A stretch of 64,000 nt of DNA from an uncultured Candidatus Saccharibacteria bacterium (GTDB lineage: Bacteria > Patescibacteriota > Saccharimonadia > Saccharimonadales > Saccharimonadaceae), in NCBI GenBank assembly GCA_946804195.1, contig CAMPEU010000017.1, forward strand, positions 3,533 through 67,532. Reading direction: 5' to 3'. Below the pieces are notes generated by a model. That model made no database searches. It was not told the origin of the DNA and saw only the letters and a program-made list of their open reading frames with translations. Each line of letters begins with the position of its first letter. Position 1 is the stretch's first letter. Below, piece after piece: positions 1 through 64,000 of the stretch. Both the position numbers and the translations under genes were made by a program.

Positions 1-2
1 AA

Positions 3-89
3 ACCAAGAGTCGCAAACGTGCAATCAACACAACCGCTGGCATCAGCGGCTCTATAGCAAAGAATATAAAACGAGCACTAGGAGTTTAG
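3..89 (+). CDS. rpmI: 50S ribosomal protein L35, C-terminal fragment (gene starts upstream of window)
   Basis: Frame 3 reads TKSRKRAINTTAGISGSIAKNIKRALGV-stop, which resembles the basic C-terminal tail of L35. It lies 3 nt upstream of rplT, as in the conserved rpmI-rplT arrangement. Confidence 0.6.
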   Translation, partial: TKSRKRAINTTAGISGSIAKNIKRALGV

Positions 90-92
90 GAC

Positions 93-440
93 ATGCGAGT
101 TAAAAGAGGCGTTGCCGCACGAGCAAAACACAAGAAGATATTAAAAGCCGCAAAAGGCATGCAGCATAATCGAACACGATCATTTCGTCTTGCGAAACAA
201 GCTGTTATTCGTGCTCTCCAGTACGCATATCGTGATCGACGTAACAAAAAGCGGGATCTACGTAGTCTATGGATTACTCGTATTAATGCCGCAGCCCGTG
301 AAAACGGTACAACATACGGAAAATTGATAGCTGATTTAAAAACCAATAATGTTGAACTCGATCGAAAGATCTTGGCCGAATTAACGGTGAGTGAACCAGC
401 GACATTTAGTACAATAGTCAAAAGCGTTACAAAAGCTTAA
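93..440 (+). CDS. rplT: 50S ribosomal protein L20
   Basis: 115 aa starting [22 protein letters not shown]...[26 protein letters not shown], a typical L20 sequence. Confidence 0.95.
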
Positions 441-462
441 AACGTTATCGTACTCATATAAA

Positions 463-487
463 ATAACCCTCGTACGAGGGTTATTTT
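463..487 (+). terminator. Rho-independent terminator after rplT
   Basis: Hairpin ataaccctc-gtac-gagggttat followed by tttt. Confidence 0.6.
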
Positions 488-490
488 AGT

Positions 491-817
491 GGCAGACCAT
501 CGATAAGCCGGGTTCTGTCGTGAGCGACCATCTATCTAGTCTCGAAATTGCTCTCGAGATCAAGCGGTTATCGACCTACGGGCGGACAGCCCTTATGTAG
601 ATCTCCTTGCAGCAGACAGGGTTTACCTTCTTCGCCTGTCACCAGGCGCCGCTGTGGGCTCTTACCCCACTCGTTTCACCTTTTCCTCTTGCGAGGTAGT
701 TTCGTTTCTGTGGCACTTTCCCTAGGGTTACCCCCGGTTGCCGTTAGCAACTGTCATGTCCTATGCTGCCCGGACTTTCCTCTCTGATAAATCAAAGCGA
801 TCGCCTAACGGACTGCC
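491..817 (-). ncRNA. rnpB: RNase P RNA, bacterial type A
   Basis: The minus strand contains GAGAGGAAAGTCCGGGCAGCATAGGAC (universal P4/CR-I motif) and ends ...ACGACAGAACCCGGCTTATCGATGGTCTGCC. The 5' GGCAGTCC pairs with the 3' GGTCTGCC to form P1. ORF 548..787 is therefore spurious. Ends are +/- a few nt. Confidence 0.85.
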
Positions 818-832
818 GTACACATTATAACA

Positions 833-1711
833 CTAGCCAGCGTCTTTGCCGTGCTGATCAAGGGTACGATTGACCTCGCCATCAGCCAATTGATTCATAT
901 CACGCGGAACATGATGATAAGTAACGCTATCAAAATGTGACATCAAATCACGAATACGCTCGTTAATGGGCCAGAGGTCACGATTTTTAATAGTATAGAT
1001 ACCATTCATCTGATTAACAACAAGCATACTGTCCAAGCGAAAATCAACATTCTTGAGCCCCAACTCAAGCGCCTTCTCTAACCCAATACGAACCCCATGA
1101 TACTCGGCCTGATTATTAGTTGTTATGCCCAGATACTCACCACCCTTCGCAATGACGCTTTGATCCTTACCCATAACAACAAAGCCCGATGCAGACGGGC
1201 CAGGATTACCTCTGGAGCCACCATCTGCATAAATAACTGCGTCAACATTTTGCGTATTCATCACGTCCGACTCGTCCGCTTTTCTCATACTACTACCGGT
1301 CAGTTCTTCCTGCTGAATAATTCCAAGTAACAACTGCGTCAAATCAGTAATAGTATTCGGTTGAATACTAGAAGAAGATTCCCATATATATTCACTATAA
1401 TTCTCACTAAGGTGTAGGTCATGATGACCACTCGCAACAGTGGCCTGAAAAGTTATGACCGCATATTGAATATCTCGATCATCATGATCAATATACGTAA
1501 CAACATCAAATAACGATGACTTATCCAGATGTAATCCGACATCATCATGAAGATAGCGTCTTAGTGCATCTTCGGGTTGTTCCCCATAATTAATACGCCC
1601 ACCCGGTAATTCATAAAGTCCCAAAATAGACTCTCGTCCCGTTGCCCTCTTAAGTAACAGGGCTTTTTCATCCTGCGTAATAATTGCTCTAACTGATATA
1701 CGTTGATTCAT
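833..1711 (-). CDS. Fusion protein: N-terminal Nudix-fold domain plus C-terminal RNase HI domain
   Basis: N-terminus carries a Nudix-like box, GRINYGEQPEDALRRYLHDDVGL. C-terminus carries the RNase H DEDD residues in YADGGSRGNPGPSA, NNQAEYHG, RLDSMLVVNQ and NQLADGEVN. Confidence 0.8.
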   Translation of the reverse strand: MNQRISVRAIITQDEKALLLKRATGRESILGLYELPGGRINYGEQPEDALRRYLHDDVGLHLDKSSLFDVVTYIDHDDRDIQYAVITFQATVASGHHDLHLSENYSEYIWESSSSIQPNTITDLTQLLLGIIQQEELTGSSMRKADESDVMNTQNVDAVIYADGGSRGNPGPSASGFVVMGKDQSVIAKGGEYLGITTNNQAEYHGVRIGLEKALELGLKNVDFRLDSMLVVNQMNGIYTIKNRDLWPINERIRDLMSHFDSVTYHHVPRDMNQLADGEVNRTLDQHGKDAG

Positions 1712-1720
1712 ACAGTTTAA

Positions 1721-1797
1721 TGGTCGGGATGACTGGACTTGAACCAGCGACCTCGCGGCCCCCAGCCGCGCGCGCTACCAGACTGCGCCACATCCCG
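1721..1797 (-). tRNA. tRNA-Pro (anticodon GGG), CCA encoded
   Basis: Hand-folded cloverleaf: acceptor CGGGATG/CATCCCG, anticodon arm CGCGG-CTGGGGG-CCGCG, T arm GCTGG-TTCAAGT-CCAGT. Confidence 0.9.
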
Positions 1798-1955
1798 ATA
1801 TGCCCGGACTAACCGTGACGCTTGATATTCCCCGTGTATAGACAGGTGGGTATCCTCAGATCACTTCCACGGAAGTAACCGCTCAGACTCCCTATTGTAT
1901 GATATTAGGAAAATCATACTTGTCACGGCAAACCGGACATCTTTATTATAACGCA

Positions 1956-2624
1956 CTAGGTAATAAATATAGCGCCAAAGACCTGCAAGATCCAATTGAT
2001 TGCTCGAATCATAAATGTACCAATTATAGAGCTCGCGAAGAAGACGATTGCGAATACAACAATCAAGCCATATTGTTCCATAAGCTCCATAGCCCGACGA
2101 ACCAAATCAGGGGCAAACGCGTATAACACACGCGAACCGTCCAGGGGCGGCAATGGAATCATATTAAAAACAAAAAAACCAAGATTAACAATAACACCGT
2201 ACGTTACGATAAGTTCGACGACACTATTCACCGATCCCGAGAAAAGCGCACCAGCAAAATCATGCCCCAGTAAGGTTGCAACGCCAAAAACAACAAATGC
2301 GATAACGAGATTGGTCAACGGACCAGCGATAGCAACCAAAGCTGCGCCCCATTCGTCATGTCTCACCCGTGCGGGATTAAATGGTACCGGCTTGGCACCT
2401 CCAAAAATAGGAGCTCCAGGAATAAAAAAGAGCATAATTGGTAAGATTATCGTGAGGAATGGATCTATGTGTTTTATAGGATTTAAAGTAAGTCGTCCCT
2501 GTAATTTTGCCGTATCATCACCGAGCCAATATGCAACAAATCCGTGCATTACCTCATGTAGCGTCATAGACACCAGGATAACCCCGATGATAACCGCGAT
2601 GTTGATCAGCAACCCCTCTACCAT
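1956..2624 (-). CDS. Site-2 protease family (peptidase M50) membrane metalloprotease
   Basis: HEVMH zinc motif in the first TM segment and an NMIPLPPLDG second motif; polytopic hydrophobic profile. Confidence 0.75.
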   Translation of the reverse strand: MVEGLLINIAVIIGVILVSMTLHEVMHGFVAYWLGDDTAKLQGRLTLNPIKHIDPFLTIILPIMLFFIPGAPIFGGAKPVPFNPARVRHDEWGAALVAIAGPLTNLVIAFVVFGVATLLGHDFAGALFSGSVNSVVELIVTYGVIVNLGFFVFNMIPLPPLDGSRVLYAFAPDLVRRAMELMEQYGLIVVFAIVFFASSIIGTFMIRAINWILQVFGAIFIT

Positions 2625-2720
2625 ACGACTATTATATCATTCAACGCCATCAGTTAAATCATTGACAAATAGTTGAAAAAAGCGTACACTGGTACAGATT
2701 ACAAGGAGTTAAGGAGAATT

Positions 2721-2924
2721 ATGACATCAAAATGCGACCTAACCGGTAAAGGAATACAGTTCGGACACAATGTGAGCTTTTCTTTGCGTCGCACAAAACG
2801 AGTCTTTAAACCAAACCTCCAAAAGAAAACATTCGTTGTTAATGGCCAAAAGGTAACAATGACTCTTAGCACACAGGCTATTCGTACTCTTAAGAAAAAG
2901 GGTGTCCTTGCTCCGGCAAAATAA
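2721..2924 (+). CDS. rpmB: 50S ribosomal protein L28
   Basis: MTSKCDLTGKGIQFGHNVSFSLRRTKRVFKPNLQKK... with an AAGGAG RBS at 2711-2716. The ORF-track start at 2673 is probably too far upstream. Confidence 0.9.
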   Translation: MTSKCDLTGKGIQFGHNVSFSLRRTKRVFKPNLQKKTFVVNGQKVTMTLSTQAIRTLKKKGVLAPAK

Positions 2925-2942
2925 ACAATCTCTCATATAACA

Positions 2943-2973
2943 AAATACCCCTGTCGATCAGGGGTATTTTAGT
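2943..2973. terminator. Bidirectional hairpin terminator between convergent rpmB and 2989..3627
   Basis: aaatacccc-tgtcgatca-ggggtattt, flanked by an A-run and a T-run. Confidence 0.6.
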
Positions 2974-2988
2974 TGCGAGGACTCTTTA

Positions 2989-3627
2989 TTAGCTTCTTTC
3001 TATCTTTACCACGGTAAGAACCTGAGGAATTGAAGAAGACGCCTTTACCTTATATTTAGGTCCGACTTCTTCTACGGTTGCTGCGATCTCCTTTTCGAAT
3101 AAATCTACGTTGTCTTGAGGTACTTCGTAATTCAAGGTGTTGTCGGCATAATGCACGGGAATAACAACATGTGGATCAATCTGTCGTGTAATCGTAGCTG
3201 CGCTCACTGCATCGAGCGTATAGCCGTTACCTCCGACGGGAATAACAAGCAAATCGACAACACCCAGACTCTCCAGCTGATCCTCGCTGAGTTTAGGTGC
3301 AATATTACCAATAACTGCGATCCGCACGTCACCCACCTCGACTCTATACATCGTACAAATAGGTTCATCACTGCTAGTATCAAGATGCCTCGTAGCGCGA
3401 ATAGCACGAACGGACACCTCGGCTATCTCGTATTCACCCGGTCCTTCAATCTGTAAAACAGCGCTTGAATCAACTACAGCAAATCGCGCCTCTGTCGCGA
3501 TGCTAACACCATTCTTAACCGACACATCCTTTAATCCAACTACGGAAAGTTTTGGATCAAAGATGAAATTCATCTTCTTTGTGCTAATCGTTATACAATT
3601 AGCCCCTTTATATTCAATATCAAACAT
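2989..3627 (-). CDS. MBL-fold (beta-lactamase-fold) hydrolase-like protein, apparently lacking the HxHxDH motif
   Basis: C-terminal LLVIPVGGNGYTLDAVSAATITRQIDPHVVIPVHY resembles UPF0173/Lactamase_B_3 proteins. The N-terminus (MFDIEYKGANCITIS) has no histidine cluster. Confidence 0.5.
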   Translation of the reverse strand: MFDIEYKGANCITISTKKMNFIFDPKLSVVGLKDVSVKNGVSIATEARFAVVDSSAVLQIEGPGEYEIAEVSVRAIRATRHLDTSSDEPICTMYRVEVGDVRIAVIGNIAPKLSEDQLESLGVVDLLVIPVGGNGYTLDAVSAATITRQIDPHVVIPVHYADNTLNYEVPQDNVDLFEKEIAATVEEVGPKYKVKASSSIPQVLTVVKIERS

Positions 3628-3630
3628 GGT

Positions 3631-4266
3631 CTATCCTTTCAGCACGTTATCCGTGTCCACAACTACAACGTGAACACTACTCAATATCTCTGTAATAAAT
3701 CTATCATGAATACTAAATCGATAATAGAACTCATCATATGGCATTATACTGTAGTTCAAATTTTTACCCTGCTTTTTCTCGACAAGAGCAATGGATTTCT
3801 TTAATCTGGATGAAACCGTATCTGCGACAATTAATAAATCAACCCCTGTTTTTGATCCATGAACTAGCGATCCAGATGCGATTGCTATTCTAATGCCGGG
3901 AAGTTCCTTTAGGATAGATTTCCAGCTTAGCCCATCCGACGGCTCGGCCACATCTATAACTGCCGAACTTGCCTTAGCTAAAGATTGTTGACCCTGGTCA
4001 GAGATAAACTTCTTGTCTGAAAAAATTGCTCTTAGTGCGCCCAGGTGTTCATAGTCATGATTAACCCCGTAATACAACTTGTTATCCGATGTATCGCTTG
4101 TAATGATGCCAATCGACAGCATATTCGAAAGTTCGCGTCTTACTGAATTAATCTGCTCATCTACAATTCGCGTAATTTCACGGACATAAAACGACTTATC
4201 TGTATTATTTAAAAACAGATGTAACAGTTTTACTCTTGTTTTTGAACCAAATAGTGCGTCAATCAT
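3631..4266 (-). CDS. Winged-helix (ArsR-like) transcriptional regulator with extra C-terminal domain
   Basis: FGSKTRVKLLHLFLNN..FYVREITRIVDEQINSVRRELSNMLSIGII is a wHTH pattern. ATG at 4266 has a GGGAG RBS; the alternative GTG start is at 4293. Confidence 0.55.
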   Translation of the reverse strand: MIDALFGSKTRVKLLHLFLNNTDKSFYVREITRIVDEQINSVRRELSNMLSIGIITSDTSDNKLYYGVNHDYEHLGALRAIFSDKKFISDQGQQSLAKASSAVIDVAEPSDGLSWKSILKELPGIRIAIASGSLVHGSKTGVDLLIVADTVSSRLKKSIALVEKKQGKNLNYSIMPYDEFYYRFSIHDRFITEILSSVHVVVVDTDNVLKG

Positions 4267-4307
4267 TAATACTCCCGTACAACTCTCTTGCACTCAATAT
4301 ACCATGA

Positions 4308-5177
4308 TTAGTGTTCAGATTCGAGTAGTCTAGTGATGTACCGTTCTGCGTCCTTCACGTTATACCATTTTATGTGTTCATTTCGACGCAACCACGTAAG
4401 CTGGCGCTTGGCCAAGCGCCAATCCAGCACAATAAATCGCTGCTTCATTTCGGAAAAAGTCAGAGTCCCTTGAATGTACTGCCGACAAAGCGGGTAGATA
4501 TTGCCGGTCATTGACTCATAATCCCAACCGTATACATCACTCAATCTCGTTGCCTCATCTACGACTCCTTCATCAAATATCTGCTCTGCTCGTTGTGCAA
4601 TACGACTCTTTAATATGTTAATTTCCGTTGATATTCCTACAATGTTGCAATTATTAATAGGGGTCTTTCTCCTCTTATTGTTTATACTTCCTTGCTCAAT
4701 TGCCCTTACTACGTACCTTTTATTTTTATAGTTTTCAGGTAGCACAACGTTGTGTTTTATACAGTAATCATATAGTTGATCCAAGGTCATCTCCATGAGT
4801 TTACTGCGTGTGTCACCGTCAGTGTCTGAACCAAATTGATAATCAAAAATGACTGAGTCTACATATAGCCCGCTACCACCGACTAGCAATGGTACCTTGC
4901 CTCGCATTCTAATATCAGCGATCCTTTCGTCAGCATATTTCTTGAAATCAGCTGCCGTAAATCTTTCGTTCGGCTCAACAAGATCAAGCCCCCAATGCCT
5001 CACCTCAGATTGCTCCGCTTTAGTTGGTTTTGCCGTCCCAATATCCATACCCTTATACACGGTCCTGCTATCAGCACAGATTATTTCACCATCAAATCGT
5101 TTTGCGACATTAATAGCCAAAGCTGTTTTTCCACTGGCGGTCGGACCAACAATAGCGATTAAAGGTTTGGTTTCCAT
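4308..5177 (-). CDS. miaA: tRNA dimethylallyltransferase
   Basis: P-loop IAIVGPTASGKTALAI followed by ADSRTVYKGMDIGTAKPT, the MiaA signature. Confidence 0.9.
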   Translation of the reverse strand: METKPLIAIVGPTASGKTALAINVAKRFDGEIICADSRTVYKGMDIGTAKPTKAEQSEVRHWGLDLVEPNERFTAADFKKYADERIADIRMRGKVPLLVGGSGLYVDSVIFDYQFGSDTDGDTRSKLMEMTLDQLYDYCIKHNVVLPENYKNKRYVVRAIEQGSINNKRRKTPINNCNIVGISTEINILKSRIAQRAEQIFDEGVVDEATRLSDVYGWDYESMTGNIYPLCRQYIQGTLTFSEMKQRFIVLDWRLAKRQLTWLRRNEHIKWYNVKDAERYITRLLESEH

Positions 5178-5470
5178 CTAATCTCCTCGAAATTATCAAC
5201 GATATGATTTGTAGATAAAATACCTTCTTGTTTAAGTATTTGCTCTTGCACTTCCCTGCCTCCGTGAAATCCACTCGCTAAGCCACCAAACCGATTAACC
5301 AACCTATGCCATGGAAGCCTTTGATCTCCATAATGTGCAATTCCTCCAATGATACGACTAGCACGCGGTTGTCCAGCAAGTGCGGCTAGATCGCCATAGG
5401 TCGTCACCGACCCCGCTGGTACGCGTACAATTAGCTCTTCAACTCTAGTTTTTAATGATACTTGCCGCAA
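5159..5470 (-). CDS. Alkyltransferase-like (ATL) protein, MGMT DNA-binding domain without the catalytic Cys
   Basis: VPAGSVTTYGDLA...RLPWHRLVN. The PCHR active site of Ogt/Ada is PWHR here, as in ATL proteins. Confidence 0.7.
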   Translation of the reverse strand: MRQVSLKTRVEELIVRVPAGSVTTYGDLAALAGQPRASRIIGGIAHYGDQRLPWHRLVNRFGGLASGFHGGREVQEQILKQEGILSTNHIVDNFEEIRWKPNL

Positions 5471-6092
5471 TGCGAATAATCTCCTCTTTTGCAGTGGTCA
5501 TATCCGAACAGCGCACCATACCATATGGTAATTGTTCTCGTTGATTCCAAGGCAAATTATCAAATACGATAGCGTTAGGAACGCCACTGTCAATGACACT
5601 TGCGCAATGATCAATATGATCATCAATATGAACAATCGCACAGAGCCGACGACAAACTTCACCCTTGGACCTACTATCTTCTTTAAACATATTCGTATGA
5701 TGTATGTCCTGAAAACAATCTTTAAAATGCTCGTTTACTAACCACAGGGTATGACTCGCCATAATTTTTTCAGTCCTGCCGGTCACGATGTGTTGCTCAA
5801 AATTGATCTCGCAATAACTTGCGAGGCTACGGACGACATCGATAGACCCCGGCGACAAGGGTAAATCTCGAACCTCATGTCCACGATCTTCAAAGATTGG
5901 TGCTATCCTCCTATTAATTTCACCCCAATCATCTCCCTCAACACCCCAATCAATAGGTGTACCGTAAAATTTTGCAGGATCGACATCAAATCCAAAACGT
6001 CGTTGATAGTGATCAATTAACCATGATGCTGTGCCGTCGACAATAACATCGTCAAGATCCCATGTAACAACAACTTTCGGCTTTTCGCTCAC
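5445..6092 (-). CDS. HAD-superfamily hydrolase (5'-nucleotidase-like)
   Basis: N-terminal DLDDV motif I (DxDxV) in VVVTWDLDDVIVDG; size and layout resemble NT5C-type nucleotidases. Confidence 0.5.
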   Translation of the reverse strand: MSEKPKVVVTWDLDDVIVDGTASWLIDHYQRRFGFDVDPAKFYGTPIDWGVEGDDWGEINRRIAPIFEDRGHEVRDLPLSPGSIDVVRSLASYCEINFEQHIVTGRTEKIMASHTLWLVNEHFKDCFQDIHHTNMFKEDSRSKGEVCRRLCAIVHIDDHIDHCASVIDSGVPNAIVFDNLPWNQREQLPYGMVRCSDMTTAKEEIIRIAASIIKN

Positions 6093-7915
6093 TATAAACC
6101 TTTTAGATACTCACCTAATTGATCAAGCGCCACTTTTTCTTCACCGGATTGAGTTCGTACGCTTACTTCTCGAGCATCTTTATCTCGAGGACCAACAATC
6201 AACTGTACGGATACCTTCATCGCCGTTGCCTCTTTAATCTTTTTACCCAAAGATTCATTGCGAGCATCCCTAGTAAACCGAATTTCATTATACTTTACAG
6301 GTTTCATCAATACCGTATCCGTAAGCACCTTCTCGATCTCCTCGACATAATCGATAACCGAATCATTAATCGTCAGAATCCTCACCTGTTCAGGAGCTAG
6401 CCAGAACGGGAACCAGCCACCGGTTTGTTCAATCAAAATTCCCATAAAACGCTCGAACGCACCCATAATAGATTTATGAATAACGACAGGGAACTGTTTA
6501 TTACCTTCTGCATCCACGTAGGTAATATTCATTCTTTCCGGAACGAGAATGTCAATCTGTACGGTTGCAATTGTATCTTCCTTACCGTGCACATTCTTGA
6601 TCTGTACATCTAGTTTTGGACCATAAAATGCAGCTTCATCTTCGACGGCAACGAAAGGTTCACCGGATTGTTCTAAACAGCCACGAATAACTCCTGAGGC
6701 TTCCTTCCATTTTTCGGGATCTCCAGAATACTTTTTTCCTTCACCAAAGTCAGGCAACGACAGTCGGTACCAGTAATCTTTAACCCCGCATATTTTATAA
6801 ATATCCTTAAAGAATTCCAATAAATTGCTAAACTCTCGTTCTACCTGATCTTGTGCCATATACATATGTGAATCATTCTGAGTGATTGGACCACGCATAC
6901 GTATCAAGCCCGTTAATGTACCCGAAAGCTCATAGCGATAAAGCCCGGCATGCTCGGAAAGGCGTAATGGTAAATCCTTATAAGACGGTTGCATCCGTTC
7001 AAACACCATGTGATGGTGCGGACAGTTCATCGGTTTAATATAGAACTTGTTGCCCTCTTCATCCGGTGCGGTCGCATACATATCTTCCAGGAAATACTTC
7101 GCATGACCTGATCGTATATATAACTCCTCTTGCGTCAGTACAGGGGTGGCGACATATGTGTAGCCTCGAGATTCTTCTTGTTGTCGCATTAGTGTCATTA
7201 ATGTATGCTTTATCTTTTCGCCACGCGGTAACAATAGCGGCAACCCCTTACCCACACTTTCTGAGATAAAGAATAGATCCAAATCCTGACCGAGCTTTCG
7301 ATGATCGCGACTTTTAGCTAACTCAACCTGTTCAAGATGCCTGTCAAGTTCATCATTATTTGCAAAAGCAACACCATATAGCCTCTGCATTTGTGGATTC
7401 TTCTCATTACCACGCCAATACGCACCTGCAACCCTACTCAACTTGAATACACCTACATCATGAGTATTAGCCACGTGTGGACCACGGCAAAGATCAGTAA
7501 AATCTCCATTTTTATAAAATGAGACATCGCTCATAGCGGCATCACCATCGGTGATTGTACCCATTTCATCCGCCGCGAGATCCTTCGCAACAGTAGTCCC
7601 GCTACGCTTCAAGTCATTCAATAACTCCTCCTTGTACGGCTGACGGCTATCACGCGCCCATGCAATCGCTTCGTCAATCGGTAGCGTGAAATGCTCAAAA
7701 TCTTGGTGTTCATCAATAATCTTTTTCATTTCATTTTCGATTTTTTCGAAATCTACCTCTGAAATTTTTGTCTCACCCAGATCAATATCGTAATAAAATC
7801 CGTTCTCTACCACTGGTCCAACACCAAATTTTGCATCCGACCACAAGCGCCTAACGGCAGCCGCAGTAATATGCGCCAAGCTATGTCTCATTGCGTGTAA
7901 TTGATTATCGTCCAT
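6092..7915 (-). CDS. thrS: Threonine--tRNA ligase (no N-terminal TGS domain)
   Basis: HAMRHSLAHITAAAV (HxxxH editing/SAD motif), RGPHV, class II core and a C-terminal anticodon-binding domain; 607 aa. Confidence 0.95.
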   Translation of the reverse strand: MDDNQLHAMRHSLAHITAAAVRRLWSDAKFGVGPVVENGFYYDIDLGETKISEVDFEKIENEMKKIIDEHQDFEHFTLPIDEAIAWARDSRQPYKEELLNDLKRSGTTVAKDLAADEMGTITDGDAAMSDVSFYKNGDFTDLCRGPHVANTHDVGVFKLSRVAGAYWRGNEKNPQMQRLYGVAFANNDELDRHLEQVELAKSRDHRKLGQDLDLFFISESVGKGLPLLLPRGEKIKHTLMTLMRQQEESRGYTYVATPVLTQEELYIRSGHAKYFLEDMYATAPDEEGNKFYIKPMNCPHHHMVFERMQPSYKDLPLRLSEHAGLYRYELSGTLTGLIRMRGPITQNDSHMYMAQDQVEREFSNLLEFFKDIYKICGVKDYWYRLSLPDFGEGKKYSGDPEKWKEASGVIRGCLEQSGEPFVAVEDEAAFYGPKLDVQIKNVHGKEDTIATVQIDILVPERMNITYVDAEGNKQFPVVIHKSIMGAFERFMGILIEQTGGWFPFWLAPEQVRILTINDSVIDYVEEIEKVLTDTVLMKPVKYNEIRFTRDARNESLGKKIKEATAMKVSVQLIVGPRDKDAREVSVRTQSGEEKVALDQLGEYLKGL

Positions 7916-8113
7916 ATCTACCTCTGTTATTAAATAATAAAAAACATGCGATTCATAGATTCATCCAATAAATCCATACATCGCATGTCTCGGACCCCAA
8001 TTTATCAGGGCGGTTCCACCGGACTTCCTCGATATGAGGCGCTTGTGAGGCAACGTTTCGCACATTACCACTTCCCACGAAGCTCGGCGGGCGGTTACTC
8101 CGCGTCATTGCTT
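7916..8113 (-). promoter_or_regulatory. Candidate T-box riboswitch leader of thrS
   Basis: Minus strand: TTGCAA-N18-TATTAT promoter (8149..8120); AGTA and GAA elements; candidate Thr codons ACG (8056..8054) and ACA (8046..8044); T-box-like core GGTGGAACCGCC (8020..8009). Terminator hairpin ACATGCGAT...ATCGCATGT (7988..7944) plus a T-run has a left arm that can instead pair with CATATCG upstream of the core. Confidence 0.55.
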
Positions 8114-8183
8114 ATTCATATAATACCCCATCCACCCCAGTTATTGCAACACCGGGATTCATCTGGTAAGATAATGGGGCTAT

Positions 8184-8260
8184 GGGCGATTAGCTCAGCT
8201 GGCTAGAGCGCCTCATTGACGTTGAGGAGGTCGGGGATTCGAATTCCTCATCGCCCACCA
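8184..8260 (+). tRNA. tRNA-Val (anticodon GAC), CCA encoded
   Basis: Acceptor GGGCGAT/ATCGCCC, D arm GCTC-AGCTGGCTA-GAGC, anticodon arm CCTCA-TTGACGT-TGAGG, T arm GGGGA-TTCGAAT-TCCTC. Confidence 0.9.
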
Positions 8261-8273
8261 TATAGAAGTAAAC

Positions 8274-8300
8274 GGATCACCTACGGTGGTCTGTTTGTTT
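8274..8300 (+). terminator. Hairpin plus T-rich tract after tRNA-Val
   Basis: ggatcacc-tac-ggtggtct followed by gtttgtttt. Confidence 0.5.
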
Positions 8301-8391
8301 TCCCCTGATCTTCTCTTTTTTCCACATAAATTATCTGCTCAATCTATCAATAAATCCCACCCGGTGATATATCGTACGCCCACCTGTTCCA

Positions 8392-8420
8392 TTGACAAAT
8401 TATACTACTTATGCTAATAT
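8392..8420 (+). promoter_or_regulatory. Sigma-70-type promoter TTGACA-N17-TAATAT
   Basis: Near-consensus hexamers with 17-nt spacing. An ATG follows 6 nt after the -10 box. Confidence 0.6.
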
Positions 8421-8426
8421 GAACAC

Positions 8427-8585
8427 ATGGCTAAGCAGTCAAACACAAAAAACCATACACATACAGATGATGATACGTCAGCACTTACTAAGTTTCATCT
8501 GTCATTCGAATACGATCGTACATGGACGGCTGTAAAACAAAGTATTCAGCAACCCTCTAGTTCCGTACGTCTAAAACGTAAATAA
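8427..8585 (+). CDS. Hypothetical 52-aa protein, predicted leaderless (absent from ORF track because <60 aa)
   Basis: ATG 6 nt downstream of a strong promoter. Reads MAKQSNTKNHTHTDDDTSALTKFHLSFEYDRTWTAVKQSIQQPSSSVRLKRK-stop. No recognisable family. Confidence 0.3.
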   Translation: MAKQSNTKNHTHTDDDTSALTKFHLSFEYDRTWTAVKQSIQQPSSSVRLKRK

Positions 8586-8609
8586 GATAACTTGATTCAA
8601 TTCACAGAT

Positions 8610-10253
8610 TTATTTATTGTCTGTTTTCTGTTGCTTCTTGTTTCTAACAGTTGCCTTTTCGGTAACATCAAACTTATCAAAGTATTTACCAAGCAAAAGA
8701 GCGGTCTGTGATGTAAAAGCTGACGCAGAGCTATATACGATTGCCGTAAATGGCATCAGTAACCATTGTGCAAGCATGTATATATTCCTATGACGCTTGT
8801 AACGCTCTGGACGAGGTGGTAATAGCTTAAAGGTAAAGAACACCGTTATCAATAGTCCAATGAGCGCAAACTGCTGTATGCGGCTCACTATCTCGGGTAA
8901 TTGCTGTGCTGCGATACTCTGTGTCGCCTCCATGCTCACAAATAACGGAATCCACCCCCCTATCGCGATGAGTATCGCAATACTTGCTAGCGTCACATGT
9001 CCGTCCAATAGGCGTATGAGCCTGGCAAGTGCTGGCCCCAAAGGCACGTTACGTTTACTACTGAAGATTCGAGTTGCTACATACGGTACGTCCGACGCCC
9101 CATACGCCCATCGGCGTAATTGAAAGAACTGAGCCTTGAGCGTCCGCACGTATGTAGACGACAAAACTGCATCCTGATAAATAGGTACAAAAATAGGCAC
9201 AACACCGTAACGACCATCAAAATGGAAGTAACTTCGCCAATACTGATGCCCATCTTCGACGATTGTCCTCGTACTCCAAAAATTCATCTCTACCAATGCA
9301 TCCATCGGTTGTGAATGTGACGCAAAATTTCGAATGACATGCGGCCTCACAGAGCTAATAATGTTCCAAAATGAATTACCGGTAGCAACGACCCTCATGG
9401 GAGCGGGCACATCCCAGATATTATTCATAAATAAACTGATTGGTTGGAATGATAAATTTTTTCGATCCGGATGGATGATATATTCATATGCCACGTAATC
9501 AAAGTAAGTTTCGTGAGGTCGATTATCGCAATCCAGCGTCGTGACAATAACATTACTATAAGCAATGCGCTCTGCCTTGAGCCAATCCCTTAGGTATTGA
9601 CCAGCGTATGTAATGTTCCCCCCTTTGCCGCGCACTTCATTTGGCATATTGTCTGGATGCTTCACGATTTCAATCGCTCTAAACGTCTTTGCGTATTCCT
9701 TTGCGATACGTTGCGCTGTCTTTTCGACCTCTGTTCCACCACGCTCCTCATAAGCAATGACGACGACCATATGATCTTTGTCATATGTACTATTCGCGAG
9801 CGCCTGCACGGTTGGCTGAAGCACATCGTATGACTCATTATAGATAGCGATTATTATCGCATTATATATCTGTGACGGTTTTGGATAGAGTTCGGGTTGT
9901 TCAATAATGTCTTTCAAGTTATCAATATGATCTCTCAGCGCAAGTGAAGGTCCCGATTCGTGATACCCCAAATACTCCTCGGGATCCTCTAGATGCTTCA
10001 GACGTAAATGCCAATCCGTCCGTTGCGCCTTCTCGAGTCGATCACGCCCAACGGTCGTATGATACGCAATACCCATTGCTTTAACGAGAGCCGTCAGGAT
10101 AACAATCAAAAGGTAGATAGCGGCCATCGTGGGATTAATTAGTGACAAAACAATTAATAATATAATTGCCCCATAACTAACAAGTGCAGGTACCATCTCG
10201 AAGAAACGATATCCTGCCTTACGCTTGCCCAGAGGTATCTCTATATCACGCAT
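8610..10253 (-). CDS. Membrane-embedded family-2 glycosyltransferase, processive (cellulose-synthase-like) type
   Basis: N-terminal TMs, AIYNESYDVL GT-A start, TLDCDN (DxD-like), QLRRWAYGA (QxxRW) and C-terminal TM bundle. Confidence 0.75.
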   Translation of the reverse strand: MRDIEIPLGKRKAGYRFFEMVPALVSYGAIILLIVLSLINPTMAAIYLLIVILTALVKAMGIAYHTTVGRDRLEKAQRTDWHLRLKHLEDPEEYLGYHESGPSLALRDHIDNLKDIIEQPELYPKPSQIYNAIIIAIYNESYDVLQPTVQALANSTYDKDHMVVVIAYEERGGTEVEKTAQRIAKEYAKTFRAIEIVKHPDNMPNEVRGKGGNITYAGQYLRDWLKAERIAYSNVIVTTLDCDNRPHETYFDYVAYEYIIHPDRKNLSFQPISLFMNNIWDVPAPMRVVATGNSFWNIISSVRPHVIRNFASHSQPMDALVEMNFWSTRTIVEDGHQYWRSYFHFDGRYGVVPIFVPIYQDAVLSSTYVRTLKAQFFQLRRWAYGASDVPYVATRIFSSKRNVPLGPALARLIRLLDGHVTLASIAILIAIGGWIPLFVSMEATQSIAAQQLPEIVSRIQQFALIGLLITVFFTFKLLPPRPERYKRHRNIYMLAQWLLMPFTAIVYSSASAFTSQTALLLGKYFDKFDVTEKATVRNKKQQKTDNK

Positions 10254-10254
10254 C

Positions 10255-10632
10255 TTATATTATTGATGCAATCTTTAATAGTTGCAGCAAGAAAGCCAAT
10301 GTAATAAATAACATCAATACTCCGAGCCAAGCAAAAGCAATTGCCAGATACCTACCCTTTTCCTGCATAATCCTAAAGGCAATCATGCTGTGAGCAATTG
10401 CGGCCACCGCTACGAAGCCAATAAAACTCAGTAAATAGTACCATTTATCCCTGTAAAAATTAGTTGTGCCAAAACTCGTATAGTGTACCGCTATTTGTCT
10501 TTCGCTGGGGTGTATACCAACAGCAAGCAACACAACCAGTCCCACGCATAAAAGTAAGAATACCGCGAGTGCGATAAGTAAGTGCTTATCGGCGGCGACT
10601 GTCTGAATATGTGTTAATACTCGCTTTTTCAT
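10255..10632 (-). CDS. Hypothetical integral membrane protein
   Basis: 125 aa with about four hydrophobic segments; tightly coupled to the downstream GT2 by a 1-nt gap. Confidence 0.5.
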   Translation of the reverse strand: MKKRVLTHIQTVAADKHLLIALAVFLLLCVGLVVLLAVGIHPSERQIAVHYTSFGTTNFYRDKWYYLLSFIGFVAVAAIAHSMIAFRIMQEKGRYLAIAFAWLGVLMLFITLAFLLQLLKIASII

Positions 10633-10645
10633 ACTTATATATTAG

Positions 10646-10717
10646 TGCGGGTGTAGAGACTTCAACTCTACGTTTGATCTATACAAGATCACTTATTAAC
10701 CACTGCACGATACCCGC
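10646..10717 (-). tRNA. Atypical tRNA-like gene, best reading tRNA-Tyr (anticodon GTA) with short variable region; CCA not encoded
   Basis: Acceptor GCGGGT(A)/(C)ACCCGC, anticodon arm TGATC-TTGTATA-GATCA and T arm TAGAG-TTGAAGT-CTCTA all fold. The D stem is weak, position 37 is T, the T loop has G at position 56, and the variable region is only 4 nt. Confidence 0.45.
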
Positions 10718-10728
10718 AAATATCGATG

Positions 10729-10804
10729 TGGAGCCGCTGTCCGGATTTGAACCGGAGGCCTACGCTTTACGAAAGCGTCGCTCTACCAACTGAGCTACAG
10801 CGGC
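10729..10804 (-). tRNA. tRNA-Thr (anticodon CGT), discriminator U, CCA encoded
   Basis: Acceptor GCCGCTG/CAGCGGC, D arm GCTC-AGTTGGTA-GAGC, anticodon arm ACGCT-TTCGTAA-AGCGT, T arm TCCGG-TTCAAAT-CCGGA. Confidence 0.9.
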
Positions 10805-10870
10805 AGATCCGCCAAGTTCATAGCACGATTATAGCATTCTGCTACTGATAAATAAACGTTTATATGATCA

Positions 10871-10899
10871 TTGCATCAGGGGCCAAAAGCTGGTATGAT
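10871..10899 (+). promoter_or_regulatory. Promoter TTGCAT-N17-TATGAT upstream of tRNA-Asp
   Basis: Hexamers with 17-nt spacing, about 20 nt upstream of the mature tRNA 5' end. Confidence 0.5.
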
Positions 10900-10918
10900 A
10901 CCTAAAGTCAACAAACAC

Positions 10919-10996
10919 GGGCCCGTAGTGAAGTTGGCCTATCACGTCTCCCTGTCACGGAGAAGATCGCCGGTTCGAATCCGGTCGGGCCCGCCA
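10919..10996 (+). tRNA. tRNA-Asp (anticodon GTC), CCA encoded
   Basis: Acceptor GGGCCCG/CGGGCCC, anticodon arm TCTCC-CTGTCAC-GGAGA, T arm GCCGG-TTCGAAT-CCGGT. Confidence 0.9.
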
Positions 10997-11028
10997 AATC
11001 AGATATCAAAATTCAACAAGGCAATGTT

Positions 11029-11055
11029 CACCTCGATTTTCGGAGGTGTTTTTAT
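11029..11055 (+). terminator. Rho-independent terminator after tRNA-Asp
   Basis: cacctcg-attttc-ggaggtg followed by tttttattt. Confidence 0.6.
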
Positions 11056-11198
11056 TTGTTCAAAACGCCATGACGACTCCATTTAAGTGCGTAGTGGATA
11101 GACTAGTACCGATATATACCGATAGAGAAACAAAAAATGGACCCGTTCGCTCAAATCTAGTATATGCAGGATGAGTCTGGTGTTATAATATAAGCACT

Positions 11199-13292
11199 AT
11201 GATAGGGTCATTGCGAACGCTAATGTCAGGACATCTTTTCGGGGGTATGCTTTTAGCACTTCTCGTATCACTACTTATCAATGTCGTTGCAACACACAAG
11301 GCGATGGCGGGGTTCGCACCTATACTAATCGGAAGAACTATTGTCATGAGCGGTACGGATCGGGTGACAGGCAAGGTATATAATGTAGCCAAGCCGACTA
11401 TCAAAAACCTACTGAATGGAACGGCACTACAGCCGTATATCTCCGCTCCTAGTGTTATTCGTGTTTACAAGGGTGATACAGTACAATTTGCGCAAGTTAC
11501 TCAAGGCGTAGATCCGTTGAATATAGGTGGCCTCTCTTTTCTTCAGATACACTACAAAGGATTTAATGATACGATCAATCCCCTTAATCTGGCTGAATAT
11601 TCTGGCTTTTTGCCCAAAATCCTAGGAGGGAAAGGTCCGAATATTGTATGGGATAACAATGGCTGGCCAGTATACTTCGTTTTTGCTAGTGCCAGTTTTT
11701 CAGTCGCGCCACCTGTCACTATAGGTTCTGGCATTGCAGGGCCTGGCTCGGACGACCCAGGGAAGCAGTTCTGTGAATTTGTATCCACGAACCCCACCAT
11801 ACAATTTTACGTACCGCCTTTTGTTTATCCCTACGTTGAATGGAAAATTCCCTCATTAGCCGACTTCACTATCGGCGGACTCACTATCAATATCGGTCGC
11901 ACAATGTCATGTGCCGAGATAGCATACGTATACAATCTCCAACCCTCTCTCACGCTTAACAACGGAGGTGGTTCGGGTGGATCTGTCAATATCACGACGT
12001 CCTTATCGCAAGGTGCCCTGCCATCAGGCGCGCCTGGTGCGACATATTCAAAAAAGACACAGTGGCAGGTTTCTCAATTCTTTTTGCCACTAGGAACTAC
12101 AGTTCCCGGTAGTACAACGAGTAAATCACAATCTCCGTGCTCGTACTTTCGAACCAACTATGGAGATAAAAACATGGGATGTATCATTCCAAAGTTATCC
12201 GATAAAAAAACTGATGCCCGAAGTGGCTCTTCCCTATTCAACCGTATTAACACCGTATTCAACAAAGACGGATCATTCAAATCCGGTACAGCACTCCCCT
12301 CAGCCCTAGCCCCTCCAGAAGACGTACCAGAAGGCTACAAGGTATGTTACGCCCTATCCGTCAGCAAATACAAACCCTACCTTGACACCTTAGATGCTGG
12401 CTGGCGAAACTCCAAAGTGGTATGTACGGCTGGAAGTAAAAAACCAAAAGTTCAAATCCTTGGAGATGACATACGAGTCGGTGGCACAATTGAAACAAGC
12501 ACAACAGACATATCAGATAAAAAATTCGGTAGCTGGGGCCAATACGCATCATATTCCTTCGAATCTACGATAAATTTCGCGACACAATCAGGTTTTGACG
12601 GAGGCGTGCCGTCCAGCGCCAACTGGAGCAAACTCACCTTTGCCAATGTAGGAAATGTAGGATCAGCACACGGACATTTCTTTGCAACTAAAACCGACGC
12701 AAGATCACAAGGTGCCGCGCAAACCGAACCCTTCTTTAAAGAACGTGCGAAATCTGGCGCCGGCATCGGTGATCCACTTAATCTCTCCGGTAAATCGAAT
12801 AAAACTCCCTACCTCGTGACTAGCAATAGCCTAACCATAAATGGCGGTAATATCGGCAAAGGAGAGACGGTTATCATTGTCGCCTCAGATGCAACGGTAA
12901 AGATTACAGGAGACATCAAATACACCTCAAGTGCGCTATCGTCAGTCGATGACATCCCACAAGTCGTAATCATCGCCAAAAATATAAATATTGATCCGAA
13001 CGTGCGACGTATTGATGCCTGGCTAGTTGCAAGCGGCACGATAAACACCTGTTTCCCAACGCCAGCGAAACTCACAATAGCCGATTGTCTCAATCCCCTC
13101 CGTTTCAATGGTCCTCTTGCGACAGGCAAAATCCTGCTCAATAGAACTTACGGATCCACCGGTAATGACCCGGGAGAACCTGCAGAGATATTTAATAACA
13201 ACGGTACCTCATATCTTTGGGCAGAAAATTACCTACGGAATAATAAAAGCCTCTCATCAATCCTCCAAAAGGAACTACCTCCACGGTTCTAA
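11199..13292 (+). CDS. Large secreted protein; C-terminal ~250 aa paralogous to the T4P-operon vWA protein (candidate pilus-associated adhesin)
   Basis: N-terminal signal/anchor segment. C-terminal blocks LTFANVGN, DDIPQVVIIAKNINID..IDAWLVASGTINTC, PLRFNGPL, GEPAEIF, YLWA and terminal ELPPRF match 37269..39470. Confidence 0.7.
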   Translation: MIGSLRTLMSGHLFGGMLLALLVSLLINVVATHKAMAGFAPILIGRTIVMSGTDRVTGKVYNVAKPTIKNLLNGTALQPYISAPSVIRVYKGDTVQFAQVTQGVDPLNIGGLSFLQIHYKGFNDTINPLNLAEYSGFLPKILGGKGPNIVWDNNGWPVYFVFASASFSVAPPVTIGSGIAGPGSDDPGKQFCEFVSTNPTIQFYVPPFVYPYVEWKIPSLADFTIGGLTINIGRTMSCAEIAYVYNLQPSLTLNNGGGSGGSVNITTSLSQGALPSGAPGATYSKKTQWQVSQFFLPLGTTVPGSTTSKSQSPCSYFRTNYGDKNMGCIIPKLSDKKTDARSGSSLFNRINTVFNKDGSFKSGTALPSALAPPEDVPEGYKVCYALSVSKYKPYLDTLDAGWRNSKVVCTAGSKKPKVQILGDDIRVGGTIETSTTDISDKKFGSWGQYASYSFESTINFATQSGFDGGVPSSANWSKLTFANVGNVGSAHGHFFATKTDARSQGAAQTEPFFKERAKSGAGIGDPLNLSGKSNKTPYLVTSNSLTINGGNIGKGETVIIVASDATVKITGDIKYTSSALSSVDDIPQVVIIAKNINIDPNVRRIDAWLVASGTINTCFPTPAKLTIADCLNPLRFNGPLATGKILLNRTYGSTGNDPGEPAEIFNNNGTSYLWAENYLRNNKSLSSILQKELPPRF

Positions 13293-13325
13293 CATGAGTG
13301 GTGGATATAATACGAAAGGGACAGC

Positions 13326-14342
13326 ATGAAAAGCGACGAACAAAATAATGAACCACCCCTCGCCGAAAATAATGGGGACGATCAATCACGTCAAGTGCGC
13401 CATAGCCGCAAGAAGTTAACCATTCTACTCATTGCCCTGCTGGTGCCTGTCTGTTTAGCAGGAGGTTTGATCGCTATTCCCTACATCACGCAAATGATGT
13501 GGCAAAATAGCGCCGAAGGCGTACTCATGAGTAGTCTGAAAAACACGCTAGAACTACAACAGATGAAATTTCACACAGATTTTAGTAGTCTTCAGTCTAC
13601 TGATGCAGGCAATCTTTCAGAAAGCCTAGCTGTAGACGGAGCATACAAAAAAGGCGCAGGACTCGAGGCAAGTGCTACATCAAAGATCAACCCAAATGGA
13701 ATTGAGTTATCAAGAAAAAGCCAGTGGGTTCTCGACTCTTCGAGTAACACCTACGGTAGCCTACGTCTCGTTACCACCAAAGCAGAGGCCGGCAGTCCTT
13801 ATGCAGATATCCCAAAAATCAATAATAGTCTAGAGGATACTTCATGGACAAAATATGGTAGCGAAAACCTCAATCTAACATACGCTCTATACGGCCTTCA
13901 AGCTTGTGCGCTGACGACACTTTACGAGACACAGTCCAAACCTAAAGCATTCCAAGACCTCATGAAACAATTCGCTAGCTCTGCAAAAATGCAAAAAACA
14001 GCCTCAGCTTCAGGAACTGACACCTATACAATCACAGTACCCTCAGACGAACGCAGTACGATCAGCAAACGCTACGCCGAAAGTAATTTATATAAATCAC
14101 TAGTCGATTGCGATCAGTATTCGTATGCTTCAACGAAAGATTTAATCGATGACATGCTCAAAGGCATGACAATGACCATAAAAGTAGACACTACAAAGAA
14201 ACTTATTTCGTCACTATCGATTACTGGCAAAAATGCCCTCAAAATTAACGCAACATTTACTCCTGCGAATGACGTAAATATTGTTCCACCAAAAAATCCT
14301 ACAAAATATAAAGTAGATGATACGCTAAAACTTACGCTATAA
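13326..14342 (+). CDS. Hypothetical membrane-anchored protein
   Basis: Charged N-terminus, one TM (LTILLIALLVPVCLAGGLIAI), then a ~280-aa extracytoplasmic Ser/Thr/Lys-rich region. Immediately follows 11199..13292. Confidence 0.6.
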   Translation: MKSDEQNNEPPLAENNGDDQSRQVRHSRKKLTILLIALLVPVCLAGGLIAIPYITQMMWQNSAEGVLMSSLKNTLELQQMKFHTDFSSLQSTDAGNLSESLAVDGAYKKGAGLEASATSKINPNGIELSRKSQWVLDSSSNTYGSLRLVTTKAEAGSPYADIPKINNSLEDTSWTKYGSENLNLTYALYGLQACALTTLYETQSKPKAFQDLMKQFASSAKMQKTASASGTDTYTITVPSDERSTISKRYAESNLYKSLVDCDQYSYASTKDLIDDMLKGMTMTIKVDTTKKLISSLSITGKNALKINATFTPANDVNIVPPKNPTKYKVDDTLKLTL

Positions 14343-14507
14343 ATTCAATAAAGACCGTCTCTTTTACTAGGCTGTTGTGGGGTTACAATAACGTTCAAAC
14401 GCCCTAGGTGCGCGATGTGAACCGTCAAGATACCTCTAATACGATAAAAATCGCTGCTCTGTTTTTACTTGTTATGCCAGATATGGCTGATGTCTTACTG
14501 TTTCAAA

Positions 14508-15674
14508 CTACGGAGTACAGGTGGTGCTAGGCTTGTAGTCCTCTGGCCTTTCGCCAACAGTAAACGTTTTACAAAGACTTCCCTCTATATCAAGTGCACC
14601 GTCTATATATGCAAAGTTGTTTTTTGAATCAATCCGGGTAACTACACGACGGAACAGGTCACTCGCACGGCCCGTGGAATCCACTTCGGGCTGAACTCCG
14701 CTGAATAACACGGGGGTAGAACTATTTGATAATGTAACACGATAGTTCGTCTGAGCATTATATGGGGTCTGTAGTCGCAAATATGCATCCTTTCGATCAT
14801 TAATCGAAGATGCACCGACGGGAAGTGGTAGTTTAAGAGCTACTTTACAGCCGTAGTTACCGGCACCACCCACCGAAGTAAAGCTCGAGTCACATTTAAC
14901 TTGCTGTAACGATCCCGAAGTATAATCGATTGCGAAGTCTAATTTATTACTGCCAACCGTACTTGGAAGCATAAAGACCGTCGCCGTATTCGCCTTGGTC
15001 GAATTCGCTATATCGAAACTGTCCATGGTAAAATTTTGACCAAATTGTAAAAGTTGCGCACGCATGAGCGATGGAGTTTGCGGTGACCAATTTATTTTTT
15101 TCTTCAAGAGTGAGCTCGTAGTTAATATAATTGGCTTAATACCACCAATGGCAGATGAACGATCGAGGTCGCTCCTCGAGAACCATTCAATCGTTACCGT
15201 ATCAAAAGGTTTGTTCGCTTTCAAAGGAACTACCTGTGAAGCACCGGGCGAAAGTGTATTAATGTACTCCGGTGTATCAAGCTTTACGTTTACGCACATA
15301 TAAGCTTGATTCAAATTGGCATCATTCCCTACCTGAACTTCTCCATTAACTACAGATGCCGCCGTACCCAACACCTGTTGAGTTGCGTCACAATTTTTGC
15401 CATTCATTAGATCCGTCCAGTTGTCACAAACCGCATTCGTTGAAGGTCCTGCTGGACACTCCTCCTGATAACGAATCACTGCTCGCTTTGCATCTTCGAC
15501 ACCGGCGTATGCTGAATCGAGCGCGCTCTTTGATAAATCATTCGATGTCGCCTGCATCTGGTCCTGAAGCATAATCCTAATAAATGCTACCGTGATCGTA
15601 ATAATCAGTAACGCTGCAAATATAACCACAAAAAGAGAGACAGATCCCTTTTGCTTATTTCGTATTAAACTCAT
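14508..15674 (-). CDS. PilX/GspK-like minor pilin (no Glu5), paralog of 25606..26829
   Basis: QKGSVSLFVVIFAALLIITITVAFIRIM..SKSALDSAYAGVEDAKRAV and C-terminal QPEVDSTGRASDLFRRV are shared with the second copy. Confidence 0.7.
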   Translation of the reverse strand: MSLIRNKQKGSVSLFVVIFAALLIITITVAFIRIMLQDQMQATSNDLSKSALDSAYAGVEDAKRAVIRYQEECPAGPSTNAVCDNWTDLMNGKNCDATQQVLGTAASVVNGEVQVGNDANLNQAYMCVNVKLDTPEYINTLSPGASQVVPLKANKPFDTVTIEWFSRSDLDRSSAIGGIKPIILTTSSLLKKKINWSPQTPSLMRAQLLQFGQNFTMDSFDIANSTKANTATVFMLPSTVGSNKLDFAIDYTSGSLQQVKCDSSFTSVGGAGNYGCKVALKLPLPVGASSINDRKDAYLRLQTPYNAQTNYRVTLSNSSTPVLFSGVQPEVDSTGRASDLFRRVVTRIDSKNNFAYIDGALDIEGSLCKTFTVGERPEDYKPSTTCTP

Positions 15675-16364
15675 CTACTGTCCCCCTTTATCATCCGCCT
15701 GAGCGGTAAAAACAAATTTATTAACTGCGCAATAGTTCTGATAGGTTGCGTCTTGGCTTGGTGGCTTACACTGTGGACTAACGGTTTCAATGATTGCCGC
15801 GGTCTCGGCATTACTAATCGTTATCTCAATATTATACAGTGCACTGCCCGTCGCTGCATTATTAGTCAAACCAGTAATGCGAAAATCCTGGACCGCCAAG
15901 TCGCCTACAGAGAGTAGCTCTGTCATTTTCGTTGAATCAAAATTAATATTATTTGAAGTACTAACACAGAATCGCCCACCATTGTCCTTGATCTTGAGAA
16001 GACGTATTGATTTACCGGGATTGCTACTGCCGGAATATGTATACAAATCCTCATACCTACCAATATTCCAAATATAGCTATAGGTCCCTGTACATAATCG
16101 ACCCCCTCGATCTCGAGAGTTATAGGTTGTTGCGCGCCTGACATCAAAAACCTGACTATCGCCTATCGTGCGCTTCATATCCGTAACGATAATTCGACCA
16201 GCCTGATTAACTGATTTTAGAGTGACGCCTTTGTTATATATTGCTCCAACCTGCATGACTGTTATTGCAATAGACAACAGTAACAACGAGACAAATGCCA
16301 TCGCCAGCATCAGCTCGATGATAGTAAAGCCCCTATTACGTATACGGTTACGACGCTGGATCAT
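15675..16364 (-). CDS. Minor (pseudo)pilin with prepilin N-terminal cleavage/methylation motif, paralog of 26831..27553
   Basis: RGFTIIELMLAMAFVSLLLL (G/FTxxE motif). Confidence 0.8.
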   Translation of the reverse strand: MIQRRNRIRNRGFTIIELMLAMAFVSLLLLSIAITVMQVGAIYNKGVTLKSVNQAGRIIVTDMKRTIGDSQVFDVRRATTYNSRDRGGRLCTGTYSYIWNIGRYEDLYTYSGSSNPGKSIRLLKIKDNGGRFCVSTSNNINFDSTKMTELLSVGDLAVQDFRITGLTNNAATGSALYNIEITISNAETAAIIETVSPQCKPPSQDATYQNYCAVNKFVFTAQADDKGGQ

Positions 16365-16953
16365 ATAACCTCACAATCGTAGCTAACGTTACGGGAATTG
16401 ATTGTCCAGGCGTCAGCCAACATGCCCTGATATGAAAATCATAGTAACCAGGTATCGTCCCACTACTCGATGCGTGAACTACCTGCATCCAGAGACCATC
16501 GCTCACTATGGATGATGGTCCATACTGTAACTGCGCAAAGGTAGCCGGAGTACTGTTAATAGTGGTGATAATCGGGCTTCCGCTGGCGCCGTCTAGTTTC
16601 TTAATATCAAGAGCAAAGTATTTACCGTTAGACGGAAGGTTGCATCGCCTAGCATTATTAATGCTAGTAAAGTCCTGCGCAGTATTCACTGGTGATTCTA
16701 TAATTTTATTCCATACTGTAACAGCAGGCGCATCGGATTGGTCGAGATTCGCTATATAAGCATTATGCGCATAGCGAAGTGCATCTGCCTGTGAATCCAT
16801 CTGATCTCGCACCAAACTTATTTCTAACGATTGCTGAGCAATTGCAGTTCCTTGATTCATAACCGACAGCGCACCAACGGCAATAAGGCTAAACACCGTT
16901 ACGGCGAGTACCACCTCGATAATCGTGTCGCCTCGCTGTCTCATCACACACAA
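16348..16953 (-). CDS. Minor pilin with unusual G/DTIIE processing motif, paralog of 27537..28169
   Basis: QRGDTIIEVVLAVTVFSLIAVGAL; hydrophobic alpha1-N helix with Glu5 but Asp at +1. Confidence 0.7.
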   Translation of the reverse strand: MCVMRQRGDTIIEVVLAVTVFSLIAVGALSVMNQGTAIAQQSLEISLVRDQMDSQADALRYAHNAYIANLDQSDAPAVTVWNKIIESPVNTAQDFTSINNARRCNLPSNGKYFALDIKKLDGASGSPIITTINSTPATFAQLQYGPSSIVSDGLWMQVVHASSSGTIPGYYDFHIRACWLTPGQSIPVTLATIVRLYDPAS

Positions 16954-17672
16954 ACCCCTTGACCGGCGACATTTATAGTTACGGCATCCGGACCAGCGAT
17001 AGTAGGATTAATCTTGATTACTTGCTTTGGTAGCAAACCGGAATCACCCATTATGCAGTTCGTTGACACTGCGGTCGAATTCATACTGGCTAAATCAACA
17101 CTGACAATCTTGTTCTTTGATGTAAAGACCCTTATGAGCCCAGATGTAGGCGATCTGAGAATCAAAATCGTTCTAAGAAGAGGTTGGCCGGTTGTTGATG
17201 CAAGATTACCACCCCAATCAATGTCAGTCGACTCGCTATCGTAGGCGCTGATATGGGGTTGATAGGCCATCAAAACTGCTACATCAAGTGCATCATCCGG
17301 CAACGGCGTGCTCGGATCGCGACCAGTTACGCTAGAGGTCGCTATCTGCTTTCCATCCGCAGATATCGCAATTGCACGACCCAATAGCACGCATTCAGAT
17401 GTGCCCCTTATGCCGCGAGAAGAAGGACTACCTGGAGTGACGCTACCATCTGAGTTACATGTCCAGTCCTTATTGTTTGCGTTTCGAGTACTAACAACTT
17501 CCGTATACTGATTCTGCACCAATGCCTTGTAGTTATTAACACTGTCAGAGTAGCGCTGCTGTGTGATGCCATTATTCACGCCGACCATCAGGGCCGCAAA
17601 TAATGCACCAGTTACAGCTAAGAATAAGATTACTTCTATAATCGTAAAGCCTCGGTCAAAATCACCTATCAT
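16944..17672 (-). CDS. Minor pilin with prepilin motif, paralog of 28160..28903
   Basis: DRGFTIIEVILFLAVTGALFAALMVG. First gene of the four-gene unit; TGCTATAAT lies 9 nt upstream of the ATG. Confidence 0.8.
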   Translation of the reverse strand: MIGDFDRGFTIIEVILFLAVTGALFAALMVGVNNGITQQRYSDSVNNYKALVQNQYTEVVSTRNANNKDWTCNSDGSVTPGSPSSRGIRGTSECVLLGRAIAISADGKQIATSSVTGRDPSTPLPDDALDVAVLMAYQPHISAYDSESTDIDWGGNLASTTGQPLLRTILILRSPTSGLIRVFTSKNKIVSVDLASMNSTAVSTNCIMGDSGLLPKQVIKINPTIAGPDAVTINVAGQGVCV

Positions 17673-17851
17673 TTGACGTTCATTATAGCATGAGCGTTAT
17701 TAGACGTCTAATATTATTTCGGGGGTACAATGTAAAAAGTGAATACCATTGCAGCCAACTACAGTACGGCATCAGAAATAAACGCGCACCCCTGGAATAA
17801 GCAATAGGATTATTGCTTATTTTACAATTTTAATGTATAATTAGCTTTATT

Positions 17852-18094
17852 ATGGAAACCAACGACAACTACCAAGGACTAAAAGCATGGTATACGGACG
17901 AGGTCACTCGAGTAGATGAACTTGCTGACACGCTTCGAATATACCTCGATGATAGCGAATCAATCACTTCAGAAGTGCAAGGTAGCGAAATTGGTGCCGA
18001 GGTTGTCCATAGCCTTGGTGAAGTTAAGGGTGCACGAGCAATACTCGCCTCTCTGGCAACGGTCATTGCAATCAAGAACCTCCCCGAAGCGTAA
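17852..18094 (+). CDS. Hypothetical small acidic protein
   Basis: 80 aa, preceded by TTGCTT-N17-TATAAT. No recognisable motif. Confidence 0.4.
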   Translation: METNDNYQGLKAWYTDEVTRVDELADTLRIYLDDSESITSEVQGSEIGAEVVHSLGEVKGARAILASLATVIAIKNLPEA

Positions 18095-18107
18095 CCGTCT
18101 TATTTGC

Positions 18108-18136
18108 TTGACTTTTTCATGACAATTTGTTATAAT
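18108..18136 (+). promoter_or_regulatory. Promoter TTGACT-N17-TATAAT upstream of the GGDEF gene
   Basis: Near-consensus hexamers with 17-nt spacing, 27 nt upstream of the ATG at 18164. Confidence 0.6.
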
Positions 18137-18163
18137 CTATTTGTATTATAAACAAAACAAAAA

Positions 18164-19048
18164 ATGTCAGAATTACCATTACACATTCAAAAACGACCGG
18201 ATCTCGATAGTACAGAAAATCAAAAGAGACCGCCCCTCACTCGTGAGCAAGCTCAAAGATTTGGTCGTATTACCCTAGGAAAGTCTCCCTCATTTCCAGG
18301 TGATACTCATAGACTACCAAAAAATAGCGCCCCTGTTGATACTGCAAACCTTGCTACGGCAAATATTTTGATGGACGCATACGATGCAGGTAGAAACAGC
18401 GTCACCCCTTCTCGTGAAGTAATTGCCACCCAAATAGATGAAGCATGGAAAAATCATCATACAAACTCAAACACGGAACAAGCAGAAATAGCTTATAGGC
18501 AAGCAGAAGCTGAGACAGAGGAAACTATTATCAAATCGCTAAAAGACGGTCTAACCGGCCTACCCAACCGCGAAGCCCTGGAGGAACACGTCAAAAAAGT
18601 TGGAATCGAAGGCCTGAGTGGTCTTGCTATGATTGATTTAAATGACTTTAAAAGTGTAAACGATGAATTTGGCGGACACCGCGTGGGTGATGAAGTCTTG
18701 ATAGAATTTGCAGGTATTTTGCAGGAGGAGCTTGCAGATGTTGGCTTACCCGCCAGAACGGGTGGCGACGAATTCGCTGTAGCTCTATTTAAAAATGCCG
18801 CCCCAGAGAAGATCAATCAGGCGCTACTAAAGATCAAACAAAGAACGTCCGCTATCACCAAACCGAGAACAGCTGAAACATCTGAAAAAGATACCCGACA
18901 ACAGTGGCGAGCAGGTGCGAGCATTGGTTATATACCTAGTAATAAATTCCAAACCATCGAGGAAGGGTTGGAAATGGCGGATAAATCTATGTACACCGAT
19001 AAACACAGGGGACAAGAATTTGTTCCGCGCAGCGAACGCAGACCATAA
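18164..19048 (+). CDS. Diguanylate cyclase (GGDEF domain) with unrecognised ~130-aa N-terminal region
   Basis: GLTGLPNREAL..., MIDLNDFKSVNDEFGGHRVGDEVL, ARTGGDEFAV (intact GGDEF). No RxxD I-site immediately upstream of GGDEF. Confidence 0.85.
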   Translation: MSELPLHIQKRPDLDSTENQKRPPLTREQAQRFGRITLGKSPSFPGDTHRLPKNSAPVDTANLATANILMDAYDAGRNSVTPSREVIATQIDEAWKNHHTNSNTEQAEIAYRQAEAETEETIIKSLKDGLTGLPNREALEEHVKKVGIEGLSGLAMIDLNDFKSVNDEFGGHRVGDEVLIEFAGILQEELADVGLPARTGGDEFAVALFKNAAPEKINQALLKIKQRTSAITKPRTAETSEKDTRQQWRAGASIGYIPSNKFQTIEEGLEMADKSMYTDKHRGQEFVPRSERRP

Positions 19049-19208
19049 ATAACCCTCGGTATCCTGATATAAAATTTGCATATGATGCATGCAATAGCCA
19101 GGAGTGTCATTCACTGGGACATGATAGCGCAAAACAGGGGTAAACTCATTGACCGTTATCCGTTAGCGTGATACGATGAAGCAGTAAACTTACAAAAACA
19201 AATAGAAA

Positions 19209-20849
19209 ATGATACATACAAAAACAAGAACCTTCCCGATTCTCATAAATATCAAGTCGGTCTCCTCGGCTTTTCTTTCGTTGTGTCTCATTTTATCCCT
19301 AATACCTGCTGATTTAGCATTCGCAGACGCGAACCAACTGTTTATTACCCCTAGCTCATCGCAAATGACCAAGGGAACAACATTTTGCGTTGATCTAAAA
19401 AGCTACGCCGATACAGATCAATCAGACGGAACAGCCGGCGGTAGCCTGACATATCCCACCAGTAAACTGCAGGTAAAATCTATCATGACTAACGGCAATA
19501 AATGCCAAGGGAGCACAAGCAGTCACTACGGCAAACCTTCAATAACGCAACAATCGGGTAAGGTTATTTTTAACGCATCGCGCAACCCGGCACCAAGCGG
19601 TATAGCACAAATTATTGCTGTCACCTTCAAGGCAACTGGTGCTGGTACTGCTATCGTTGGTCTCTCTGACGACAGCAGAGTTAATACAGCGACAACCACG
19701 TATAATGTTGGCTCGTTTGTTATTACAGATCCGACACCACCAGCACCAAGCTCCTCCCCTTCCTCTCCGTCCTCGCCAAGCCCCATACCATCTAGTACGC
19801 CCGCCCCGGTCGTATCAAAACCAAACTCATCGGATGATGATGACACCGCAGACACGACACCCACCCCAGACCCCACGGGCCTCGTAGACAATGTTACGGT
19901 TGACGGATCTTATACCTCAGCAACCATCACATGGGACGTAAATGTAAAAAACGGCACATCAACATTAAACTATGGCGTAGACGCTGTTAACCTAGATCAA
20001 GTCGCAAAAATAAGCAAGAAATCCCAAACATTTAATACTACAATCGATGGCTTGATACCTGGTGAACAATATTATTTCACCATCACCGGAAAAGGTGGGT
20101 CGAAAGAGGGAGAATATAGTGGCACAATTTATACTCGTGGCTACCCTATCATCCTCAATATTACAGAGAATGATGTTCCGGCAGCTAACGCTCGTGTTAG
20201 TATCGGAAATATTAGTCGTACCACCGACGCAAATGGCAAACTACCGCTCACTCTGGGTGAAGGAGACTATTCAGGTAAGATTACGACGAGTACGGCTACG
20301 CAAAATATCAATCTGACCGTCAAGAAAAAAGTAATTCCAGTGGATGGCACCGCACCAGACGTACAAACATACCCTTATAACCTCAGTAGTTCGTTATTAG
20401 AGCAGGGGCCCGGAACGGGAACTTCTATCTTGGCATTCGTGGGCATTCTTGCTGTTGGCTTGGTAGTATTGGGTATTGGTTTTGTCGGATTTGTATCGTA
20501 TCGAAGACGACGTTTTGAATCAGGCGATGCACCATCTCAATCTAACACATCATCCGTTATCGTCGATGATGGCTATAACTGGCAACAGCAAGCCCCACCG
20601 GCAGGCACTGCCCGCCCAGTGTCTGCGCCCACACAAGCGCAAGCACTACCGCCACCACCCTCAAAGCCAACGCATAATAATTCAGTTTTTATTGACGACG
20701 ATGAACCTGTCGATATGTTTGATTCCGTGGACAGTCCAAGGAAAAATCAAACTGAAGAACCTGAACAAAATAGTGATACACCAACCAAAGATGAGACCGC
20801 CACAAACACCACGTCTAACAAAGATTCAGATATAACTATCTCTCACTAG
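19209..20849 (+). CDS. Cell-surface protein: signal peptide, cohesin-like domain, Pro/Ser linker, FN3-like and CarboxypepD_reg-like domains, TM, Pro-rich cytoplasmic tail
   Basis: Signal ...LIPADLAFA; cohesin-like QLFITPSSSQMTKGTTFCVDL...IAQIIAVTFKATGAGTA; PAPSSSPSSPSSPSPIPSS linker; TITWDV...GEQYYFTITG; TM ILAFVGILAVGLVVLGIGFVGFV followed by YRRRR. Confidence 0.65.
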   Translation: MIHTKTRTFPILINIKSVSSAFLSLCLILSLIPADLAFADANQLFITPSSSQMTKGTTFCVDLKSYADTDQSDGTAGGSLTYPTSKLQVKSIMTNGNKCQGSTSSHYGKPSITQQSGKVIFNASRNPAPSGIAQIIAVTFKATGAGTAIVGLSDDSRVNTATTTYNVGSFVITDPTPPAPSSSPSSPSSPSPIPSSTPAPVVSKPNSSDDDDTADTTPTPDPTGLVDNVTVDGSYTSATITWDVNVKNGTSTLNYGVDAVNLDQVAKISKKSQTFNTTIDGLIPGEQYYFTITGKGGSKEGEYSGTIYTRGYPIILNITENDVPAANARVSIGNISRTTDANGKLPLTLGEGDYSGKITTSTATQNINLTVKKKVIPVDGTAPDVQTYPYNLSSSLLEQGPGTGTSILAFVGILAVGLVVLGIGFVGFVSYRRRRFESGDAPSQSNTSSVIVDDGYNWQQQAPPAGTARPVSAPTQAQALPPPPSKPTHNNSVFIDDDEPVDMFDSVDSPRKNQTEEPEQNSDTPTKDETATNTTSNKDSDITISH

Positions 20850-21438
20850 AGTCGAGGCGTGACTGAACAAAGTTCCAGTTCACTACATTCCACCATGACT
20901 CCACATAGTCATCACGCTTGTTCTTGTAATCCAAATAATATGCATGCTCCCATACATCCAAGCCAAGGAGCGGCTCTGGCATACCTAGCATTAACGGCGT
21001 ATCCTGATTTGGCGTTGTGATAATACTACAGTCTGGCTGTAGCCACACCCATCCACTGCCAAAAACACCAAGGGCTTTTTTCGTAAACTCATCAACAAAA
21101 CTCTGAAAATCACCGTATTTTTCAGTAATTTGCTGAGCTAGCTCACCCGATGGCTCGCCACCACCGTCAGGTGACATCCACTCCCAAAAAAGTGTATGAT
21201 TATAATGACCACCACCATGATTCCGTATCGCCAAGCGTACATCATCTGGTAGCGAATCGATATTTTTCAGCAAATCCCCTAGCTGCTTTTCCCGCAAATC
21301 AGTATGCTTATCTAGTGCAGTATTCAACTTATCAACATACGTCTGATGATGCTTGCTGTGATGCAACTGCATAATATCTTTGCTGATGTATTCCCCTAAC
21401 GCATCGTACGCATAAGAAAGTTGTGGTAATGTATGCAT
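20836..21438 (-). CDS. sodA: Fe/Mn superoxide dismutase
   Basis: HTLPQLSYAYDALGEYISKDIMQLHHSKHHQTYV and DVWEHAYYL signatures; AGGAG RBS. Confidence 0.95.
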   Translation of the reverse strand: MHTLPQLSYAYDALGEYISKDIMQLHHSKHHQTYVDKLNTALDKHTDLREKQLGDLLKNIDSLPDDVRLAIRNHGGGHYNHTLFWEWMSPDGGGEPSGELAQQITEKYGDFQSFVDEFTKKALGVFGSGWVWLQPDCSIITTPNQDTPLMLGMPEPLLGLDVWEHAYYLDYKNKRDDYVESWWNVVNWNFVQSRLDSSER

Positions 21439-21453
21439 GATAATTTTCTCCTA

Positions 21454-22512
21454 TTATTTAGTTAAGGTAGTCGCTATTTGGGGCACATTGATATATTCAT
21501 CAATACGACCACCGTCTCTAGCGGCCTTTAGACGAGCATCGAATTCAGTAAGGGGTACTTTGAGATATGCGTAGCTCACTCTGTTATTATCATCTTTCTC
21601 GAGCAACTTGACGATATAATAACCATCACCCGTTGTTGAACGGAACGGCTGTGAAATTTTACCCACCGACAAACGAGCAGCCTCTGCAGCTAAGCCGCCA
21701 TCCTGATTATTTTCAGGAACCAGTGGTGTAGCGCCAGCAAATACCTTTGCACCTCCCTCGGATTTGATTGCTTTAGCAATAACGCCAAAGTCCTTCTCGC
21801 TTTTTAACATCGCTACGATTTGATTCTTTTGTTTGATTGCTACCTTGTCAATCTGATAGGCAACTTCTTGTCGCAATAATCTTGCACCCGTTACTTCTCT
21901 CGCTTCAGCGGGCGTCCAATTGAAATGATCAAGGACGATTGCATCATATGTTTCCTGAGACGTTACACCGTCTCTTGACTCCCTCTGTCGCTCGATAGCA
22001 CGATCAATTTGAGCATCGCTTACTGAAATCCCCGCTTCTCTTGCTAGCTTTTGTGCAAATGCATCAGCTATCGCATCATCGAGTGCTTTACGCTTGATAT
22101 ACTCAAGTTGATGTTTGAATTCATCGCTATATAGATTAATGCCTTCTTTGTTCTGAAGATAATGTTCCTGTGAGCGAAAACCAACAAGATAATTACCATA
22201 TTGAACCTGTTCACCCTCTATAACCGCAACAGGGAGAGGTAAAACGCGAGTAATACGATAGAAAAATGTAGAGGTATTTTGTGAGGGGTATAGCTGCCAC
22301 CACAAAATGACCAAAAGGGCTACTAACGCTACGACACTGATAACAACCGCATTAATAACTAAACGATGACGTGCGTACTGTACGGGGTACTTAAAGCGTC
22401 TACCGCCCGCCAGCACACGCTCACGGTGCTCTGCGACGGTCTCATTAGTAATACGACGGTGTTCCGCATGTTCTAACTTACCCTTTTTCCTAAATCGACG
22501 GAGTTTATTCAT
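21454..22512 (-). CDS. Membrane-anchored SurA/PrsA-like chaperone / parvulin-type PPIase-like protein
   Basis: N-terminal TM, SurA-N-like helical region, and C-terminal ...VGKISQPFRSTTGDGYYIVKLL that resembles a rotamase domain. Weak call. Confidence 0.5.
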   Translation of the reverse strand: MNKLRRFRKKGKLEHAEHRRITNETVAEHRERVLAGGRRFKYPVQYARHRLVINAVVISVVALVALLVILWWQLYPSQNTSTFFYRITRVLPLPVAVIEGEQVQYGNYLVGFRSQEHYLQNKEGINLYSDEFKHQLEYIKRKALDDAIADAFAQKLAREAGISVSDAQIDRAIERQRESRDGVTSQETYDAIVLDHFNWTPAEAREVTGARLLRQEVAYQIDKVAIKQKNQIVAMLKSEKDFGVIAKAIKSEGGAKVFAGATPLVPENNQDGGLAAEAARLSVGKISQPFRSTTGDGYYIVKLLEKDDNNRVSYAYLKVPLTEFDARLKAARDGGRIDEYINVPQIATTLTK

Positions 22513-23014
22513 CTATGTCCTGCGTACCTTCTACTGCGGCGACAGCATCTTGTAACTTATTATATATTTCTTGTGGATGCTCTACTTTACTAATAATCAA
22601 ATCTCCAACGTATGTCTGAACAACGATAGTCCCGAAGCCCAGTACTTCTCCGCTGAATCCTGGGATATTATAACTTATGCTTTGTATCTTGGACAGACCA
22701 AGCTCAACGACATCCTTACCAAAGAAGCCCTTTTGCGTTACCTGACGCAATCTCTGATCAGTCACTATATAAATCGTGTAGTACCACAGTAGGTAGTGGT
22801 ACAGAAACAGCATCAATCCGAGCACAAAACCACCCACTGGAATCCAATAAACCTCAAGTACTGTTGGCCAAATAAAGACCGGAATAGAGGTTAGCGCAAC
22901 TGGAGCAAACAGTAGCCAAAAGCCTTTTCGCATAGCTATGACATGTCTGCGAAAAATAAATAATAATTTTTCGCCATCGCGTTGACCCTCGAAATCACGT
23001 TTGGCTTTTGCCAT
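22505..23014 (-). CDS. Bacterial PH-domain (YdbS/YdbT-like, membrane-flanked) protein
   Basis: Two TM segments followed by YIVTDQRLRQVTQKGFFGKDVVELGLSKIQSISYN..GFGTIVVQT. Confidence 0.6.
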   Translation of the reverse strand: MAKAKRDFEGQRDGEKLLFIFRRHVIAMRKGFWLLFAPVALTSIPVFIWPTVLEVYWIPVGGFVLGLMLFLYHYLLWYYTIYIVTDQRLRQVTQKGFFGKDVVELGLSKIQSISYNIPGFSGEVLGFGTIVVQTYVGDLIISKVEHPQEIYNKLQDAVAAVEGTQDIDE

Positions 23015-23028
23015 ATATCTATATTACC

Positions 23029-23047
23029 ATGGTACCCCGGGCAGGAG
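23029..23047. repeat. 19-nt direct repeat ATGGTACCCCGGGCAGGAG; second copy at 23200..23218 is the 3' end of tRNA-Arg
   Basis: Exact 19/19 match read directly from the sequence; the copies are 171 nt apart. Confidence 0.8.
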
Positions 23048-23200
23048 GACGCTTCGATGACAGACTGGCCTAAAGGCTATTCCATCATCGGCTATAAGCT
23101 GTACAAATTAAAAATTGGACAGCTTGCGAACCTTGACGGTTCGGATTCGTGTCACGAATCTACCATAGAAATACGGCCAGTGAACTTGGCCGTATTTCTA

Positions 23201-23277
23201 TGGTACCCCGGGCAGGAGTCGAACCTGCAACCTTATCCTTAGGACGGATCTGCTCTATCCAGTTGAGCTACCGAGGC
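23201..23277 (-). tRNA. tRNA-Arg (anticodon CCT), CCA encoded
   Basis: Acceptor GCCTCGG/CCGGGGT (two G-U pairs), D arm GCTC-AACTGGATA-GAGC, anticodon loop GTCCTAA, T arm GCAGG-TTCGACT-CCTGC. Confidence 0.85.
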
Positions 23278-23321
23278 ACACCCCATATTTTAGCAGGTGT
23301 CACCGCTGTAGCCAATTCGAA

Positions 23322-23831
23322 CTATCGAGTGAACTTCTCGTGCGCCGTCGGGTATTCGTAAAGCTCACCATCCGCAAACCAATGTGCAATCTCTTTTTCA
23401 GCCTCTTCAGGATCACCGCTCGCATGAATCAAATTCGGTATTCCTTTGTCAGCAGAATCAGCATAACCAAAGCTCATATGTGAATAATCGCCACGAATCG
23501 TACCAGGTAGTGCGGATTTTGGCTCTGTAGTACCGACCAGTTTACGAACGAGCGCAACTGCCTCTACCCCTTCGAATACCATCGCAATGACAGGTCCTTC
23601 GACCATCATCTTGAGCGTTACATCAAACGCATGCTCGCCACGACGCGTGATCATCTGACCGATTTCTTCGTAATGACGGTGGTAGTGTTCCTTATTTGGC
23701 TTAATCATCTTTGTTGCCACGATTTTTAGGCCGACTCGTTCGAATCGTGACAGTATCTCTCCCACTAAACCGCGCTGAACTGTATCAGGCTTAAAAACTA
23801 CCAATGTTTTCTCAACATCATTTAAACTCAT
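23322..23831 (-). CDS. ndk: Nucleoside diphosphate kinase
   Basis: TLVVFKPDTVQRGLVGEILSRFERVGLKIV, TIRGDY and NLIHASG (active-site His). Confidence 0.9.
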   Translation of the reverse strand: MSLNDVEKTLVVFKPDTVQRGLVGEILSRFERVGLKIVATKMIKPNKEHYHRHYEEIGQMITRRGEHAFDVTLKMMVEGPVIAMVFEGVEAVALVRKLVGTTEPKSALPGTIRGDYSHMSFGYADSADKGIPNLIHASGDPEEAEKEIAHWFADGELYEYPTAHEKFTR

Positions 23832-23855
23832 AAAACTCCTTTGTCTTTTGAGTTA

Positions 23856-24641
23856 TTATAACAAAAGTATTCCGACAAGAACAGTGGCCAAGCCGAGGCG
23901 ATACCAACCAAAAACTGCTAAGCTATGTTTTGACAAATATTTCATCAAAAAACCTACAGCCAATAGGCCCGATACGAATGCAAACAAGTTACCCAGCAGC
24001 AATGCTCCAAAATTATCCATAAAATAACTAGTGTCCTGCAATATTACTTTCGCCGTCACGCCTAACATTATTGGAATCGACACCAAGAAACTATACTCCG
24101 CTGCCTCTTTTGGATTCAATCCACTCAAACGTCCAGCGATAATAGTAATGCCAGACCGAGAAGTACCAGGTATCAACGCAAGGGTTTGCATGAGGCCAAT
24201 CAGGATAGCTCGCTTAGGCGACAGTTTTTCACCATTGCTTACCGCTGATGCCCTGGGTAGCTTTTCTAGAACAATCAGGACAACACCGACAACCGCTAAC
24301 ATGACCGCTACGACAACGACGCTGCCAAAAAAAGTACTCTCTTCGATAAAATCAGCCGCTAAATAACCTATCAATCCCGCAGGAATCGCAGTAAGTACAA
24401 TGTTACGGGTTAGCGCGTACTTTCGTTCTACAAATAATTCGCGCACAGTCGATCCAATTTTTTTGCGGAAATAATAAATCAATGCCAACATTGTTCCGAT
24501 GTTTATCCACTCCAAAAACAAATGACTTGATGCACCCGCAAAGAAATTTTGCGCAATAACCAAGTGGCCCGAACTACTAATCGGAATAAACTCCGTCAAT
24601 CCCTGAATTAGTCCAAGTATGATGCTCTCAAAAACGCTCAT
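23856..24641 (-). CDS. uppP: Undecaprenyl-diphosphate phosphatase
   Basis: GLIQGLTEFIPISSSGHL and PGTSRSGITI motifs; polytopic membrane protein. Confidence 0.9.
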   Translation of the reverse strand: MSVFESIILGLIQGLTEFIPISSSGHLVIAQNFFAGASSHLFLEWINIGTMLALIYYFRKKIGSTVRELFVERKYALTRNIVLTAIPAGLIGYLAADFIEESTFFGSVVVVAVMLAVVGVVLIVLEKLPRASAVSNGEKLSPKRAILIGLMQTLALIPGTSRSGITIIAGRLSGLNPKEAAEYSFLVSIPIMLGVTAKVILQDTSYFMDNFGALLLGNLFAFVSGLLAVGFLMKYLSKHSLAVFGWYRLGLATVLVGILLL

Positions 24642-24688
24642 TGTTATTATTCTACCCTTTTTCTACCAGCTAAGCTATATTGGATAGT

Positions 24689-25609
24689 ATGTATACCTCC
24701 GAATTACTGGTCGATTTTATTGAGCACATAGAGGTGGAGGGTGGAAGGTCTGCAAAAACAGCCGAAAACTATAGACTATATATCGAAAGATTCGTTGAAT
24801 TTAGCGACGATACCCAGGTGGAAAAAATCACCAGCGAGGTTGTACGGAAGTATCGTCTATGGCTAAATCGATATACAAATAGCAGTGGCGACAGCTTATC
24901 GACAATTACACAAAGCTACCATCTCATTGCATTACGTGGATTCCTACACTACCTATCTTCGCGCGATATATCCAGTCTCGCTCCGAACAAAATTATCCTG
25001 CCAAAAGTAACACGAAAACAAGTGACCTTTTTGTACGAAGATGAAATTAAGCGATTATTAGAGAATATTGACACCTCGAACGAACAAGGACTCCGAGATC
25101 GCGCAATTATTGAATTGTTGTTCACTAGCGGCCTTCGCGTTTCAGAACTCGTTGCTCTCGATCGTGATCACATCAATACAAAACGCCGAGAATTTATGGT
25201 AAGGGGCAAGGGTCAAAAAGACCGACCAATCTTCATGAGTGAAACTGCCGCAAATCACATTGATATATACCTAGAAAAGCGTTCAGACAGCCTTCCCCCT
25301 CTGTTCCTCAACTATAGTCGCAATACTACAACAACAAACAGTGGTGACTTTCGTCGATTAACCACACGTAGCGTTCAGCGACTGTTAAATAAATACGCGC
25401 GCTTGGCCGGTATCACAAAACATGTCAGTCCACACACACTTCGACACAGCTACGCAACTGATTTATTAATGAATGGTGCAGACATACGTTCAGTTCAATC
25501 AATGCTCGGCCATAGTAACATCAGTACGACACAAATCTACACGCACGTTACAGATGAACACCTGCGTGAGGTATTTGAGAAGTTTCACAGCGAGACCAAT
25601 AGCGACTAA
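24689..25609 (+). CDS. Tyrosine recombinase, XerC/XerD family
   Basis: SAM-like N-domain; RDRAIIELLFTSGLRVSEL, HTLRHSYATDLL, GHSNISTTQIYTHV (R-H-R-Y catalytic set). ATG at 24689 lies 7 nt after TATATT; the ORF-track TTG start is at 24680. Confidence 0.85.
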   Translation: MYTSELLVDFIEHIEVEGGRSAKTAENYRLYIERFVEFSDDTQVEKITSEVVRKYRLWLNRYTNSSGDSLSTITQSYHLIALRGFLHYLSSRDISSLAPNKIILPKVTRKQVTFLYEDEIKRLLENIDTSNEQGLRDRAIIELLFTSGLRVSELVALDRDHINTKRREFMVRGKGQKDRPIFMSETAANHIDIYLEKRSDSLPPLFLNYSRNTTTTNSGDFRRLTTRSVQRLLNKYARLAGITKHVSPHTLRHSYATDLLMNGADIRSVQSMLGHSNISTTQIYTHVTDEHLREVFEKFHSETNSD

Positions 25610-26829
25610 TTAGAGCAGCTGTTCAATTGGCGATAATCCGATGCTGTTATATAAAAAGCTTTACAAAGACTACCAGATATATCAACGGCGGCTTCCACGG
25701 GTGGAATACTACTCACCCCAGTCTCTACACGGCTTTTAACTCGACGAAATAAATCATTCGCTCTACCGGTGGAGTCAACCTCTGGCTGAATACCATCAAA
25801 CGAAACAACTGTATTGCCCTGCAACATCTCGACACTAAAAGTCGTACCGGTGTTATAGATTGCGCTAAGTAATAAATATGCTGTTTTTGTACCTGACCCT
25901 ATCATATCGGGCACTCCTACAGTTGCACTACATGCAAACCTATTGTCAAAATTCTCTTCGCATTTGATTTCAACAGGCTGCGAAGGAACTTGATTTTTCG
26001 ATTTTCGCTTGTTGTCTGCAAAGCTAAACGGCACACCACCGAGGCCATCACGTTTACTTGGTATTAAGAACAGAGTTGCATTGTTCGTTTTTTTGCCAGC
26101 ATTATCATCAAAATCGGACAATTGAAATTTATCACCAAATTGAATGAGTTGCGTGCGAATCAAAGGTGGACTATCTTTAGGCCAAACTGTTGCAGATGAC
26201 GAAGAAAGCTTTGGTAATAATGCATTCTCTGGCAAAGTCGGCCCAGTCGATACGCCGCCCGAGAGCTCTGTTTGCAAGTCCTCTGCCACGAACCAGTTAA
26301 TCCTTACTTTGTTAAATGCTTTATTCGACTTTAACTGAATCATTCGAGTCTCGTTCGCAATCAACTTGCCCTCGTAATCTAGAGTATCCATCTTTATCTT
26401 TACGCACGTATACGCCTGCTGAAGCAGTTGATCATCACCGCCAAGCTCTTTCTGCTCTACTATCACCTCTTTTTCACCCGTAAGACCGGGAAATATACCA
26501 GATTCCTGTATAGTGTTACATTCTTGATTACTCACCGCCAAGACATCAGCTAACGATTTACACACGTCTTTCTTTTCTTTTGTGCCTTCGCTAGTATTCG
26601 AACAATTATTCGTTTGATAATCAACGATAACACGCTTTGCATCTTCAACACCCGCATACGCAGAATCAAGTGCGCTTTTTGACAAATCAATTGTTGTTGC
26701 TTGCTGTTGATTCTGTACCATTATACGGACAAAGGCGACCGTGATTGTCGTGATCAAAAGTGCCGAAAAAATTACAATAAATAACGATACAGCCCCTCTT
26801 TGCTTGTCCTTACCTATTCCATATTGCAT
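25606..26829 (-). CDS. PilX/GspK-like minor pilin (last gene of T4P operon)
   Basis: QRGAVSLFIVIFSALLITTITVAFVRIM..SKSALDSAYAGVEDAKRVI and QPEVDSTGRANDLFRRV. Confidence 0.7.
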   Translation of the reverse strand: MQYGIGKDKQRGAVSLFIVIFSALLITTITVAFVRIMVQNQQQATTIDLSKSALDSAYAGVEDAKRVIVDYQTNNCSNTSEGTKEKKDVCKSLADVLAVSNQECNTIQESGIFPGLTGEKEVIVEQKELGGDDQLLQQAYTCVKIKMDTLDYEGKLIANETRMIQLKSNKAFNKVRINWFVAEDLQTELSGGVSTGPTLPENALLPKLSSSSATVWPKDSPPLIRTQLIQFGDKFQLSDFDDNAGKKTNNATLFLIPSKRDGLGGVPFSFADNKRKSKNQVPSQPVEIKCEENFDNRFACSATVGVPDMIGSGTKTAYLLLSAIYNTGTTFSVEMLQGNTVVSFDGIQPEVDSTGRANDLFRRVKSRVETGVSSIPPVEAAVDISGSLCKAFYITASDYRQLNSCSN

Positions 26830-26830
26830 A

Positions 26831-27553
26831 TCATGAACCTCCTCCGCCCCCCGCTAGGACTGTAAAATCAAACTTATTAACCGCACAGTAATCTTGCTGA
26901 GAAAGCGCATCACTCGGTGGCTTACATGTACCATCTACTGAATCTACTAGTATTGTGATCGCATCCTGATCATTTGTGCCTATCACCATCTGAATGCGAT
27001 ATAATGCCTGACTGGTGCTCAAATTGACAGATGTCCTCTCAATATCTAGCCCGTGTATTGCTATTGTCAAATCACCACCCCCTTTTACTGATAAAAGTTC
27101 CGTCGCGTTTGCTCTTGATATAGCCGTACCCCTGTTTTCTCGCAGACAGTATTTCCCATTTTTATCATTAATACGAGCAAATCCTATCTTCTCGTCGTTT
27201 GGATTATCATCTGGACTATATACATTAACTTGCGAATTACTCTTAATGGAGATACCATAATTCCACACATAGGTATATTTGCCAGTACAAAGCCTGCCGC
27301 CGACGACATCATCACCGTCCTTCATTTGTACAAAATTCGTAGCAGTAGCGAAAGGTTGCGACTGCCCTATAGTACGCCGCATATCTGCCGTAATAGCACG
27401 AGCCGATTGATCAACCATCCGCAGCGTCAAGCCTTTATTATAAATATTGCCAATCTGAATCACTGTCAACGCAACGGTGAGCAGCAAAACGGCAATAAAA
27501 GTCATCGCCAAAAGTAACTCAATAATTGTGAACCCCTTATTCTCTCGGTTCAT
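26831..27553 (-). CDS. Minor pilin with prepilin motif
   Basis: NKGFTIIELLLAMTFIAVLLL. Confidence 0.8.
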   Translation of the reverse strand: MNRENKGFTIIELLLAMTFIAVLLLTVALTVIQIGNIYNKGLTLRMVDQSARAITADMRRTIGQSQPFATATNFVQMKDGDDVVGGRLCTGKYTYVWNYGISIKSNSQVNVYSPDDNPNDEKIGFARINDKNGKYCLRENRGTAISRANATELLSVKGGGDLTIAIHGLDIERTSVNLSTSQALYRIQMVIGTNDQDAITILVDSVDGTCKPPSDALSQQDYCAVNKFDFTVLAGGGGGS

Positions 27554-28169
27554 ATAACCTCACAATCGTTCCTAAAGTGATCGGCGTTGATTGCCCCGGA
27601 CTATTCCAGCATGCGCGAATATGAAAATCGTAAAATCCAGATCTAGTCTTATTGTTACCTTTCACCTCTATAGACACTTCAGGCGAAGCCACTGCCTGTA
27701 TCCATATTCCCTCTGCTCTTGCGGGGGCGCCTCCAGCGTCATCGTAGCGCACTTGCGCATACGTTGCCGGTTGCCTCTCGCCCGACTGGTCGGCTAGCTT
27801 CATCTTTAGAACATCCAGAGTAAACCGCTTGGGGTCACCTGGCTGGGGTACATTACAGTTGGTGCCATCTGTAATCTCATTAAACTTATCCGCGAATGTG
27901 ACTGCGTGTCTTTCAACAATATCATGCCATAACTGCGTTGCTTCTCCGTTGCGGCCGAAATCAATAGAATAGGCGTGACTCAAATAACGCAGAGCATCCG
28001 CCTGTGCATCCATTTGCTGTCGCACTAATCCTATTTCTAACGCCGTTTGAGCTAATGCGGTGCCCCTGTTCATCAAAGCCATACCACTAATAGCTAAGAA
28101 ACTGAACACAGTAATCGCAAACAAGACTTCAATAATTGTATCGCCCCTGCTATGGCTAGTTATGCGCAT
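27537..28169 (-). CDS. Minor pilin with G/DTIIE motif
   Basis: SRGDTIIEVLFAITVFSFLAISGMAL. Confidence 0.7.
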   Translation of the reverse strand: MRITSHSRGDTIIEVLFAITVFSFLAISGMALMNRGTALAQTALEIGLVRQQMDAQADALRYLSHAYSIDFGRNGEATQLWHDIVERHAVTFADKFNEITDGTNCNVPQPGDPKRFTLDVLKMKLADQSGERQPATYAQVRYDDAGGAPARAEGIWIQAVASPEVSIEVKGNNKTRSGFYDFHIRACWNSPGQSTPITLGTIVRLYEPRE

Positions 28170-28903
28170 ACTGAATCCACCTCATTGACCGTTATCCCAT
28201 CTTGACTAGCAATCCGAGAATCAATATTCACAGAAAATATTGGTAGCGCTCCTCTGTCACCGTCAACGCACAACCTTAATATTCCATCCGTATTAATAGA
28301 AGGAGATGAAGCGAGAGGGGGGGTGACCATTGTGCGTAAGTCACTTGGTAATGCATTAGACGAAGTGAATATTCGCAAAAGCCCATTAGCTGGAGAGCGC
28401 AGAATGAGCATAGAAAATTCCGGATTATTCGTTACTTCAACCTGCCAATCAAGTTCTTTTTCCTCTTGTCCAAAGTTAGATTTTTTAGGCAAATATTTTT
28501 TTATTATATCCAACTCACCATCGCCAGGAGCTATGTTTACTGGCTCTGTCCCTATGACAGAATACGTATGCAATATAGTTCCACTACTGCCCATTTCGAT
28601 TGCCTTACCTAGCAAAACACATTCCGATGTACCCCTGGAAATGCTGGTAGAAGGATTTTCGTTAAAATTACCTCCTACGCAGGTCGTAGTATCCTCGCGT
28701 CCATTTCTAGTATTGTCCACCTCCACGTATTGATCTTGTAAAAAGGCCGAGAAGTTGTACACACCTTCCCTGTATCTTTGTTGTGCAATATTTGTACCAA
28801 CACCCACCATAAGTGCAACGAACAAAATGCTCGAAATACCTAAAAAAAGTACTACCTCAATAACCGTGAATCCCCGTTGAATTTCGGTGTTCATATAGCC
28901 CAA
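28160..28903 (-). CDS. Minor pilin with prepilin motif
   Basis: QRGFTVIEVVLFLGISSILFVALMVG. Confidence 0.8.
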   Translation of the reverse strand: MGYMNTEIQRGFTVIEVVLFLGISSILFVALMVGVGTNIAQQRYREGVYNFSAFLQDQYVEVDNTRNGREDTTTCVGGNFNENPSTSISRGTSECVLLGKAIEMGSSGTILHTYSVIGTEPVNIAPGDGELDIIKKYLPKKSNFGQEEKELDWQVEVTNNPEFSMLILRSPANGLLRIFTSSNALPSDLRTMVTPPLASSPSINTDGILRLCVDGDRGALPIFSVNIDSRIASQDGITVNEVDSVCA

Positions 28904-28917
28904 TTATAGCATAAGTA

Positions 28918-29805
28918 CTATGAGGTACCCAGAGTAAACAGGATGTACCAATCAATAATTTGCGTACCGAATATTCCAGCAAAGAACCAGCCTGCTATCA
29001 AGAATGGGCCAAACGGTATGTGTGATTGACGCTTTATCCGGCCGCTCAACATCATTGGCATTAACACTACTGTGCCGATCAGGTTTGCCAAGAACAATGC
29101 CAGCGCTGCTAATTTCCAGTCCGCAAGCAGTAATGCTAACACGAGCCCCAACTTGACGTCGCCATATCCGATCCACTGATGTTTCGAGACAACGTATATG
29201 ACATAGTACAAACCACTGAGGATTGTCACCGCCAAAGCAATGTTTGCAACCTGTGAAAATACATCCGTCTGCCCATACAACGTTGTTAGGCTAAAGACAG
29301 CCCCTATCACGAACAGCGTGTACATTACCCTGTCTGGCAGCAAGAACCATTTGCTATCGTAGACAAATAGCATTGCCAGTCCTACTCCCGCAACAAGCCA
29401 GCTAGCAAATTGTACCAATGCCCACGCAGTATCCAATTGATACGGCCAAAAGTAATACGACACGGCGAAGAATGCGGCAACACCAAGCTCGATAGTTGGC
29501 TCTAGCCAGCCTATTCGTTTATGGCAATAACGACACTTGCCGCCTAGTTGTAGCCAACTAGCAATTGGTATCAAATCGTACCACTTTAGTTTATGCCCAC
29601 AATGTAGGCAAACCGAGCGATCCTTTGTGATGCTGGTTTTTTTGATAGCCTTGACCTCGTTGGAATCACGACCGCCCACTTTTTCACCAGCCTTCTTGTC
29701 TTCTCGTAACTGACTAGCGCGCAAACGCCATACCGTCGCACCAGCAAAGCTGCCAAAGAATAGACCAACGACCCCTAGTAGAATTGTGTTCATCAAAACA
29801 ATCAT
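28918..29805 (-). CDS. pilD: Prepilin peptidase (A24 family)
   Basis: Cys-rich CLHCGHKLKWYDLIPIASWLQLGGKCRYC, GYGDVKLGL and IPFGPFLIAG aspartyl-protease motifs. Confidence 0.9.
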   Translation of the reverse strand: MIVLMNTILLGVVGLFFGSFAGATVWRLRASQLREDKKAGEKVGGRDSNEVKAIKKTSITKDRSVCLHCGHKLKWYDLIPIASWLQLGGKCRYCHKRIGWLEPTIELGVAAFFAVSYYFWPYQLDTAWALVQFASWLVAGVGLAMLFVYDSKWFLLPDRVMYTLFVIGAVFSLTTLYGQTDVFSQVANIALAVTILSGLYYVIYVVSKHQWIGYGDVKLGLVLALLLADWKLAALALFLANLIGTVVLMPMMLSGRIKRQSHIPFGPFLIAGWFFAGIFGTQIIDWYILFTLGTS

Positions 29806-29841
29806 GTTTATATAGTACCAGCTATTAGATAGGTTTACTAT

Positions 29842-30342
29842 CTACTTGTTGTCAAGACAATACTTAGCGCTCTGACCTTCGAGTGCCATCAGGAGAACAT
29901 ATTGACGGCTTGATCCGTTAGCTGTAGTTCCACCTGGACCACATACTTTACCTGTAATATATTGGATTCTTGATAGGCTGTTGGTCAGAGTCGCCGTGGA
30001 TGATGACTGTATTGTGTAATTCATGCCGGACGGATCAATATAATCATCACCCGCAAGCGTTCCCGTGGTTCCGCCTAGATAATTTGTGACGAAACTCGAT
30101 AACGTACCCGTTGTCCCTGTCGTAACAGGAATTGCACCCCTACTCGATGACTGGAATTGGCTAATTTGCGAAGCTATCCTTGATAGGTCTGATTTACGCT
30201 GTGTATTACGCTGGCTACTTTGCAAGGCGGGTAGCGCGATAAACACCATCACGAAAATTAACGCTGCAATAGCAAGAACCAACACGACCTCGATAATCGT
30301 AAAGCCTTTTTTTGCAACTAATTTGTTATTACTCTTTTTCAT
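29842..30342 (-). CDS. pilA: Type IV major pilin
   Basis: KKGFTIIEVVLVLAIAALIFVMVFIALPAL, a Thr/Ser/Gly-rich head and a C-terminal Cys pair (C..C). Located directly between pilC and pilD. Confidence 0.8.
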   Translation of the reverse strand: MKKSNNKLVAKKGFTIIEVVLVLAIAALIFVMVFIALPALQSSQRNTQRKSDLSRIASQISQFQSSSRGAIPVTTGTTGTLSSFVTNYLGGTTGTLAGDDYIDPSGMNYTIQSSSTATLTNSLSRIQYITGKVCGPGGTTANGSSRQYVLLMALEGQSAKYCLDNK

Positions 30343-30454
30343 GTGATTCCCACCTTTCTAGTGAACGTTAGTGCATGAATTCGTTTCTATTTTTATAATT
30401 AAAAACGCTCATCCTTATCGTACACAACAAATTAACAAATGTCTACAATATTCT

Positions 30455-31666
30455 TTAGACTTGTATGGTATTAACGAGGCTGTAAATTGGCAGCAAGATA
30501 GCAGCAACCATACCGCCAGCCATCAGCGCCAAAACAACCATCAAAATTGGTTCTATTGATGTCGAAAGAGCGTTAATCTCTTCATCGAGCTCGTTTTCGT
30601 AAATCGTAGCTGTTTTGCCCATCATTTCGTCAATCCGACCAGACTTCTCACCGATACTGATCATTTGTGGTACTAGCGAAAGTATATGCTCCTCTACAGA
30701 TAGAGATGACGAGAGGTCCTTACCGCCTTTTACCTTTTCGGCCGCACTATCAATTTCTGCAGCGATAATACTATTGTTGACCGCCTCACTGGTAATCGCA
30801 AGCATATCGAGCATACTCACGCCTGTGTTTAACAACGTTTGCCCGGTGCGCATAAACCTCGCCATATACAAGCGCTGAAACAGTCGCTTGAAGACAGGTA
30901 CGCTTAACTTGAACGTGTCCATAGCCCTTTGCCCACCTTCGGTTCGTAAATACTGCATCAGCAGATAACCACCCACGACGGCCACGATAAGAATCGCCCA
31001 CCAATACTGCGTCAAAAACATTGATATATTGACAATAATCTGTGTAATAAGCGGTAGTTGCTGGTTTAAATCAGTATAGAGTTTTTCAACCTGTGGTACC
31101 ACAGTAAAGAACATAAACGCCATAACTGCCAAAATAACAAACAAAACAATTCCAGGATACATCATAGCGCCACGAATTTTACCCGATATAGCTGCGTCCT
31201 TTTCTTGTTGAGCCGCAACCCGTTGCAATGCCCCATCTAGCGTACCTGACGCCTCACCAGCCGCAACTAACGCGAGGAATAGCTTGTCAAATACCATTGG
31301 ATGCTTCGCGAAGGAATCATGCAGTGATTTACCCGATTCAATAGATGCAATTACTTCCTGGACGATACCTCGCAAGCGAGTATTTTGCGTTTGATCGACA
31401 AGAGTATGTAAACTTTGCGATAAAGGTAAGCCAGCCGCGATCAGAGTCGAAAGTTGACGGGTAAAAATAACTTTATCTTTTGTAGTGATACGTCCCGTAA
31501 AACGCGCAAAAAAGCTATCATCAGCCGCAGCTTCTGTAATATTCAGAGGGACGAGACCCTGGGCGGTAAGTACCTTTACTGCTCCGCTTTCTGATTCTGC
31601 CTGAACCATCGCCTTGACGACTTTGTGAGTAGTACTATCTTTTGCTTCGTAATTAAACTTGCGCAT
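30455..31666 (-). CDS. pilC: Type IV pilus platform protein (GspF/PilC family)
   Basis: 403 aa; duplicated T2SSF domain pattern with three TM segments. Confidence 0.9.
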   Translation of the reverse strand: MRKFNYEAKDSTTHKVVKAMVQAESESGAVKVLTAQGLVPLNITEAAADDSFFARFTGRITTKDKVIFTRQLSTLIAAGLPLSQSLHTLVDQTQNTRLRGIVQEVIASIESGKSLHDSFAKHPMVFDKLFLALVAAGEASGTLDGALQRVAAQQEKDAAISGKIRGAMMYPGIVLFVILAVMAFMFFTVVPQVEKLYTDLNQQLPLITQIIVNISMFLTQYWWAILIVAVVGGYLLMQYLRTEGGQRAMDTFKLSVPVFKRLFQRLYMARFMRTGQTLLNTGVSMLDMLAITSEAVNNSIIAAEIDSAAEKVKGGKDLSSSLSVEEHILSLVPQMISIGEKSGRIDEMMGKTATIYENELDEEINALSTSIEPILMVVLALMAGGMVAAILLPIYSLVNTIQV

Positions 31667-31675
31667 AATCTATCA

Positions 31676-32746
31676 TTAACCCCTCATTAACCGTTCGAAT
31701 TCTGTCAAATCAACCGCAAAACTACGAGCTTCATCGTAGGTGACAACACCACTTTGAACCAAGCCGACGAGTGTTCTATCCATCGTCTGCATTCCTGTGT
31801 CAGCCCCTGTTTGAATCACCGCGTCCAACTGATGGCTTTTGCCTTCGCGAATGATATTACGAACTGCTGGATTTGCGATCAATACCTCGGCGGCCACTAC
31901 CCGTCCACCGCCTATCGTAGGAATAAGCCGCTGTGAACATATGCCCATGAGAATGTTTGATAACTGTGCACGAATTTGAGATTGCTGGTGCGGTGGAAAT
32001 ACGTCAATCATACGATCGATTGATTGTGCGGCACTGTTAGTGTGAAGTGATGCTAGCACCAAATGTCCAGTCTCGGCAATCGTAATCGCTGCACTAATTG
32101 TCTCCAGGTCACGCATCTCGCCAATCAACACAACATCCGGGTCTTGGCGAAGACTCGAACGAAGTGCGGCAGAAAAACTATACGTATCGTAATGAAGCTC
32201 ACGCTGTACAATAACGGATTTCTTTGACTTGTGCGTGAACTCAATAGGATCCTCGATTGTAATAATATGCTGTGATGTTTCGTCATTCAATTTATCAATA
32301 AGTGCAGCGAGTGTCGTTGACTTACCACTCCCCGTTGGGCCCGTTACCAGGACTAATCCACGGGGGTAATTAGCAAAATTCAAAACAATCGGAGGTAAAC
32401 CTAGCTCTGTAATCGACTTTATTTCGTTCGGGATCAATCGAAGCGCAGCGGCAATATTGCCTTTCTCGTGATATGCATTAACCCTAAAACGGCCCAAGGT
32501 ACCAAATGCAAAGCTAAAGTCAAATTCCTTGTCCTTGTCCAAAATCTGTCGTTGATCGGCATCTAGAATCGCAAAAATCAATGTTTCTACCGCCGGTTCA
32601 TCCAGCTGATTAAATCCGGGCATCGGAAGTAATGCACCATCAACGCGTAGCATTGGTGGTAATCCGACCTGTAGATGCAAGTCAGACGCTTGGCGCCGTA
32701 CTACTTCTTCTAGCAAAATTTCAATTCTGAGTTCTTGGTTTGCCAT
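31676..32746 (-). CDS. pilT: Twitching-motility retraction ATPase
   Basis: Walker A GPTGSGKSTT, His box and the PilT-specific AVRNIIREGK motif. Confidence 0.9.
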   Translation of the reverse strand: MANQELRIEILLEEVVRRQASDLHLQVGLPPMLRVDGALLPMPGFNQLDEPAVETLIFAILDADQRQILDKDKEFDFSFAFGTLGRFRVNAYHEKGNIAAALRLIPNEIKSITELGLPPIVLNFANYPRGLVLVTGPTGSGKSTTLAALIDKLNDETSQHIITIEDPIEFTHKSKKSVIVQRELHYDTYSFSAALRSSLRQDPDVVLIGEMRDLETISAAITIAETGHLVLASLHTNSAAQSIDRMIDVFPPHQQSQIRAQLSNILMGICSQRLIPTIGGGRVVAAEVLIANPAVRNIIREGKSHQLDAVIQTGADTGMQTMDRTLVGLVQSGVVTYDEARSFAVDLTEFERLMRG

Positions 32747-32760
32747 ATCTTTTCGTCTTT

Positions 32761-34524
32761 CTACGCGGTATCCGCCGTTACACGATTTACTTCCTCGAGG
32801 GTTGTAACGCCTTGTAACGCCTTTAGATATCCGTCTTGGCGCATGGTAATCATACCTTCTGCGACCGCTTGTTTTTGGATTTCACTACTGGTCGCGCGAT
32901 TGACGATAAGTCGTTGGATGGTTTCTGTCACATCCATTACTTCGTAAAGTCCGGCCCGACCACTGTAACCCCGTGGGGTCGCAGGGGTATCTTTACCCTT
33001 AACTAAAGTATAAGCGTTTTGACCCGCAAGTGGCAAGTCTTTATATCCTAAATCTTGAGAAATCTGTGCAACCTCAGCGGCCGACTTGGGTAAAAGGTGA
33101 CCTACCGTTGTTAAAATATTCTGCGTTTCTATAGGAGTTGACTGATATGTGTCACGTTTTGGCGCCACTCGTCGAACTAAACGCTGACCGATAATTGTAT
33201 TGACAGTACTGGCGATCAAAAATGGCTCAATCTTCATGTCTAATAGGCGTGGTAGCACTCCAGCCGCACTATTGGTGTGCAGTGTGCTAAGCACCAAGTG
33301 GCCCGTCAACGACGCCTGAACAGCCAAGGCCGCCGTCTCTTCGTCGCGAATCTCACCAACCATCACGATATCTGGATCCTGACGCAAGATTGATCGCAGG
33401 CCTGTCGCAAATGTCAATCCAACCTCACTATTTACCTGAATCTGATTAACGCCTCCGATTTTATATTCCACCGGGTCTTCTAATGTCACAATGTTAACTG
33501 AATCATCCTTGATTTCTTGTATCAGTGCGTAAAGGCTCGTTGACTTACCGCTACCAGTTGGTCCGGATGTAAGAATCATACCGTTAGGTCGATGAGATCC
33601 TTTGCGGATGGCACGTAATGCCCTACCCGCATAGCCCATTTCTTCTAGCTGGAAGGAGGCACCAGACTTATCCAGCAAACGAATAACAACTTGCTCACCC
33701 CAAACAACAGGGCTAATCGCAATACGCAAGTCAACCTCTTTGTTCGCAACACTGACCGCTGATTGACCATCCTGTGGCACACGATGTTCATCTATTTTTA
33801 GGTTGGACAAGATTTTTATTCGACTTACCAACGCTGGCTCTATTGCTTTTGGTAACTGCATAATCTCTCGCAAAACCCCATCGACACGAACTCGGATCTT
33901 CAAAGCACCCTGTAATGGTTCGATATGAATATCACTAGCACGACTCTTTACCGCATACTCCAAAATCGTCGATAACGCACGGCTAATCGGTGAATCCTGA
34001 ACGATAGTTTTTATACTAGAAGACTCTTCTTTTTCCGCCTCTTCCTTAGAAGCTTCGGCAGCGACATCAACCGAAGACAAGTCTGTCTTGTATTGATCTA
34101 GTACGTGACGTATACCCGCCTCGGATGCCATGAATACTTTTAAGGGCCTGCTGATACGACTCGAGAGATAATCTACTGCCTGAACGTTACTTGCATCAAC
34201 CATTGCTACCGCAAGCCTATTTCGTACTTCCGCCAATGGCACAGCCATAAATCGCTCTGCAACGTCCTCGGGAATCAAATCGAGCACCTTTTGATTGATG
34301 AGGCTATTCGTTAAATTAACGTATGGCGTTCCGGATATCTGAGCGAGCGCGTGCGTCATCATCTCGTCATCAATAATATGTTTATCGGACAATAACGCAA
34401 ACAAAGGCTGCTTGGTTTTCTTTGACTCCTCGCTCATCGTCGCCAACGTTTCTTTTGAAATGAGGCCTTCTTCTTGAAGAAGTCCTATCAGCTTATCCTG
34501 CATGTCTGTGGTGAGTAGCGCCAC
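32761..34524 (-). CDS. pilB: Type IV pilus assembly ATPase (GspE/PilB family)
   Basis: N-terminal T2SSE_N-like repeats, Walker A GPTGSGKSTS, Asp and His boxes; 587 aa. Confidence 0.9.
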   Translation of the reverse strand: MALLTTDMQDKLIGLLQEEGLISKETLATMSEESKKTKQPLFALLSDKHIIDDEMMTHALAQISGTPYVNLTNSLINQKVLDLIPEDVAERFMAVPLAEVRNRLAVAMVDASNVQAVDYLSSRISRPLKVFMASEAGIRHVLDQYKTDLSSVDVAAEASKEEAEKEESSSIKTIVQDSPISRALSTILEYAVKSRASDIHIEPLQGALKIRVRVDGVLREIMQLPKAIEPALVSRIKILSNLKIDEHRVPQDGQSAVSVANKEVDLRIAISPVVWGEQVVIRLLDKSGASFQLEEMGYAGRALRAIRKGSHRPNGMILTSGPTGSGKSTSLYALIQEIKDDSVNIVTLEDPVEYKIGGVNQIQVNSEVGLTFATGLRSILRQDPDIVMVGEIRDEETAALAVQASLTGHLVLSTLHTNSAAGVLPRLLDMKIEPFLIASTVNTIIGQRLVRRVAPKRDTYQSTPIETQNILTTVGHLLPKSAAEVAQISQDLGYKDLPLAGQNAYTLVKGKDTPATPRGYSGRAGLYEVMDVTETIQRLIVNRATSSEIQKQAVAEGMITMRQDGYLKALQGVTTLEEVNRVTADTA

Positions 34525-34536
34525 GCGAGACCCCCC

Positions 34537-34764
34537 TTACGGTAATTGCTTTTCGCCGATAACAACCTCGACGGTCGGATTAATTGCATCCTTATTAAAT
34601 ATAGTGCTGTCTGGCTGAACGATTGATTCAGTAATCACAGACGCAGTTCTGACTGTCTGAGACTCGGTTGTCGGACTACCTATCAATGCATTTGCAACAA
34701 AATATGCCACAATCACACTAATAGATGCTATGAAGATCAATACAGCGATGTCACTACGTTTCAT
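34537..34764 (-). CDS. Small single-TM protein within the T4P operon
   Basis: 75 aa with N-terminal TM IAVLIFIASISVIVAYFVANALI. Overlaps the upstream gene by 4 nt, suggesting translational coupling. Confidence 0.5.
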   Translation of the reverse strand: MKRSDIAVLIFIASISVIVAYFVANALIGSPTTESQTVRTASVITESIVQPDSTIFNKDAINPTVEVVIGEKQLP

Positions 34765-35447
34765 GGCTTGACCACCTTATCAGTTAGTTGTACCTTTTGA
34801 GCTGGTTCGTAAAATCCTCGTCCATCAGCCGATAGAGTTACTTTGCCGCCCTGACTCTCAATAGACATAGTATCGATTGTAAATGGCCTAATCGATCGCT
34901 CGATTTGTTGCAAAATTTTGCGCAGTCCGTCTTGATTATCGGCCGTACTGATAGTGAACGAAAATCCTATTCCAGTTGCTTCAGAATCACTACTATTAGA
35001 ATCTGAACCGTCGTCTTCAACGCCACTCACCGGTTCTACCCGAAGTGATTCGATGATTATGCCACTAACTCCCGATAATAGTCTTGTTTGTAATGAAGAT
35101 GCCATTGCAGTTGAATTTGCGTCAGCAGGCAACGCATCCAAAATCACCTGTAGCGCCGGGTCATTACTATCTAGTCGTACCGACTGTAGATCTTCATTTG
35201 TATTCAATAGGCTTACGCTATCCTTCAACTTAGGCACAACCTCTAGATTTTCTTTCAGAGTATCTGCCGTTTTCTGCTTTTCCAGAATCACCCGTTCACC
35301 ATACCAAATACCTTGCGCTAAAAAGATCATAAGAACAACAGAAAATCCAACGACAACCGATACACCAGTAATCCAAAGAAACATTGTACGATTGGATTTA
35401 GCTATTTGTTGGCGCTTTTTCAATCCGCCACCTTTTGAATTATCCAT
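34761..35447 (-). CDS. PilO-like pilus alignment protein
   Basis: Bitopic topology (TM MFLWITGVSVVVGFSVVLMIFLA), coiled-coil segment, and position after pilN. Confidence 0.55.
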   Translation of the reverse strand: MDNSKGGGLKKRQQIAKSNRTMFLWITGVSVVVGFSVVLMIFLAQGIWYGERVILEKQKTADTLKENLEVVPKLKDSVSLLNTNEDLQSVRLDSNDPALQVILDALPADANSTAMASSLQTRLLSGVSGIIIESLRVEPVSGVEDDGSDSNSSDSEATGIGFSFTISTADNQDGLRKILQQIERSIRPFTIDTMSIESQGGKVTLSADGRGFYEPAQKVQLTDKVVKP

Positions 35448-36178
35448 TATTGGTCACCCCCGTCTTGGTCCACGGTACTTTTACTGAATAGACTTTCTGG
35501 CAATCGTACATACGAATCTGTTACATTTTGTCGGTTCGGCTTGATTATAATTGCATTCTTGGAACTACGCGCAAAGAAAACTGGATCATACTCGAAGGAT
35601 AATGAAAATCGCAGCACCTGATCACCAGATGCATCCTCGCCATAGCTAAGTTCACCTGCCGTTACATGATCAGTTAAAGGCACTGTTTGCGTCTGACCGT
35701 TGTCATCCTTGTAGCTCATAGACGTACCTAGGATTGTCTTTTTTAACACATCAGCCGCAACATAACCATTTTTTGCCTGTCCTTCGAGCACTATCGTACC
35801 AGCTGCGGCATCAAAACTAGTTTGCGAAAAGCTAACTGAATTTGGTGATGCAGGATTCACGGCCACGAGTAGGTCAAAAAAGCGTGAAACAACATTCTTT
35901 TGATTATGTAGCTCGTCCAATTTGGTCAGCTGATGCTGAATAGTAAGTGTGTTATCGATGTCATCAATATTCTGCAGCTCATTACTCCTATCCGTAATAT
36001 CAGTATCAATTGCATTGGACCTAATATTCTGAACGCCGTACAGATACAGAGCAAGCAACACAACAATGCCCACTGCGGCCATTCCAACCACAATTGCACC
36101 ACTAATAACAAGTGTACGAGCACGTTTCGCCTTGATATACTCTTGCTTTACATCCGGGACCAAGTTGATTTCTATCAT
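35447..36178 (-). CDS. pilN: PilN-like pilus alignment protein
   Basis: MIEINLVPDVKQEY (INLLP-type PilM-binding N-terminus) followed by one TM. Confidence 0.65.
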   Translation of the reverse strand: MIEINLVPDVKQEYIKAKRARTLVISGAIVVGMAAVGIVVLLALYLYGVQNIRSNAIDTDITDRSNELQNIDDIDNTLTIQHQLTKLDELHNQKNVVSRFFDLLVAVNPASPNSVSFSQTSFDAAAGTIVLEGQAKNGYVAADVLKKTILGTSMSYKDDNGQTQTVPLTDHVTAGELSYGEDASGDQVLRFSLSFEYDPVFFARSSKNAIIIKPNRQNVTDSYVRLPESLFSKSTVDQDGGDQ

Positions 36179-37230
36179 ACCTTGTTCTCCCTCTGCGCCA
36201 AGCCTACCGCAACGGCAAATTCTGAACTAACTGCCGCTAGTTGTTGATCCTGTGGCGTTGAAACCATCTGCCAAGGATTTGCAGCGACGGCCGGAATACC
36301 TATCTTGTTTGCCAAATATTGATCAATGTGGGGTATGGTACTCGCGTAACCAACTAGCAAAACACCGCCAACAGCCAGGGTCGGATATCGTGTCTGGAAA
36401 AATTGTACTGACTTTGATAACTCTGATACAAAACCATCGAGCGTACTCTCGAGTGCAGTAACCAGTCGGCCCTCTAGCTTGTCTGGTGACAAACCAAACT
36501 TGAGAACAAATTGTCTTGCCTGATCTTCTTCGATATTTAGATTTTGTACGACACTATTAACAAGCGTAGAGAGTCCGTTTGGAATTGTTCGCACAAGTCG
36601 AGGAACATCGCCATATGTCATCGCAACATTAATAGAATCTTCACCGATGTCAACAATCAACTGAGCATCCTTTGTTCCAGGAATCAGTGTCGAGCGAATC
36701 ATTGCAAGAGGATCAGGCTCTGCAGCAACCACCTCAAAACCAAGCCCTTCAATCAATTCTAATCTTTCCTCGGTATAACTGATCGGCGTACTCGCAATTA
36801 GCACCTCTTGTTGCGCAGGATCATGAAAAGATTGTCCCAAAAATGACCAGTCCACCTTTGCTTCATCCACGGCGATAGGTATAAATTTCTCGAATTGATA
36901 CTTCATGGAAGCATGCTGTACCGCCTGAACATTCGCAGGTACGTCTGCAACAGTAATGAATGTTTTATTTGATGGCAAGCCAATTGCAACATTCTTTGTT
37001 TTGATACCACTCTGACCTACAACGGTCATAATCGCCTCGCTCAATCGTTGACGTGCCTCGGCAGAATTAGACATTGACGTCTTGATATCGATTGGCGCAT
37101 AGCCATAATGACGCAGAGACCATTGTCCGTGCCCAGCAGGCGCCAACTGTACAGCGCGAACAGCTGATGTGCCTATATCTAGACCAAAGAAATCACCCAC
37201 GCCTTTTATTAATGCCATAGTACCTTCCAT
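36175..37230 (-). CDS. pilM: PilM, actin-like ATPase of the T4P alignment complex
   Basis: FGLDIGTSAVRAVQL... and IVDIGEDSINVAM are phosphate-binding motifs of the FtsA/PilM fold. Confidence 0.8.
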   Translation of the reverse strand: MEGTMALIKGVGDFFGLDIGTSAVRAVQLAPAGHGQWSLRHYGYAPIDIKTSMSNSAEARQRLSEAIMTVVGQSGIKTKNVAIGLPSNKTFITVADVPANVQAVQHASMKYQFEKFIPIAVDEAKVDWSFLGQSFHDPAQQEVLIASTPISYTEERLELIEGLGFEVVAAEPDPLAMIRSTLIPGTKDAQLIVDIGEDSINVAMTYGDVPRLVRTIPNGLSTLVNSVVQNLNIEEDQARQFVLKFGLSPDKLEGRLVTALESTLDGFVSELSKSVQFFQTRYPTLAVGGVLLVGYASTIPHIDQYLANKIGIPAVAANPWQMVSTPQDQQLAAVSSEFAVAVGLAQRENKV

Positions 37231-37268
37231 TATACATAAGAGTTATGGGATATAAAAGACTTTTTTTG

Positions 37269-39470
37269 CTAGAAATAAGGAGGAAGCTCTACAGAGTAAG
37301 TTGTCTGTATCCTGAGGCCGCTGCTATCGATATTATTCGCCCACAAGTACACACTTGCAGGTAAGTTAATTATCTCGGCAGGCTCGTCTGAATCTCCACC
37401 CATCGCGCCCGCTGTACGTCGCAGATCCAAATCACGTGCCATCACAGGACCATTAATTCTCAGCGGTAGTTCACATATGCGTGTAGTTAACTTATCGGAA
37501 TTATTACATGTATTAATGGTTCCGCCTTTCGCTATTAGCCAAGCATCGATATTAGTGACCGACTCATTTATAGAGATGTTCTTTGCTATAATCACGAGTT
37601 GTGGAATTTCATCAATATTGGCGTAGTCCGTATCTTCGTACTTTATATTTCCGGTTATCCTCACCGTGCTATTCGAAGCATCCAAAATATATGACTTACC
37701 TGCTTTGATGATGCTTGAGCCAAGATCCAGGCTACCGCCAGACTGATATAGGCCGCTCTTCATGCTGCCATTAAAGCTAAGACTATCTCCAGAGGACAAA
37801 TCTTTCACCACAGGAAACAATGCGCGTAGCGGTGGAATAACATCCGGAATACTACCTGACATACCAGATAACTCTGTGAAGTAACCAAATTCATTATCCG
37901 TATTCGCAAATGTCAAATCAGCCCACTGTGATTGCGACGATCTCGACGGTGAAGGAAATCCATTGTGCAATCCAGACAAAGATGCCGTCCAAGATACCTG
38001 GCCCGGAGCAAAAATGCCATATTCTACCCAACTACCATATGTCGTGTAGGTATTATTATTTTCTCGTTTTTCCGTATGGGACGTATAGACACCCGCTCTT
38101 CCACTAGGGCTTTCGTCCGAGAAAAATCGTCCAACCTTCAAATCACCACCCCAAATTTGCACATATGGAGTCTTGCCGACGCTGACAGTAACACACTCTC
38201 CCTGACTAAATCGACTCGCAGGACTGGCATTCTGTGTTGGCTTATCTAATATCAATACAAAGCAAACGTGCGTACCATCTGTCCAGTTATTGTCCCAGGT
38301 CAGTGTCGTAGAACCAAATGTTGCGTTTGTTGGACCGAACACGCGCTGGCTAGTCTGGTAAGGAGGAGTGTCATTGCATTGCACCGTTCCGCTTCCGGTA
38401 ATGAGTGCTTTCAAGGTACTACAATCACCGCTACCATTCTTGTACTTATATACGCTACCGCCGTCACTCGTAGGAAAAGTTCTCAGTTTGTTTATGTTTC
38501 CTCCGGGCGAAACAACAATCTTTTTAACCGTCCATTTGGTTGATGCGCTGTTATCAGATTTTGTATTCGCAACCCAATAGTCGAACTTTACACTGCTATT
38601 AAATTTCGAAATAGTATTCGTGACAGCAGTCACTTTCGGTTCTAAATCATATTTTTTAGGTGGTGGCGGTGGTGGAGTTGGTGGCGTAACGATTGGCTTG
38701 CATGAATCACCAATAACTGATTTTAGTTTCTCGGCTAAGTCACGATAGTTACCACTGATGGGGAAAATATTACTGCTATTAGTCTTGCTGCCATTAACCA
38801 CAAAGTTAATACTGCTCTTGCTCGTGCCGCCTATGATGCCACCAACAATTATTTTTCCTGCTGCCTTGTGCTTTAGTACCGCGTTGCGACCAGCATCAAG
38901 TGCTACCTGATTACCCTCAACCCCCTTCTGCTCATTACCAAACCAATCATACTGCCCGGAAGGCATATTCGGTAGACCATCTGTCATAAATACAATAATG
39001 TCAGCCTTACTGACGATATTTTTTATACCACTATAGCTATTAGGAGCGCCGCGGTTATAAGCAAAACCCTGTTCGTAATTTGTTGTTGCAAACTTCCAAA
39101 AACTCACAACTATACTATTCAGTTGAGCTTTGAATCCGGCATTCACACCCTTTGAACTAACAAAATCATGATATGGTGCGTCGTAATTAACCGCACCATT
39201 AGGTTCATGCGCAAATGACCAAAATGCCAATTGGATATTATCATCATAGAGCCCCGTCGGTTCAAACAATCGTCCAATTTGCGTTCTCATCGTGTTTAAT
39301 TGACTAGGAGTCACCGAGCTAGAACGATCCAGTACCATGACCGCTTTACATGGAGCATCCGCCTGTTGTGCGAGAGTTTGTGATGCAGGAGTAGTTAGTG
39401 CGATCGCTGCGATAATTCCACCGATCAAAAGTGTCCACGGCGCTATCGAAATCACCAGACCCTTCATCAC
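37269..39470 (-). CDS. Secreted vWA-domain protein with a C-terminal domain shared with 11199..13292 (candidate pilus-associated adhesin)
   Basis: Signal/anchor segment; MIDAS VMVLDRSSSV and FMTDGLPN; PPTPPPPPPKK linker. C-terminal LTFANTDN, DEIPQLVIIAKNISIN..IDAWLIAKGGTINTC, PLRINGPV, DEPAEII, YLWA and terminal ELPPYF. Confidence 0.8.
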   Translation of the reverse strand: MMKGLVISIAPWTLLIGGIIAAIALTTPASQTLAQQADAPCKAVMVLDRSSSVTPSQLNTMRTQIGRLFEPTGLYDDNIQLAFWSFAHEPNGAVNYDAPYHDFVSSKGVNAGFKAQLNSIVVSFWKFATTNYEQGFAYNRGAPNSYSGIKNIVSKADIIVFMTDGLPNMPSGQYDWFGNEQKGVEGNQVALDAGRNAVLKHKAAGKIIVGGIIGGTSKSSINFVVNGSKTNSSNIFPISGNYRDLAEKLKSVIGDSCKPIVTPPTPPPPPPKKYDLEPKVTAVTNTISKFNSSVKFDYWVANTKSDNSASTKWTVKKIVVSPGGNINKLRTFPTSDGGSVYKYKNGSGDCSTLKALITGSGTVQCNDTPPYQTSQRVFGPTNATFGSTTLTWDNNWTDGTHVCFVLILDKPTQNASPASRFSQGECVTVSVGKTPYVQIWGGDLKVGRFFSDESPSGRAGVYTSHTEKRENNNTYTTYGSWVEYGIFAPGQVSWTASLSGLHNGFPSPSRSSQSQWADLTFANTDNEFGYFTELSGMSGSIPDVIPPLRALFPVVKDLSSGDSLSFNGSMKSGLYQSGGSLDLGSSIIKAGKSYILDASNSTVRITGNIKYEDTDYANIDEIPQLVIIAKNISINESVTNIDAWLIAKGGTINTCNNSDKLTTRICELPLRINGPVMARDLDLRRTAGAMGGDSDEPAEIINLPASVYLWANNIDSSGLRIQTTYSVELPPYF

Positions 39471-40057
39471 TTACTCCCCAATTCCGTCACTCGTGATGCA
39501 TTATCATCAAAATATTTCTTGTCGAGTGCGGTAACGTTCATTGGGCTCTCTGCCCACTCGCCCGCCAACGTATAGTACTCGGCAGCTAGTGTATAATTTT
39601 TTTGATCTTCGTATATTCGTGACAACCAATCAGCAACCAAAAACTGGTCGTCGCTCAGCGTTACGGCATTCTTTGCGGCAGCAATAGCTTCTTTGACATG
39701 ACCGGCATTATAAAACAGTGCAGATTGATCAATATAAATCTGTATTTTTCGAGCTCTGTCCGTTTCAGCTTTGACTGCATCATCATACACTTTCTCTACA
39801 CCCGCAATATTACCTTTTTTCAGTTCGGACGAAGCATTGTTGAAAATCTCCTCATCGCTCTTAATTTGAGCAACTCGGGCGTCCCGCTCAACCAACTCAC
39901 TTGCTATTGGAGTGCCTCCGACTTGTTGCTGCGACTGGTACAGCATATACCCTACCACGCCAGCGGACACCACGAAAACCGCCACAACACTAGAAACAAT
40001 GATGAGTTTTGCTCTACGGGACATCCCAGAAAATTGTTTCTTATTCTTCTTGCTCAT
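39467..40057 (-). CDS. Membrane-anchored TPR-like repeat protein, first gene of the T4P operon
   Basis: N-terminal TM then helical repeats (ALFYNAGHVKEAIAAAKNAV, RIYEDQKNYTLAAEYYTLAGEW). Confidence 0.6.
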   Translation of the reverse strand: MSKKNKKQFSGMSRRAKLIIVSSVVAVFVVSAGVVGYMLYQSQQQVGGTPIASELVERDARVAQIKSDEEIFNNASSELKKGNIAGVEKVYDDAVKAETDRARKIQIYIDQSALFYNAGHVKEAIAAAKNAVTLSDDQFLVADWLSRIYEDQKNYTLAAEYYTLAGEWAESPMNVTALDKKYFDDNASRVTELGSK

Positions 40058-40198
40058 ACTAAAACGCTATCGCTTATATACACCTTAGTTTACTCGTTAG
40101 ACTCAATTCGAGCAAGCAAATTATATCCCTACAGACATTTATGCCCCACGGACAGCAGGTGTCAAAACAACTCTTTCAGCAATATGATATCAATCTTT

Positions 40199-40246
40199 CA
40201 AAAAAATAGGTCTTGCCGGCGCGTGGCGCAGACAAGACCTATTTTG
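40199..40246 (-). terminator. Hairpin terminator downstream of 40258..40665
   Basis: ataggtcttg...caagacctat (10-bp stem) followed by a T7 run on the minus strand. Confidence 0.6.
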
Positions 40247-40257
40247 CACAACTTTGT

Positions 40258-40665
40258 TCAACTACTCTTCGTCACTTGTGGCGGAATGTGAAAGCACCAC
40301 TTGCGATGACTAACTCTGTGTCTATCCTGGTAAAAATAATACGGACTGACAACATGTACAAAGTCACCCAAGTGCTCGACATACGCGGCGTGAACCAACT
40401 GGGCACGCCCGTGACGAATTGGCTGGGTCCGAATACGAATGTCTCTGCCCTGACGCGGTCGAATGACTATATAATCACCCTGCTGAAATACGCTGGCGAC
40501 ATCGCAATACTGCGCGCCCAGACGATCACAATAGTAATCCTCCGAGTCCAAGCTGACTACCGTCAATCGCTGTTGCTGGTCATCCGTCGAGACCAAGGCC
40601 GAATGCAGAATACTGATTGCCTCGTCTGTGTGTTCTTGACCACTCAGCAAATATACCTCTGGCAT
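40258..40665 (-). CDS. Hypothetical protein (135 aa)
   Basis: ATG at 40665 is preceded by AGGAGG 4 nt upstream, and the terminator lies downstream. No family recognised. The opposite-strand ORF 40213..40683 is rejected. Confidence 0.55.
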   Translation of the reverse strand: MPEVYLLSGQEHTDEAISILHSALVSTDDQQQRLTVVSLDSEDYYCDRLGAQYCDVASVFQQGDYIVIRPRQGRDIRIRTQPIRHGRAQLVHAAYVEHLGDFVHVVSPYYFYQDRHRVSHRKWCFHIPPQVTKSS

Positions 40666-40757
40666 TACGCCTCCTGTAGTTGAATTGTTGATGTGCAAAA
40701 CTTATATTATTATATCACTTTTTAATAAAAAAGTCTATTCATCCCGTGACTCGACGA

Positions 40758-40991
40758 TTAATCGGGCAAATCTGGGATTTCAAATTCCTTTATTTTACTG
40801 GTTGCACCGAGTAATAAAACGACCTTTGTCTTTGGTATATCAAAAAATTCTGCCAACATTTCGGTCACGGCACGATTCGCCTTGCCTTGTTGCGCTGGCT
40901 CACGCACGTACACTAAATATCCACCCAACAAATCCGGCTGGACCAATGCCCCCTTTTTGCTACTAGGTTTTACGGTGACGGTGATTCGCAT
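40758..40991 (-). CDS. DUF167 (YggU-like) family protein
   Basis: MRITVTVKPSSKK.....VYVREPAQQGKANRAVTEMLAEFF..PKTKVVLLLGATSKIKEFEI, the typical UPF0235 pattern. Confidence 0.75.
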   Translation of the reverse strand: MRITVTVKPSSKKGALVQPDLLGGYLVYVREPAQQGKANRAVTEMLAEFFDIPKTKVVLLLGATSKIKEFEIPDLPD

Positions 40992-41041
40992 GTAGTTATT
41001 GTATCAGCGTGAATGGAGCGGATCTTGGTAAACCTAATCCT

Positions 41042-41605
41042 TCAGGAGTTACCTTGAAGCCATTCACCAAACTGTTTCCAGTGCTCTAAGCTTTCACCGG
41101 CTGAGGCAATATCGCCGTCTGCCAATTGCTCGGCCATGGTCTGATCGCCGTATAATATAACAGTCCGTTCAAACGATTCGCTGTCATCTACTCTACCTCT
41201 TGCTTCGTTAATAAATTTGCCTTTGTAGGTCGAAACGAAATGCTGTAGAGATTCACCGTCAAAATACACCACATGTTCATGACAATAAATCGTTTTGTCG
41301 TCGTGCCGTGCCATCAATGCCAGCCAGTCTTCAGAGCTCATCCAGTCGGAAATATCCTTCATGTAACCACCCGGAAATCCACCAAGCGCTGGTATTTCCC
41401 AACTAGTGTCCGACACTACGACAGGTGCATGCGTCACGTCGTACGCAGCACGCGCCTTGGCCTTGGCGATTTCTGCCGGATCGTGGTTCTGTATCTCGTC
41501 TATTTCAACCCTCACAGAGTTTACTGTTATATTGTATTGTTTCAGTGTTTCATTGGCTTCAATGATTTTTCGTGAGTTACCAGTAGCAAATAGGATTTCT
41601 TTCAT
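41042..41605 (-). CDS. rdgB: Non-canonical purine NTP pyrophosphatase (RdgB/HAM1 family)
   Basis: MKEILFATGNSRKIIEA... and the IPALGGFPGGY motif. Start at 41605 fits family length and has TATCAT 6 nt upstream. The 241-aa ORF-track version begins at a TTG. Confidence 0.8.
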   Translation of the reverse strand: MKEILFATGNSRKIIEANETLKQYNITVNSVRVEIDEIQNHDPAEIAKAKARAAYDVTHAPVVVSDTSWEIPALGGFPGGYMKDISDWMSSEDWLALMARHDDKTIYCHEHVVYFDGESLQHFVSTYKGKFINEARGRVDDSESFERTVILYGDQTMAEQLADGDIASAGESLEHWKQFGEWLQGNS

Positions 41606-41844
41606 AGTTTCATGATAACCGTCGGTCTGGCTAGTTTCAAGCTGTTCATTTGTATATCTAGATAGCACATGACACGCTATGTCTCCCTCACCCCCATTTT
41701 TCCAATTGGATCCTGTGACGCGTACAGATAAGCTAAACACGTAGTCACGTATTGCAAAATCATCCAAATCTTGTATAATAGTACTGTCAGACGAGCCGAG
41801 TTGCTCGTCCGAGCATCTTGGTACTACAAAAGAAGAAGGTCCAC

Positions 41845-42093
41845 ATGGTTACCCTTTTGCTCTGCTTGCTGAGCCTCATGCTTCTACTAAGCGCACTGAG
41901 GATCGAATGCACTTCAAGTTGGAAGTGGTACGTAGTTCTTTTTGCGTATGGGGTTTCGGCTGGCTTCACCGTCAACCGCTTCGTACTGCTCGACAGCTCT
42001 GTACTGCAGTTCTTCATGAACCTGCTCATCGTGGTTGGCCTGTACGGCGTTGCATCGTTCGTCATGGACCAACGCAGTCGGAGGCGAGAATAA
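41845..42093 (+). CDS. Hypothetical small three-TM membrane protein
   Basis: ATG at 41845 has an AAGAAGG RBS; three hydrophobic segments; followed by a strong plus-strand terminator. Competing minus-strand ORFs make this uncertain. Confidence 0.35.
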   Translation: MVTLLLCLLSLMLLLSALRIECTSSWKWYVVLFAYGVSAGFTVNRFVLLDSSVLQFFMNLLIVVGLYGVASFVMDQRSRRRE

Positions 42094-42146
42094 CGACGAC
42101 AAGGTAAAATGATACTGCTCATCGAGTAGCATCACCAAGATACGGT

Positions 42147-42200
42147 CGAGGGCCACGAATTTGCGTTATGCAGACTCGTGGCCCTCGGCCCTTTTTATTT
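42147..42200 (+). terminator. Rho-independent terminator
   Basis: 12-bp stem cgagggccacga...tcgtggccctcg followed by gccctttttatttt. Confidence 0.6.
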
Positions 42201-42211
42201 TCAGCGTTAGA

Positions 42212-42418
42212 TTATTTACCCAGTTTTTCAGGCACGATAAACCACAACACGAGGTATGGTACCAAACCCGGCAAACCACCAGGCAACAGCAAGATTACTG
42301 CAATTGCACGAACGATTACTGGATCAATGTCGAAATACTCAGCTATACCACCACATACGCCCGCAATCTTGCGGTCTTTTTTGGATCTGTATAGTCGTCT
42401 TGGTTGTTTGTTAGTCAT
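42212..42418 (-). CDS. PspC-domain membrane protein
   Basis: LYRSKKDRKIAGVCGGIAEYFDIDPVIVRAIAVIL. ATG at 42418 lies 6 nt after TATAAT. Confidence 0.75.
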   Translation of the reverse strand: MTNKQPRRLYRSKKDRKIAGVCGGIAEYFDIDPVIVRAIAVILLLPGGLPGLVPYLVLWFIVPEKLGK

Positions 42419-42425
42419 ATGTAGA

Positions 42426-42737
42426 TTATACCTCATCCTGACTCGGTGTCTCTGTGACATTTTGATGATAGTTATCCAGCGCCATAGCAAGTACATCATG
42501 GATTCGCTGGCGACTGTCAGGCTTCCACGCATCGAGCGTATCTATCATGTCGTCTGCACTGTATGTCGACATCTGCATACGTTCAGCAAATTCAATATCC
42601 AAATCACGTATGGTCGTATTGGTACTGGCAATCTCGCCAGCAATATGCAAAATCATTTGGTTTTGCACGTCAATCAAGACACCTAGTAATGTATTCATGT
42701 CTTCGACTTTTGCCGGGCGAGGCACTTCGTTGGTCAT
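42426..42737 (-). CDS. Hypothetical protein (103 aa)
   Basis: ATG lies 6 nt after TATAAT (predicted leaderless). No recognised family. Confidence 0.5.
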   Translation of the reverse strand: MTNEVPRPAKVEDMNTLLGVLIDVQNQMILHIAGEIASTNTTIRDLDIEFAERMQMSTYSADDMIDTLDAWKPDSRQRIHDVLAMALDNYHQNVTETPSQDEV

Positions 42738-42831
42738 GGCAAGATTATACCCCTAATATATCCTCTATTTCAATCACATCTAGCAAGCATGAGAAATTTT
42801 TTATTCACACTTTTCATGGTATAACCAACAC

Positions 42832-43674
42832 ATGACAAACATCGATTCTACGCCGGAATCACCCCAGCATAACCACGAGCAGTGGTTGGCGATTGAAAAC
42901 ATGAGTATGGTGCAGGATATCCTCATGGACGAAGATCCAGATGTCGAAAGACCGGACCTATGGCGACTGACATGGAACGAATTACAAATGGAGTCCGCCA
43001 CGTATACCGACCACCTCCAAGAGATTAATCGACAGATTGCCCGTACTCAAATTCATTCGCTGTACATGGAATCACTCGAGTGCCAATACCCGGAACTCAA
43101 AAACGTAGAATCCGAAGAAGAATTGATAATCGCAATGGCAATGATCGCGGACCTACCCCCCTGTAGCGGTAGCTTTACTGCATCAGATTACCAATCAGCA
43201 GACGGCAAAATGCGAGGCATGTCGTGCACCGAAGTCAAATTAGGTGATAGCGTTGCCCTATCAATATGTTTGATCGATCATGACAATGGATTAACAAAAT
43301 CGTACATCCTAACAATAGGTATTGATGGCAAAATGTGGGGCGGTGCCGACACAGAAATGAGCATACGTGATTCAGACGAAGATGAGATGCTGAGCAAGAT
43401 CCACCCTAGCCAAATCAGTAATCTCGTGCAAGTCTTACACGGTAGCATGATGCCGTACGAATTAGAAAACAAATTAGTAGAAATCGAAACAGTGTCCGCA
43501 GAAACAGACGAATTCGAACTACGCGCAATCCTAGAATATGCTCGAACACAGTACTATCTAGCAGTCCAAACTCATGCCGAAGAGGCCCAAAAAGGCGTAT
43601 ACGACATACAGCTAGACTACCTAAATGAGATGCACCAGATAGCACTCGAACGCATGGAACAATTACTTTACTGA
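42832..43674 (+). CDS. Hypothetical acidic cytoplasmic protein (280 aa)
   Basis: Long uninterrupted ORF. ATG lies 6 nt after TGGTATAAC (extended -10). No recognised family. Confidence 0.6.
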   Translation: MTNIDSTPESPQHNHEQWLAIENMSMVQDILMDEDPDVERPDLWRLTWNELQMESATYTDHLQEINRQIARTQIHSLYMESLECQYPELKNVESEEELIIAMAMIADLPPCSGSFTASDYQSADGKMRGMSCTEVKLGDSVALSICLIDHDNGLTKSYILTIGIDGKMWGGADTEMSIRDSDEDEMLSKIHPSQISNLVQVLHGSMMPYELENKLVEIETVSAETDEFELRAILEYARTQYYLAVQTHAEEAQKGVYDIQLDYLNEMHQIALERMEQLLY

Positions 43675-43675
43675 A

Positions 43676-44311
43676 CTATAAATCAGTTGTTGGATCGGAC
43701 TTGTCCAGCAATCCACGAACAATTACATCCGTAGAAAGAAGCTTTCTTGTTCGGAATAAACCTGACCTAACAGTTGCGGGTTCAATGTTCAATTCTTCGC
43801 TAATTTCGTCATTGGTTTTTTCATACACGGCGCGCAGAACAAACATGTCATACCAGTTTTGGTGTTCTGGGCACAAAATCTCTTTTGCGCGTTGCATCAC
43901 TAAATCAAAATTATCATTCAACTCAACGTCTTCGTAACCATCGTTTGCAGTCCGATCGGGATATTCTGCATATTCCCGCATATCCGACGCTAGCACTTGA
44001 TTGCGACGAACCTTTGCACGCCCTTCATTAAAAATCGAGTTACGCAAAACTGTAAAGAGCCAACCTTGACGCAGGGTTGCCTTGTCAGTAATGATTTCTC
44101 CGTTCTCATTACGGTAGAAGTTATCAAACGCTTTCATAAAGACATCTTGAACCGCGTTTGCGGGATCGCGTGCACCGTATCGAAACTTGGCCATGCGTAG
44201 CAACGGTTCGGAAAACTGTAAGTATAACTCGTCAAAAGTGTATGCCTCTGCATCAGAGACTGCTGTTTTAGTGCTAATTTCCACTTTCGGGGAGGTATCA
44301 CCATAAGCCAT
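43676..44311 (-). CDS. ECF-type RNA polymerase sigma factor (sigma-70 regions 2 and 4)
   Basis: AVQDVFMKAF...GWLFTVLRNSIFNEGRA (region 2) and NDEISEELNIEPATVRSGLFRTRKLL (region 4 HTH). Start at ATG 44311 is set by the promoter below. Confidence 0.8.
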   Translation of the reverse strand: MAYGDTSPKVEISTKTAVSDAEAYTFDELYLQFSEPLLRMAKFRYGARDPANAVQDVFMKAFDNFYRNENGEIITDKATLRQGWLFTVLRNSIFNEGRAKVRRNQVLASDMREYAEYPDRTANDGYEDVELNDNFDLVMQRAKEILCPEHQNWYDMFVLRAVYEKTNDEISEELNIEPATVRSGLFRTRKLLSTDVIVRGLLDKSDPTTDL

Positions 44312-44318
44312 TTGTAAC

Positions 44319-44347
44319 ATTGTACCATAATACCGGAATTTTGTAAA
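44319..44347 (-). promoter_or_regulatory. Promoter TTTACA-N17-TACAAT, 7 nt upstream of the sigma-factor ATG
   Basis: Read on the minus strand: tttaca aaattccggtattatgg tacaat gttacaa ATG. Confidence 0.55.
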
Positions 44348-44352
44348 TACCA

Positions 44353-44394
44353 CAAAAAAGCGAAAAGGCGCCGTACCCGAAGGTCGTGCGCCTT
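44353..44394 (-). terminator. Hairpin plus T-rich tract downstream of the sortase gene
   Basis: Minus strand: aaggcgc...gcgcctt followed by ttcgctttttt. Confidence 0.55.
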
Positions 44395-44429
44395 TATCAC
44401 TACGTAGGAATCACATTTCCTGATAATAC

Positions 44430-45089
44430 TTATCGAGGAACTGCGCTGATCAAATCAGCCGTCACCACCGATGCGGCTGATTCCTTGCTATTGCAACTGA
44501 CCATTACTACCCTGTTAGGTACGCTATCGTACACGAGTGTGCTGTTGGGCATCTCTTCGTACGCTACTAATGCGGGAGTGTTCGCTCGATACGTGAACAC
44601 CGCGTTTTGTGTCGTCACGATAACGGCATCCCCGGCAATGACGGCTGGAAGGTTATTGAAGACCTGTTGGTCAGTATTGTTCCAGTTGGAATGACCAAAG
44701 ATGAGTACCGTATCCTCTGACGGGACCGATGGCAGACCGAATGCACCATACCATGCCGCCTCTTTTAGGAGTGGTGGGTCGATACACGTTACTCCGCCGT
44801 GGCATCGTGGTGATTCACGTGGCCAAGTCTCGCCCGATACTTTGGCGTCGATAGCAACCGCGGGAATACTGACATTGAGGATATCCGTCGCCTCGATGAC
44901 GAGCGGGGCCTCTGCGACAATCGTCTCCTGTAGTTGTTGCGCGTTTTGTATCGCTTGCGTTGACTCTGCAAGAGAGCCTGCGCGCTGAGGGGATGGCTTG
45001 CTGGGCAGAAATGACCACAGCACGTATGCTATCGCCAAACAAATTACGACCAGTAGACCAGGAATTAGCAGTCGTTTGAATATATTCAT
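44430..45089 (-). CDS. Sortase-family transpeptidase (class E/F-like)
   Basis: N-terminal TM anchor, TVLIFGHSNW (catalytic His) and RVVMVSCNS (catalytic Cys). ATG at 45089 has an AAGGAG RBS. Confidence 0.75.
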   Translation of the reverse strand: MNIFKRLLIPGLLVVICLAIAYVLWSFLPSKPSPQRAGSLAESTQAIQNAQQLQETIVAEAPLVIEATDILNVSIPAVAIDAKVSGETWPRESPRCHGGVTCIDPPLLKEAAWYGAFGLPSVPSEDTVLIFGHSNWNNTDQQVFNNLPAVIAGDAVIVTTQNAVFTYRANTPALVAYEEMPNSTLVYDSVPNRVVMVSCNSKESAASVVTADLISAVPR

Positions 45090-45157
45090 CAGACTCCTTA
45101 CGTAGCCGAAATGTACAAAGTCAAGGTGACTCTTATCTACTATTATATAATAATTAA

Positions 45158-45204
45158 TTAAAAAATACAAGAAAACAGCCCGACGCAATGTGCGCCGGGC
45201 TGTT
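45158..45204 (-). terminator. Rho-independent terminator after the 57-aa peptide gene
   Basis: Minus strand: aacagcccg-gcgcacattgcgt-cgggctgtt followed by ttcttgtatttttt. Confidence 0.6.
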
Positions 45205-45230
45205 AACGTTGAACTAGTTGAGAGTGATGG

Positions 45231-45404
45231 TCATGGACGCTCGTGCTCAGCTGTACGCCGGGATCGGCGTACTAGACCGAACAATGTTGCGGCGACAAGC
45301 AAGATGGCGAAAATCAGCATAAACATGCTGCCGGTATGCAAACCGTATGCAACCATTCCGCCTCCAGCACCAGCTCCGGTCCCGACATAAGCTCCGTATG
45401 GCAT
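45231..45404 (-). CDS. 57-aa Gly/Ala-rich membrane peptide with sortase-signal-like C-terminus
   Basis: AAGGAG RBS 8 nt upstream of the ATG at 45404. Sequence MPYGAYVGTGAGAGGGMVAYG-LHTGS-MFMLIFAILLVAATLFGLV-RRSRRTAEHERP. Co-transcribed with the GT2 gene; no terminator lies between them. Confidence 0.55.
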   Translation of the reverse strand: MPYGAYVGTGAGAGGGMVAYGLHTGSMFMLIFAILLVAATLFGLVRRSRRTAEHERP

Positions 45405-45444
45405 ACAGATATCTCCTTTCGTCGAATCGTAGGTTATCGTACCT

Positions 45445-46557
45445 TCAACCACTCACGCCTTCGGCGTGGTATTGAAGTTCCCACCGGTCTTTTCTTTGAC
45501 CGGTAATCCTAGCAGATAGTACCTCGACCCATGCAGCCACGAACCATGCAGTTCTGATCCACCCAAAAATCTCGTATGGGAGAATCGTCATCGCAAGGAC
45601 TCGGTCCTTCCAGTCTGGATTTGGAATTCGCAGACTGAGATAGGCTTCGCTACCAACGAATAATAGTGGATATACAAGCCACCAGAACCAATGGAACTGG
45701 AAGATTCCGACGAAGACCTGTAGCCCAATTAAAACAAGCCACAGTACCCGTACGAAAACCATGAAACCACCGAGAAGCTGTTGCCCCCAGTCAACCAGCG
45801 TGAGCCGGGTGACACCGAGAGAAATCAGATCATCGATTGTTCCAGTAGACCACTTCATACGTTGATCCCACATGGTTCTGAGACTACTCATACTGTCTGT
45901 GTACATGCGAACCCGTGGGCTTGCTATACACAGATAGCCACGCTTACGAAGCTGAACTGTCAGTTCGAAGTCTTCCACCGCTGAGGTGTAAGACCACGGA
46001 CCTTCACGGCCAGTTTCGTCGACGATTCGGCGCAACGCCGCGTTGTAAAACGCAGCGCCCGCACCGGGCAACACGGTAGTAAAACCGCGCAACAGACTGG
46101 CGTCTACCGACTTGGCAAACTCAGCCTTTTGCAAACGATCCCAAAAACCTGTCTTTGGCATGGTTGCCTTGGCAGCGGAACCACCGAGTGGCTTGTAATG
46201 CCTCTTTCGTCTCAGAACACCTTTGAAATCCTCTACCCAAAGCTCGATGGCATTTGGGTCAAAGATCGTATCGGCGTCGACACTGATAACGATGTCGGCA
46301 TCACGTGCATGCGCATTCCATGCCCTATTGAGGGCTTCGGACTTCTTGTGCTCGAGCTTTGGAAGCTCTAACACAACAACTGATGCACTGCGACTCATGT
46401 ATGACCTCGCGACCTCGGCCGTATTGTCAGTACACCCATTAGGAATAACGACAATCGTATCGAGGGGACGTGTCTGTGCGAGTAGGGCCTCAATTGTAGC
46501 CCCAATACTTTGCGCCTCGTTATACGCTGGAATCAGCGCAACGATTTTTTGGGCCAC
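45445..46557 (-). CDS. Family-2 glycosyltransferase, IcaA/PgaC/NodC-like processive synthase
   Basis: VALIPAYNEAQSIGATIEALLAQT, ISVDADT (DxD), QRMKWSTG (QxxRW-type) and a C-terminal TM bundle. GTG start with an AGAGG RBS. Confidence 0.85.
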   Translation of the reverse strand: MAQKIVALIPAYNEAQSIGATIEALLAQTRPLDTIVVIPNGCTDNTAEVARSYMSRSASVVVLELPKLEHKKSEALNRAWNAHARDADIVISVDADTIFDPNAIELWVEDFKGVLRRKRHYKPLGGSAAKATMPKTGFWDRLQKAEFAKSVDASLLRGFTTVLPGAGAAFYNAALRRIVDETGREGPWSYTSAVEDFELTVQLRKRGYLCIASPRVRMYTDSMSSLRTMWDQRMKWSTGTIDDLISLGVTRLTLVDWGQQLLGGFMVFVRVLWLVLIGLQVFVGIFQFHWFWWLVYPLLFVGSEAYLSLRIPNPDWKDRVLAMTILPYEIFGWIRTAWFVAAWVEVLSARITGQRKDRWELQYHAEGVSG

Positions 46558-46655
46558 GAAAGAGCACCTCTTTCATTCTAGTTAAACGTTAACGTGCGTG
46601 TACAATACGCATGGCTATTGGTCACCCAATCACATACATATATACTCAACTATTT

Positions 46656-46684
46656 ATTTTAGCATAAATATTTATAAAAGTCAA
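46656..46684 (-). promoter_or_regulatory. Promoter TTGACT-N17-TAAAAT driving the GT2-peptide transcript (~90-nt 5' UTR)
   Basis: Read on the minus strand, downstream of the deacetylase terminator. Confidence 0.55.
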
Positions 46685-46714
46685 TGATATACCTCTGTAA
46701 AAGCCCGCTTAGTT

Positions 46715-46753
46715 CTGAAAAATGAGCAGCCCCCACTCCGGAGAGTGGGGGCT
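46715..46753 (-). terminator. Rho-independent terminator after the deacetylase gene
   Basis: 11-bp stem agcccccactc-tccg-gagtgggggct followed by gctcattttt on the minus strand. Confidence 0.65.
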
Positions 46754-46767
46754 TTGGATGGAGATGC

Positions 46768-47511
46768 TCATGCGCCCTGGTCGTACTTCCAGTGCATCTG
46801 CTTCAGATAGTCGACAATGGCATCGATGAGGCGGGGGGTGTACTGACCACCCATGTGCATCAAAATAACACCATCAGGTCCGAGCGGCGGAAGGTTTACA
46901 TAACCATTCCGCAACCGATCCATCATGACCTCGACACCGTCACCGTTCCAGTCGAGTGTATCGGCCGTCCACGTGCAAACCTGAATCTTCTTCTCGGTCA
47001 GACGGCTACGCATCAACGTGTCGTAAGCACCCTCTCCGTACGGGGGTCGCAACAACATCGGCTGTGTGTTGATGACTCCTTCGACAGGATGAATCTCACC
47101 GTAAAACGCCGATTCGTTGGTGTCCGACAACACCTTGAGATTGACGTGAGAATACGTGTGGTTGCCGATCATATGCCCCTCTGCCTTCATCTGGTCGATG
47201 AGATAAAGGTGCTTCTGCGCCCACTGTCCGGTCGGAAAGAAGGCGGCACGAATGTTGTAGTGACGCAGTCGTTCCAGTATGTCGTAAATCTGTTGATCCG
47301 TCCCCTGGTCGTCAAACGTCAACAAGACGCCACGATTGTCCGGCCGGTTACAGTGCTGGATTACCTGTTTGGATGTGTTATTCACACTTCCGTCGTTGAG
47401 AATCCAGGCAACTGGCTTTGCCGGTTGCGGGGGTACCTCGTTGCTCGAGCAGCCCGCGACCACCAAGGCGGTCACGAACAGACAAGCCACAAAGGCATGA
47501 ATCTTACGCAT
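46768..47511 (-). CDS. Polysaccharide deacetylase (CE4 / NodB homology domain) lipoprotein
   Basis: Lipobox LVVAGCSS; LLTFDDQGTD (Asp-Asp motif 1); GNHTYSHVNL (His-His motif 2); LLRPPYGE (motif 3). Confidence 0.85.
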   Translation of the reverse strand: MRKIHAFVACLFVTALVVAGCSSNEVPPQPAKPVAWILNDGSVNNTSKQVIQHCNRPDNRGVLLTFDDQGTDQQIYDILERLRHYNIRAAFFPTGQWAQKHLYLIDQMKAEGHMIGNHTYSHVNLKVLSDTNESAFYGEIHPVEGVINTQPMLLRPPYGEGAYDTLMRSRLTEKKIQVCTWTADTLDWNGDGVEVMMDRLRNGYVNLPPLGPDGVILMHMGGQYTPRLIDAIVDYLKQMHWKYDQGA

Positions 47512-47687
47512 TACATCTCCTAAAGGTTCGAGGTATAAGTACCTATCTCTGTAATTTTAACATATATTCATAATAAAGTCAACTATAGCCCCTATACCTA
47601 CCCTCGTACGGAAGAGCCAGCAAATCGTAACAAAAAACATCACCTCACTAGTGGCGCACACCGCCCCAGTATTGTTACAATAGAAAC

Positions 47688-48065
47688 ATGACTAAATACG
47701 AAGGAACAAAACTAGCAGATTTCACACCAATGGATTCTGTGACCGAACTACAAACTATAGATGTGTTTCCCGGCACTGGTGAAGAGGTGCCACAAGGTGC
47801 AACAATCACAGCGCATTACACCGGAGCACTAGTGAAAAATGGTATTATTTTTCAGTCCAGCCACGACATGGGTGATGCTATCACCTTCCCATTAAATGGC
47901 GTCATCGCAGGCTGGACCGAAGGTGTTCCAGGCATGAAAGTCGGCGGCATGCGTCGCCTGATCATTCCGGCCGAGATGGCCTACGGCTCTTCTAGTCCCG
48001 CACCCAACATCCCAGCAAACAGCGATTTGGTGTTTGATATCGAACTAGTCGCAATCAAAAACTAG
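47688..48065 (+). CDS. FKBP-type peptidyl-prolyl cis-trans isomerase
   Basis: HYTGALV.NG.IFQSSHD...FPLNGVIAGWTEGVPGMKVGGMRRLIIPAEMAYG...LVFDIELV. ATG lies 6 nt after TGTTACAAT. Confidence 0.9.
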   Translation: MTKYEGTKLADFTPMDSVTELQTIDVFPGTGEEVPQGATITAHYTGALVKNGIIFQSSHDMGDAITFPLNGVIAGWTEGVPGMKVGGMRRLIIPAEMAYGSSSPAPNIPANSDLVFDIELVAIKN

Positions 48066-48083
48066 CTTGAGCATATAGCCCAA

Positions 48084-48806
48084 CTACCTTGCATCATCTA
48101 CAAGTTTCAGTGTATCTTTCCATAATTTGGCATGGAGTCTCACTTCTTCGCTATCAACTAGTTCTGGGTATACATCATATGACACTAACGTGCCGTCATA
48201 TTTTGTATCGTTCATTATTTCAACTTGCTTTAACAATTGACTACCGGTCGTATCTCCTGCAGCACCAGCCCACATGGCGGAGCTTATGGCCGCTCCGGGA
48301 TATCCGAGCAACATTCCAGACTGCGAATGAGTCGCCGTCCATTCCAAATCCCATCGCCACTCTTTTGGCAATTCACCTGATCCTACATCCGATTTAACTA
48401 CGTCACCATTGTCTGATATCCATTGCTTAAACGTTGACACCTTAGGTGACTTCCAAACTTTATCGGCATATGAATATCTGTTTTTTACATCCCGAAGTCC
48501 CGCACCACTCACCAAAACAAATCCGTCGCCCATATCATCACCGCCAAAACGATAAATGTCATGCTTTTCAAGCGTCTGGTCAAACTTTTTTATATTTGAG
48601 GGCTTTATATGCTCGTCAAACCTATGGTATGGACTAATAGCACGTAGTCCAGCAAGCGCCAACACAGCGCTGGGTTGCATAGCGTACATAGCAGTAGCCA
48701 AATCATTCTCTAGCAAATCATCTAATATGAAAGTTGCGCGTTCTGCATATTTTTCAGGACCATCGTTCGGCAATCTATATCCGAATTCTTCGAATCGCTT
48801 TGTCAT
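48084..48806 (-). CDS. Hypothetical protein (240 aa)
   Basis: Long ORF with no recognised motif. Confidence 0.6.
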   Translation of the reverse strand: MTKRFEEFGYRLPNDGPEKYAERATFILDDLLENDLATAMYAMQPSAVLALAGLRAISPYHRFDEHIKPSNIKKFDQTLEKHDIYRFGGDDMGDGFVLVSGAGLRDVKNRYSYADKVWKSPKVSTFKQWISDNGDVVKSDVGSGELPKEWRWDLEWTATHSQSGMLLGYPGAAISSAMWAGAAGDTTGSQLLKQVEIMNDTKYDGTLVSYDVYPELVDSEEVRLHAKLWKDTLKLVDDAR

Positions 48807-48885
48807 GCCTATATTATAGCATAAAAGTTATGTTTTGTGAATAGGCACTTTCGTATCTACCCCTGTTATGTTACGATAGTTGGAT

Positions 48886-49959
48886 ATGAGTTTATCAATC
48901 GGTATCGTCGGCCTACCAAATGTCGGCAAATCAACATTATTCAACGCCCTGACCGGGGGTGATATTTTGGCTGCCAATTATCCGTTCGCAACAATCGAAC
49001 CAAACACCGGCATCGTACCCGTACCTGATGATAGATTATTCGTCCTGGAAAAAATGTATTCAGCCCAAAAAGTCATTCCCGCCACCGTTACATTCGTCGA
49101 TATTGCAGGGTTGGTTGCTGGCGCAAGCGCCGGCGAAGGCCTGGGTAATGCGTTTCTAGCGAATATCCGCGAATGTAGCGCAATCGTGCATGTTGTTCGC
49201 GCATTCGAAGGCGATGTCATCCACGTCGCTGATCGTGTTGACCCGCAGGCAGATATCGAGATTATCAATACCGAACTAATCCTAGCCGATCTGCAAACAA
49301 TCGAAAAACACCTGCCAAAACTGCAAAAAGAATCAAAGGCAAACCCCTCTGCACGCGAAGGTGTATCGTATTTCGAAAGCCTTCAACGTCATCTGCAAGA
49401 AGGTACGCCTTTGTCTGCCCTGCCCAGTCTAGATGCTGAAAAACTAGTTGGGCTCAATCTATTAACTGCAAAACCGGTGATTTATGCATTCAACGTCGAC
49501 GAAAACACGCTGACTAATGACGTGCGCAAAGCTGAACTATCCGCACTCGTTGCACCGGCAAAAAGCGTGTTCATCTGCGCACAATTAGAGGAAGAAATTA
49601 AAGACCTGACAACCGTCGAAGCCCAAGAACTACTATCGAGCTACGGCGTACAGGAAACAGGCCTGCAACAACTAATTCACAGCGCCTACCAAACACTTGG
49701 ACTACAAAGTTACCTAACCGCCGGACCAAAGGAGGTGCGTGCATGGACAATCCACCGCGGTAACACCGCCCCGCAGGCCGCTGGCGTGATTCACACTGAC
49801 TTTGAGCGTGGATTTATTGCTGCACAAATTATTGATTTTGATGATCTGATTGCTGCAGGGAGCGAACAAGCCGCCAAACTAGCCGGCAAAGTCCGCACCG
49901 AAGGCAAGACGTATGTCATGCAACCTGGTGATATCGTTGAATTCCGATTTAATGTTTAA
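48886..49959 (+). CDS. ychF: Ribosome-binding ATPase YchF (Obg-like)
   Basis: IGIVGLPNVGKSTLFNALT, DIAGLV and a C-terminal TGS-like domain ...GKTYVMQPGDIVEFRFNV. ATG at 48886 is preferred over TTG at 48880. Confidence 0.95.
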   Translation: MSLSIGIVGLPNVGKSTLFNALTGGDILAANYPFATIEPNTGIVPVPDDRLFVLEKMYSAQKVIPATVTFVDIAGLVAGASAGEGLGNAFLANIRECSAIVHVVRAFEGDVIHVADRVDPQADIEIINTELILADLQTIEKHLPKLQKESKANPSAREGVSYFESLQRHLQEGTPLSALPSLDAEKLVGLNLLTAKPVIYAFNVDENTLTNDVRKAELSALVAPAKSVFICAQLEEEIKDLTTVEAQELLSSYGVQETGLQQLIHSAYQTLGLQSYLTAGPKEVRAWTIHRGNTAPQAAGVIHTDFERGFIAAQIIDFDDLIAAGSEQAAKLAGKVRTEGKTYVMQPGDIVEFRFNV

Positions 49960-49986
49960 CTAATTGCCAGCTAGAACTTTGGTATT

Positions 49987-50454
49987 TCAGCAACCTGTCG
50001 CCTCTTTTACGCTCACATGTAACACTATATCGTCACCGCCCCCGTTCACGCCATCGGGCCCTACACTCTCGATATATGTATTCGCACCGCCCAAAGAACC
50101 TGTATTACAGTCATTGTCATCATACCCCCAGCAATTACCCCAGGGATCCGTCGCACTGAAGCCTACGTACCCCGCACCACTCAATGCAGCTATAAGACTA
50201 TTGATGGTAGCGCAGCTTGGTGGATCAGTATTGTAATTCCATGCATCACCAACAGGCGGAAGCTCCCTGTTCACTACTTTATAAGCAAGCATCGCCTTCT
50301 TAAAACTAGCAAGTTCAGAACTTGCCTGGTTGGTTCTCGCTTGCGCCGTGATACCGCTATATGCAACGGTAACAATCGCCGCAAGGATACCAATCACCAC
50401 AACTACGATTAATAATTCAACAATTGTGAACCCAAAGCTTTTTATTCTATTCAC
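49987..50454 (-). CDS. Type IV pilin / pseudopilin (PulG-like), orphan copy
   Basis: FGFTIVELLIVVVVIGILAAIVTVAY. Confidence 0.8.
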   Translation of the reverse strand: MNRIKSFGFTIVELLIVVVVIGILAAIVTVAYSGITAQARTNQASSELASFKKAMLAYKVVNRELPPVGDAWNYNTDPPSCATINSLIAALSGAGYVGFSATDPWGNCWGYDDNDCNTGSLGGANTYIESVGPDGVNGGGDDIVLHVSVKEATGC

Positions 50455-50482
50455 ATAATAATTTTAACATAAGCACATAACA

Positions 50483-51049
50483 TCAATCGCCGCCATAGCA
50501 CCGTTGGTGATATCCACTAGACTTATTCAACCAATCCCGATTATTGCCAGTGTAAGCCTGCATACAATAGCTAGGACCTTGGCCTACCTCATATGCATTA
50601 GAAAAATATCCGCCATCGTTTGCACCACCATCACCCTCCAACTGCACCATTAACCCGTACGTCTGATAATTATCATTTGCCTGACTGGCATATGCATAAT
50701 AAAAGCCTCCAGATGGTACTGATAATTCCGTTGGGTCAAACTTTGCATATGGCGCCAATGCGTCAGTCAGCGTCTTTAGACGATCACAATGACCCCAATT
50801 ATCAGTCTGTGAACCACATGATGATTCATAACCTAAGCCGTGTAAAATGTGTGGGTAATCGCCATTTTCAACGTAATACAGCTCTATCGCCTTTTGTAGT
50901 TGATTCAAAGTTGCAATACGACTTGAATCACGAGCCGCAGACTGAATACCAGTGTACGCAACAGTAACAATCGCGGCTAGAATACCTATAACGACGACTA
51001 CAATCAAAAGTTCTACGATGGTGAATCCAGACCTGCGAGTGATGCCCAT
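50483..51049 (-). CDS. Type IV pilin / pseudopilin, orphan copy
   Basis: SGFTIVELLIVVVVIGILAAIVTVAY; four Cys in the head domain. Confidence 0.8.
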   Translation of the reverse strand: MGITRRSGFTIVELLIVVVVIGILAAIVTVAYTGIQSAARDSSRIATLNQLQKAIELYYVENGDYPHILHGLGYESSCGSQTDNWGHCDRLKTLTDALAPYAKFDPTELSVPSGGFYYAYASQANDNYQTYGLMVQLEGDGGANDGGYFSNAYEVGQGPSYCMQAYTGNNRDWLNKSSGYHQRCYGGD

Positions 51050-51085
51050 GTAATCATAGTAAACATAAGTAGCAATCTGGGCAAG

Positions 51086-51802
51086 TTAGGTGGTTGTTTG
51101 CAATAAGTAAAACCGTTCACGGTTGCCCTTACCACCAGCAACTTCACTATCGCGCTTGTCGACGATAAAGAAGAGTGATTTTGCCCACGTCTCGAAATCA
51201 CGCAAAATCTGGCGACGTACTGAATCATTTTTGATAACACCCTTATTCACCTGATCACGCCCTGCTTCGAATTGTGGTTTTACCATTGCAACAATTTGCG
51301 CGTTTGGCGCGATCCTGGCAACACTTGGGAGAATTTCGCGCAAGCTAATAAAGCTGACATCAATGACAACGATGTCTATCTTTTTTACTACTACGAAATC
51401 ACGAATATCAGTTTTTTCGTGCAATTCAATACGACCATCTCGACGTAAACTAGGATGCATTTGATGAGTACCAACATCCACGGCAATTACTTTTTTTGCA
51501 CCATGCTGCAGTGCATAATCAGTAAATCCGCCAGTACTGCTACCTACATCGAGAACCATTTTTTTTGCGAAATCAACTTTCAATAATTCCGCCACACTCG
51601 CTAATTTCAAACCAGCACGACTAACATACCTTTCTTTTGCAGTGACTTTCAGACTGGCATTTTCGTTCACAAATTGACCGGATTTTGTGGCAACTTTTCC
51701 ATCCACAGTCACCTTACCCAGCTTTATCCAACTCTCGGCTTGTGAACGTGACGTGACAAGACCCTTTACAGCGAGCAGTTGATCGAGCCTTTGCTTCGTC
51801 AT
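51086..51802 (-). CDS. tlyA: TlyA-family rRNA 2'-O-methyltransferase (S4 plus FtsJ domains)
   Basis: RLDQLLAVKGLVTSRSQAESWIKLGKVTVDG (S4 domain) and LDVGSSTGGFTDYAL (SAM motif I). Confidence 0.85.
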   Translation of the reverse strand: MTKQRLDQLLAVKGLVTSRSQAESWIKLGKVTVDGKVATKSGQFVNENASLKVTAKERYVSRAGLKLASVAELLKVDFAKKMVLDVGSSTGGFTDYALQHGAKKVIAVDVGTHQMHPSLRRDGRIELHEKTDIRDFVVVKKIDIVVIDVSFISLREILPSVARIAPNAQIVAMVKPQFEAGRDQVNKGVIKNDSVRRQILRDFETWAKSLFFIVDKRDSEVAGGKGNRERFYLLQTTT

Positions 51803-52363
51803 TTATTTCTTTCGTTCGCGGTATTCACCGGTTGTCGTATCGACAGAAATAACATCACCCGTTTTTATAAATGCGGGTACTTTTACGACAAGTCCTGTTT
51901 CGACAGTTGCGTCTTTTAATACGTTACTCGTCGTGTCACCTTTTACCACATCCTCGGTATAGGTTACTTCTAGGTACAAGTTCTTTGGAAGCTCAAGATT
52001 GATGACTGTTCCATCAAAAAATTGTAGATTCAATTCATCACCTTCCTTGAGGTAATTGGCCGCTGTATCAACTAAATCAGTGTGTAATTGAAACTGCTCA
52101 AAACTAGATGGATCCATGAAATGGAAGTCATCCGCATCTGAATACAAATATTGAACAGGACGTGACGATACGTCTGCACGTTCAATCTTGTCCTGACCCT
52201 TAAATGTCTTTGGGATAACGCTACCATCAATCAAATTCTTTAATCTGACGTTCACGATACTACCACCACGACCCATAACTTTTTGGCCGTATTCAATGAC
52301 ACGATAAGGCTTGCCGTCAATCTGGCAAACAGTTCCTTTTTTTAGATCAGTTGGCTGGTACAT
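51803..52363 (-). CDS. efp: Elongation factor P
   Basis: MYQPTDLKKGTVCQIDGKPYRVIEYGQKVMGRGGSIVNVRLKNL. Confidence 0.95.
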   Translation of the reverse strand: MYQPTDLKKGTVCQIDGKPYRVIEYGQKVMGRGGSIVNVRLKNLIDGSVIPKTFKGQDKIERADVSSRPVQYLYSDADDFHFMDPSSFEQFQLHTDLVDTAANYLKEGDELNLQFFDGTVINLELPKNLYLEVTYTEDVVKGDTTSNVLKDATVETGLVVKVPAFIKTGDVISVDTTTGEYRERKK

Positions 52364-52366
52364 AAC

Positions 52367-52567
52367 CTAACCCTGAACGACAAATGGCAACAATGCGAGA
52401 TGTCGTGCGCGTTTGATAGCAGTTGCTAATTGGCGCTGTTGTTTCGCAGGAAGACCAGTCTTGCTCGCTGGTTCAACTTGACCATATACGTTGATGTAGC
52501 GTAGCAAAGTCTTCGCGTCTTTGTAGTCAAAGTATGCTGGTGCGTCTTTTTTAAATCTTTTCATCAT
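52367..52567 (-). CDS. rpsR: 30S ribosomal protein S18
   Basis: [16 protein letters not shown].....[26 protein letters not shown]. Confidence 0.9.
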
Positions 52568-52573
52568 ATTCTC

Positions 52574-53014
52574 CTAGAATGGAATTTCACTTAAATCAAT
52601 TGGTTTATCATCGATATCTTCGATCACGACATCATCAGACTTTTTTTTGCTCTCGGCTGGCTTTGATGGTGTAGATGAGCCACCGCCATCGCCGTTTGGA
52701 CCATCAAGAAACGTAACATCAGTTGCAACAACTTCTACCTTGCTGCGCTTTTTGCCGGTTTCTTTGTCGTCCCAGCTATCTTGTCGCAAACGTCCCTGCA
52801 CTAGGCAACGTCGGCCTTTGCTGAGGTACTGTGCGACCAATTCACCCAACTTTTCCCATGCAGTGATGTCGAAAAAGTCAGCCTGATCATCTTGTGTTTG
52901 GCGATCAACAGCGAGGCTAAAGCTAACGACTGTTTTGCCAGTCGATGTCGAACGTGTTTCTGGATCGCGAGTCAATCGACCCATCAGAATTACTTGGTTG
53001 ATGCTTTTTGCCAT
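52574..53014 (-). CDS. ssb: Single-stranded DNA-binding protein
   Basis: INQVILMGRLTRDPETRST..GKTVVSFSLAV OB fold and an acidic C-terminal tip DLSEIPF. Confidence 0.9.
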   Translation of the reverse strand: MAKSINQVILMGRLTRDPETRSTSTGKTVVSFSLAVDRQTQDDQADFFDITAWEKLGELVAQYLSKGRRCLVQGRLRQDSWDDKETGKKRSKVEVVATDVTFLDGPNGDGGGSSTPSKPAESKKKSDDVVIEDIDDKPIDLSEIPF

Positions 53015-53017
53015 ACT

Positions 53018-53389
53018 CTACTTCTCCTTGTTTTCAGATGTTTCAGTTTCGCTATCGTCAGAACGACGTGCTCGCTTTTTGTCCTCAGCTAGCAACATAC
53101 GACCTTTTACATCGACGGTTACGAGCAAATAACGCAACACTTCATCAGTGATGTTCAACGTATTGCTGATTTTTAGTGGTGCATCGGATGGCAATTTGAC
53201 ATCAAAGTACACGTAGACCGCAAAGTCTTGGTTATTGATGCGATATGCAAGCTTTTTCTTGCCCCAATTATCTTCGCGTATGATTTCACCACCAGCGTCT
53301 TTGACGATACCCTTGACCTTGTCGAGGGGTTTATCCAGATCTGCTTCTAGATCAGGATGGATTAATACGGTTAATTCGTATTCTTTCAT
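53018..53389 (-). CDS. rpsF: 30S ribosomal protein S6
   Basis: MKEYELTVLIHPDLE... with a GGAGG RBS; conserved rpsF-ssb-rpsR order. The ORF-track start at 53455 is too long. Confidence 0.9.
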   Translation of the reverse strand: MKEYELTVLIHPDLEADLDKPLDKVKGIVKDAGGEIIREDNWGKKKLAYRINNQDFAVYVYFDVKLPSDAPLKISNTLNITDEVLRYLLVTVDVKGRMLLAEDKKRARRSDDSETETSENKEK

Positions 53390-53525
53390 AGATTTCCTCC
53401 CATGGAATCCATTACGGATGCTTGTGCCGAACACAAGCCGAGTTAATAACTTCATTATTATACCTTATACCTCTGTAAATGTCTAGATTAATAGCCCTCT
53501 GATAAAAATTGTGTAAAATAGTACC

Positions 53526-54002
53526 ATGCCAGTACCCGATCAAGTACCCAAATCTCACAATGAACCATCAGAATTGATGCGTCGGCAGAGTGCACTGAAA
53601 ATAATCAAGGAAAAGCTCCCCCGTGCAGTACTCCGCATTCATGAATTTATCGATAACAACGATCAACAACAGATACAGAAAAGAATATACTTAACAAAAA
53701 CTGACGTCAAATTAGATGAATCAAGCGAACCAAAACGTGTCGATTACGTCGCACTTTTTGATTACGCACGACTTCGTATCCTCATTGACCAAGAAAATAG
53801 CATGTTTGCACGTCCCGTTAAAGACGAACCAAGTTACAATGAACTGCAAGAAAAAGGTGCTGATGAATCTGAAATTGTAACCTTTAGTGAGCTCATGAAT
53901 AACAAGCAACGATACACGGTTAATCATTTACTTGATATCGCTCAGAGACTCGATGCTATCCTTCCTGACGAAATGTCAGAAAAAGAAGAAGCCCGCCGGT
54001 AG
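53526..54002 (+). CDS. Hypothetical protein (158 aa)
   Basis: ATG lies 6 nt after TAAAAT. No recognised family. Confidence 0.5.
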   Translation: MPVPDQVPKSHNEPSELMRRQSALKIIKEKLPRAVLRIHEFIDNNDQQQIQKRIYLTKTDVKLDESSEPKRVDYVALFDYARLRILIDQENSMFARPVKDEPSYNELQEKGADESEIVTFSELMNNKQRYTVNHLLDIAQRLDAILPDEMSEKEEARR

Positions 54003-54059
54003 GCGGTCGGTGTAAACCGACGAGTCCTTCCCGGCGAGCTCTTGTGAGTCACCTAATTA

Positions 54060-54923
54060 CTACTGATTTTGTTCGTATTCCTCGCGTGCCATGTCGAATG
54101 CCGGCTGCACATTGTGGTGCATCAAACGTGAGATGACTCCAACTATCGCCGGAAAGTACCGGGCGATTGCCGAATAACGCGGAACACTGGTGTACAAACG
54201 GCGACCTCGAACAGCACGAAGCATTCCGTTAACTGCTTGTTGAGAATCACGTTCCTTATGCCCATACCTAAGCAGAATGTTATCCTTCATTAGCCGTCGT
54301 GGTATAGACTTCTTGAAATTGTCCTCCATTGGACTAGCATGCTCAGAAAGCAACAGCACACCACAACGCGCACCGGTGCCTCGCATTTCAAGGTTACAGC
54401 CCTCGGCTAGCTTGATAGCATGCGCCTTGGACGCGTTATAGGCCATCATCAACGCCAATGGAACAATTCCCCCATTTGATGCGTTGACGAGGCCAAATCT
54501 ACCCTCAGCCTTTATGAAGGGCATACAGACTTGAATGGTGTTATACACACCGGTCTCGTTGACCGCACAAATTCGCCTATAGCGTGCAGGATCGTTCTGA
54601 AAAGTCGTGATGTCGGCCATACCGGCATTTGCTATAAAGACATCAATTCCCCCCATGTAGTAAACTGCTGTTTCGGCGGCAGCCTGCATATCAACCAACA
54701 TTGTCACATCGGCGACGAAGCTGTGAGCAGTAAAACCCTGCGTACTCAGTCGTTGTGCGAATTCACGAACACTCGGTTTGATATCGACGAGAAACACTTC
54801 GGCGCCTTCGGCGACCAAAGCATTGGCGAACAATTCACCAAGCGTATGTTTATCGGGATCATCAGCCGGTGCAGCACCGGTCAAAAACACTCGTTTTCCG
54901 GCGAGTGATTGCCTGTGTACCAT
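54060..54923 (-). CDS. Short-chain dehydrogenase/reductase (SDR) family oxidoreductase
   Basis: GKRVFLTGAA nucleotide-binding start, NAG and YNASKAH (YxxxK) catalytic motifs. Confidence 0.8.
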   Translation of the reverse strand: MVHRQSLAGKRVFLTGAAPADDPDKHTLGELFANALVAEGAEVFLVDIKPSVREFAQRLSTQGFTAHSFVADVTMLVDMQAAAETAVYYMGGIDVFIANAGMADITTFQNDPARYRRICAVNETGVYNTIQVCMPFIKAEGRFGLVNASNGGIVPLALMMAYNASKAHAIKLAEGCNLEMRGTGARCGVLLLSEHASPMEDNFKKSIPRRLMKDNILLRYGHKERDSQQAVNGMLRAVRGRRLYTSVPRYSAIARYFPAIVGVISRLMHHNVQPAFDMAREEYEQNQ

Positions 54924-55031
54924 GTCGCACCTCTTTCTGTATCAGTGTAGACTAGTAAGACTCTGAAAGTACTCTCAGAGCCCACCATCTAAGTTAAACT
55001 AATTACACTCTAAAATCGCTCGAAAGTCAAT

Positions 55032-57245
55032 CTATACTTCGTCGTCTTCGGTGTCGTTACCATCGAGTTGATCGAGGCTTGTTACCAATACGTCACGGGG
55101 CTTGCTATTACCGGTGGATTGGCCGACGATACCTTGTTCTTCCATGGTATCGATATAACGAGCAGCTTTGGCGTAGCCAATACCCAAACGTCGTTGCAGT
55201 AAACTAGCGCTGGCCTTGCCACTGTCTACAACAATTCGTAAGGCTTCTTGGTATGTATGATCGCCGCTAGTATCGGTCGCAAAGTCCATCACAACACCGC
55301 CACGACCGTTCAGTTGAACGGGTTGACTAATAATTTCATCGTTGTATTGTGGTGCAGATTGTAGACGCAAATGATCATTAATTTTGCCGACTTCATCATC
55401 GGTAACCCAGGCGCCTTGCAAACGTTTAGGCTTGCTCATGCTCGGTGTCAAAATCAACATGTCACCCTTACCAAGTAGCTTCTCGGCTCCCGCCTGATCT
55501 AAAATCGTACGACTATCTACCTGACTGGCAACAGTAAATGCAATACGTGCCGGAATATTCGCCTTGATAAGTCCTGTGATGATGTCGACTGAAGGACGCT
55601 GAGTCGCGAGTACTAAATGAATGCCGACAGCACGTGCCTTTTGCGCCAAACGGACCACCAGCGCCTCGACATCACGCGCTGCGACCATCATCAAGTCCGC
55701 TAACTCGTCAATAACAATAACGATGTATGGCATTGCACCGGCTTCTTCGTGTTCCTGCATATTGCCTTCTTCGTCCTTTACCGCAATCTTGCCCTTACCC
55801 GTTTGAATCTTTTTGTTATAGGTCTTGATGTCACGTACTTTTTCAGCAGCCAACAATTTGTATCGACGCTCCATCTCGTTAACGGCCCACTTCAGTGCGC
55901 TAATCGTCTTTTCAGGCTCTGTAATGACAGGAGTCAACAAGTGTGGAATGTCTTCATACGGCGCCATTTCGACTTGCTTTGGATCAACCAAAATCAACTT
56001 CATTTCACTCGGGCTATTATGATACAAAAGACTCGTCAAAAGCGTGTTAATCATGACGGACTTACCACTACCTGTCTGACCAGCAATCAAGAGGTGTGGC
56101 ATCTCGTTCAACTCACCAATTACGGCTTCACCAGAGATGTCACGACCAATCGCAAATGATAGAGGTTCGTGAGCCCCTTCCCACTGCTTAGACGTCAAAA
56201 TACCATGAAGACGCACGTCAGCTGCGCGTCGATTTGGCACCTCGATACCAACTGCCTTTTGGCCAGGAATCGGCGCTTCGATACGCAAACTCTGAGCAGC
56301 AAGATTTAGAGCAATATTCGTTTCAAGTGCGGTGATTCGTGTCAATTTAACACCGCTTGGTGGCTTGAGCGTATATTGCGTCACTTTCGGACCAATATTG
56401 GCACCTTCCATCTCGGCATCAATACTAAATTCGCTCAAGGTATCCTTGATAATTTGCGCATTCTGCGTCACATCACCAGCATCGGCAGGCGCTTGCTTTT
56501 TCTCGAGTAAATCAAGGCTAGGTGACTTCCAGTTCGGGTCACGAATCGAAACTAACGCCGTTTGCTCTTCAGCTGCTTTGTCCTGTTTAACACTGTTACG
56601 AAGCGTTGACCGTGCGCTATCATTTGTCGTCTCGACACCGGCATTCAATTTAAACTCGGCCATTTCTTTCTTTTTGCCATCACCCTCGGATGCTTGCTTC
56701 ATAATCTCGATATTATCGTCATCGAACTTTTCAGTCTGAACCAATTGCCATAATTTTTGGATCAATGCAATTGGTGATACGCGAACAACAAACAATATCG
56801 TAATTAACACTAGCAAGATATATACAAAAACGGCAACCGGACTCTCAACGAGCGCCAAAACGAGTTCATTGAGATTTTGACCAATCCATCCCCCGCTCGA
56901 TGCACCAAAAATCAAACCACAAAGTCCCGCCAACCAAATCAGTAATAAACCCGTAGCCATCTTCATGACCAAAGGAAGCTTGTTCTGCTCGGCTCGAAAA
57001 ACTTCGACAGCGACATAAGTAAACAATAATGGTACTGCGTACACGGAATATCCAATTGTTGCCAGCGTCGCCTGCTGAATCCATTCTAATACTGGACCAC
57101 CGACACCAAACCAAGCAACAATCAGCAAGACTGACACCGCAATCAAAACAAGAGCAATGACTTGTTGCCAAAACCCAGCCGGCAAGACGTGTGATGGTGT
57201 CTCTTTTACGGCTTTTCTTTTTGTTTTTCGTTTACGTTTAACCAT
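55032..57245 (-). CDS. ftsK: DNA translocase FtsK/SpoIIIE
   Basis: N-terminal TM domain, Walker A GQTGSGKS, VIVIDELADLM and a C-terminal gamma wHTH (ASASLLQRRLGIGYAKAARYID). Confidence 0.95.
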   Translation of the reverse strand: MVKRKRKTKRKAVKETPSHVLPAGFWQQVIALVLIAVSVLLIVAWFGVGGPVLEWIQQATLATIGYSVYAVPLLFTYVAVEVFRAEQNKLPLVMKMATGLLLIWLAGLCGLIFGASSGGWIGQNLNELVLALVESPVAVFVYILLVLITILFVVRVSPIALIQKLWQLVQTEKFDDDNIEIMKQASEGDGKKKEMAEFKLNAGVETTNDSARSTLRNSVKQDKAAEEQTALVSIRDPNWKSPSLDLLEKKQAPADAGDVTQNAQIIKDTLSEFSIDAEMEGANIGPKVTQYTLKPPSGVKLTRITALETNIALNLAAQSLRIEAPIPGQKAVGIEVPNRRAADVRLHGILTSKQWEGAHEPLSFAIGRDISGEAVIGELNEMPHLLIAGQTGSGKSVMINTLLTSLLYHNSPSEMKLILVDPKQVEMAPYEDIPHLLTPVITEPEKTISALKWAVNEMERRYKLLAAEKVRDIKTYNKKIQTGKGKIAVKDEEGNMQEHEEAGAMPYIVIVIDELADLMMVAARDVEALVVRLAQKARAVGIHLVLATQRPSVDIITGLIKANIPARIAFTVASQVDSRTILDQAGAEKLLGKGDMLILTPSMSKPKRLQGAWVTDDEVGKINDHLRLQSAPQYNDEIISQPVQLNGRGGVVMDFATDTSGDHTYQEALRIVVDSGKASASLLQRRLGIGYAKAARYIDTMEEQGIVGQSTGNSKPRDVLVTSLDQLDGNDTEDDEV

Positions 57246-57316
57246 TGTTTATATTATATACCCTTTGACTCCCTATTATTATAGCAAAAATTACTACATT
57301 TTGCAAGTGCCGTACC

Positions 57317-59449
57317 CTAGTACGGGCGCGGTTCGGTCGGTGTGCGTAATGCCGGATCAACAGTTTCAGTATCAGGAACTTGTTTTGGCGGGAACCTTTT
57401 TGGTTCGCCACTGCGGAATGGTTTTTGTGGACCTCGCGCTGGACGCTGAGCGTCAGAACGATTTTGACCACCGCCTCCACCACCGATCTCGTTAACCACG
57501 GGAATAACAATTGGTGTACGACGAGTTTGATCATACAGAATGTGTGTAATCTCGTCTTTGATTTCCTTTTTGATTTGATCAGCATCTACCTTGTTGCCAC
57601 CAAAACTACGGGCAACCTTTTGTTTCAAATACTGACGAATCATACCCATCAACTCTTCGCTGTCACGGAGATAAATGAATCCACGACTGATGATATCGGG
57701 ACTGGTCAACAAACGACCACTGCCCTTTTGTACCGTCAAAATAACGATAAACATACCTTCGTTTGCCATATGGATTCGATCCTTTAGCACGACTTCGCTA
57801 ACAATGGCACCGCTGTCGTCATACATGATACCGCCGACCGGAACACGTCCGTTCTTGCGCGCACCATTTGGTGTAATTTCGATAACGTCACCGCTATCGC
57901 AGACAAAGATATTGTCGCGTGGAATCGCACATTCTTTTTCGGCCAATTGAGCATTGTGAACCAACATGTGGAACTCACCGTGAATCGGCATGTAATACGT
58001 CGGGTTCAGTGCTTGAATCAGTTTGACATGATCATCGTAATAACCATGACCAGACAAGTGAATACGTCCGATACCATGAAGGTGCGTCTTGCGGTCGCGA
58101 ATGACTTCGCTACCTTCACGCATCAAACCATCAATAGTACGTACAATGTATTTTTCGTTACCAGGAATAGCGCTAGAGCTAAAGACAATAATGTCAGTAC
58201 TCTTTACCTTGAGATGCTTGTGAGAACCACTAGCCATTCGATTGAGTACTGCATTGAACTCACCCTGTGAACCCGTGCAAAGAATGAGGACTTTGCCATC
58301 AGGTAATTTAACGACGTCTTCCATCTTGACGATTGTGTCTTTTGGAATCTTGATCGTACCCGTGCGCAATGCAACCTCGGTATTTTGAATCATGCTATAG
58401 CCAGCGATCGCAACTTTACGACCATGCTTGTGAGCTTCTTCCATGATAATTTGCAAACGGTGTAACTGGCTGGAAAAAGTCGATACGATCATTCGTTCAT
58501 TTGGATGACGGTCCATAATCTGGCCCATACTCTCTTTGATATCGAATTCACCGTGCTGGTGCGTACCTTCGTCTTCACAGTTCGTACTTTCGTTCATTAG
58601 CAACAAGATACCTTCTTTGGTTGCGATTTCAGTCAATCTTTCAAGATCGAATTTAACGCCATCGACAGGATTCTCTTCGAAACGCCAGTCGCCAGTGTCT
58701 ATCAATACACCTAGTGGCGTACGTATGACAACTGCAGACGCATCAGGAATTGAGTGACAAACTCGGACCAATTCGATATTGAAATTATCACCCAACTGTA
58801 CACGTTCGTGTTTTTCAGGATTAACTTCATGATATTCAGGCTCAAAACCGTCAGTTGATTCTTCCATCGTTCGCTTGAGCATTGCCAATGTAAAACTACT
58901 TGCATACACAGGTGCGCCAAACTTTGACAGAATATGTCGCGCAGCACCAATGTGATCCAGGTGACCATGAGTAAAAATGACGCCACGAATTTTGTGTTTA
59001 TTCTGTTCAAGATAAGAAACATCTGGTGTGATGTAGTTAATGCCTGGATAATCAGCACCCGGGAACATAAAACCACAGTCAATAACAATAATGTCATCTT
59101 CGTATTCGATCGCCATCATGTTCTTGCCAATGCCCATTTCGCCCAAGCCGCCGATAGGCATGACCTTGAGTAGGGGGCCTCGAGTCGGCTTTTGCTTTTT
59201 GGCGTCGGCCAAACTAAATTGTCGACCCTGATATCCGTTATAAACAGACTTATTTACAGGAACATTATTCATGTGCTGTGACGCACGGAGATTGACGTTC
59301 TCTGATGTACGACGCTGAGCGCGAAATACTTCGCCTTTGCGTGTGCTGGTGTTATTAAGCACCGTGTTATTTGATTTCTGTCGTTGCTGCGATGCAGGCC
59401 TTTTGCTCTGATCATCTTGAGCAGCGTTTGAGAGTCTTCGTTGACCCAT
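57317..59449 (-). CDS. rnj: Ribonuclease J (MBL / beta-CASP) with basic low-complexity N- and C-terminal extensions
   Basis: FTHGHLDHIGA (HxHxDH), beta-CASP core, ~100-aa Q/R/N-rich N-terminus and a GGGGGQNRS...RP-rich C-terminus. Confidence 0.9.
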   Translation of the reverse strand: MGQRRLSNAAQDDQSKRPASQQRQKSNNTVLNNTSTRKGEVFRAQRRTSENVNLRASQHMNNVPVNKSVYNGYQGRQFSLADAKKQKPTRGPLLKVMPIGGLGEMGIGKNMMAIEYEDDIIVIDCGFMFPGADYPGINYITPDVSYLEQNKHKIRGVIFTHGHLDHIGAARHILSKFGAPVYASSFTLAMLKRTMEESTDGFEPEYHEVNPEKHERVQLGDNFNIELVRVCHSIPDASAVVIRTPLGVLIDTGDWRFEENPVDGVKFDLERLTEIATKEGILLLMNESTNCEDEGTHQHGEFDIKESMGQIMDRHPNERMIVSTFSSQLHRLQIIMEEAHKHGRKVAIAGYSMIQNTEVALRTGTIKIPKDTIVKMEDVVKLPDGKVLILCTGSQGEFNAVLNRMASGSHKHLKVKSTDIIVFSSSAIPGNEKYIVRTIDGLMREGSEVIRDRKTHLHGIGRIHLSGHGYYDDHVKLIQALNPTYYMPIHGEFHMLVHNAQLAEKECAIPRDNIFVCDSGDVIEITPNGARKNGRVPVGGIMYDDSGAIVSEVVLKDRIHMANEGMFIVILTVQKGSGRLLTSPDIISRGFIYLRDSEELMGMIRQYLKQKVARSFGGNKVDADQIKKEIKDEITHILYDQTRRTPIVIPVVNEIGGGGGGQNRSDAQRPARGPQKPFRSGEPKRFPPKQVPDTETVDPALRTPTEPRPY

Positions 59450-59591
59450 AAATTGTTATTTCTCCTTATTATTTTCTTCTTTTTGAAATTTTCTTATACA
59501 AGGCTCGGGAAGGTCTATTCTGTCGGTTTCCCTAAGTAGTAAGACAATATTATCACACATCTAGCGGAATTGCAAGCGATTCAGCTATTGG

Positions 59592-60167
59592 TTACTCCTT
59601 CATATGTACTTTTGCAGCATGAACAAAATCATCGATTAATGTCTGGCGCAGGCTACCGTTATATAATGCTGCTGCCGGATGGTACAACGGAATAATGAGT
59701 AGCTGACTACCACCAAACTTTATTTTGTACGACCCTCCATGAACGTCACCTATCTTTGCATTAGGCAAAAAATATTCCATGCTGTGACGCCCCAGGGTAA
59801 TCACAACTTTTGGCTGAATAATCTGTAATTGCCGCAATAAATACGGCAAAAATGCCTTTTTTTCTGCAGATGATGGATCACGATTATCTGGTGGGCGGTA
59901 CTTCACAATATTCGTAATGTACACATCACTTCGCTTCATGCCCGCCTCTGCCAACATGGTGTCGAGAAACTTTCCAGCAGCACCAATAAACGGTAATCCC
60001 TGCTCATCCTCTTTTTTGCCAGGCGCTTCTCCAATAAATACGATCTCCGCATCAACGTTGCCATTGCCCATAACTAAATTCTTTGCTTGTGAAGCAAGTT
60101 CAGGGCATATATTGTTATCCAAGATAGCCCTGCGTAGCTCGGTCAGCTCCTCCTGCTTGTTTATCAT
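59592..60167 (-). CDS. Uracil-DNA glycosylase, family 4
   Basis: IVFIGEAPGKKEDEQGLPFIGAAGKFLD (motif A) and HPAAALYN (motif B). Confidence 0.85.
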   Translation of the reverse strand: MINKQEELTELRRAILDNNICPELASQAKNLVMGNGNVDAEIVFIGEAPGKKEDEQGLPFIGAAGKFLDTMLAEAGMKRSDVYITNIVKYRPPDNRDPSSAEKKAFLPYLLRQLQIIQPKVVITLGRHSMEYFLPNAKIGDVHGGSYKIKFGGSQLLIIPLYHPAAALYNGSLRQTLIDDFVHAAKVHMKE

Positions 60168-60188
60168 GAGCTCAGTATAGCAGTCGCT

Positions 60189-61133
60189 CTAGCGTAATAA
60201 GACACCTTTTCGTTGATTCAAGACATCATGCAACTTTTGTAACTTGTCAGAAGGGTTCTGCTTGCTAATGTCAAAATTCAATTCAAGCGTAAGATCTTGA
60301 AGTTTGCCTGATAACGCCACCGTACGTTCGGCAAGCTTAGACAGAACCCCTTGATCTTGAGCACTTTGTGCTACTTGAATTTCCTTAAAGAGATCACTCA
60401 TTTCAAGTAAGGCCTCCTTGTACTCCTGATACCACGTCGAAAGCGAAGGGTCTGGGTACGGATCATCGCTTTTTAACAAATCAATACATTTCTCCGAGAA
60501 ACCACTAGCCCCGCTACCCTCTGAACACACCCTGAAGTGGTCATTGTACATTTTACTGGCGAGCATGACTCTACCCATCTCTGAACCATAATTCTCAAAG
60601 GATTTTTTGAGGCTTTCATACTCCGTTTTTGCAACACCATCGCGAGTAACTACTGGAGATTGCTGCAAGTTTTGCAAGGCTTCGTTATAGCCTTTGGACG
60701 CATCCTCACCCTTTTTTAATTGTTCATCGGTGAAAACTCCATTCTTTACACCTATTTCATCAAAATTCTTCGCTTTATCCTGCAAAGTCTTAACTGCGTT
60801 TGCCGCCTTCACATAATCGGCATCAGGGGTTCTGATGACAAAAAAGTAGGCTGCCGATACCGCCCCAGCCAGCACTAGAACTCCGATAAACGACAAAAAA
60901 ATAACTAGTGGCTTTTTTGATTTTTTCTCTGGAGCAAAAATGTCACGATTAATTGGATTCTGAGGTAAGGAACCGGTTGGTGGAGTGACGGGATTTGATT
61001 CTGTCGCCCGCTCAACTGATACATTGGTCACCAATGATTCGTTACTAGGAGTATTATCTACATCCTGGTCTGGCGAAAAACCTGGCTCGGAATTATTTGT
61101 CGGAGGTTCAGAATAATTATTTTTGTCTTGCAT
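60189..61133 (-). CDS. Hypothetical membrane-anchored extracytoplasmic protein
   Basis: Pro/Asn/Ser-rich N-terminus, one TM (LVIFLSFIGVLVLAGAVSAAYFFVI) and a helical C-terminal region. Confidence 0.55.
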   Translation of the reverse strand: MQDKNNYSEPPTNNSEPGFSPDQDVDNTPSNESLVTNVSVERATESNPVTPPTGSLPQNPINRDIFAPEKKSKKPLVIFLSFIGVLVLAGAVSAAYFFVIRTPDADYVKAANAVKTLQDKAKNFDEIGVKNGVFTDEQLKKGEDASKGYNEALQNLQQSPVVTRDGVAKTEYESLKKSFENYGSEMGRVMLASKMYNDHFRVCSEGSGASGFSEKCIDLLKSDDPYPDPSLSTWYQEYKEALLEMSDLFKEIQVAQSAQDQGVLSKLAERTVALSGKLQDLTLELNFDISKQNPSDKLQKLHDVLNQRKGVLLR

Positions 61134-61269
61134 TAATAAATTTACCTATCTAACTTAATGGGTTGATTCTATCAATTCATTAAAACAAAAGCAATTTAAC
61201 CCCATAAGCTTGTTGCTACGGATAAAATCATTATAATAAGTAGGTAGTATACGTAATGCTAATTACCGT

Positions 61270-62934
61270 ATGACACAAACAACAAAAAACATCAGTCACG
61301 CTACATTTCATCTCGTATTATTTTTGGGAGTTATTCTTTGCGTCGCGCTATTGAAACAATTAGTCGTAGTGCCTGAATCAACCCCAATCACAGTAATTCC
61401 TGAGTCAAAAAGTTATTCAACAACAGAAGTAACGGACGAGTCACAAACTCAAAAAACAAATTCCAGACAGGCAAATGCCGCACCACAAAAGCAACATGCG
61501 AGCTTGGCGCCCGCACAAGACAAAATCAAAGAATCTGTCAAAACTGAATATATATACCGTATGTTCGCCTCACCCAATGACCCCGGCTACGAAAGCACTA
61601 ATTGGTCACTGGCAAAGATAAATGCCGAATCAGCGTGGGATATTGCAACAGGAGACGGATCAACCGTTGTCGCAGTTATTGATAGCGGATTTGCACTGAC
61701 ACACGATGATCTATCTGATCGTTGGTACCAGAACGCTGGTGAAAAAGGCCTTACTCAATCTGGTGACCCCTGCTGGACTGGATCGGCTCAGAATAAATCG
61801 ACTAATAGTTGTGATGACGATGTGAATGGCTATGTTGATGATTGGCGTGGATGGAACTTTGTGATTGGTGATAACAATCCGCAAACAGGTCGCCAAAACT
61901 CAACCGGTGACGGTATTCGTCATGGAACACAAGTATCCGGATTGGTCGGTGCATCCGGCAACAACAGCGCAGGTATCGCAACAATCAACTGGGATACGAT
62001 GATTATGCCCCTACAGGCTCTGGATGATGATGGTATTGGTTACACCAGCGACGTCACTGCGGCAATTTATTATGCAGTGGACAATGGCGCAGACGTCATA
62101 AACCTCAGCCTAGGATCAAACAGCAGCGACCCTGCGGTCCGGACAGCCGTGAACTACGCCGTAAGCAACAATGTCGTCGTTGTTGCGGCAGCTGGCAATT
62201 GCGGTGATGGTACTGGCGACGAGTGCAGTGGCGTTCCAATGGGTGCTATCGGTTATCCAGCCGCCTACCCCGACGTCATCGCAGTAGGAGCAACAACACA
62301 ATCCGACACGCGTGCAGGATTTAGCAGTTACGGACCAGCGCTCGATGTCACGGCGCCCGGTTCAGCGGTGCCAATATCAACATCATGGTCGGCAGACAAC
62401 CAAACGTCACTGTATACCACCAACTTGTACGGCACGTCCTTTTCGTCACCGCTCGTCGCTAGCCTTGTGGCACTCATCAAATCCATCCGCCCATCAACAT
62501 CCGTTGCCGATGTGACCGCACTCATCGATGCAACCGCCTCAAAGCCATCCGGCATGAGTGGCTTGTACTATACGCAAGCGTTCGGCCACGGTATCATCGA
62601 TGCTCAGTCCGCGCTAACAATTGCCACAGCACTCAACTCGACATCAGACACACCAGTATTACTACAGGCAGGCAACCACAAAAATGAACATACAACTGGC
62701 AAAACTTTCGTCCAGAGCAGTGGTTGCGCTACAGCAACAGGAAATCCGTGTACCGTTCAATTCTATCAACCATCGAATGGCTACACACGCTACCTACCCT
62801 ACCAAATCGCAGGCGATGATGGTGCAGGCTGGTCGTGGCAACCAGAATTTATTGATGTCGATAGCTGGGAAATCCGCGCGCGTATCGGCGAAAACGTCAC
62901 CAACACGCCATATATTTTGACTAAAAAGGGTTAA
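61270..62934 (+). CDS. Subtilisin-like serine protease (peptidase S8), membrane anchored/secreted
   Basis: Catalytic triad contexts VAVIDSGF (Asp), HGTQVSGLVGA (His) and GTSFSSPLVA (Ser). Confidence 0.85.
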   Translation: MTQTTKNISHATFHLVLFLGVILCVALLKQLVVVPESTPITVIPESKSYSTTEVTDESQTQKTNSRQANAAPQKQHASLAPAQDKIKESVKTEYIYRMFASPNDPGYESTNWSLAKINAESAWDIATGDGSTVVAVIDSGFALTHDDLSDRWYQNAGEKGLTQSGDPCWTGSAQNKSTNSCDDDVNGYVDDWRGWNFVIGDNNPQTGRQNSTGDGIRHGTQVSGLVGASGNNSAGIATINWDTMIMPLQALDDDGIGYTSDVTAAIYYAVDNGADVINLSLGSNSSDPAVRTAVNYAVSNNVVVVAAAGNCGDGTGDECSGVPMGAIGYPAAYPDVIAVGATTQSDTRAGFSSYGPALDVTAPGSAVPISTSWSADNQTSLYTTNLYGTSFSSPLVASLVALIKSIRPSTSVADVTALIDATASKPSGMSGLYYTQAFGHGIIDAQSALTIATALNSTSDTPVLLQAGNHKNEHTTGKTFVQSSGCATATGNPCTVQFYQPSNGYTRYLPYQIAGDDGAGWSWQPEFIDVDSWEIRARIGENVTNTPYILTKKG

Positions 62935-64000
62935 GATTCTTCGACGTCTTTTATGCTCAGACTCAAGCGTCCGCGATCGTCAATTTCCATTAACTTCACT
63001 TTGACTTCTTGGCCTTCTGTCAAAACGTCTTCGACTTTTTCGACACGATCATTCGACAATTTACTAATATGAACCATACCATCAGTGCCAGGCATGATGT
63101 TCACGAATGCACCAAAATCTTTGATTGTCACAACCTTGCCAGTGTAAATCTTGCCGACTTCTGGCTCTTCGGTCAAACCACGAATCCATTCAAGTGCTTT
63201 TTCGATACTCACCGTATCAACTGCAGCAACCGTAACAAGACCATCGTCTTTGATATCAACTTGCGCACCAGTTTCTTTGGTAATCTTGTTGATTGTCTCG
63301 CCGCCCTTACCAATAACTGCACCAATCTTTTCAGGATTAATCTTGAGTTTTTCAATGCGTGGCGCAAATGGACTCAACTTTTCGCGTGGACCAGCAAGGG
63401 TTTCGATCATATGTTTGAGGATATGCTCACGACCAGGCTTTGCACCTTCGACCGCTTGACGAAGGATATTCACCGGAAGACCATGAACTTTCATGTCCAT
63501 CTGGATTGCCGTAATGCCTTGCTCGGTACCGGTAATCTTGAAGTCCATGTCACCCGCAAAATCTTCTGCATCAGCGATGTCTGACATGATATACGGCGTA
63601 TCACCATCCATCATAAGTCCCATTGCAATACCACTTACGGGTCGTTTCAGAGGGACTCCAGCGTCCATCAATGCCAAACAACTAGAACATGTTGCGGCCA
63701 TTGATGTCGAGCCGTTCTGACTCATGATTTCGGTAACACTTCGAATAGTGTATGGAAATTCTTCTGCAGTTGGCAAAACAGGCATAAGCGCACGTTCTGC
63801 AAGGTATCCGTGACCAATTTCACGTCGTCCGGCAGACATCAATCGTTTGACTTCACCAACGGTATAGCCGGGAGCATTGTAATGATGCATGTAACGTCGT
63901 TCAAAATCATTTTGCTCCATAGTATCAACCATCTGTGCATAACTAAGCGGTGCGAGTGTCACAATATTCAAACCTTGCGTCACACCACGAGTAAAGATAC
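62931..64000 (-). CDS. pnp: Polyribonucleotide nucleotidyltransferase (PNPase), C-terminal part; gene continues beyond window end
   Basis: Second RNase PH domain (GHGYLAERAL, GSTSMAATC), KH (IGAVIGKGGETINKI) and S1 (GKIYTGKVVTIKDFGAFV) domains. The reading frame stays open to position 64000. Confidence 0.9.
   Translation of the reverse strand, partial: IFTRGVTQGLNIVTLAPLSYAQMVDTMEQNDFERRYMHHYNAPGYTVGEVKRLMSAGRREIGHGYLAERALMPVLPTAEEFPYTIRSVTEIMSQNGSTSMAATCSSCLALMDAGVPLKRPVSGIAMGLMMDGDTPYIMSDIADAEDFAGDMDFKITGTEQGITAIQMDMKVHGLPVNILRQAVEGAKPGREHILKHMIETLAGPREKLSPFAPRIEKLKINPEKIGAVIGKGGETINKITKETGAQVDIKDDGLVTVAAVDTVSIEKALEWIRGLTEEPEVGKIYTGKVVTIKDFGAFVNIMPGTDGMVHISKLSNDRVEKVEDVLTEGQEVKVKLMEIDDRGRLSLSIKDVEES

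Follow-up and report, generated by a model that had tools for sequence, protein, structure and literature searches.

A probable split GT2 synthase, a CE4 deacetylase and a sortase-like enzyme in a conserved cassette: a putative variant of synthase-dependent surface-glycan systems

In the window analysed here, a 64,000-nucleotide stretch of a contig from an uncultured Candidatus Saccharibacteria bacterium, five genes on the minus strand bring together parts reminiscent of exopolysaccharide synthesis, a sortase and a sigma factor. An earlier note read them as an Ica/Pga-like module with a dedicated regulator, which raises the question of whether they form a functional unit and, if so, which kind of glycan system they encode. 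Judged by sequence and predicted fold, the locus appears to be a synthase-dependent surface-glycan system in a variant form. The functional unit and the association with a sortase proposed in that note are upheld below, whereas Ica/Pga orthology, the dedicated sigma factor and processivity are not. All five genes lie where they had been placed and carry the motifs quoted for them:

46768-47511, minus strand: CE4 (NodB-type) polysaccharide deacetylase, a lipoprotein (Pfam PF01522 Polysacc_deac_1, 78.6 bits)
45445-46557, minus strand: GT2 glycosyltransferase with a minimal synthase-like fold (Pfam Glyco_tranf_2_3, Glycos_transf_2 and Glyco_trans_2_3)
45231-45404, minus strand: open reading frame of a 57-aa single-pass micro-protein with an MPYG N-terminus, a Gly-rich stretch and one transmembrane (TM) helix
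44430-45089, minus strand: membrane-anchored sortase-fold Cys/His enzyme (Pfam Sortase, 37 bits; cut-off 26.6)
43676-44347 (coding 43676-44311), minus strand: gene of an ECF-type sigma factor together with its promoter (NCBIfam sigma70-ECF)

The first four of these genes form, as comparison of loci indicates, a conserved cassette. Their order recurs in about ten diverged metagenomic loci with unrelated flanks, either as CE4-GT2-peptide-sortase (L001, L002/L003, L006, L085/L086, L089 and L115) or, in one lineage where the radical copper oxidase GlxA takes the place of CE4, as GlxA-GT2-peptide-sortase (L087/L088, L094, L107, L108, L111, L112 and L114). Synteny in relatives covers all four genes, but does not extend to the sigma factor in the more distant ones. 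The GT2 and micro-peptide pair has counterparts of 47-57% identity in Micrococcaceae and Friedmanniella and in lytic-type phages of Microbacterium, Arthrobacter and Brevibacterium; it is, on the sequences compared, common to Actinobacteria and their phages, with the sortase and a tailoring enzyme as further members in the Saccharibacteria-type cassette. All four cassette genes exceed the sigma gene and the remaining window in GC content, a feature overlooked earlier (GC3 of 0.50-0.68, compared to 0.42 for the sigma gene and 0.38-0.49 for the surrounding genes), and the cassette was probably acquired laterally.

Natural fusions connect the same parts. About a dozen clusters have the architecture GT2-TM-CE4; P0146, the best of 333 representatives (E <= 1e-30), joins GT2 through a basic stretch and a transmembrane helix to an intact CE4, occurs on two independent contigs, and is followed by an overlapping Acyl_transf_3 gene. 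An IcaC-type acyltransferase follows the GT2-TM-CE4 fusion homologues. P0146-type fusions share their architecture with Streptomyces MatB, which also has an IcaC orthologue downstream and makes PNAG (PMC5972031). In an Embleya locus, GT2, small peptide and CE4 are three separate genes. The synteny, kept despite differing flanks, and these fusions bear out the claim that GT2, the small membrane peptide and CE4 work as a unit. A chance neighbourhood of an ordinary peptidoglycan deacetylase, a housekeeping sortase and an unrelated GT2, with no functional unit, would agree with the promoter and terminator that each gene or gene pair has of its own and with the closeness of CE4 to PgdA-type enzymes, but it is already contradicted by synteny and fusions, sits badly with the GC content common to the four genes and with the sortase distribution described next, and is very improbable.

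Since the sortase belongs to the cassette throughout, its unusual association with these genes, pointed out earlier, is genuine. This sortase subfamily is found solely beside GT2, which is present at each family locus with sufficient upstream sequence, the exceptions being two loci with an evident deletion chimera. All of the 50 top Foldseek matches are sortases, and the His within GHSNW and the Cys within VSCNS, located correctly in the earlier note, are invariant (H133 and C199), as are the motifs WPR and C-x5-C-IDP. What had been overlooked is that the canonical catalytic Arg is missing: the position equivalent to it in C. perfringens SrtD (4d70) is occupied by Ala, Ser or Gly in 17 of 17 family members, which could mean a different or lost activity.

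Transcription of the cassette appears to be organised by the following signals:

47554-47582, minus strand: sigma-70-like promoter ahead of CE4, TTGACT, 17 nt, TG-n-TAAAAT (agreement with the consensus at 10 of 12 positions plus a TG extension, assigned by consensus match alone)
46656-46684, minus strand: sigma-70-like promoter ahead of GT2 and the peptide gene, TTGACT, 17 nt, TG-n-TAAAAT (10 of 12 matches)
45142-45170, minus strand: candidate sortase promoter, perfect -10 TATAAT, weak -35 TTGTAT, 17-nt spacer (direct reading)
46728-46753, minus strand: intrinsic terminator 3' of CE4 (-29.3 kcal/mol, z = -5.6, then a U-run)
45174-45204, minus strand: intrinsic terminator 3' of the peptide gene (14-bp stem, -27.4 kcal/mol, z = -6.5)
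44359-44401 (about), minus strand: intrinsic terminator 3' of the sortase gene (fragment at -28.1 kcal/mol with z = -3.3, then a U-run), UUUUCGCUUUUUU

The promoters of CE4 and of the bicistron are nearly identical, while the candidate sortase promoter scored under the threshold of the promoter scan. The sortase terminator was missed by the terminator scan because its stem is bulged. Three of the four hairpin terminators reported earlier are thereby confirmed; after the sigma gene there is no terminator hairpin (z = +0.76).

The 370-aa GT2 contains the elements ascribed to it, namely the DxD motif (DAD), QRMKW and hydrophobic helices at the C-terminus, and in addition a VED motif. It consists of a cytoplasmic GT-A domain, lacks an N-terminal transmembrane helix, which had escaped notice, and has a minimal membrane domain, with helices 254-283, 290-308 and 325-352 in or at the membrane, one segment above the strict hydrophobicity threshold and a cytoplasmic C-terminus. 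Family invariants include P39-N40-G41-C42, D44, D94/D96, E195-D196 and Q232-R233-K235-W236 (with M234 nearly so); in the resulting PNGCxD signature the first UDP-binding Asp is replaced by Asn. By profile comparison the catalytic domain is nearest to IcaA and PgaC, as had been anticipated (hhalign probabilities of 99.1 and 98.7, against 69.8 for BcsA), with ED and QRMKW paired with TED and QRLRW of those enzymes.

The 57-aa open reading frame starts 42 nt past the GT2 stop codon, with an AGGAG ribosome-binding site and no terminator in between, in agreement with the co-transcription suggested before. Its product ends in a basic tail with the final residues RP and matches no family in Pfam, NCBIfam or PHROG. 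A comparable open reading frame follows GT2 in 11 of 11 related loci examined, in L006 and in both phage records examined; the homologues have 49-62 aa, begin with an invariant MYG, cross the membrane with one helix and end in (R/K)P. In eight representatives (P0154, P0178, P0182, P0209, P0218, P0256, P0274 and P0283) the peptide is fused to GT2, and the extra C-terminal helices end in HQRP, GMRP, EMRP or similar. A homologue on an L. paracasei plasmid, aligned over its full length (probability 100), likewise has two additional C-terminal helices and a basic tail. Since homologues carry the peptide as a fused last transmembrane helix with the same "RP" end, it looks like a synthase subunit that was split off.

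Whether this machine makes a polymer is less clear from its fold. In Foldseek searches with the AlphaFold2 model (pLDDT 91), hyaluronan synthases and PcManGT were the top matches, BcsA and Chs1 ranking after the hyaluronan synthases. PcManGT (6yv7) gave the best two-way TM-score (0.64/0.68, rmsd 5.1) and the top PDB profile match. Gandini et al. 2020 reportedly described PcManGT as a mannosyltransferase that depends on Dol-P, is non-processive and has a "half tunnel"; a QxxRW-like motif is also present in non-processive ceramide glucosyltransferases. Processivity, asserted earlier, is not supported, given the minimal membrane part and a fold equally near to PcManGT and to the hyaluronan synthases. 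The enzyme might instead load, with its peptide, one sugar on a polyprenyl-phosphate or glycolipid acceptor, in the manner of GtrB/CsbB, of PcManGT or of GacI working with the small protein GacJ, and serve in cell-wall glycopolymer decoration or as the source of a glycolipid anchor, phage copies altering host surface receptors. This alternative is unlikely. The PcManGT match agrees with it, as do the shortness of the enzyme, its few membrane helices, the missing N-terminal transmembrane helix and the presence of the pair in phages; PHROGs place the GT2 family in the moron / host takeover class, with a weak GtrB-like match. However, the invariant motifs QRMKW and ED line up with those for acceptor binding and catalysis in IcaA and PgaC, and the models for GtrB and ArnC give very poor scores. 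A lipid-linked monosaccharide would need a GT-C type transferase, and in the neighbourhoods inspected no called gene encodes either that or a flippase. Extracellular CE4 fused to GT2, the IcaC-type acyltransferase, GlxA and glycanases are, moreover, typical of synthase-dependent polymers.

The likeness to Ica/Pga is one of kinds of parts. PgaC_IcaA is the best curated family match of GT2, yet it reaches 80 bits against the NCBIfam cut-off of 422, and orthology to Ica/Pga is not supported; the peptide, for its part, is unrelated to PgaD. CE4 has the VAGC lipobox and the full set of five NodB motifs in canonical order (TFDD, NHTYSH, LRPPYG, DTLDW and ILMH), of which the first two had been noted. 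Among solved structures its best relatives are 5o6y and 4l1g, which are peptidoglycan GlcNAc deacetylases from Bacillus (E 4e-24), and similarity to PgaB and IcaB is not significant, so that it resembles peptidoglycan or chitin deacetylases rather than the IcaB/PgaB type. In view of this similarity CE4, which has a promoter and a terminator to itself, could act on the cell wall as well.

A PNAG operon with IcaA-IcaD-IcaB equivalents would, in the earlier interpretation, be controlled by the adjacent leaderless ECF sigma factor. The sigma gene, which directly follows the cassette and shares its strand, scores 54 bits with NCBIfam sigma70-ECF (cut-off 42.9) and has a second match in Pfam Sigma70_r4_2. 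Its ATG at 44311 does follow 7 nt after TACAAT (44324-44319), within a sigma-70-like promoter (TTTACA, 17-nt spacer, TACAAT, TG extension); no Shine-Dalgarno sequence is visible before the ATG, and the mRNA is thus probably leaderless. A convergent open reading frame ends 1 nt from its stop codon. Against a dedicated role, its GC3 is backbone-like, the CE4 and GT2 promoters are near-consensus sigma-70, and the sigma gene is missing from the surroundings of the cassette in L001, L002, L006, L085, L089, L115 and every GlxA-type locus. The nearest relative (L105/L106) has an ECF sigma gene of 31% identity at 2.1 kb from a cassette remnant, and a regulatory link may exist; in L105, however, this gene directly adjoins the shared backbone genes for YchF and a pilin, with the remnant on the opposite side, so its proximity seems inherited from the backbone. 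Taken with the family differences above, an Ica/Pga-type operon under this sigma factor is improbable, and the latter is probably a bystander.

We therefore favour, with a little more than even confidence, a GT2-peptide synthase of a surface glycan with CE4 tailoring and a sortase-fold partner. The two-gene architecture of the membrane glycosyltransferase is observed; in the proposed mechanism, the GT-A domain, of the kind seen in cellulose, chitin, hyaluronan and PNAG synthases, would be followed by the short membrane domain, whose C-terminus returns to the cytoplasm, and the peptide, inserted with its N-terminus outside and C-terminus inside, would complete this domain by supplying the missing last helix, the pair forming, we infer, a physical complex. 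From a UDP-sugar it would most likely make a beta-linked glycan emerging on the external side of the membrane, our best guess being an N-acetylhexosamine polymer of PNAG or chitin type. The lipoprotein CE4 would then remove some acetyl groups outside the membrane, GlxA replacing it in the sister lineage, a tailoring role suggested by synteny and the GT2-TM-CE4 fusions; the most likely outcome is a trimmed sugar polymer at the cell surface. The sortase-fold enzyme, anchored outside, would belong to the same pathway and plausibly cleaves or links a protein partner.

Clues to the sugar diverge. CE4 suggests acetylated sugars, while in other lineages GlxA, which is known to pair with the cellulose synthase CslA (PMC11022532), and neighbouring GH26 and GH16 glycanases, adjoining the GT2-peptide pair in Arthrobacter and Pseudarthrobacter, suggest a glucan or mannan.

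The bicistron is also bracketed by a 16-nt complementarity:

46578-46593, minus strand: arm in the 5'-UTR (inverted repeat I11, 15 of 16 complementary)
45202-45217, minus strand: 3' arm of the inverted repeat, just upstream of the peptide terminator

The predicted duplex (-22.1 kcal/mol, z = -5.3) is kept in L001 and L002, where the flanking base pairs differ.

Five genes, all on the minus strand, lie within positions 43676–47582 of the window:

46768–47511, minus strand, CE4 deacetylase with the lipobox VAGC and the five NodB motifs in canonical order
45445–46557, minus strand, GT2
45231–45404, minus strand, 57-codon ORF with its own AGGAG ribosome-binding site, 42 nt past the GT2 stop
44430–45089, minus strand, sortase-domain protein with a membrane anchor at the N-terminus
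43676–44311, minus strand, ECF-type sigma factor with a TACAAT box 7 nt before the ATG and no Shine-Dalgarno sequence

The start of the sigma gene agrees with the reading in the earlier note. That note had also divided the genes into four units, each closed by a hairpin terminator, and this layout is essentially right, with one exception. Terminator hairpins are found 3' of the CE4 gene (z = −5.6), the peptide gene (z = −6.5), and the sortase gene (z = −3.3). The sigma gene lacks such a hairpin (z = +0.76), and its stop codon is 1 nt from the end of a convergent ORF. Near-identical sigma-70-type promoters (TTGACT, 17 nt, TG-n-TAAAAT) precede the CE4 and GT2 units, and a perfect TATAAT lies upstream of the sortase gene. 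No known RNA elements or riboswitches were found in the region, and the anti-phage defence models of PADLOC gave no matches.

A 16-nt complementarity (15/16 bases) brackets exactly the GT2–peptide bicistron (46578–46593 and 45202–45217); the first arm is in the 5' UTR, immediately upstream of the ribosome-binding site, and the second immediately precedes the terminator. The bracketing duplex has a z of −5.3 in the window, −3.4 in the related locus L001 (5971–5990 and 7344–7363), and −2.9 in L002 (5966–5982 and 7336–7352). Its outer base pairs vary among the loci yet stay complementary, and it is missing from more distant loci. The arms could serve for end-pairing of the mRNA or be what is left of the termini of a mobile element. 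No convincing terminal repeats set off the whole cassette as an insertion; only the pair around the bicistron stands out.

The genes for the CE4 deacetylase, GT2, peptide, and sortase form a real cassette, more coherent than a chance cluster. Their order is repeated between unrelated flanks in the related loci L001, L002/L003, L006, L085/L086, and L089, in which the GT2 is 57–77% identical to that of the window; conservation of the neighbourhood, proposed earlier as a check, is therefore found for these four genes. In one lineage (L087/L088, L094), a GlxA-type radical copper oxidase takes the place of the CE4, and in this sister lineage it is encoded directly upstream of the GT2 (L087, L094, L107–L114). 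A contig scan with the single GT2 protein relied on patterns that were too specific and gave only L005 and L006 as true relatives, the rest being generic GT2 genes. A separate scan with the sortase family gave 11 metagenomic loci, including five of the GlxA type, one of the CE4 type, two cut off upstream of the GT2, and two with a deletion chimera. Those two chimeric loci aside, a GT2 is present in every sortase-family locus with sufficient upstream sequence. The subfamily is small, with 16 homologues found, and the contigs of at least seven of these match in size contigs that carry GT2 homologues. The sortase is thus strictly linked to the GT2–peptide module.

The chimera occurs in the nearest relative of the window (L105 and L106, 4473–5477; also cluster representative P0122), where the catalytic part of the sortase continues from the first ~150 residues of the CE4. 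As both GT2 and peptide have been lost there by deletion, the cassette is decaying in this relative. As a "Rosetta stone" fusion of CE4 and sortase, P0122 was rejected, being a deletion chimera that has lost CE4 motifs 4 and 5 along with the GT2 and the peptide.

The catalytic domain of the GT2 carries the GT-A motifs DxD, (T)ED, and Q(R/Q)xRW. In 60 sequences of the family, D94/D96 (DxD), E195–D196, and Q232–R233–K235–W236 are invariant and M234 is nearly so; the variants are Lys for Arg in the last motif and Asn for the first UDP-binding Asp (PNGCxD). The ED and QRMKW motifs align to TED and QRLRW of IcaA (hhalign probability 99.1, score 138) and to those of PgaC (98.7, score 122), and the catalytic domains are homologous; BcsA reaches 69.8% and a score of 46. 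The best NCBIfam model is PgaC_IcaA (TIGR03937), but the GT2 scores 80.4 bits, far from the equivalog cut-off of 422.3, and only residues 3–251 are aligned. The GT domain begins at residue 3, with no N-terminal transmembrane helix, and the C-terminal membrane part does not align to PgaC or IcaA, as the hhalign alignment ends before the membrane region. Only two to three helices lie in or at the membrane. The best Foldseek matches of the AlphaFold2 model (pLDDT 91) are hyaluronan synthases (E 4e-14, TMq 0.65), which PcManGT equals in closeness of match; BcsA and chitin synthases are also matched.

The CE4 protein passes the Pfam model PF01522 (78.6 bits vs 23.1), and the motifs TFDD, NHTYSH, LRPPYG, DTLDW, and ILMH can be read in its sequence, so that it is assigned to the CE4/NodB-homology deacetylases with a predicted Asp-His-His metal triad. 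Its best solved relatives are peptidoglycan GlcNAc deacetylases, and its similarity to PgaB and IcaB is confined to short patches (E 0.022 and 0.17). The relation between CE4 and GT2 is most direct in the best-scoring GT2 representative, P0146 (607 bits, 649 aa), in which a basic stretch and then a single transmembrane helix connect the GT2 to an intact CE4 domain. This fusion is present on two independent high-GC contigs (L100, 5001–7237, and L101, 665–2904), probably from Propionibacteriaceae, and an overlapping Acyl_transf_3 gene of the IcaC family comes next. About a dozen clusters are GT2–CE4 fusions, one of them named Propionibacteriaceae; the fusion proteins that carry a name come from this family and not from Streptomyces. 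It follows from the P0146-type fusion that the C-terminus of the GT2 is cytoplasmic and that the deacetylase acts outside the membrane, right beside the GT2. In Embleya sp. (Streptomycetaceae; L102, 3752–6080; hhalign probability 99.9), a more remote form of this set is split over three genes: the GT2 has 431 aa and a QRLRW motif, the small peptide is of the MY... type, and the CE4 is secreted. The large ORF that follows them has Ser/Thr-kinase-like motifs, judged by eye only.

Processivity of the GT2 is plausible. PcManGT (PDB 6yv7), an archaeal membrane GT2 whose fold is that of a minimal cellulose-synthase-like enzyme, is similar in size, has a GT-A domain followed by few C-terminal helices, and gives the best reciprocal TM-score. 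It is a Dol-P-dependent, non-processive enzyme. The sequence match to it is confined to the N-terminal 100 residues, and no peptide partner has been described for PcManGT. A polymer product is favoured by the extracellular tailoring enzymes (CE4, GlxA, acyltransferase) that are fused or adjacent to the GT2, by the GH26 and GH16 glycanases adjoining the GT2–peptide pair in Arthrobacter and Pseudarthrobacter, and by the gene tables read for the neighbourhoods, in which none of the called genes encodes a GT-C transferase. It is also favoured by GlxA being the known partner of the cellulose synthase CslA in Streptomyces (PMC11022532).

As to the sugar, the CE4 suggests GlcNAc or another acetylated residue, while GlxA and the glycanases suggest a glucan or a mannan. 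In Pseudarthrobacter (L004, 7415–8668) and Arthrobacter (L095), a GH26 glycanase with a TIG domain is convergent to the GT2–peptide pair, and GH16 enzymes are also near the pair in L095 (GH26/GH16 coordinates 7366–8610, 3604–4335, and 10038–11183). These neighbours hint that Actinobacteria may make a β-glucan or mannan with the pair, and not a polymer of GlcNAc. An N-terminal FHA domain in P0216, a further member of the family, is a hint of phosphorylation control in some of the lineages.

The peptide encoded after the GT2 belongs to an unannotated family of micro-proteins of 50–60 aa ("MYG...RP"), covered by no Pfam, NCBIfam, or PHROG model. In the alignment, the peptides begin with M(P)YG and end in (R/K)P, and between these lie a stretch rich in Gly, Ala, and Thr, a single hydrophobic helix, and, past the helix, an Arg. 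An exhaustive profile search gave 333 GT2 cluster representatives at E ≤ 1e-30, several of which have C-terminal extensions with one or two extra helices and peptide-like ends (...RWKDHQRP in P0154, GMRP in P0182, EMRP in P0256, and GYKP in P0178). The GT2 of a Lacticaseibacillus paracasei plasmid can be aligned to the family from end to end (hhalign probability 100) and adds two helices and a basic tail at the C-terminus. In the longer homologues, the counterpart of the free peptide is therefore the final transmembrane helix with its cytoplasmic tail, and the peptide looks like a split-off subunit of the synthase, with its N-terminus predicted to be outside and its C-terminus inside. The earlier note had seen here a tiny membrane partner of the IcaD or PgaD kind. 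The partnership fits a split-off helix; the likeness to PgaD does not extend to sequence (BLASTP E 0.18), and the peptide has a single hydrophobic segment, whereas PgaD has two transmembrane helices. The GT2–peptide pair is an attractive minimal model for the assembly of the membrane part of synthase-like enzymes.

Since the peptide of the window contains "LHTG" followed by a transmembrane helix and an Arg-rich tail, it was also considered as a substrate of the neighbouring sortase. The LHTG sequence is not conserved (MQYAS, LMRGS, LTLGS, and others are found in its place), which makes such a role unlikely, and the peptide is found without change where no sortase gene is adjacent, in Actinobacteria and in phages.

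Comparison with the characterised synthase-dependent systems places the cassette among them as a variant. It shares with IcaADBC and PgaABCD the list of parts, namely a GT2 (motifs DxD, ED, and QxxRW-type), its small partner in the membrane, and a CE4 outside the cell. This much of the likeness noted earlier stands, together with the homology of the catalytic domains, but orthology does not: the GT2 falls short of the equivalog model and lacks N-terminal transmembrane helices and an alignable membrane part, the CE4 is of another type than PgaB and IcaB, and the peptide is unrelated to PgaD. The cassette is not an Ica/Pga orthologue.

A further system of this kind is MatB of Streptomyces, which consists of a GT2, a transmembrane helix, and a CE4, has the IcaC orthologue SCO2961 downstream, and with MatA makes PNAG; its GT2 domain best matches PgaC and its CE4 domain the Bacillus cereus peptidoglycan deacetylase PgdA (BC_3618) (PMC5972031). 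The best characterised relatives of the GT2 and CE4 of the window are of the same kinds (PgaC and a B. cereus peptidoglycan GlcNAc deacetylase). The MatB-type architecture, known here from the description in that paper, recurs in P0146, with its Acyl_transf_3 gene, and in P0296–P0305. In contrast, the window encodes GT2 and CE4 as separate genes, adds a conserved micro-peptide and a sortase-like gene, and has no MatA. The sister lineage resembles instead the CslA–GlxA system, as its GlxA gene accompanies the GT2 gene in the way that glxA accompanies cslA. CslA differs in having seven transmembrane helices and PilZ-like elements, the profile of the window GT2 family is weak against E. coli BcsA, the relative named for CslA (PMC11022532), and the window carries CE4, not GlxA.

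The cassette is thus best described as a variant among the MatB/Ica-like synthase-dependent surface-glycan systems, with a minimal GT2 at its centre from which one helix is split off, with tailoring by CE4 or GlxA and, in this lineage, an atypical sortase-fold enzyme. Literature searches returned no description of the cassette, of the peptide, of the sortase-like enzyme, or of the function of the phage enzymes described below.

The sortase-domain protein scores 37 bits against Pfam PF04203 (cut-off 26.6), and the best 50 PDB matches of its AlphaFold2 model (pLDDT 85) are all sortases. With the classical sortases of classes A–F it shares the fold, the membrane anchor at the N-terminus, and the His and Cys residues, both of them invariant (H133 and C199 in 17/17 members). 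The canonical Arg is, however, absent, so that the His-Cys-Arg triad is incomplete. The residue aligned to the Arg of SrtD from C. perfringens (4d70), at Cys+7, is Ala, Ser, or Gly in 17/17 members, and the family has no conserved Arg on the C-terminal side of the catalytic Cys. Invariants specific to this family are W-P-R91 and the motif C96-x5-C102-I-D-P. All NCBIfam models for classes A–F score far below their cut-offs, the best being class F with 24 bits vs 166, and no LPXTG-type substrate proteins are encoded in the window. That an Arg-less sortase-fold enzyme is found only beside the module, in a linkage foreign to the classical enzymes, suggests that sortase chemistry is tied to a polysaccharide pathway. 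A coupling of sortase action to surface glycosylation has reportedly been seen for SrtA and GspA of Actinomyces. We can speculate on one joint reading, which we rate as improbable when all its parts are taken together. The enzyme would not anchor proteins to lipid II but would either process the micro-peptide or use the tailored glycan as an acceptor, through free amines made by the CE4 or groups made by GlxA; it would thereby yield covalent protein–polysaccharide conjugates on the epibiont surface for attachment to the host, and the synthase would be a minimal enzyme, split into two subunits and passed among actinobacterial hosts, their phages, and their Saccharibacteria epibionts.

The fifth gene encodes a member of the ECF sigma factor family, with regions 2 and 4 (TIGR02937, 54 bits vs a cut-off of 42.9; Sigma70_r4_2, 30.5 bits vs 25.7). 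It had been taken for a regulator dedicated to the cassette, and this part of the earlier interpretation has to be corrected. No sigma homologue lies near the cassette in the more distant relatives, the sole exception being again the nearest relative, L105/L106. There, an ECF sigma gene (31% identity) is directly beside the YchF and pilin genes that also flank the block in the window, with the cassette remnant on its other side, 2.1 kb from the chimeric ORF, which is downstream of it. In the window, a block of ~5 kb comprising a hypothetical gene, FKBP, and the cassette separates YchF from the sigma gene. The sigma gene therefore belongs to the backbone. Its GC at third codon positions (0.42) agrees, being like that of the other measured genes (0.38–0.49) and unlike that of the cassette (CE4 0.68, GT2 0.53, peptide 0.50, sortase 0.54). 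Together with the sigma-70-type promoters of the CE4 and GT2 units, this indicates that the sigma factor is probably a bystander and the cassette probably not under its control; the link that made the arrangement look regulated is probably incidental. No anti-sigma factor was found, in line with the earlier observation, as the convergent neighbour of the sigma gene gives no family match. Just beyond YchF, at 49987–51049, two tandem type IV pilin-like genes encode the N-terminal sequence GFTIVELLIVVVVIGILAAI.

Saccharibacteria live attached to Actinobacteria, and to our knowledge the construction of their surface is largely unknown; the compact, conserved surface-glycan cassette is a candidate surface module open to experiment. 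Among the relatives, L006 (75% GT2 identity) and P0041 are from Candidatus Saccharibacteria; together with the type IV pilin-like genes near the cassette, this supports the probable episymbiont of the earlier note, though not for each of the related loci. Proteins of Arthrobacter, Pseudarthrobacter, other Micrococcaceae, and Friedmanniella share 52–57% identity with the GT2. An ORF of 49–56 aa comes after the GT2 in five high-GC actinobacterial loci (L004, L090, L092, L093, and L095), with neither a sortase nor a CE4 gene after this pair. A further 47–53% identity is found to proteins annotated as "glycosyltransferase" in records of 13 Microbacterium, three Arthrobacter, and two Brevibacterium phages. 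In both phage records inspected (2/2), a small ORF follows the GT2:

L103, 2495–3723, Microbacterium phage Sparcetus, gp65 and gp66; small ORF gp66 (MYGTEAST...KVKP)
L104, 2486–3717, Arthrobacter phage AWGoat, gp77 and gp76; small ORF gp76 (MYGAAPAA...KNRP)

The pair in Sparcetus sits between the genes for a DnaE-like DNA polymerase and ThyX. Lactobacillus phages and the L. paracasei plasmid have a longer GT2 of 27% identity with the extra helices fused. In the neighbour-joining tree of 60 GT2 sequences, which gives no direction of transfer, the Micrococcaceae cluster tightly in a single clade, and the low-GC sequences around it are more diverse. The GC content of the four cassette genes (44430–47511) is 0.52–0.56, compared with a genomic background of about 0.43–0.49. 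This difference fits lateral acquisition, for which high-GC Actinobacteria or their phages are possible donors. The identity of the core pair to genes of both Micrococcaceae and phages points to gene flow between host, phage, and epibiont. Elsewhere in the window, a class A bacterial RNase P RNA is located at 488–816, and five tRNA genes at 1724–1797, 8184–8257, 10732–10804, 10919–10993, and 23204–23277.
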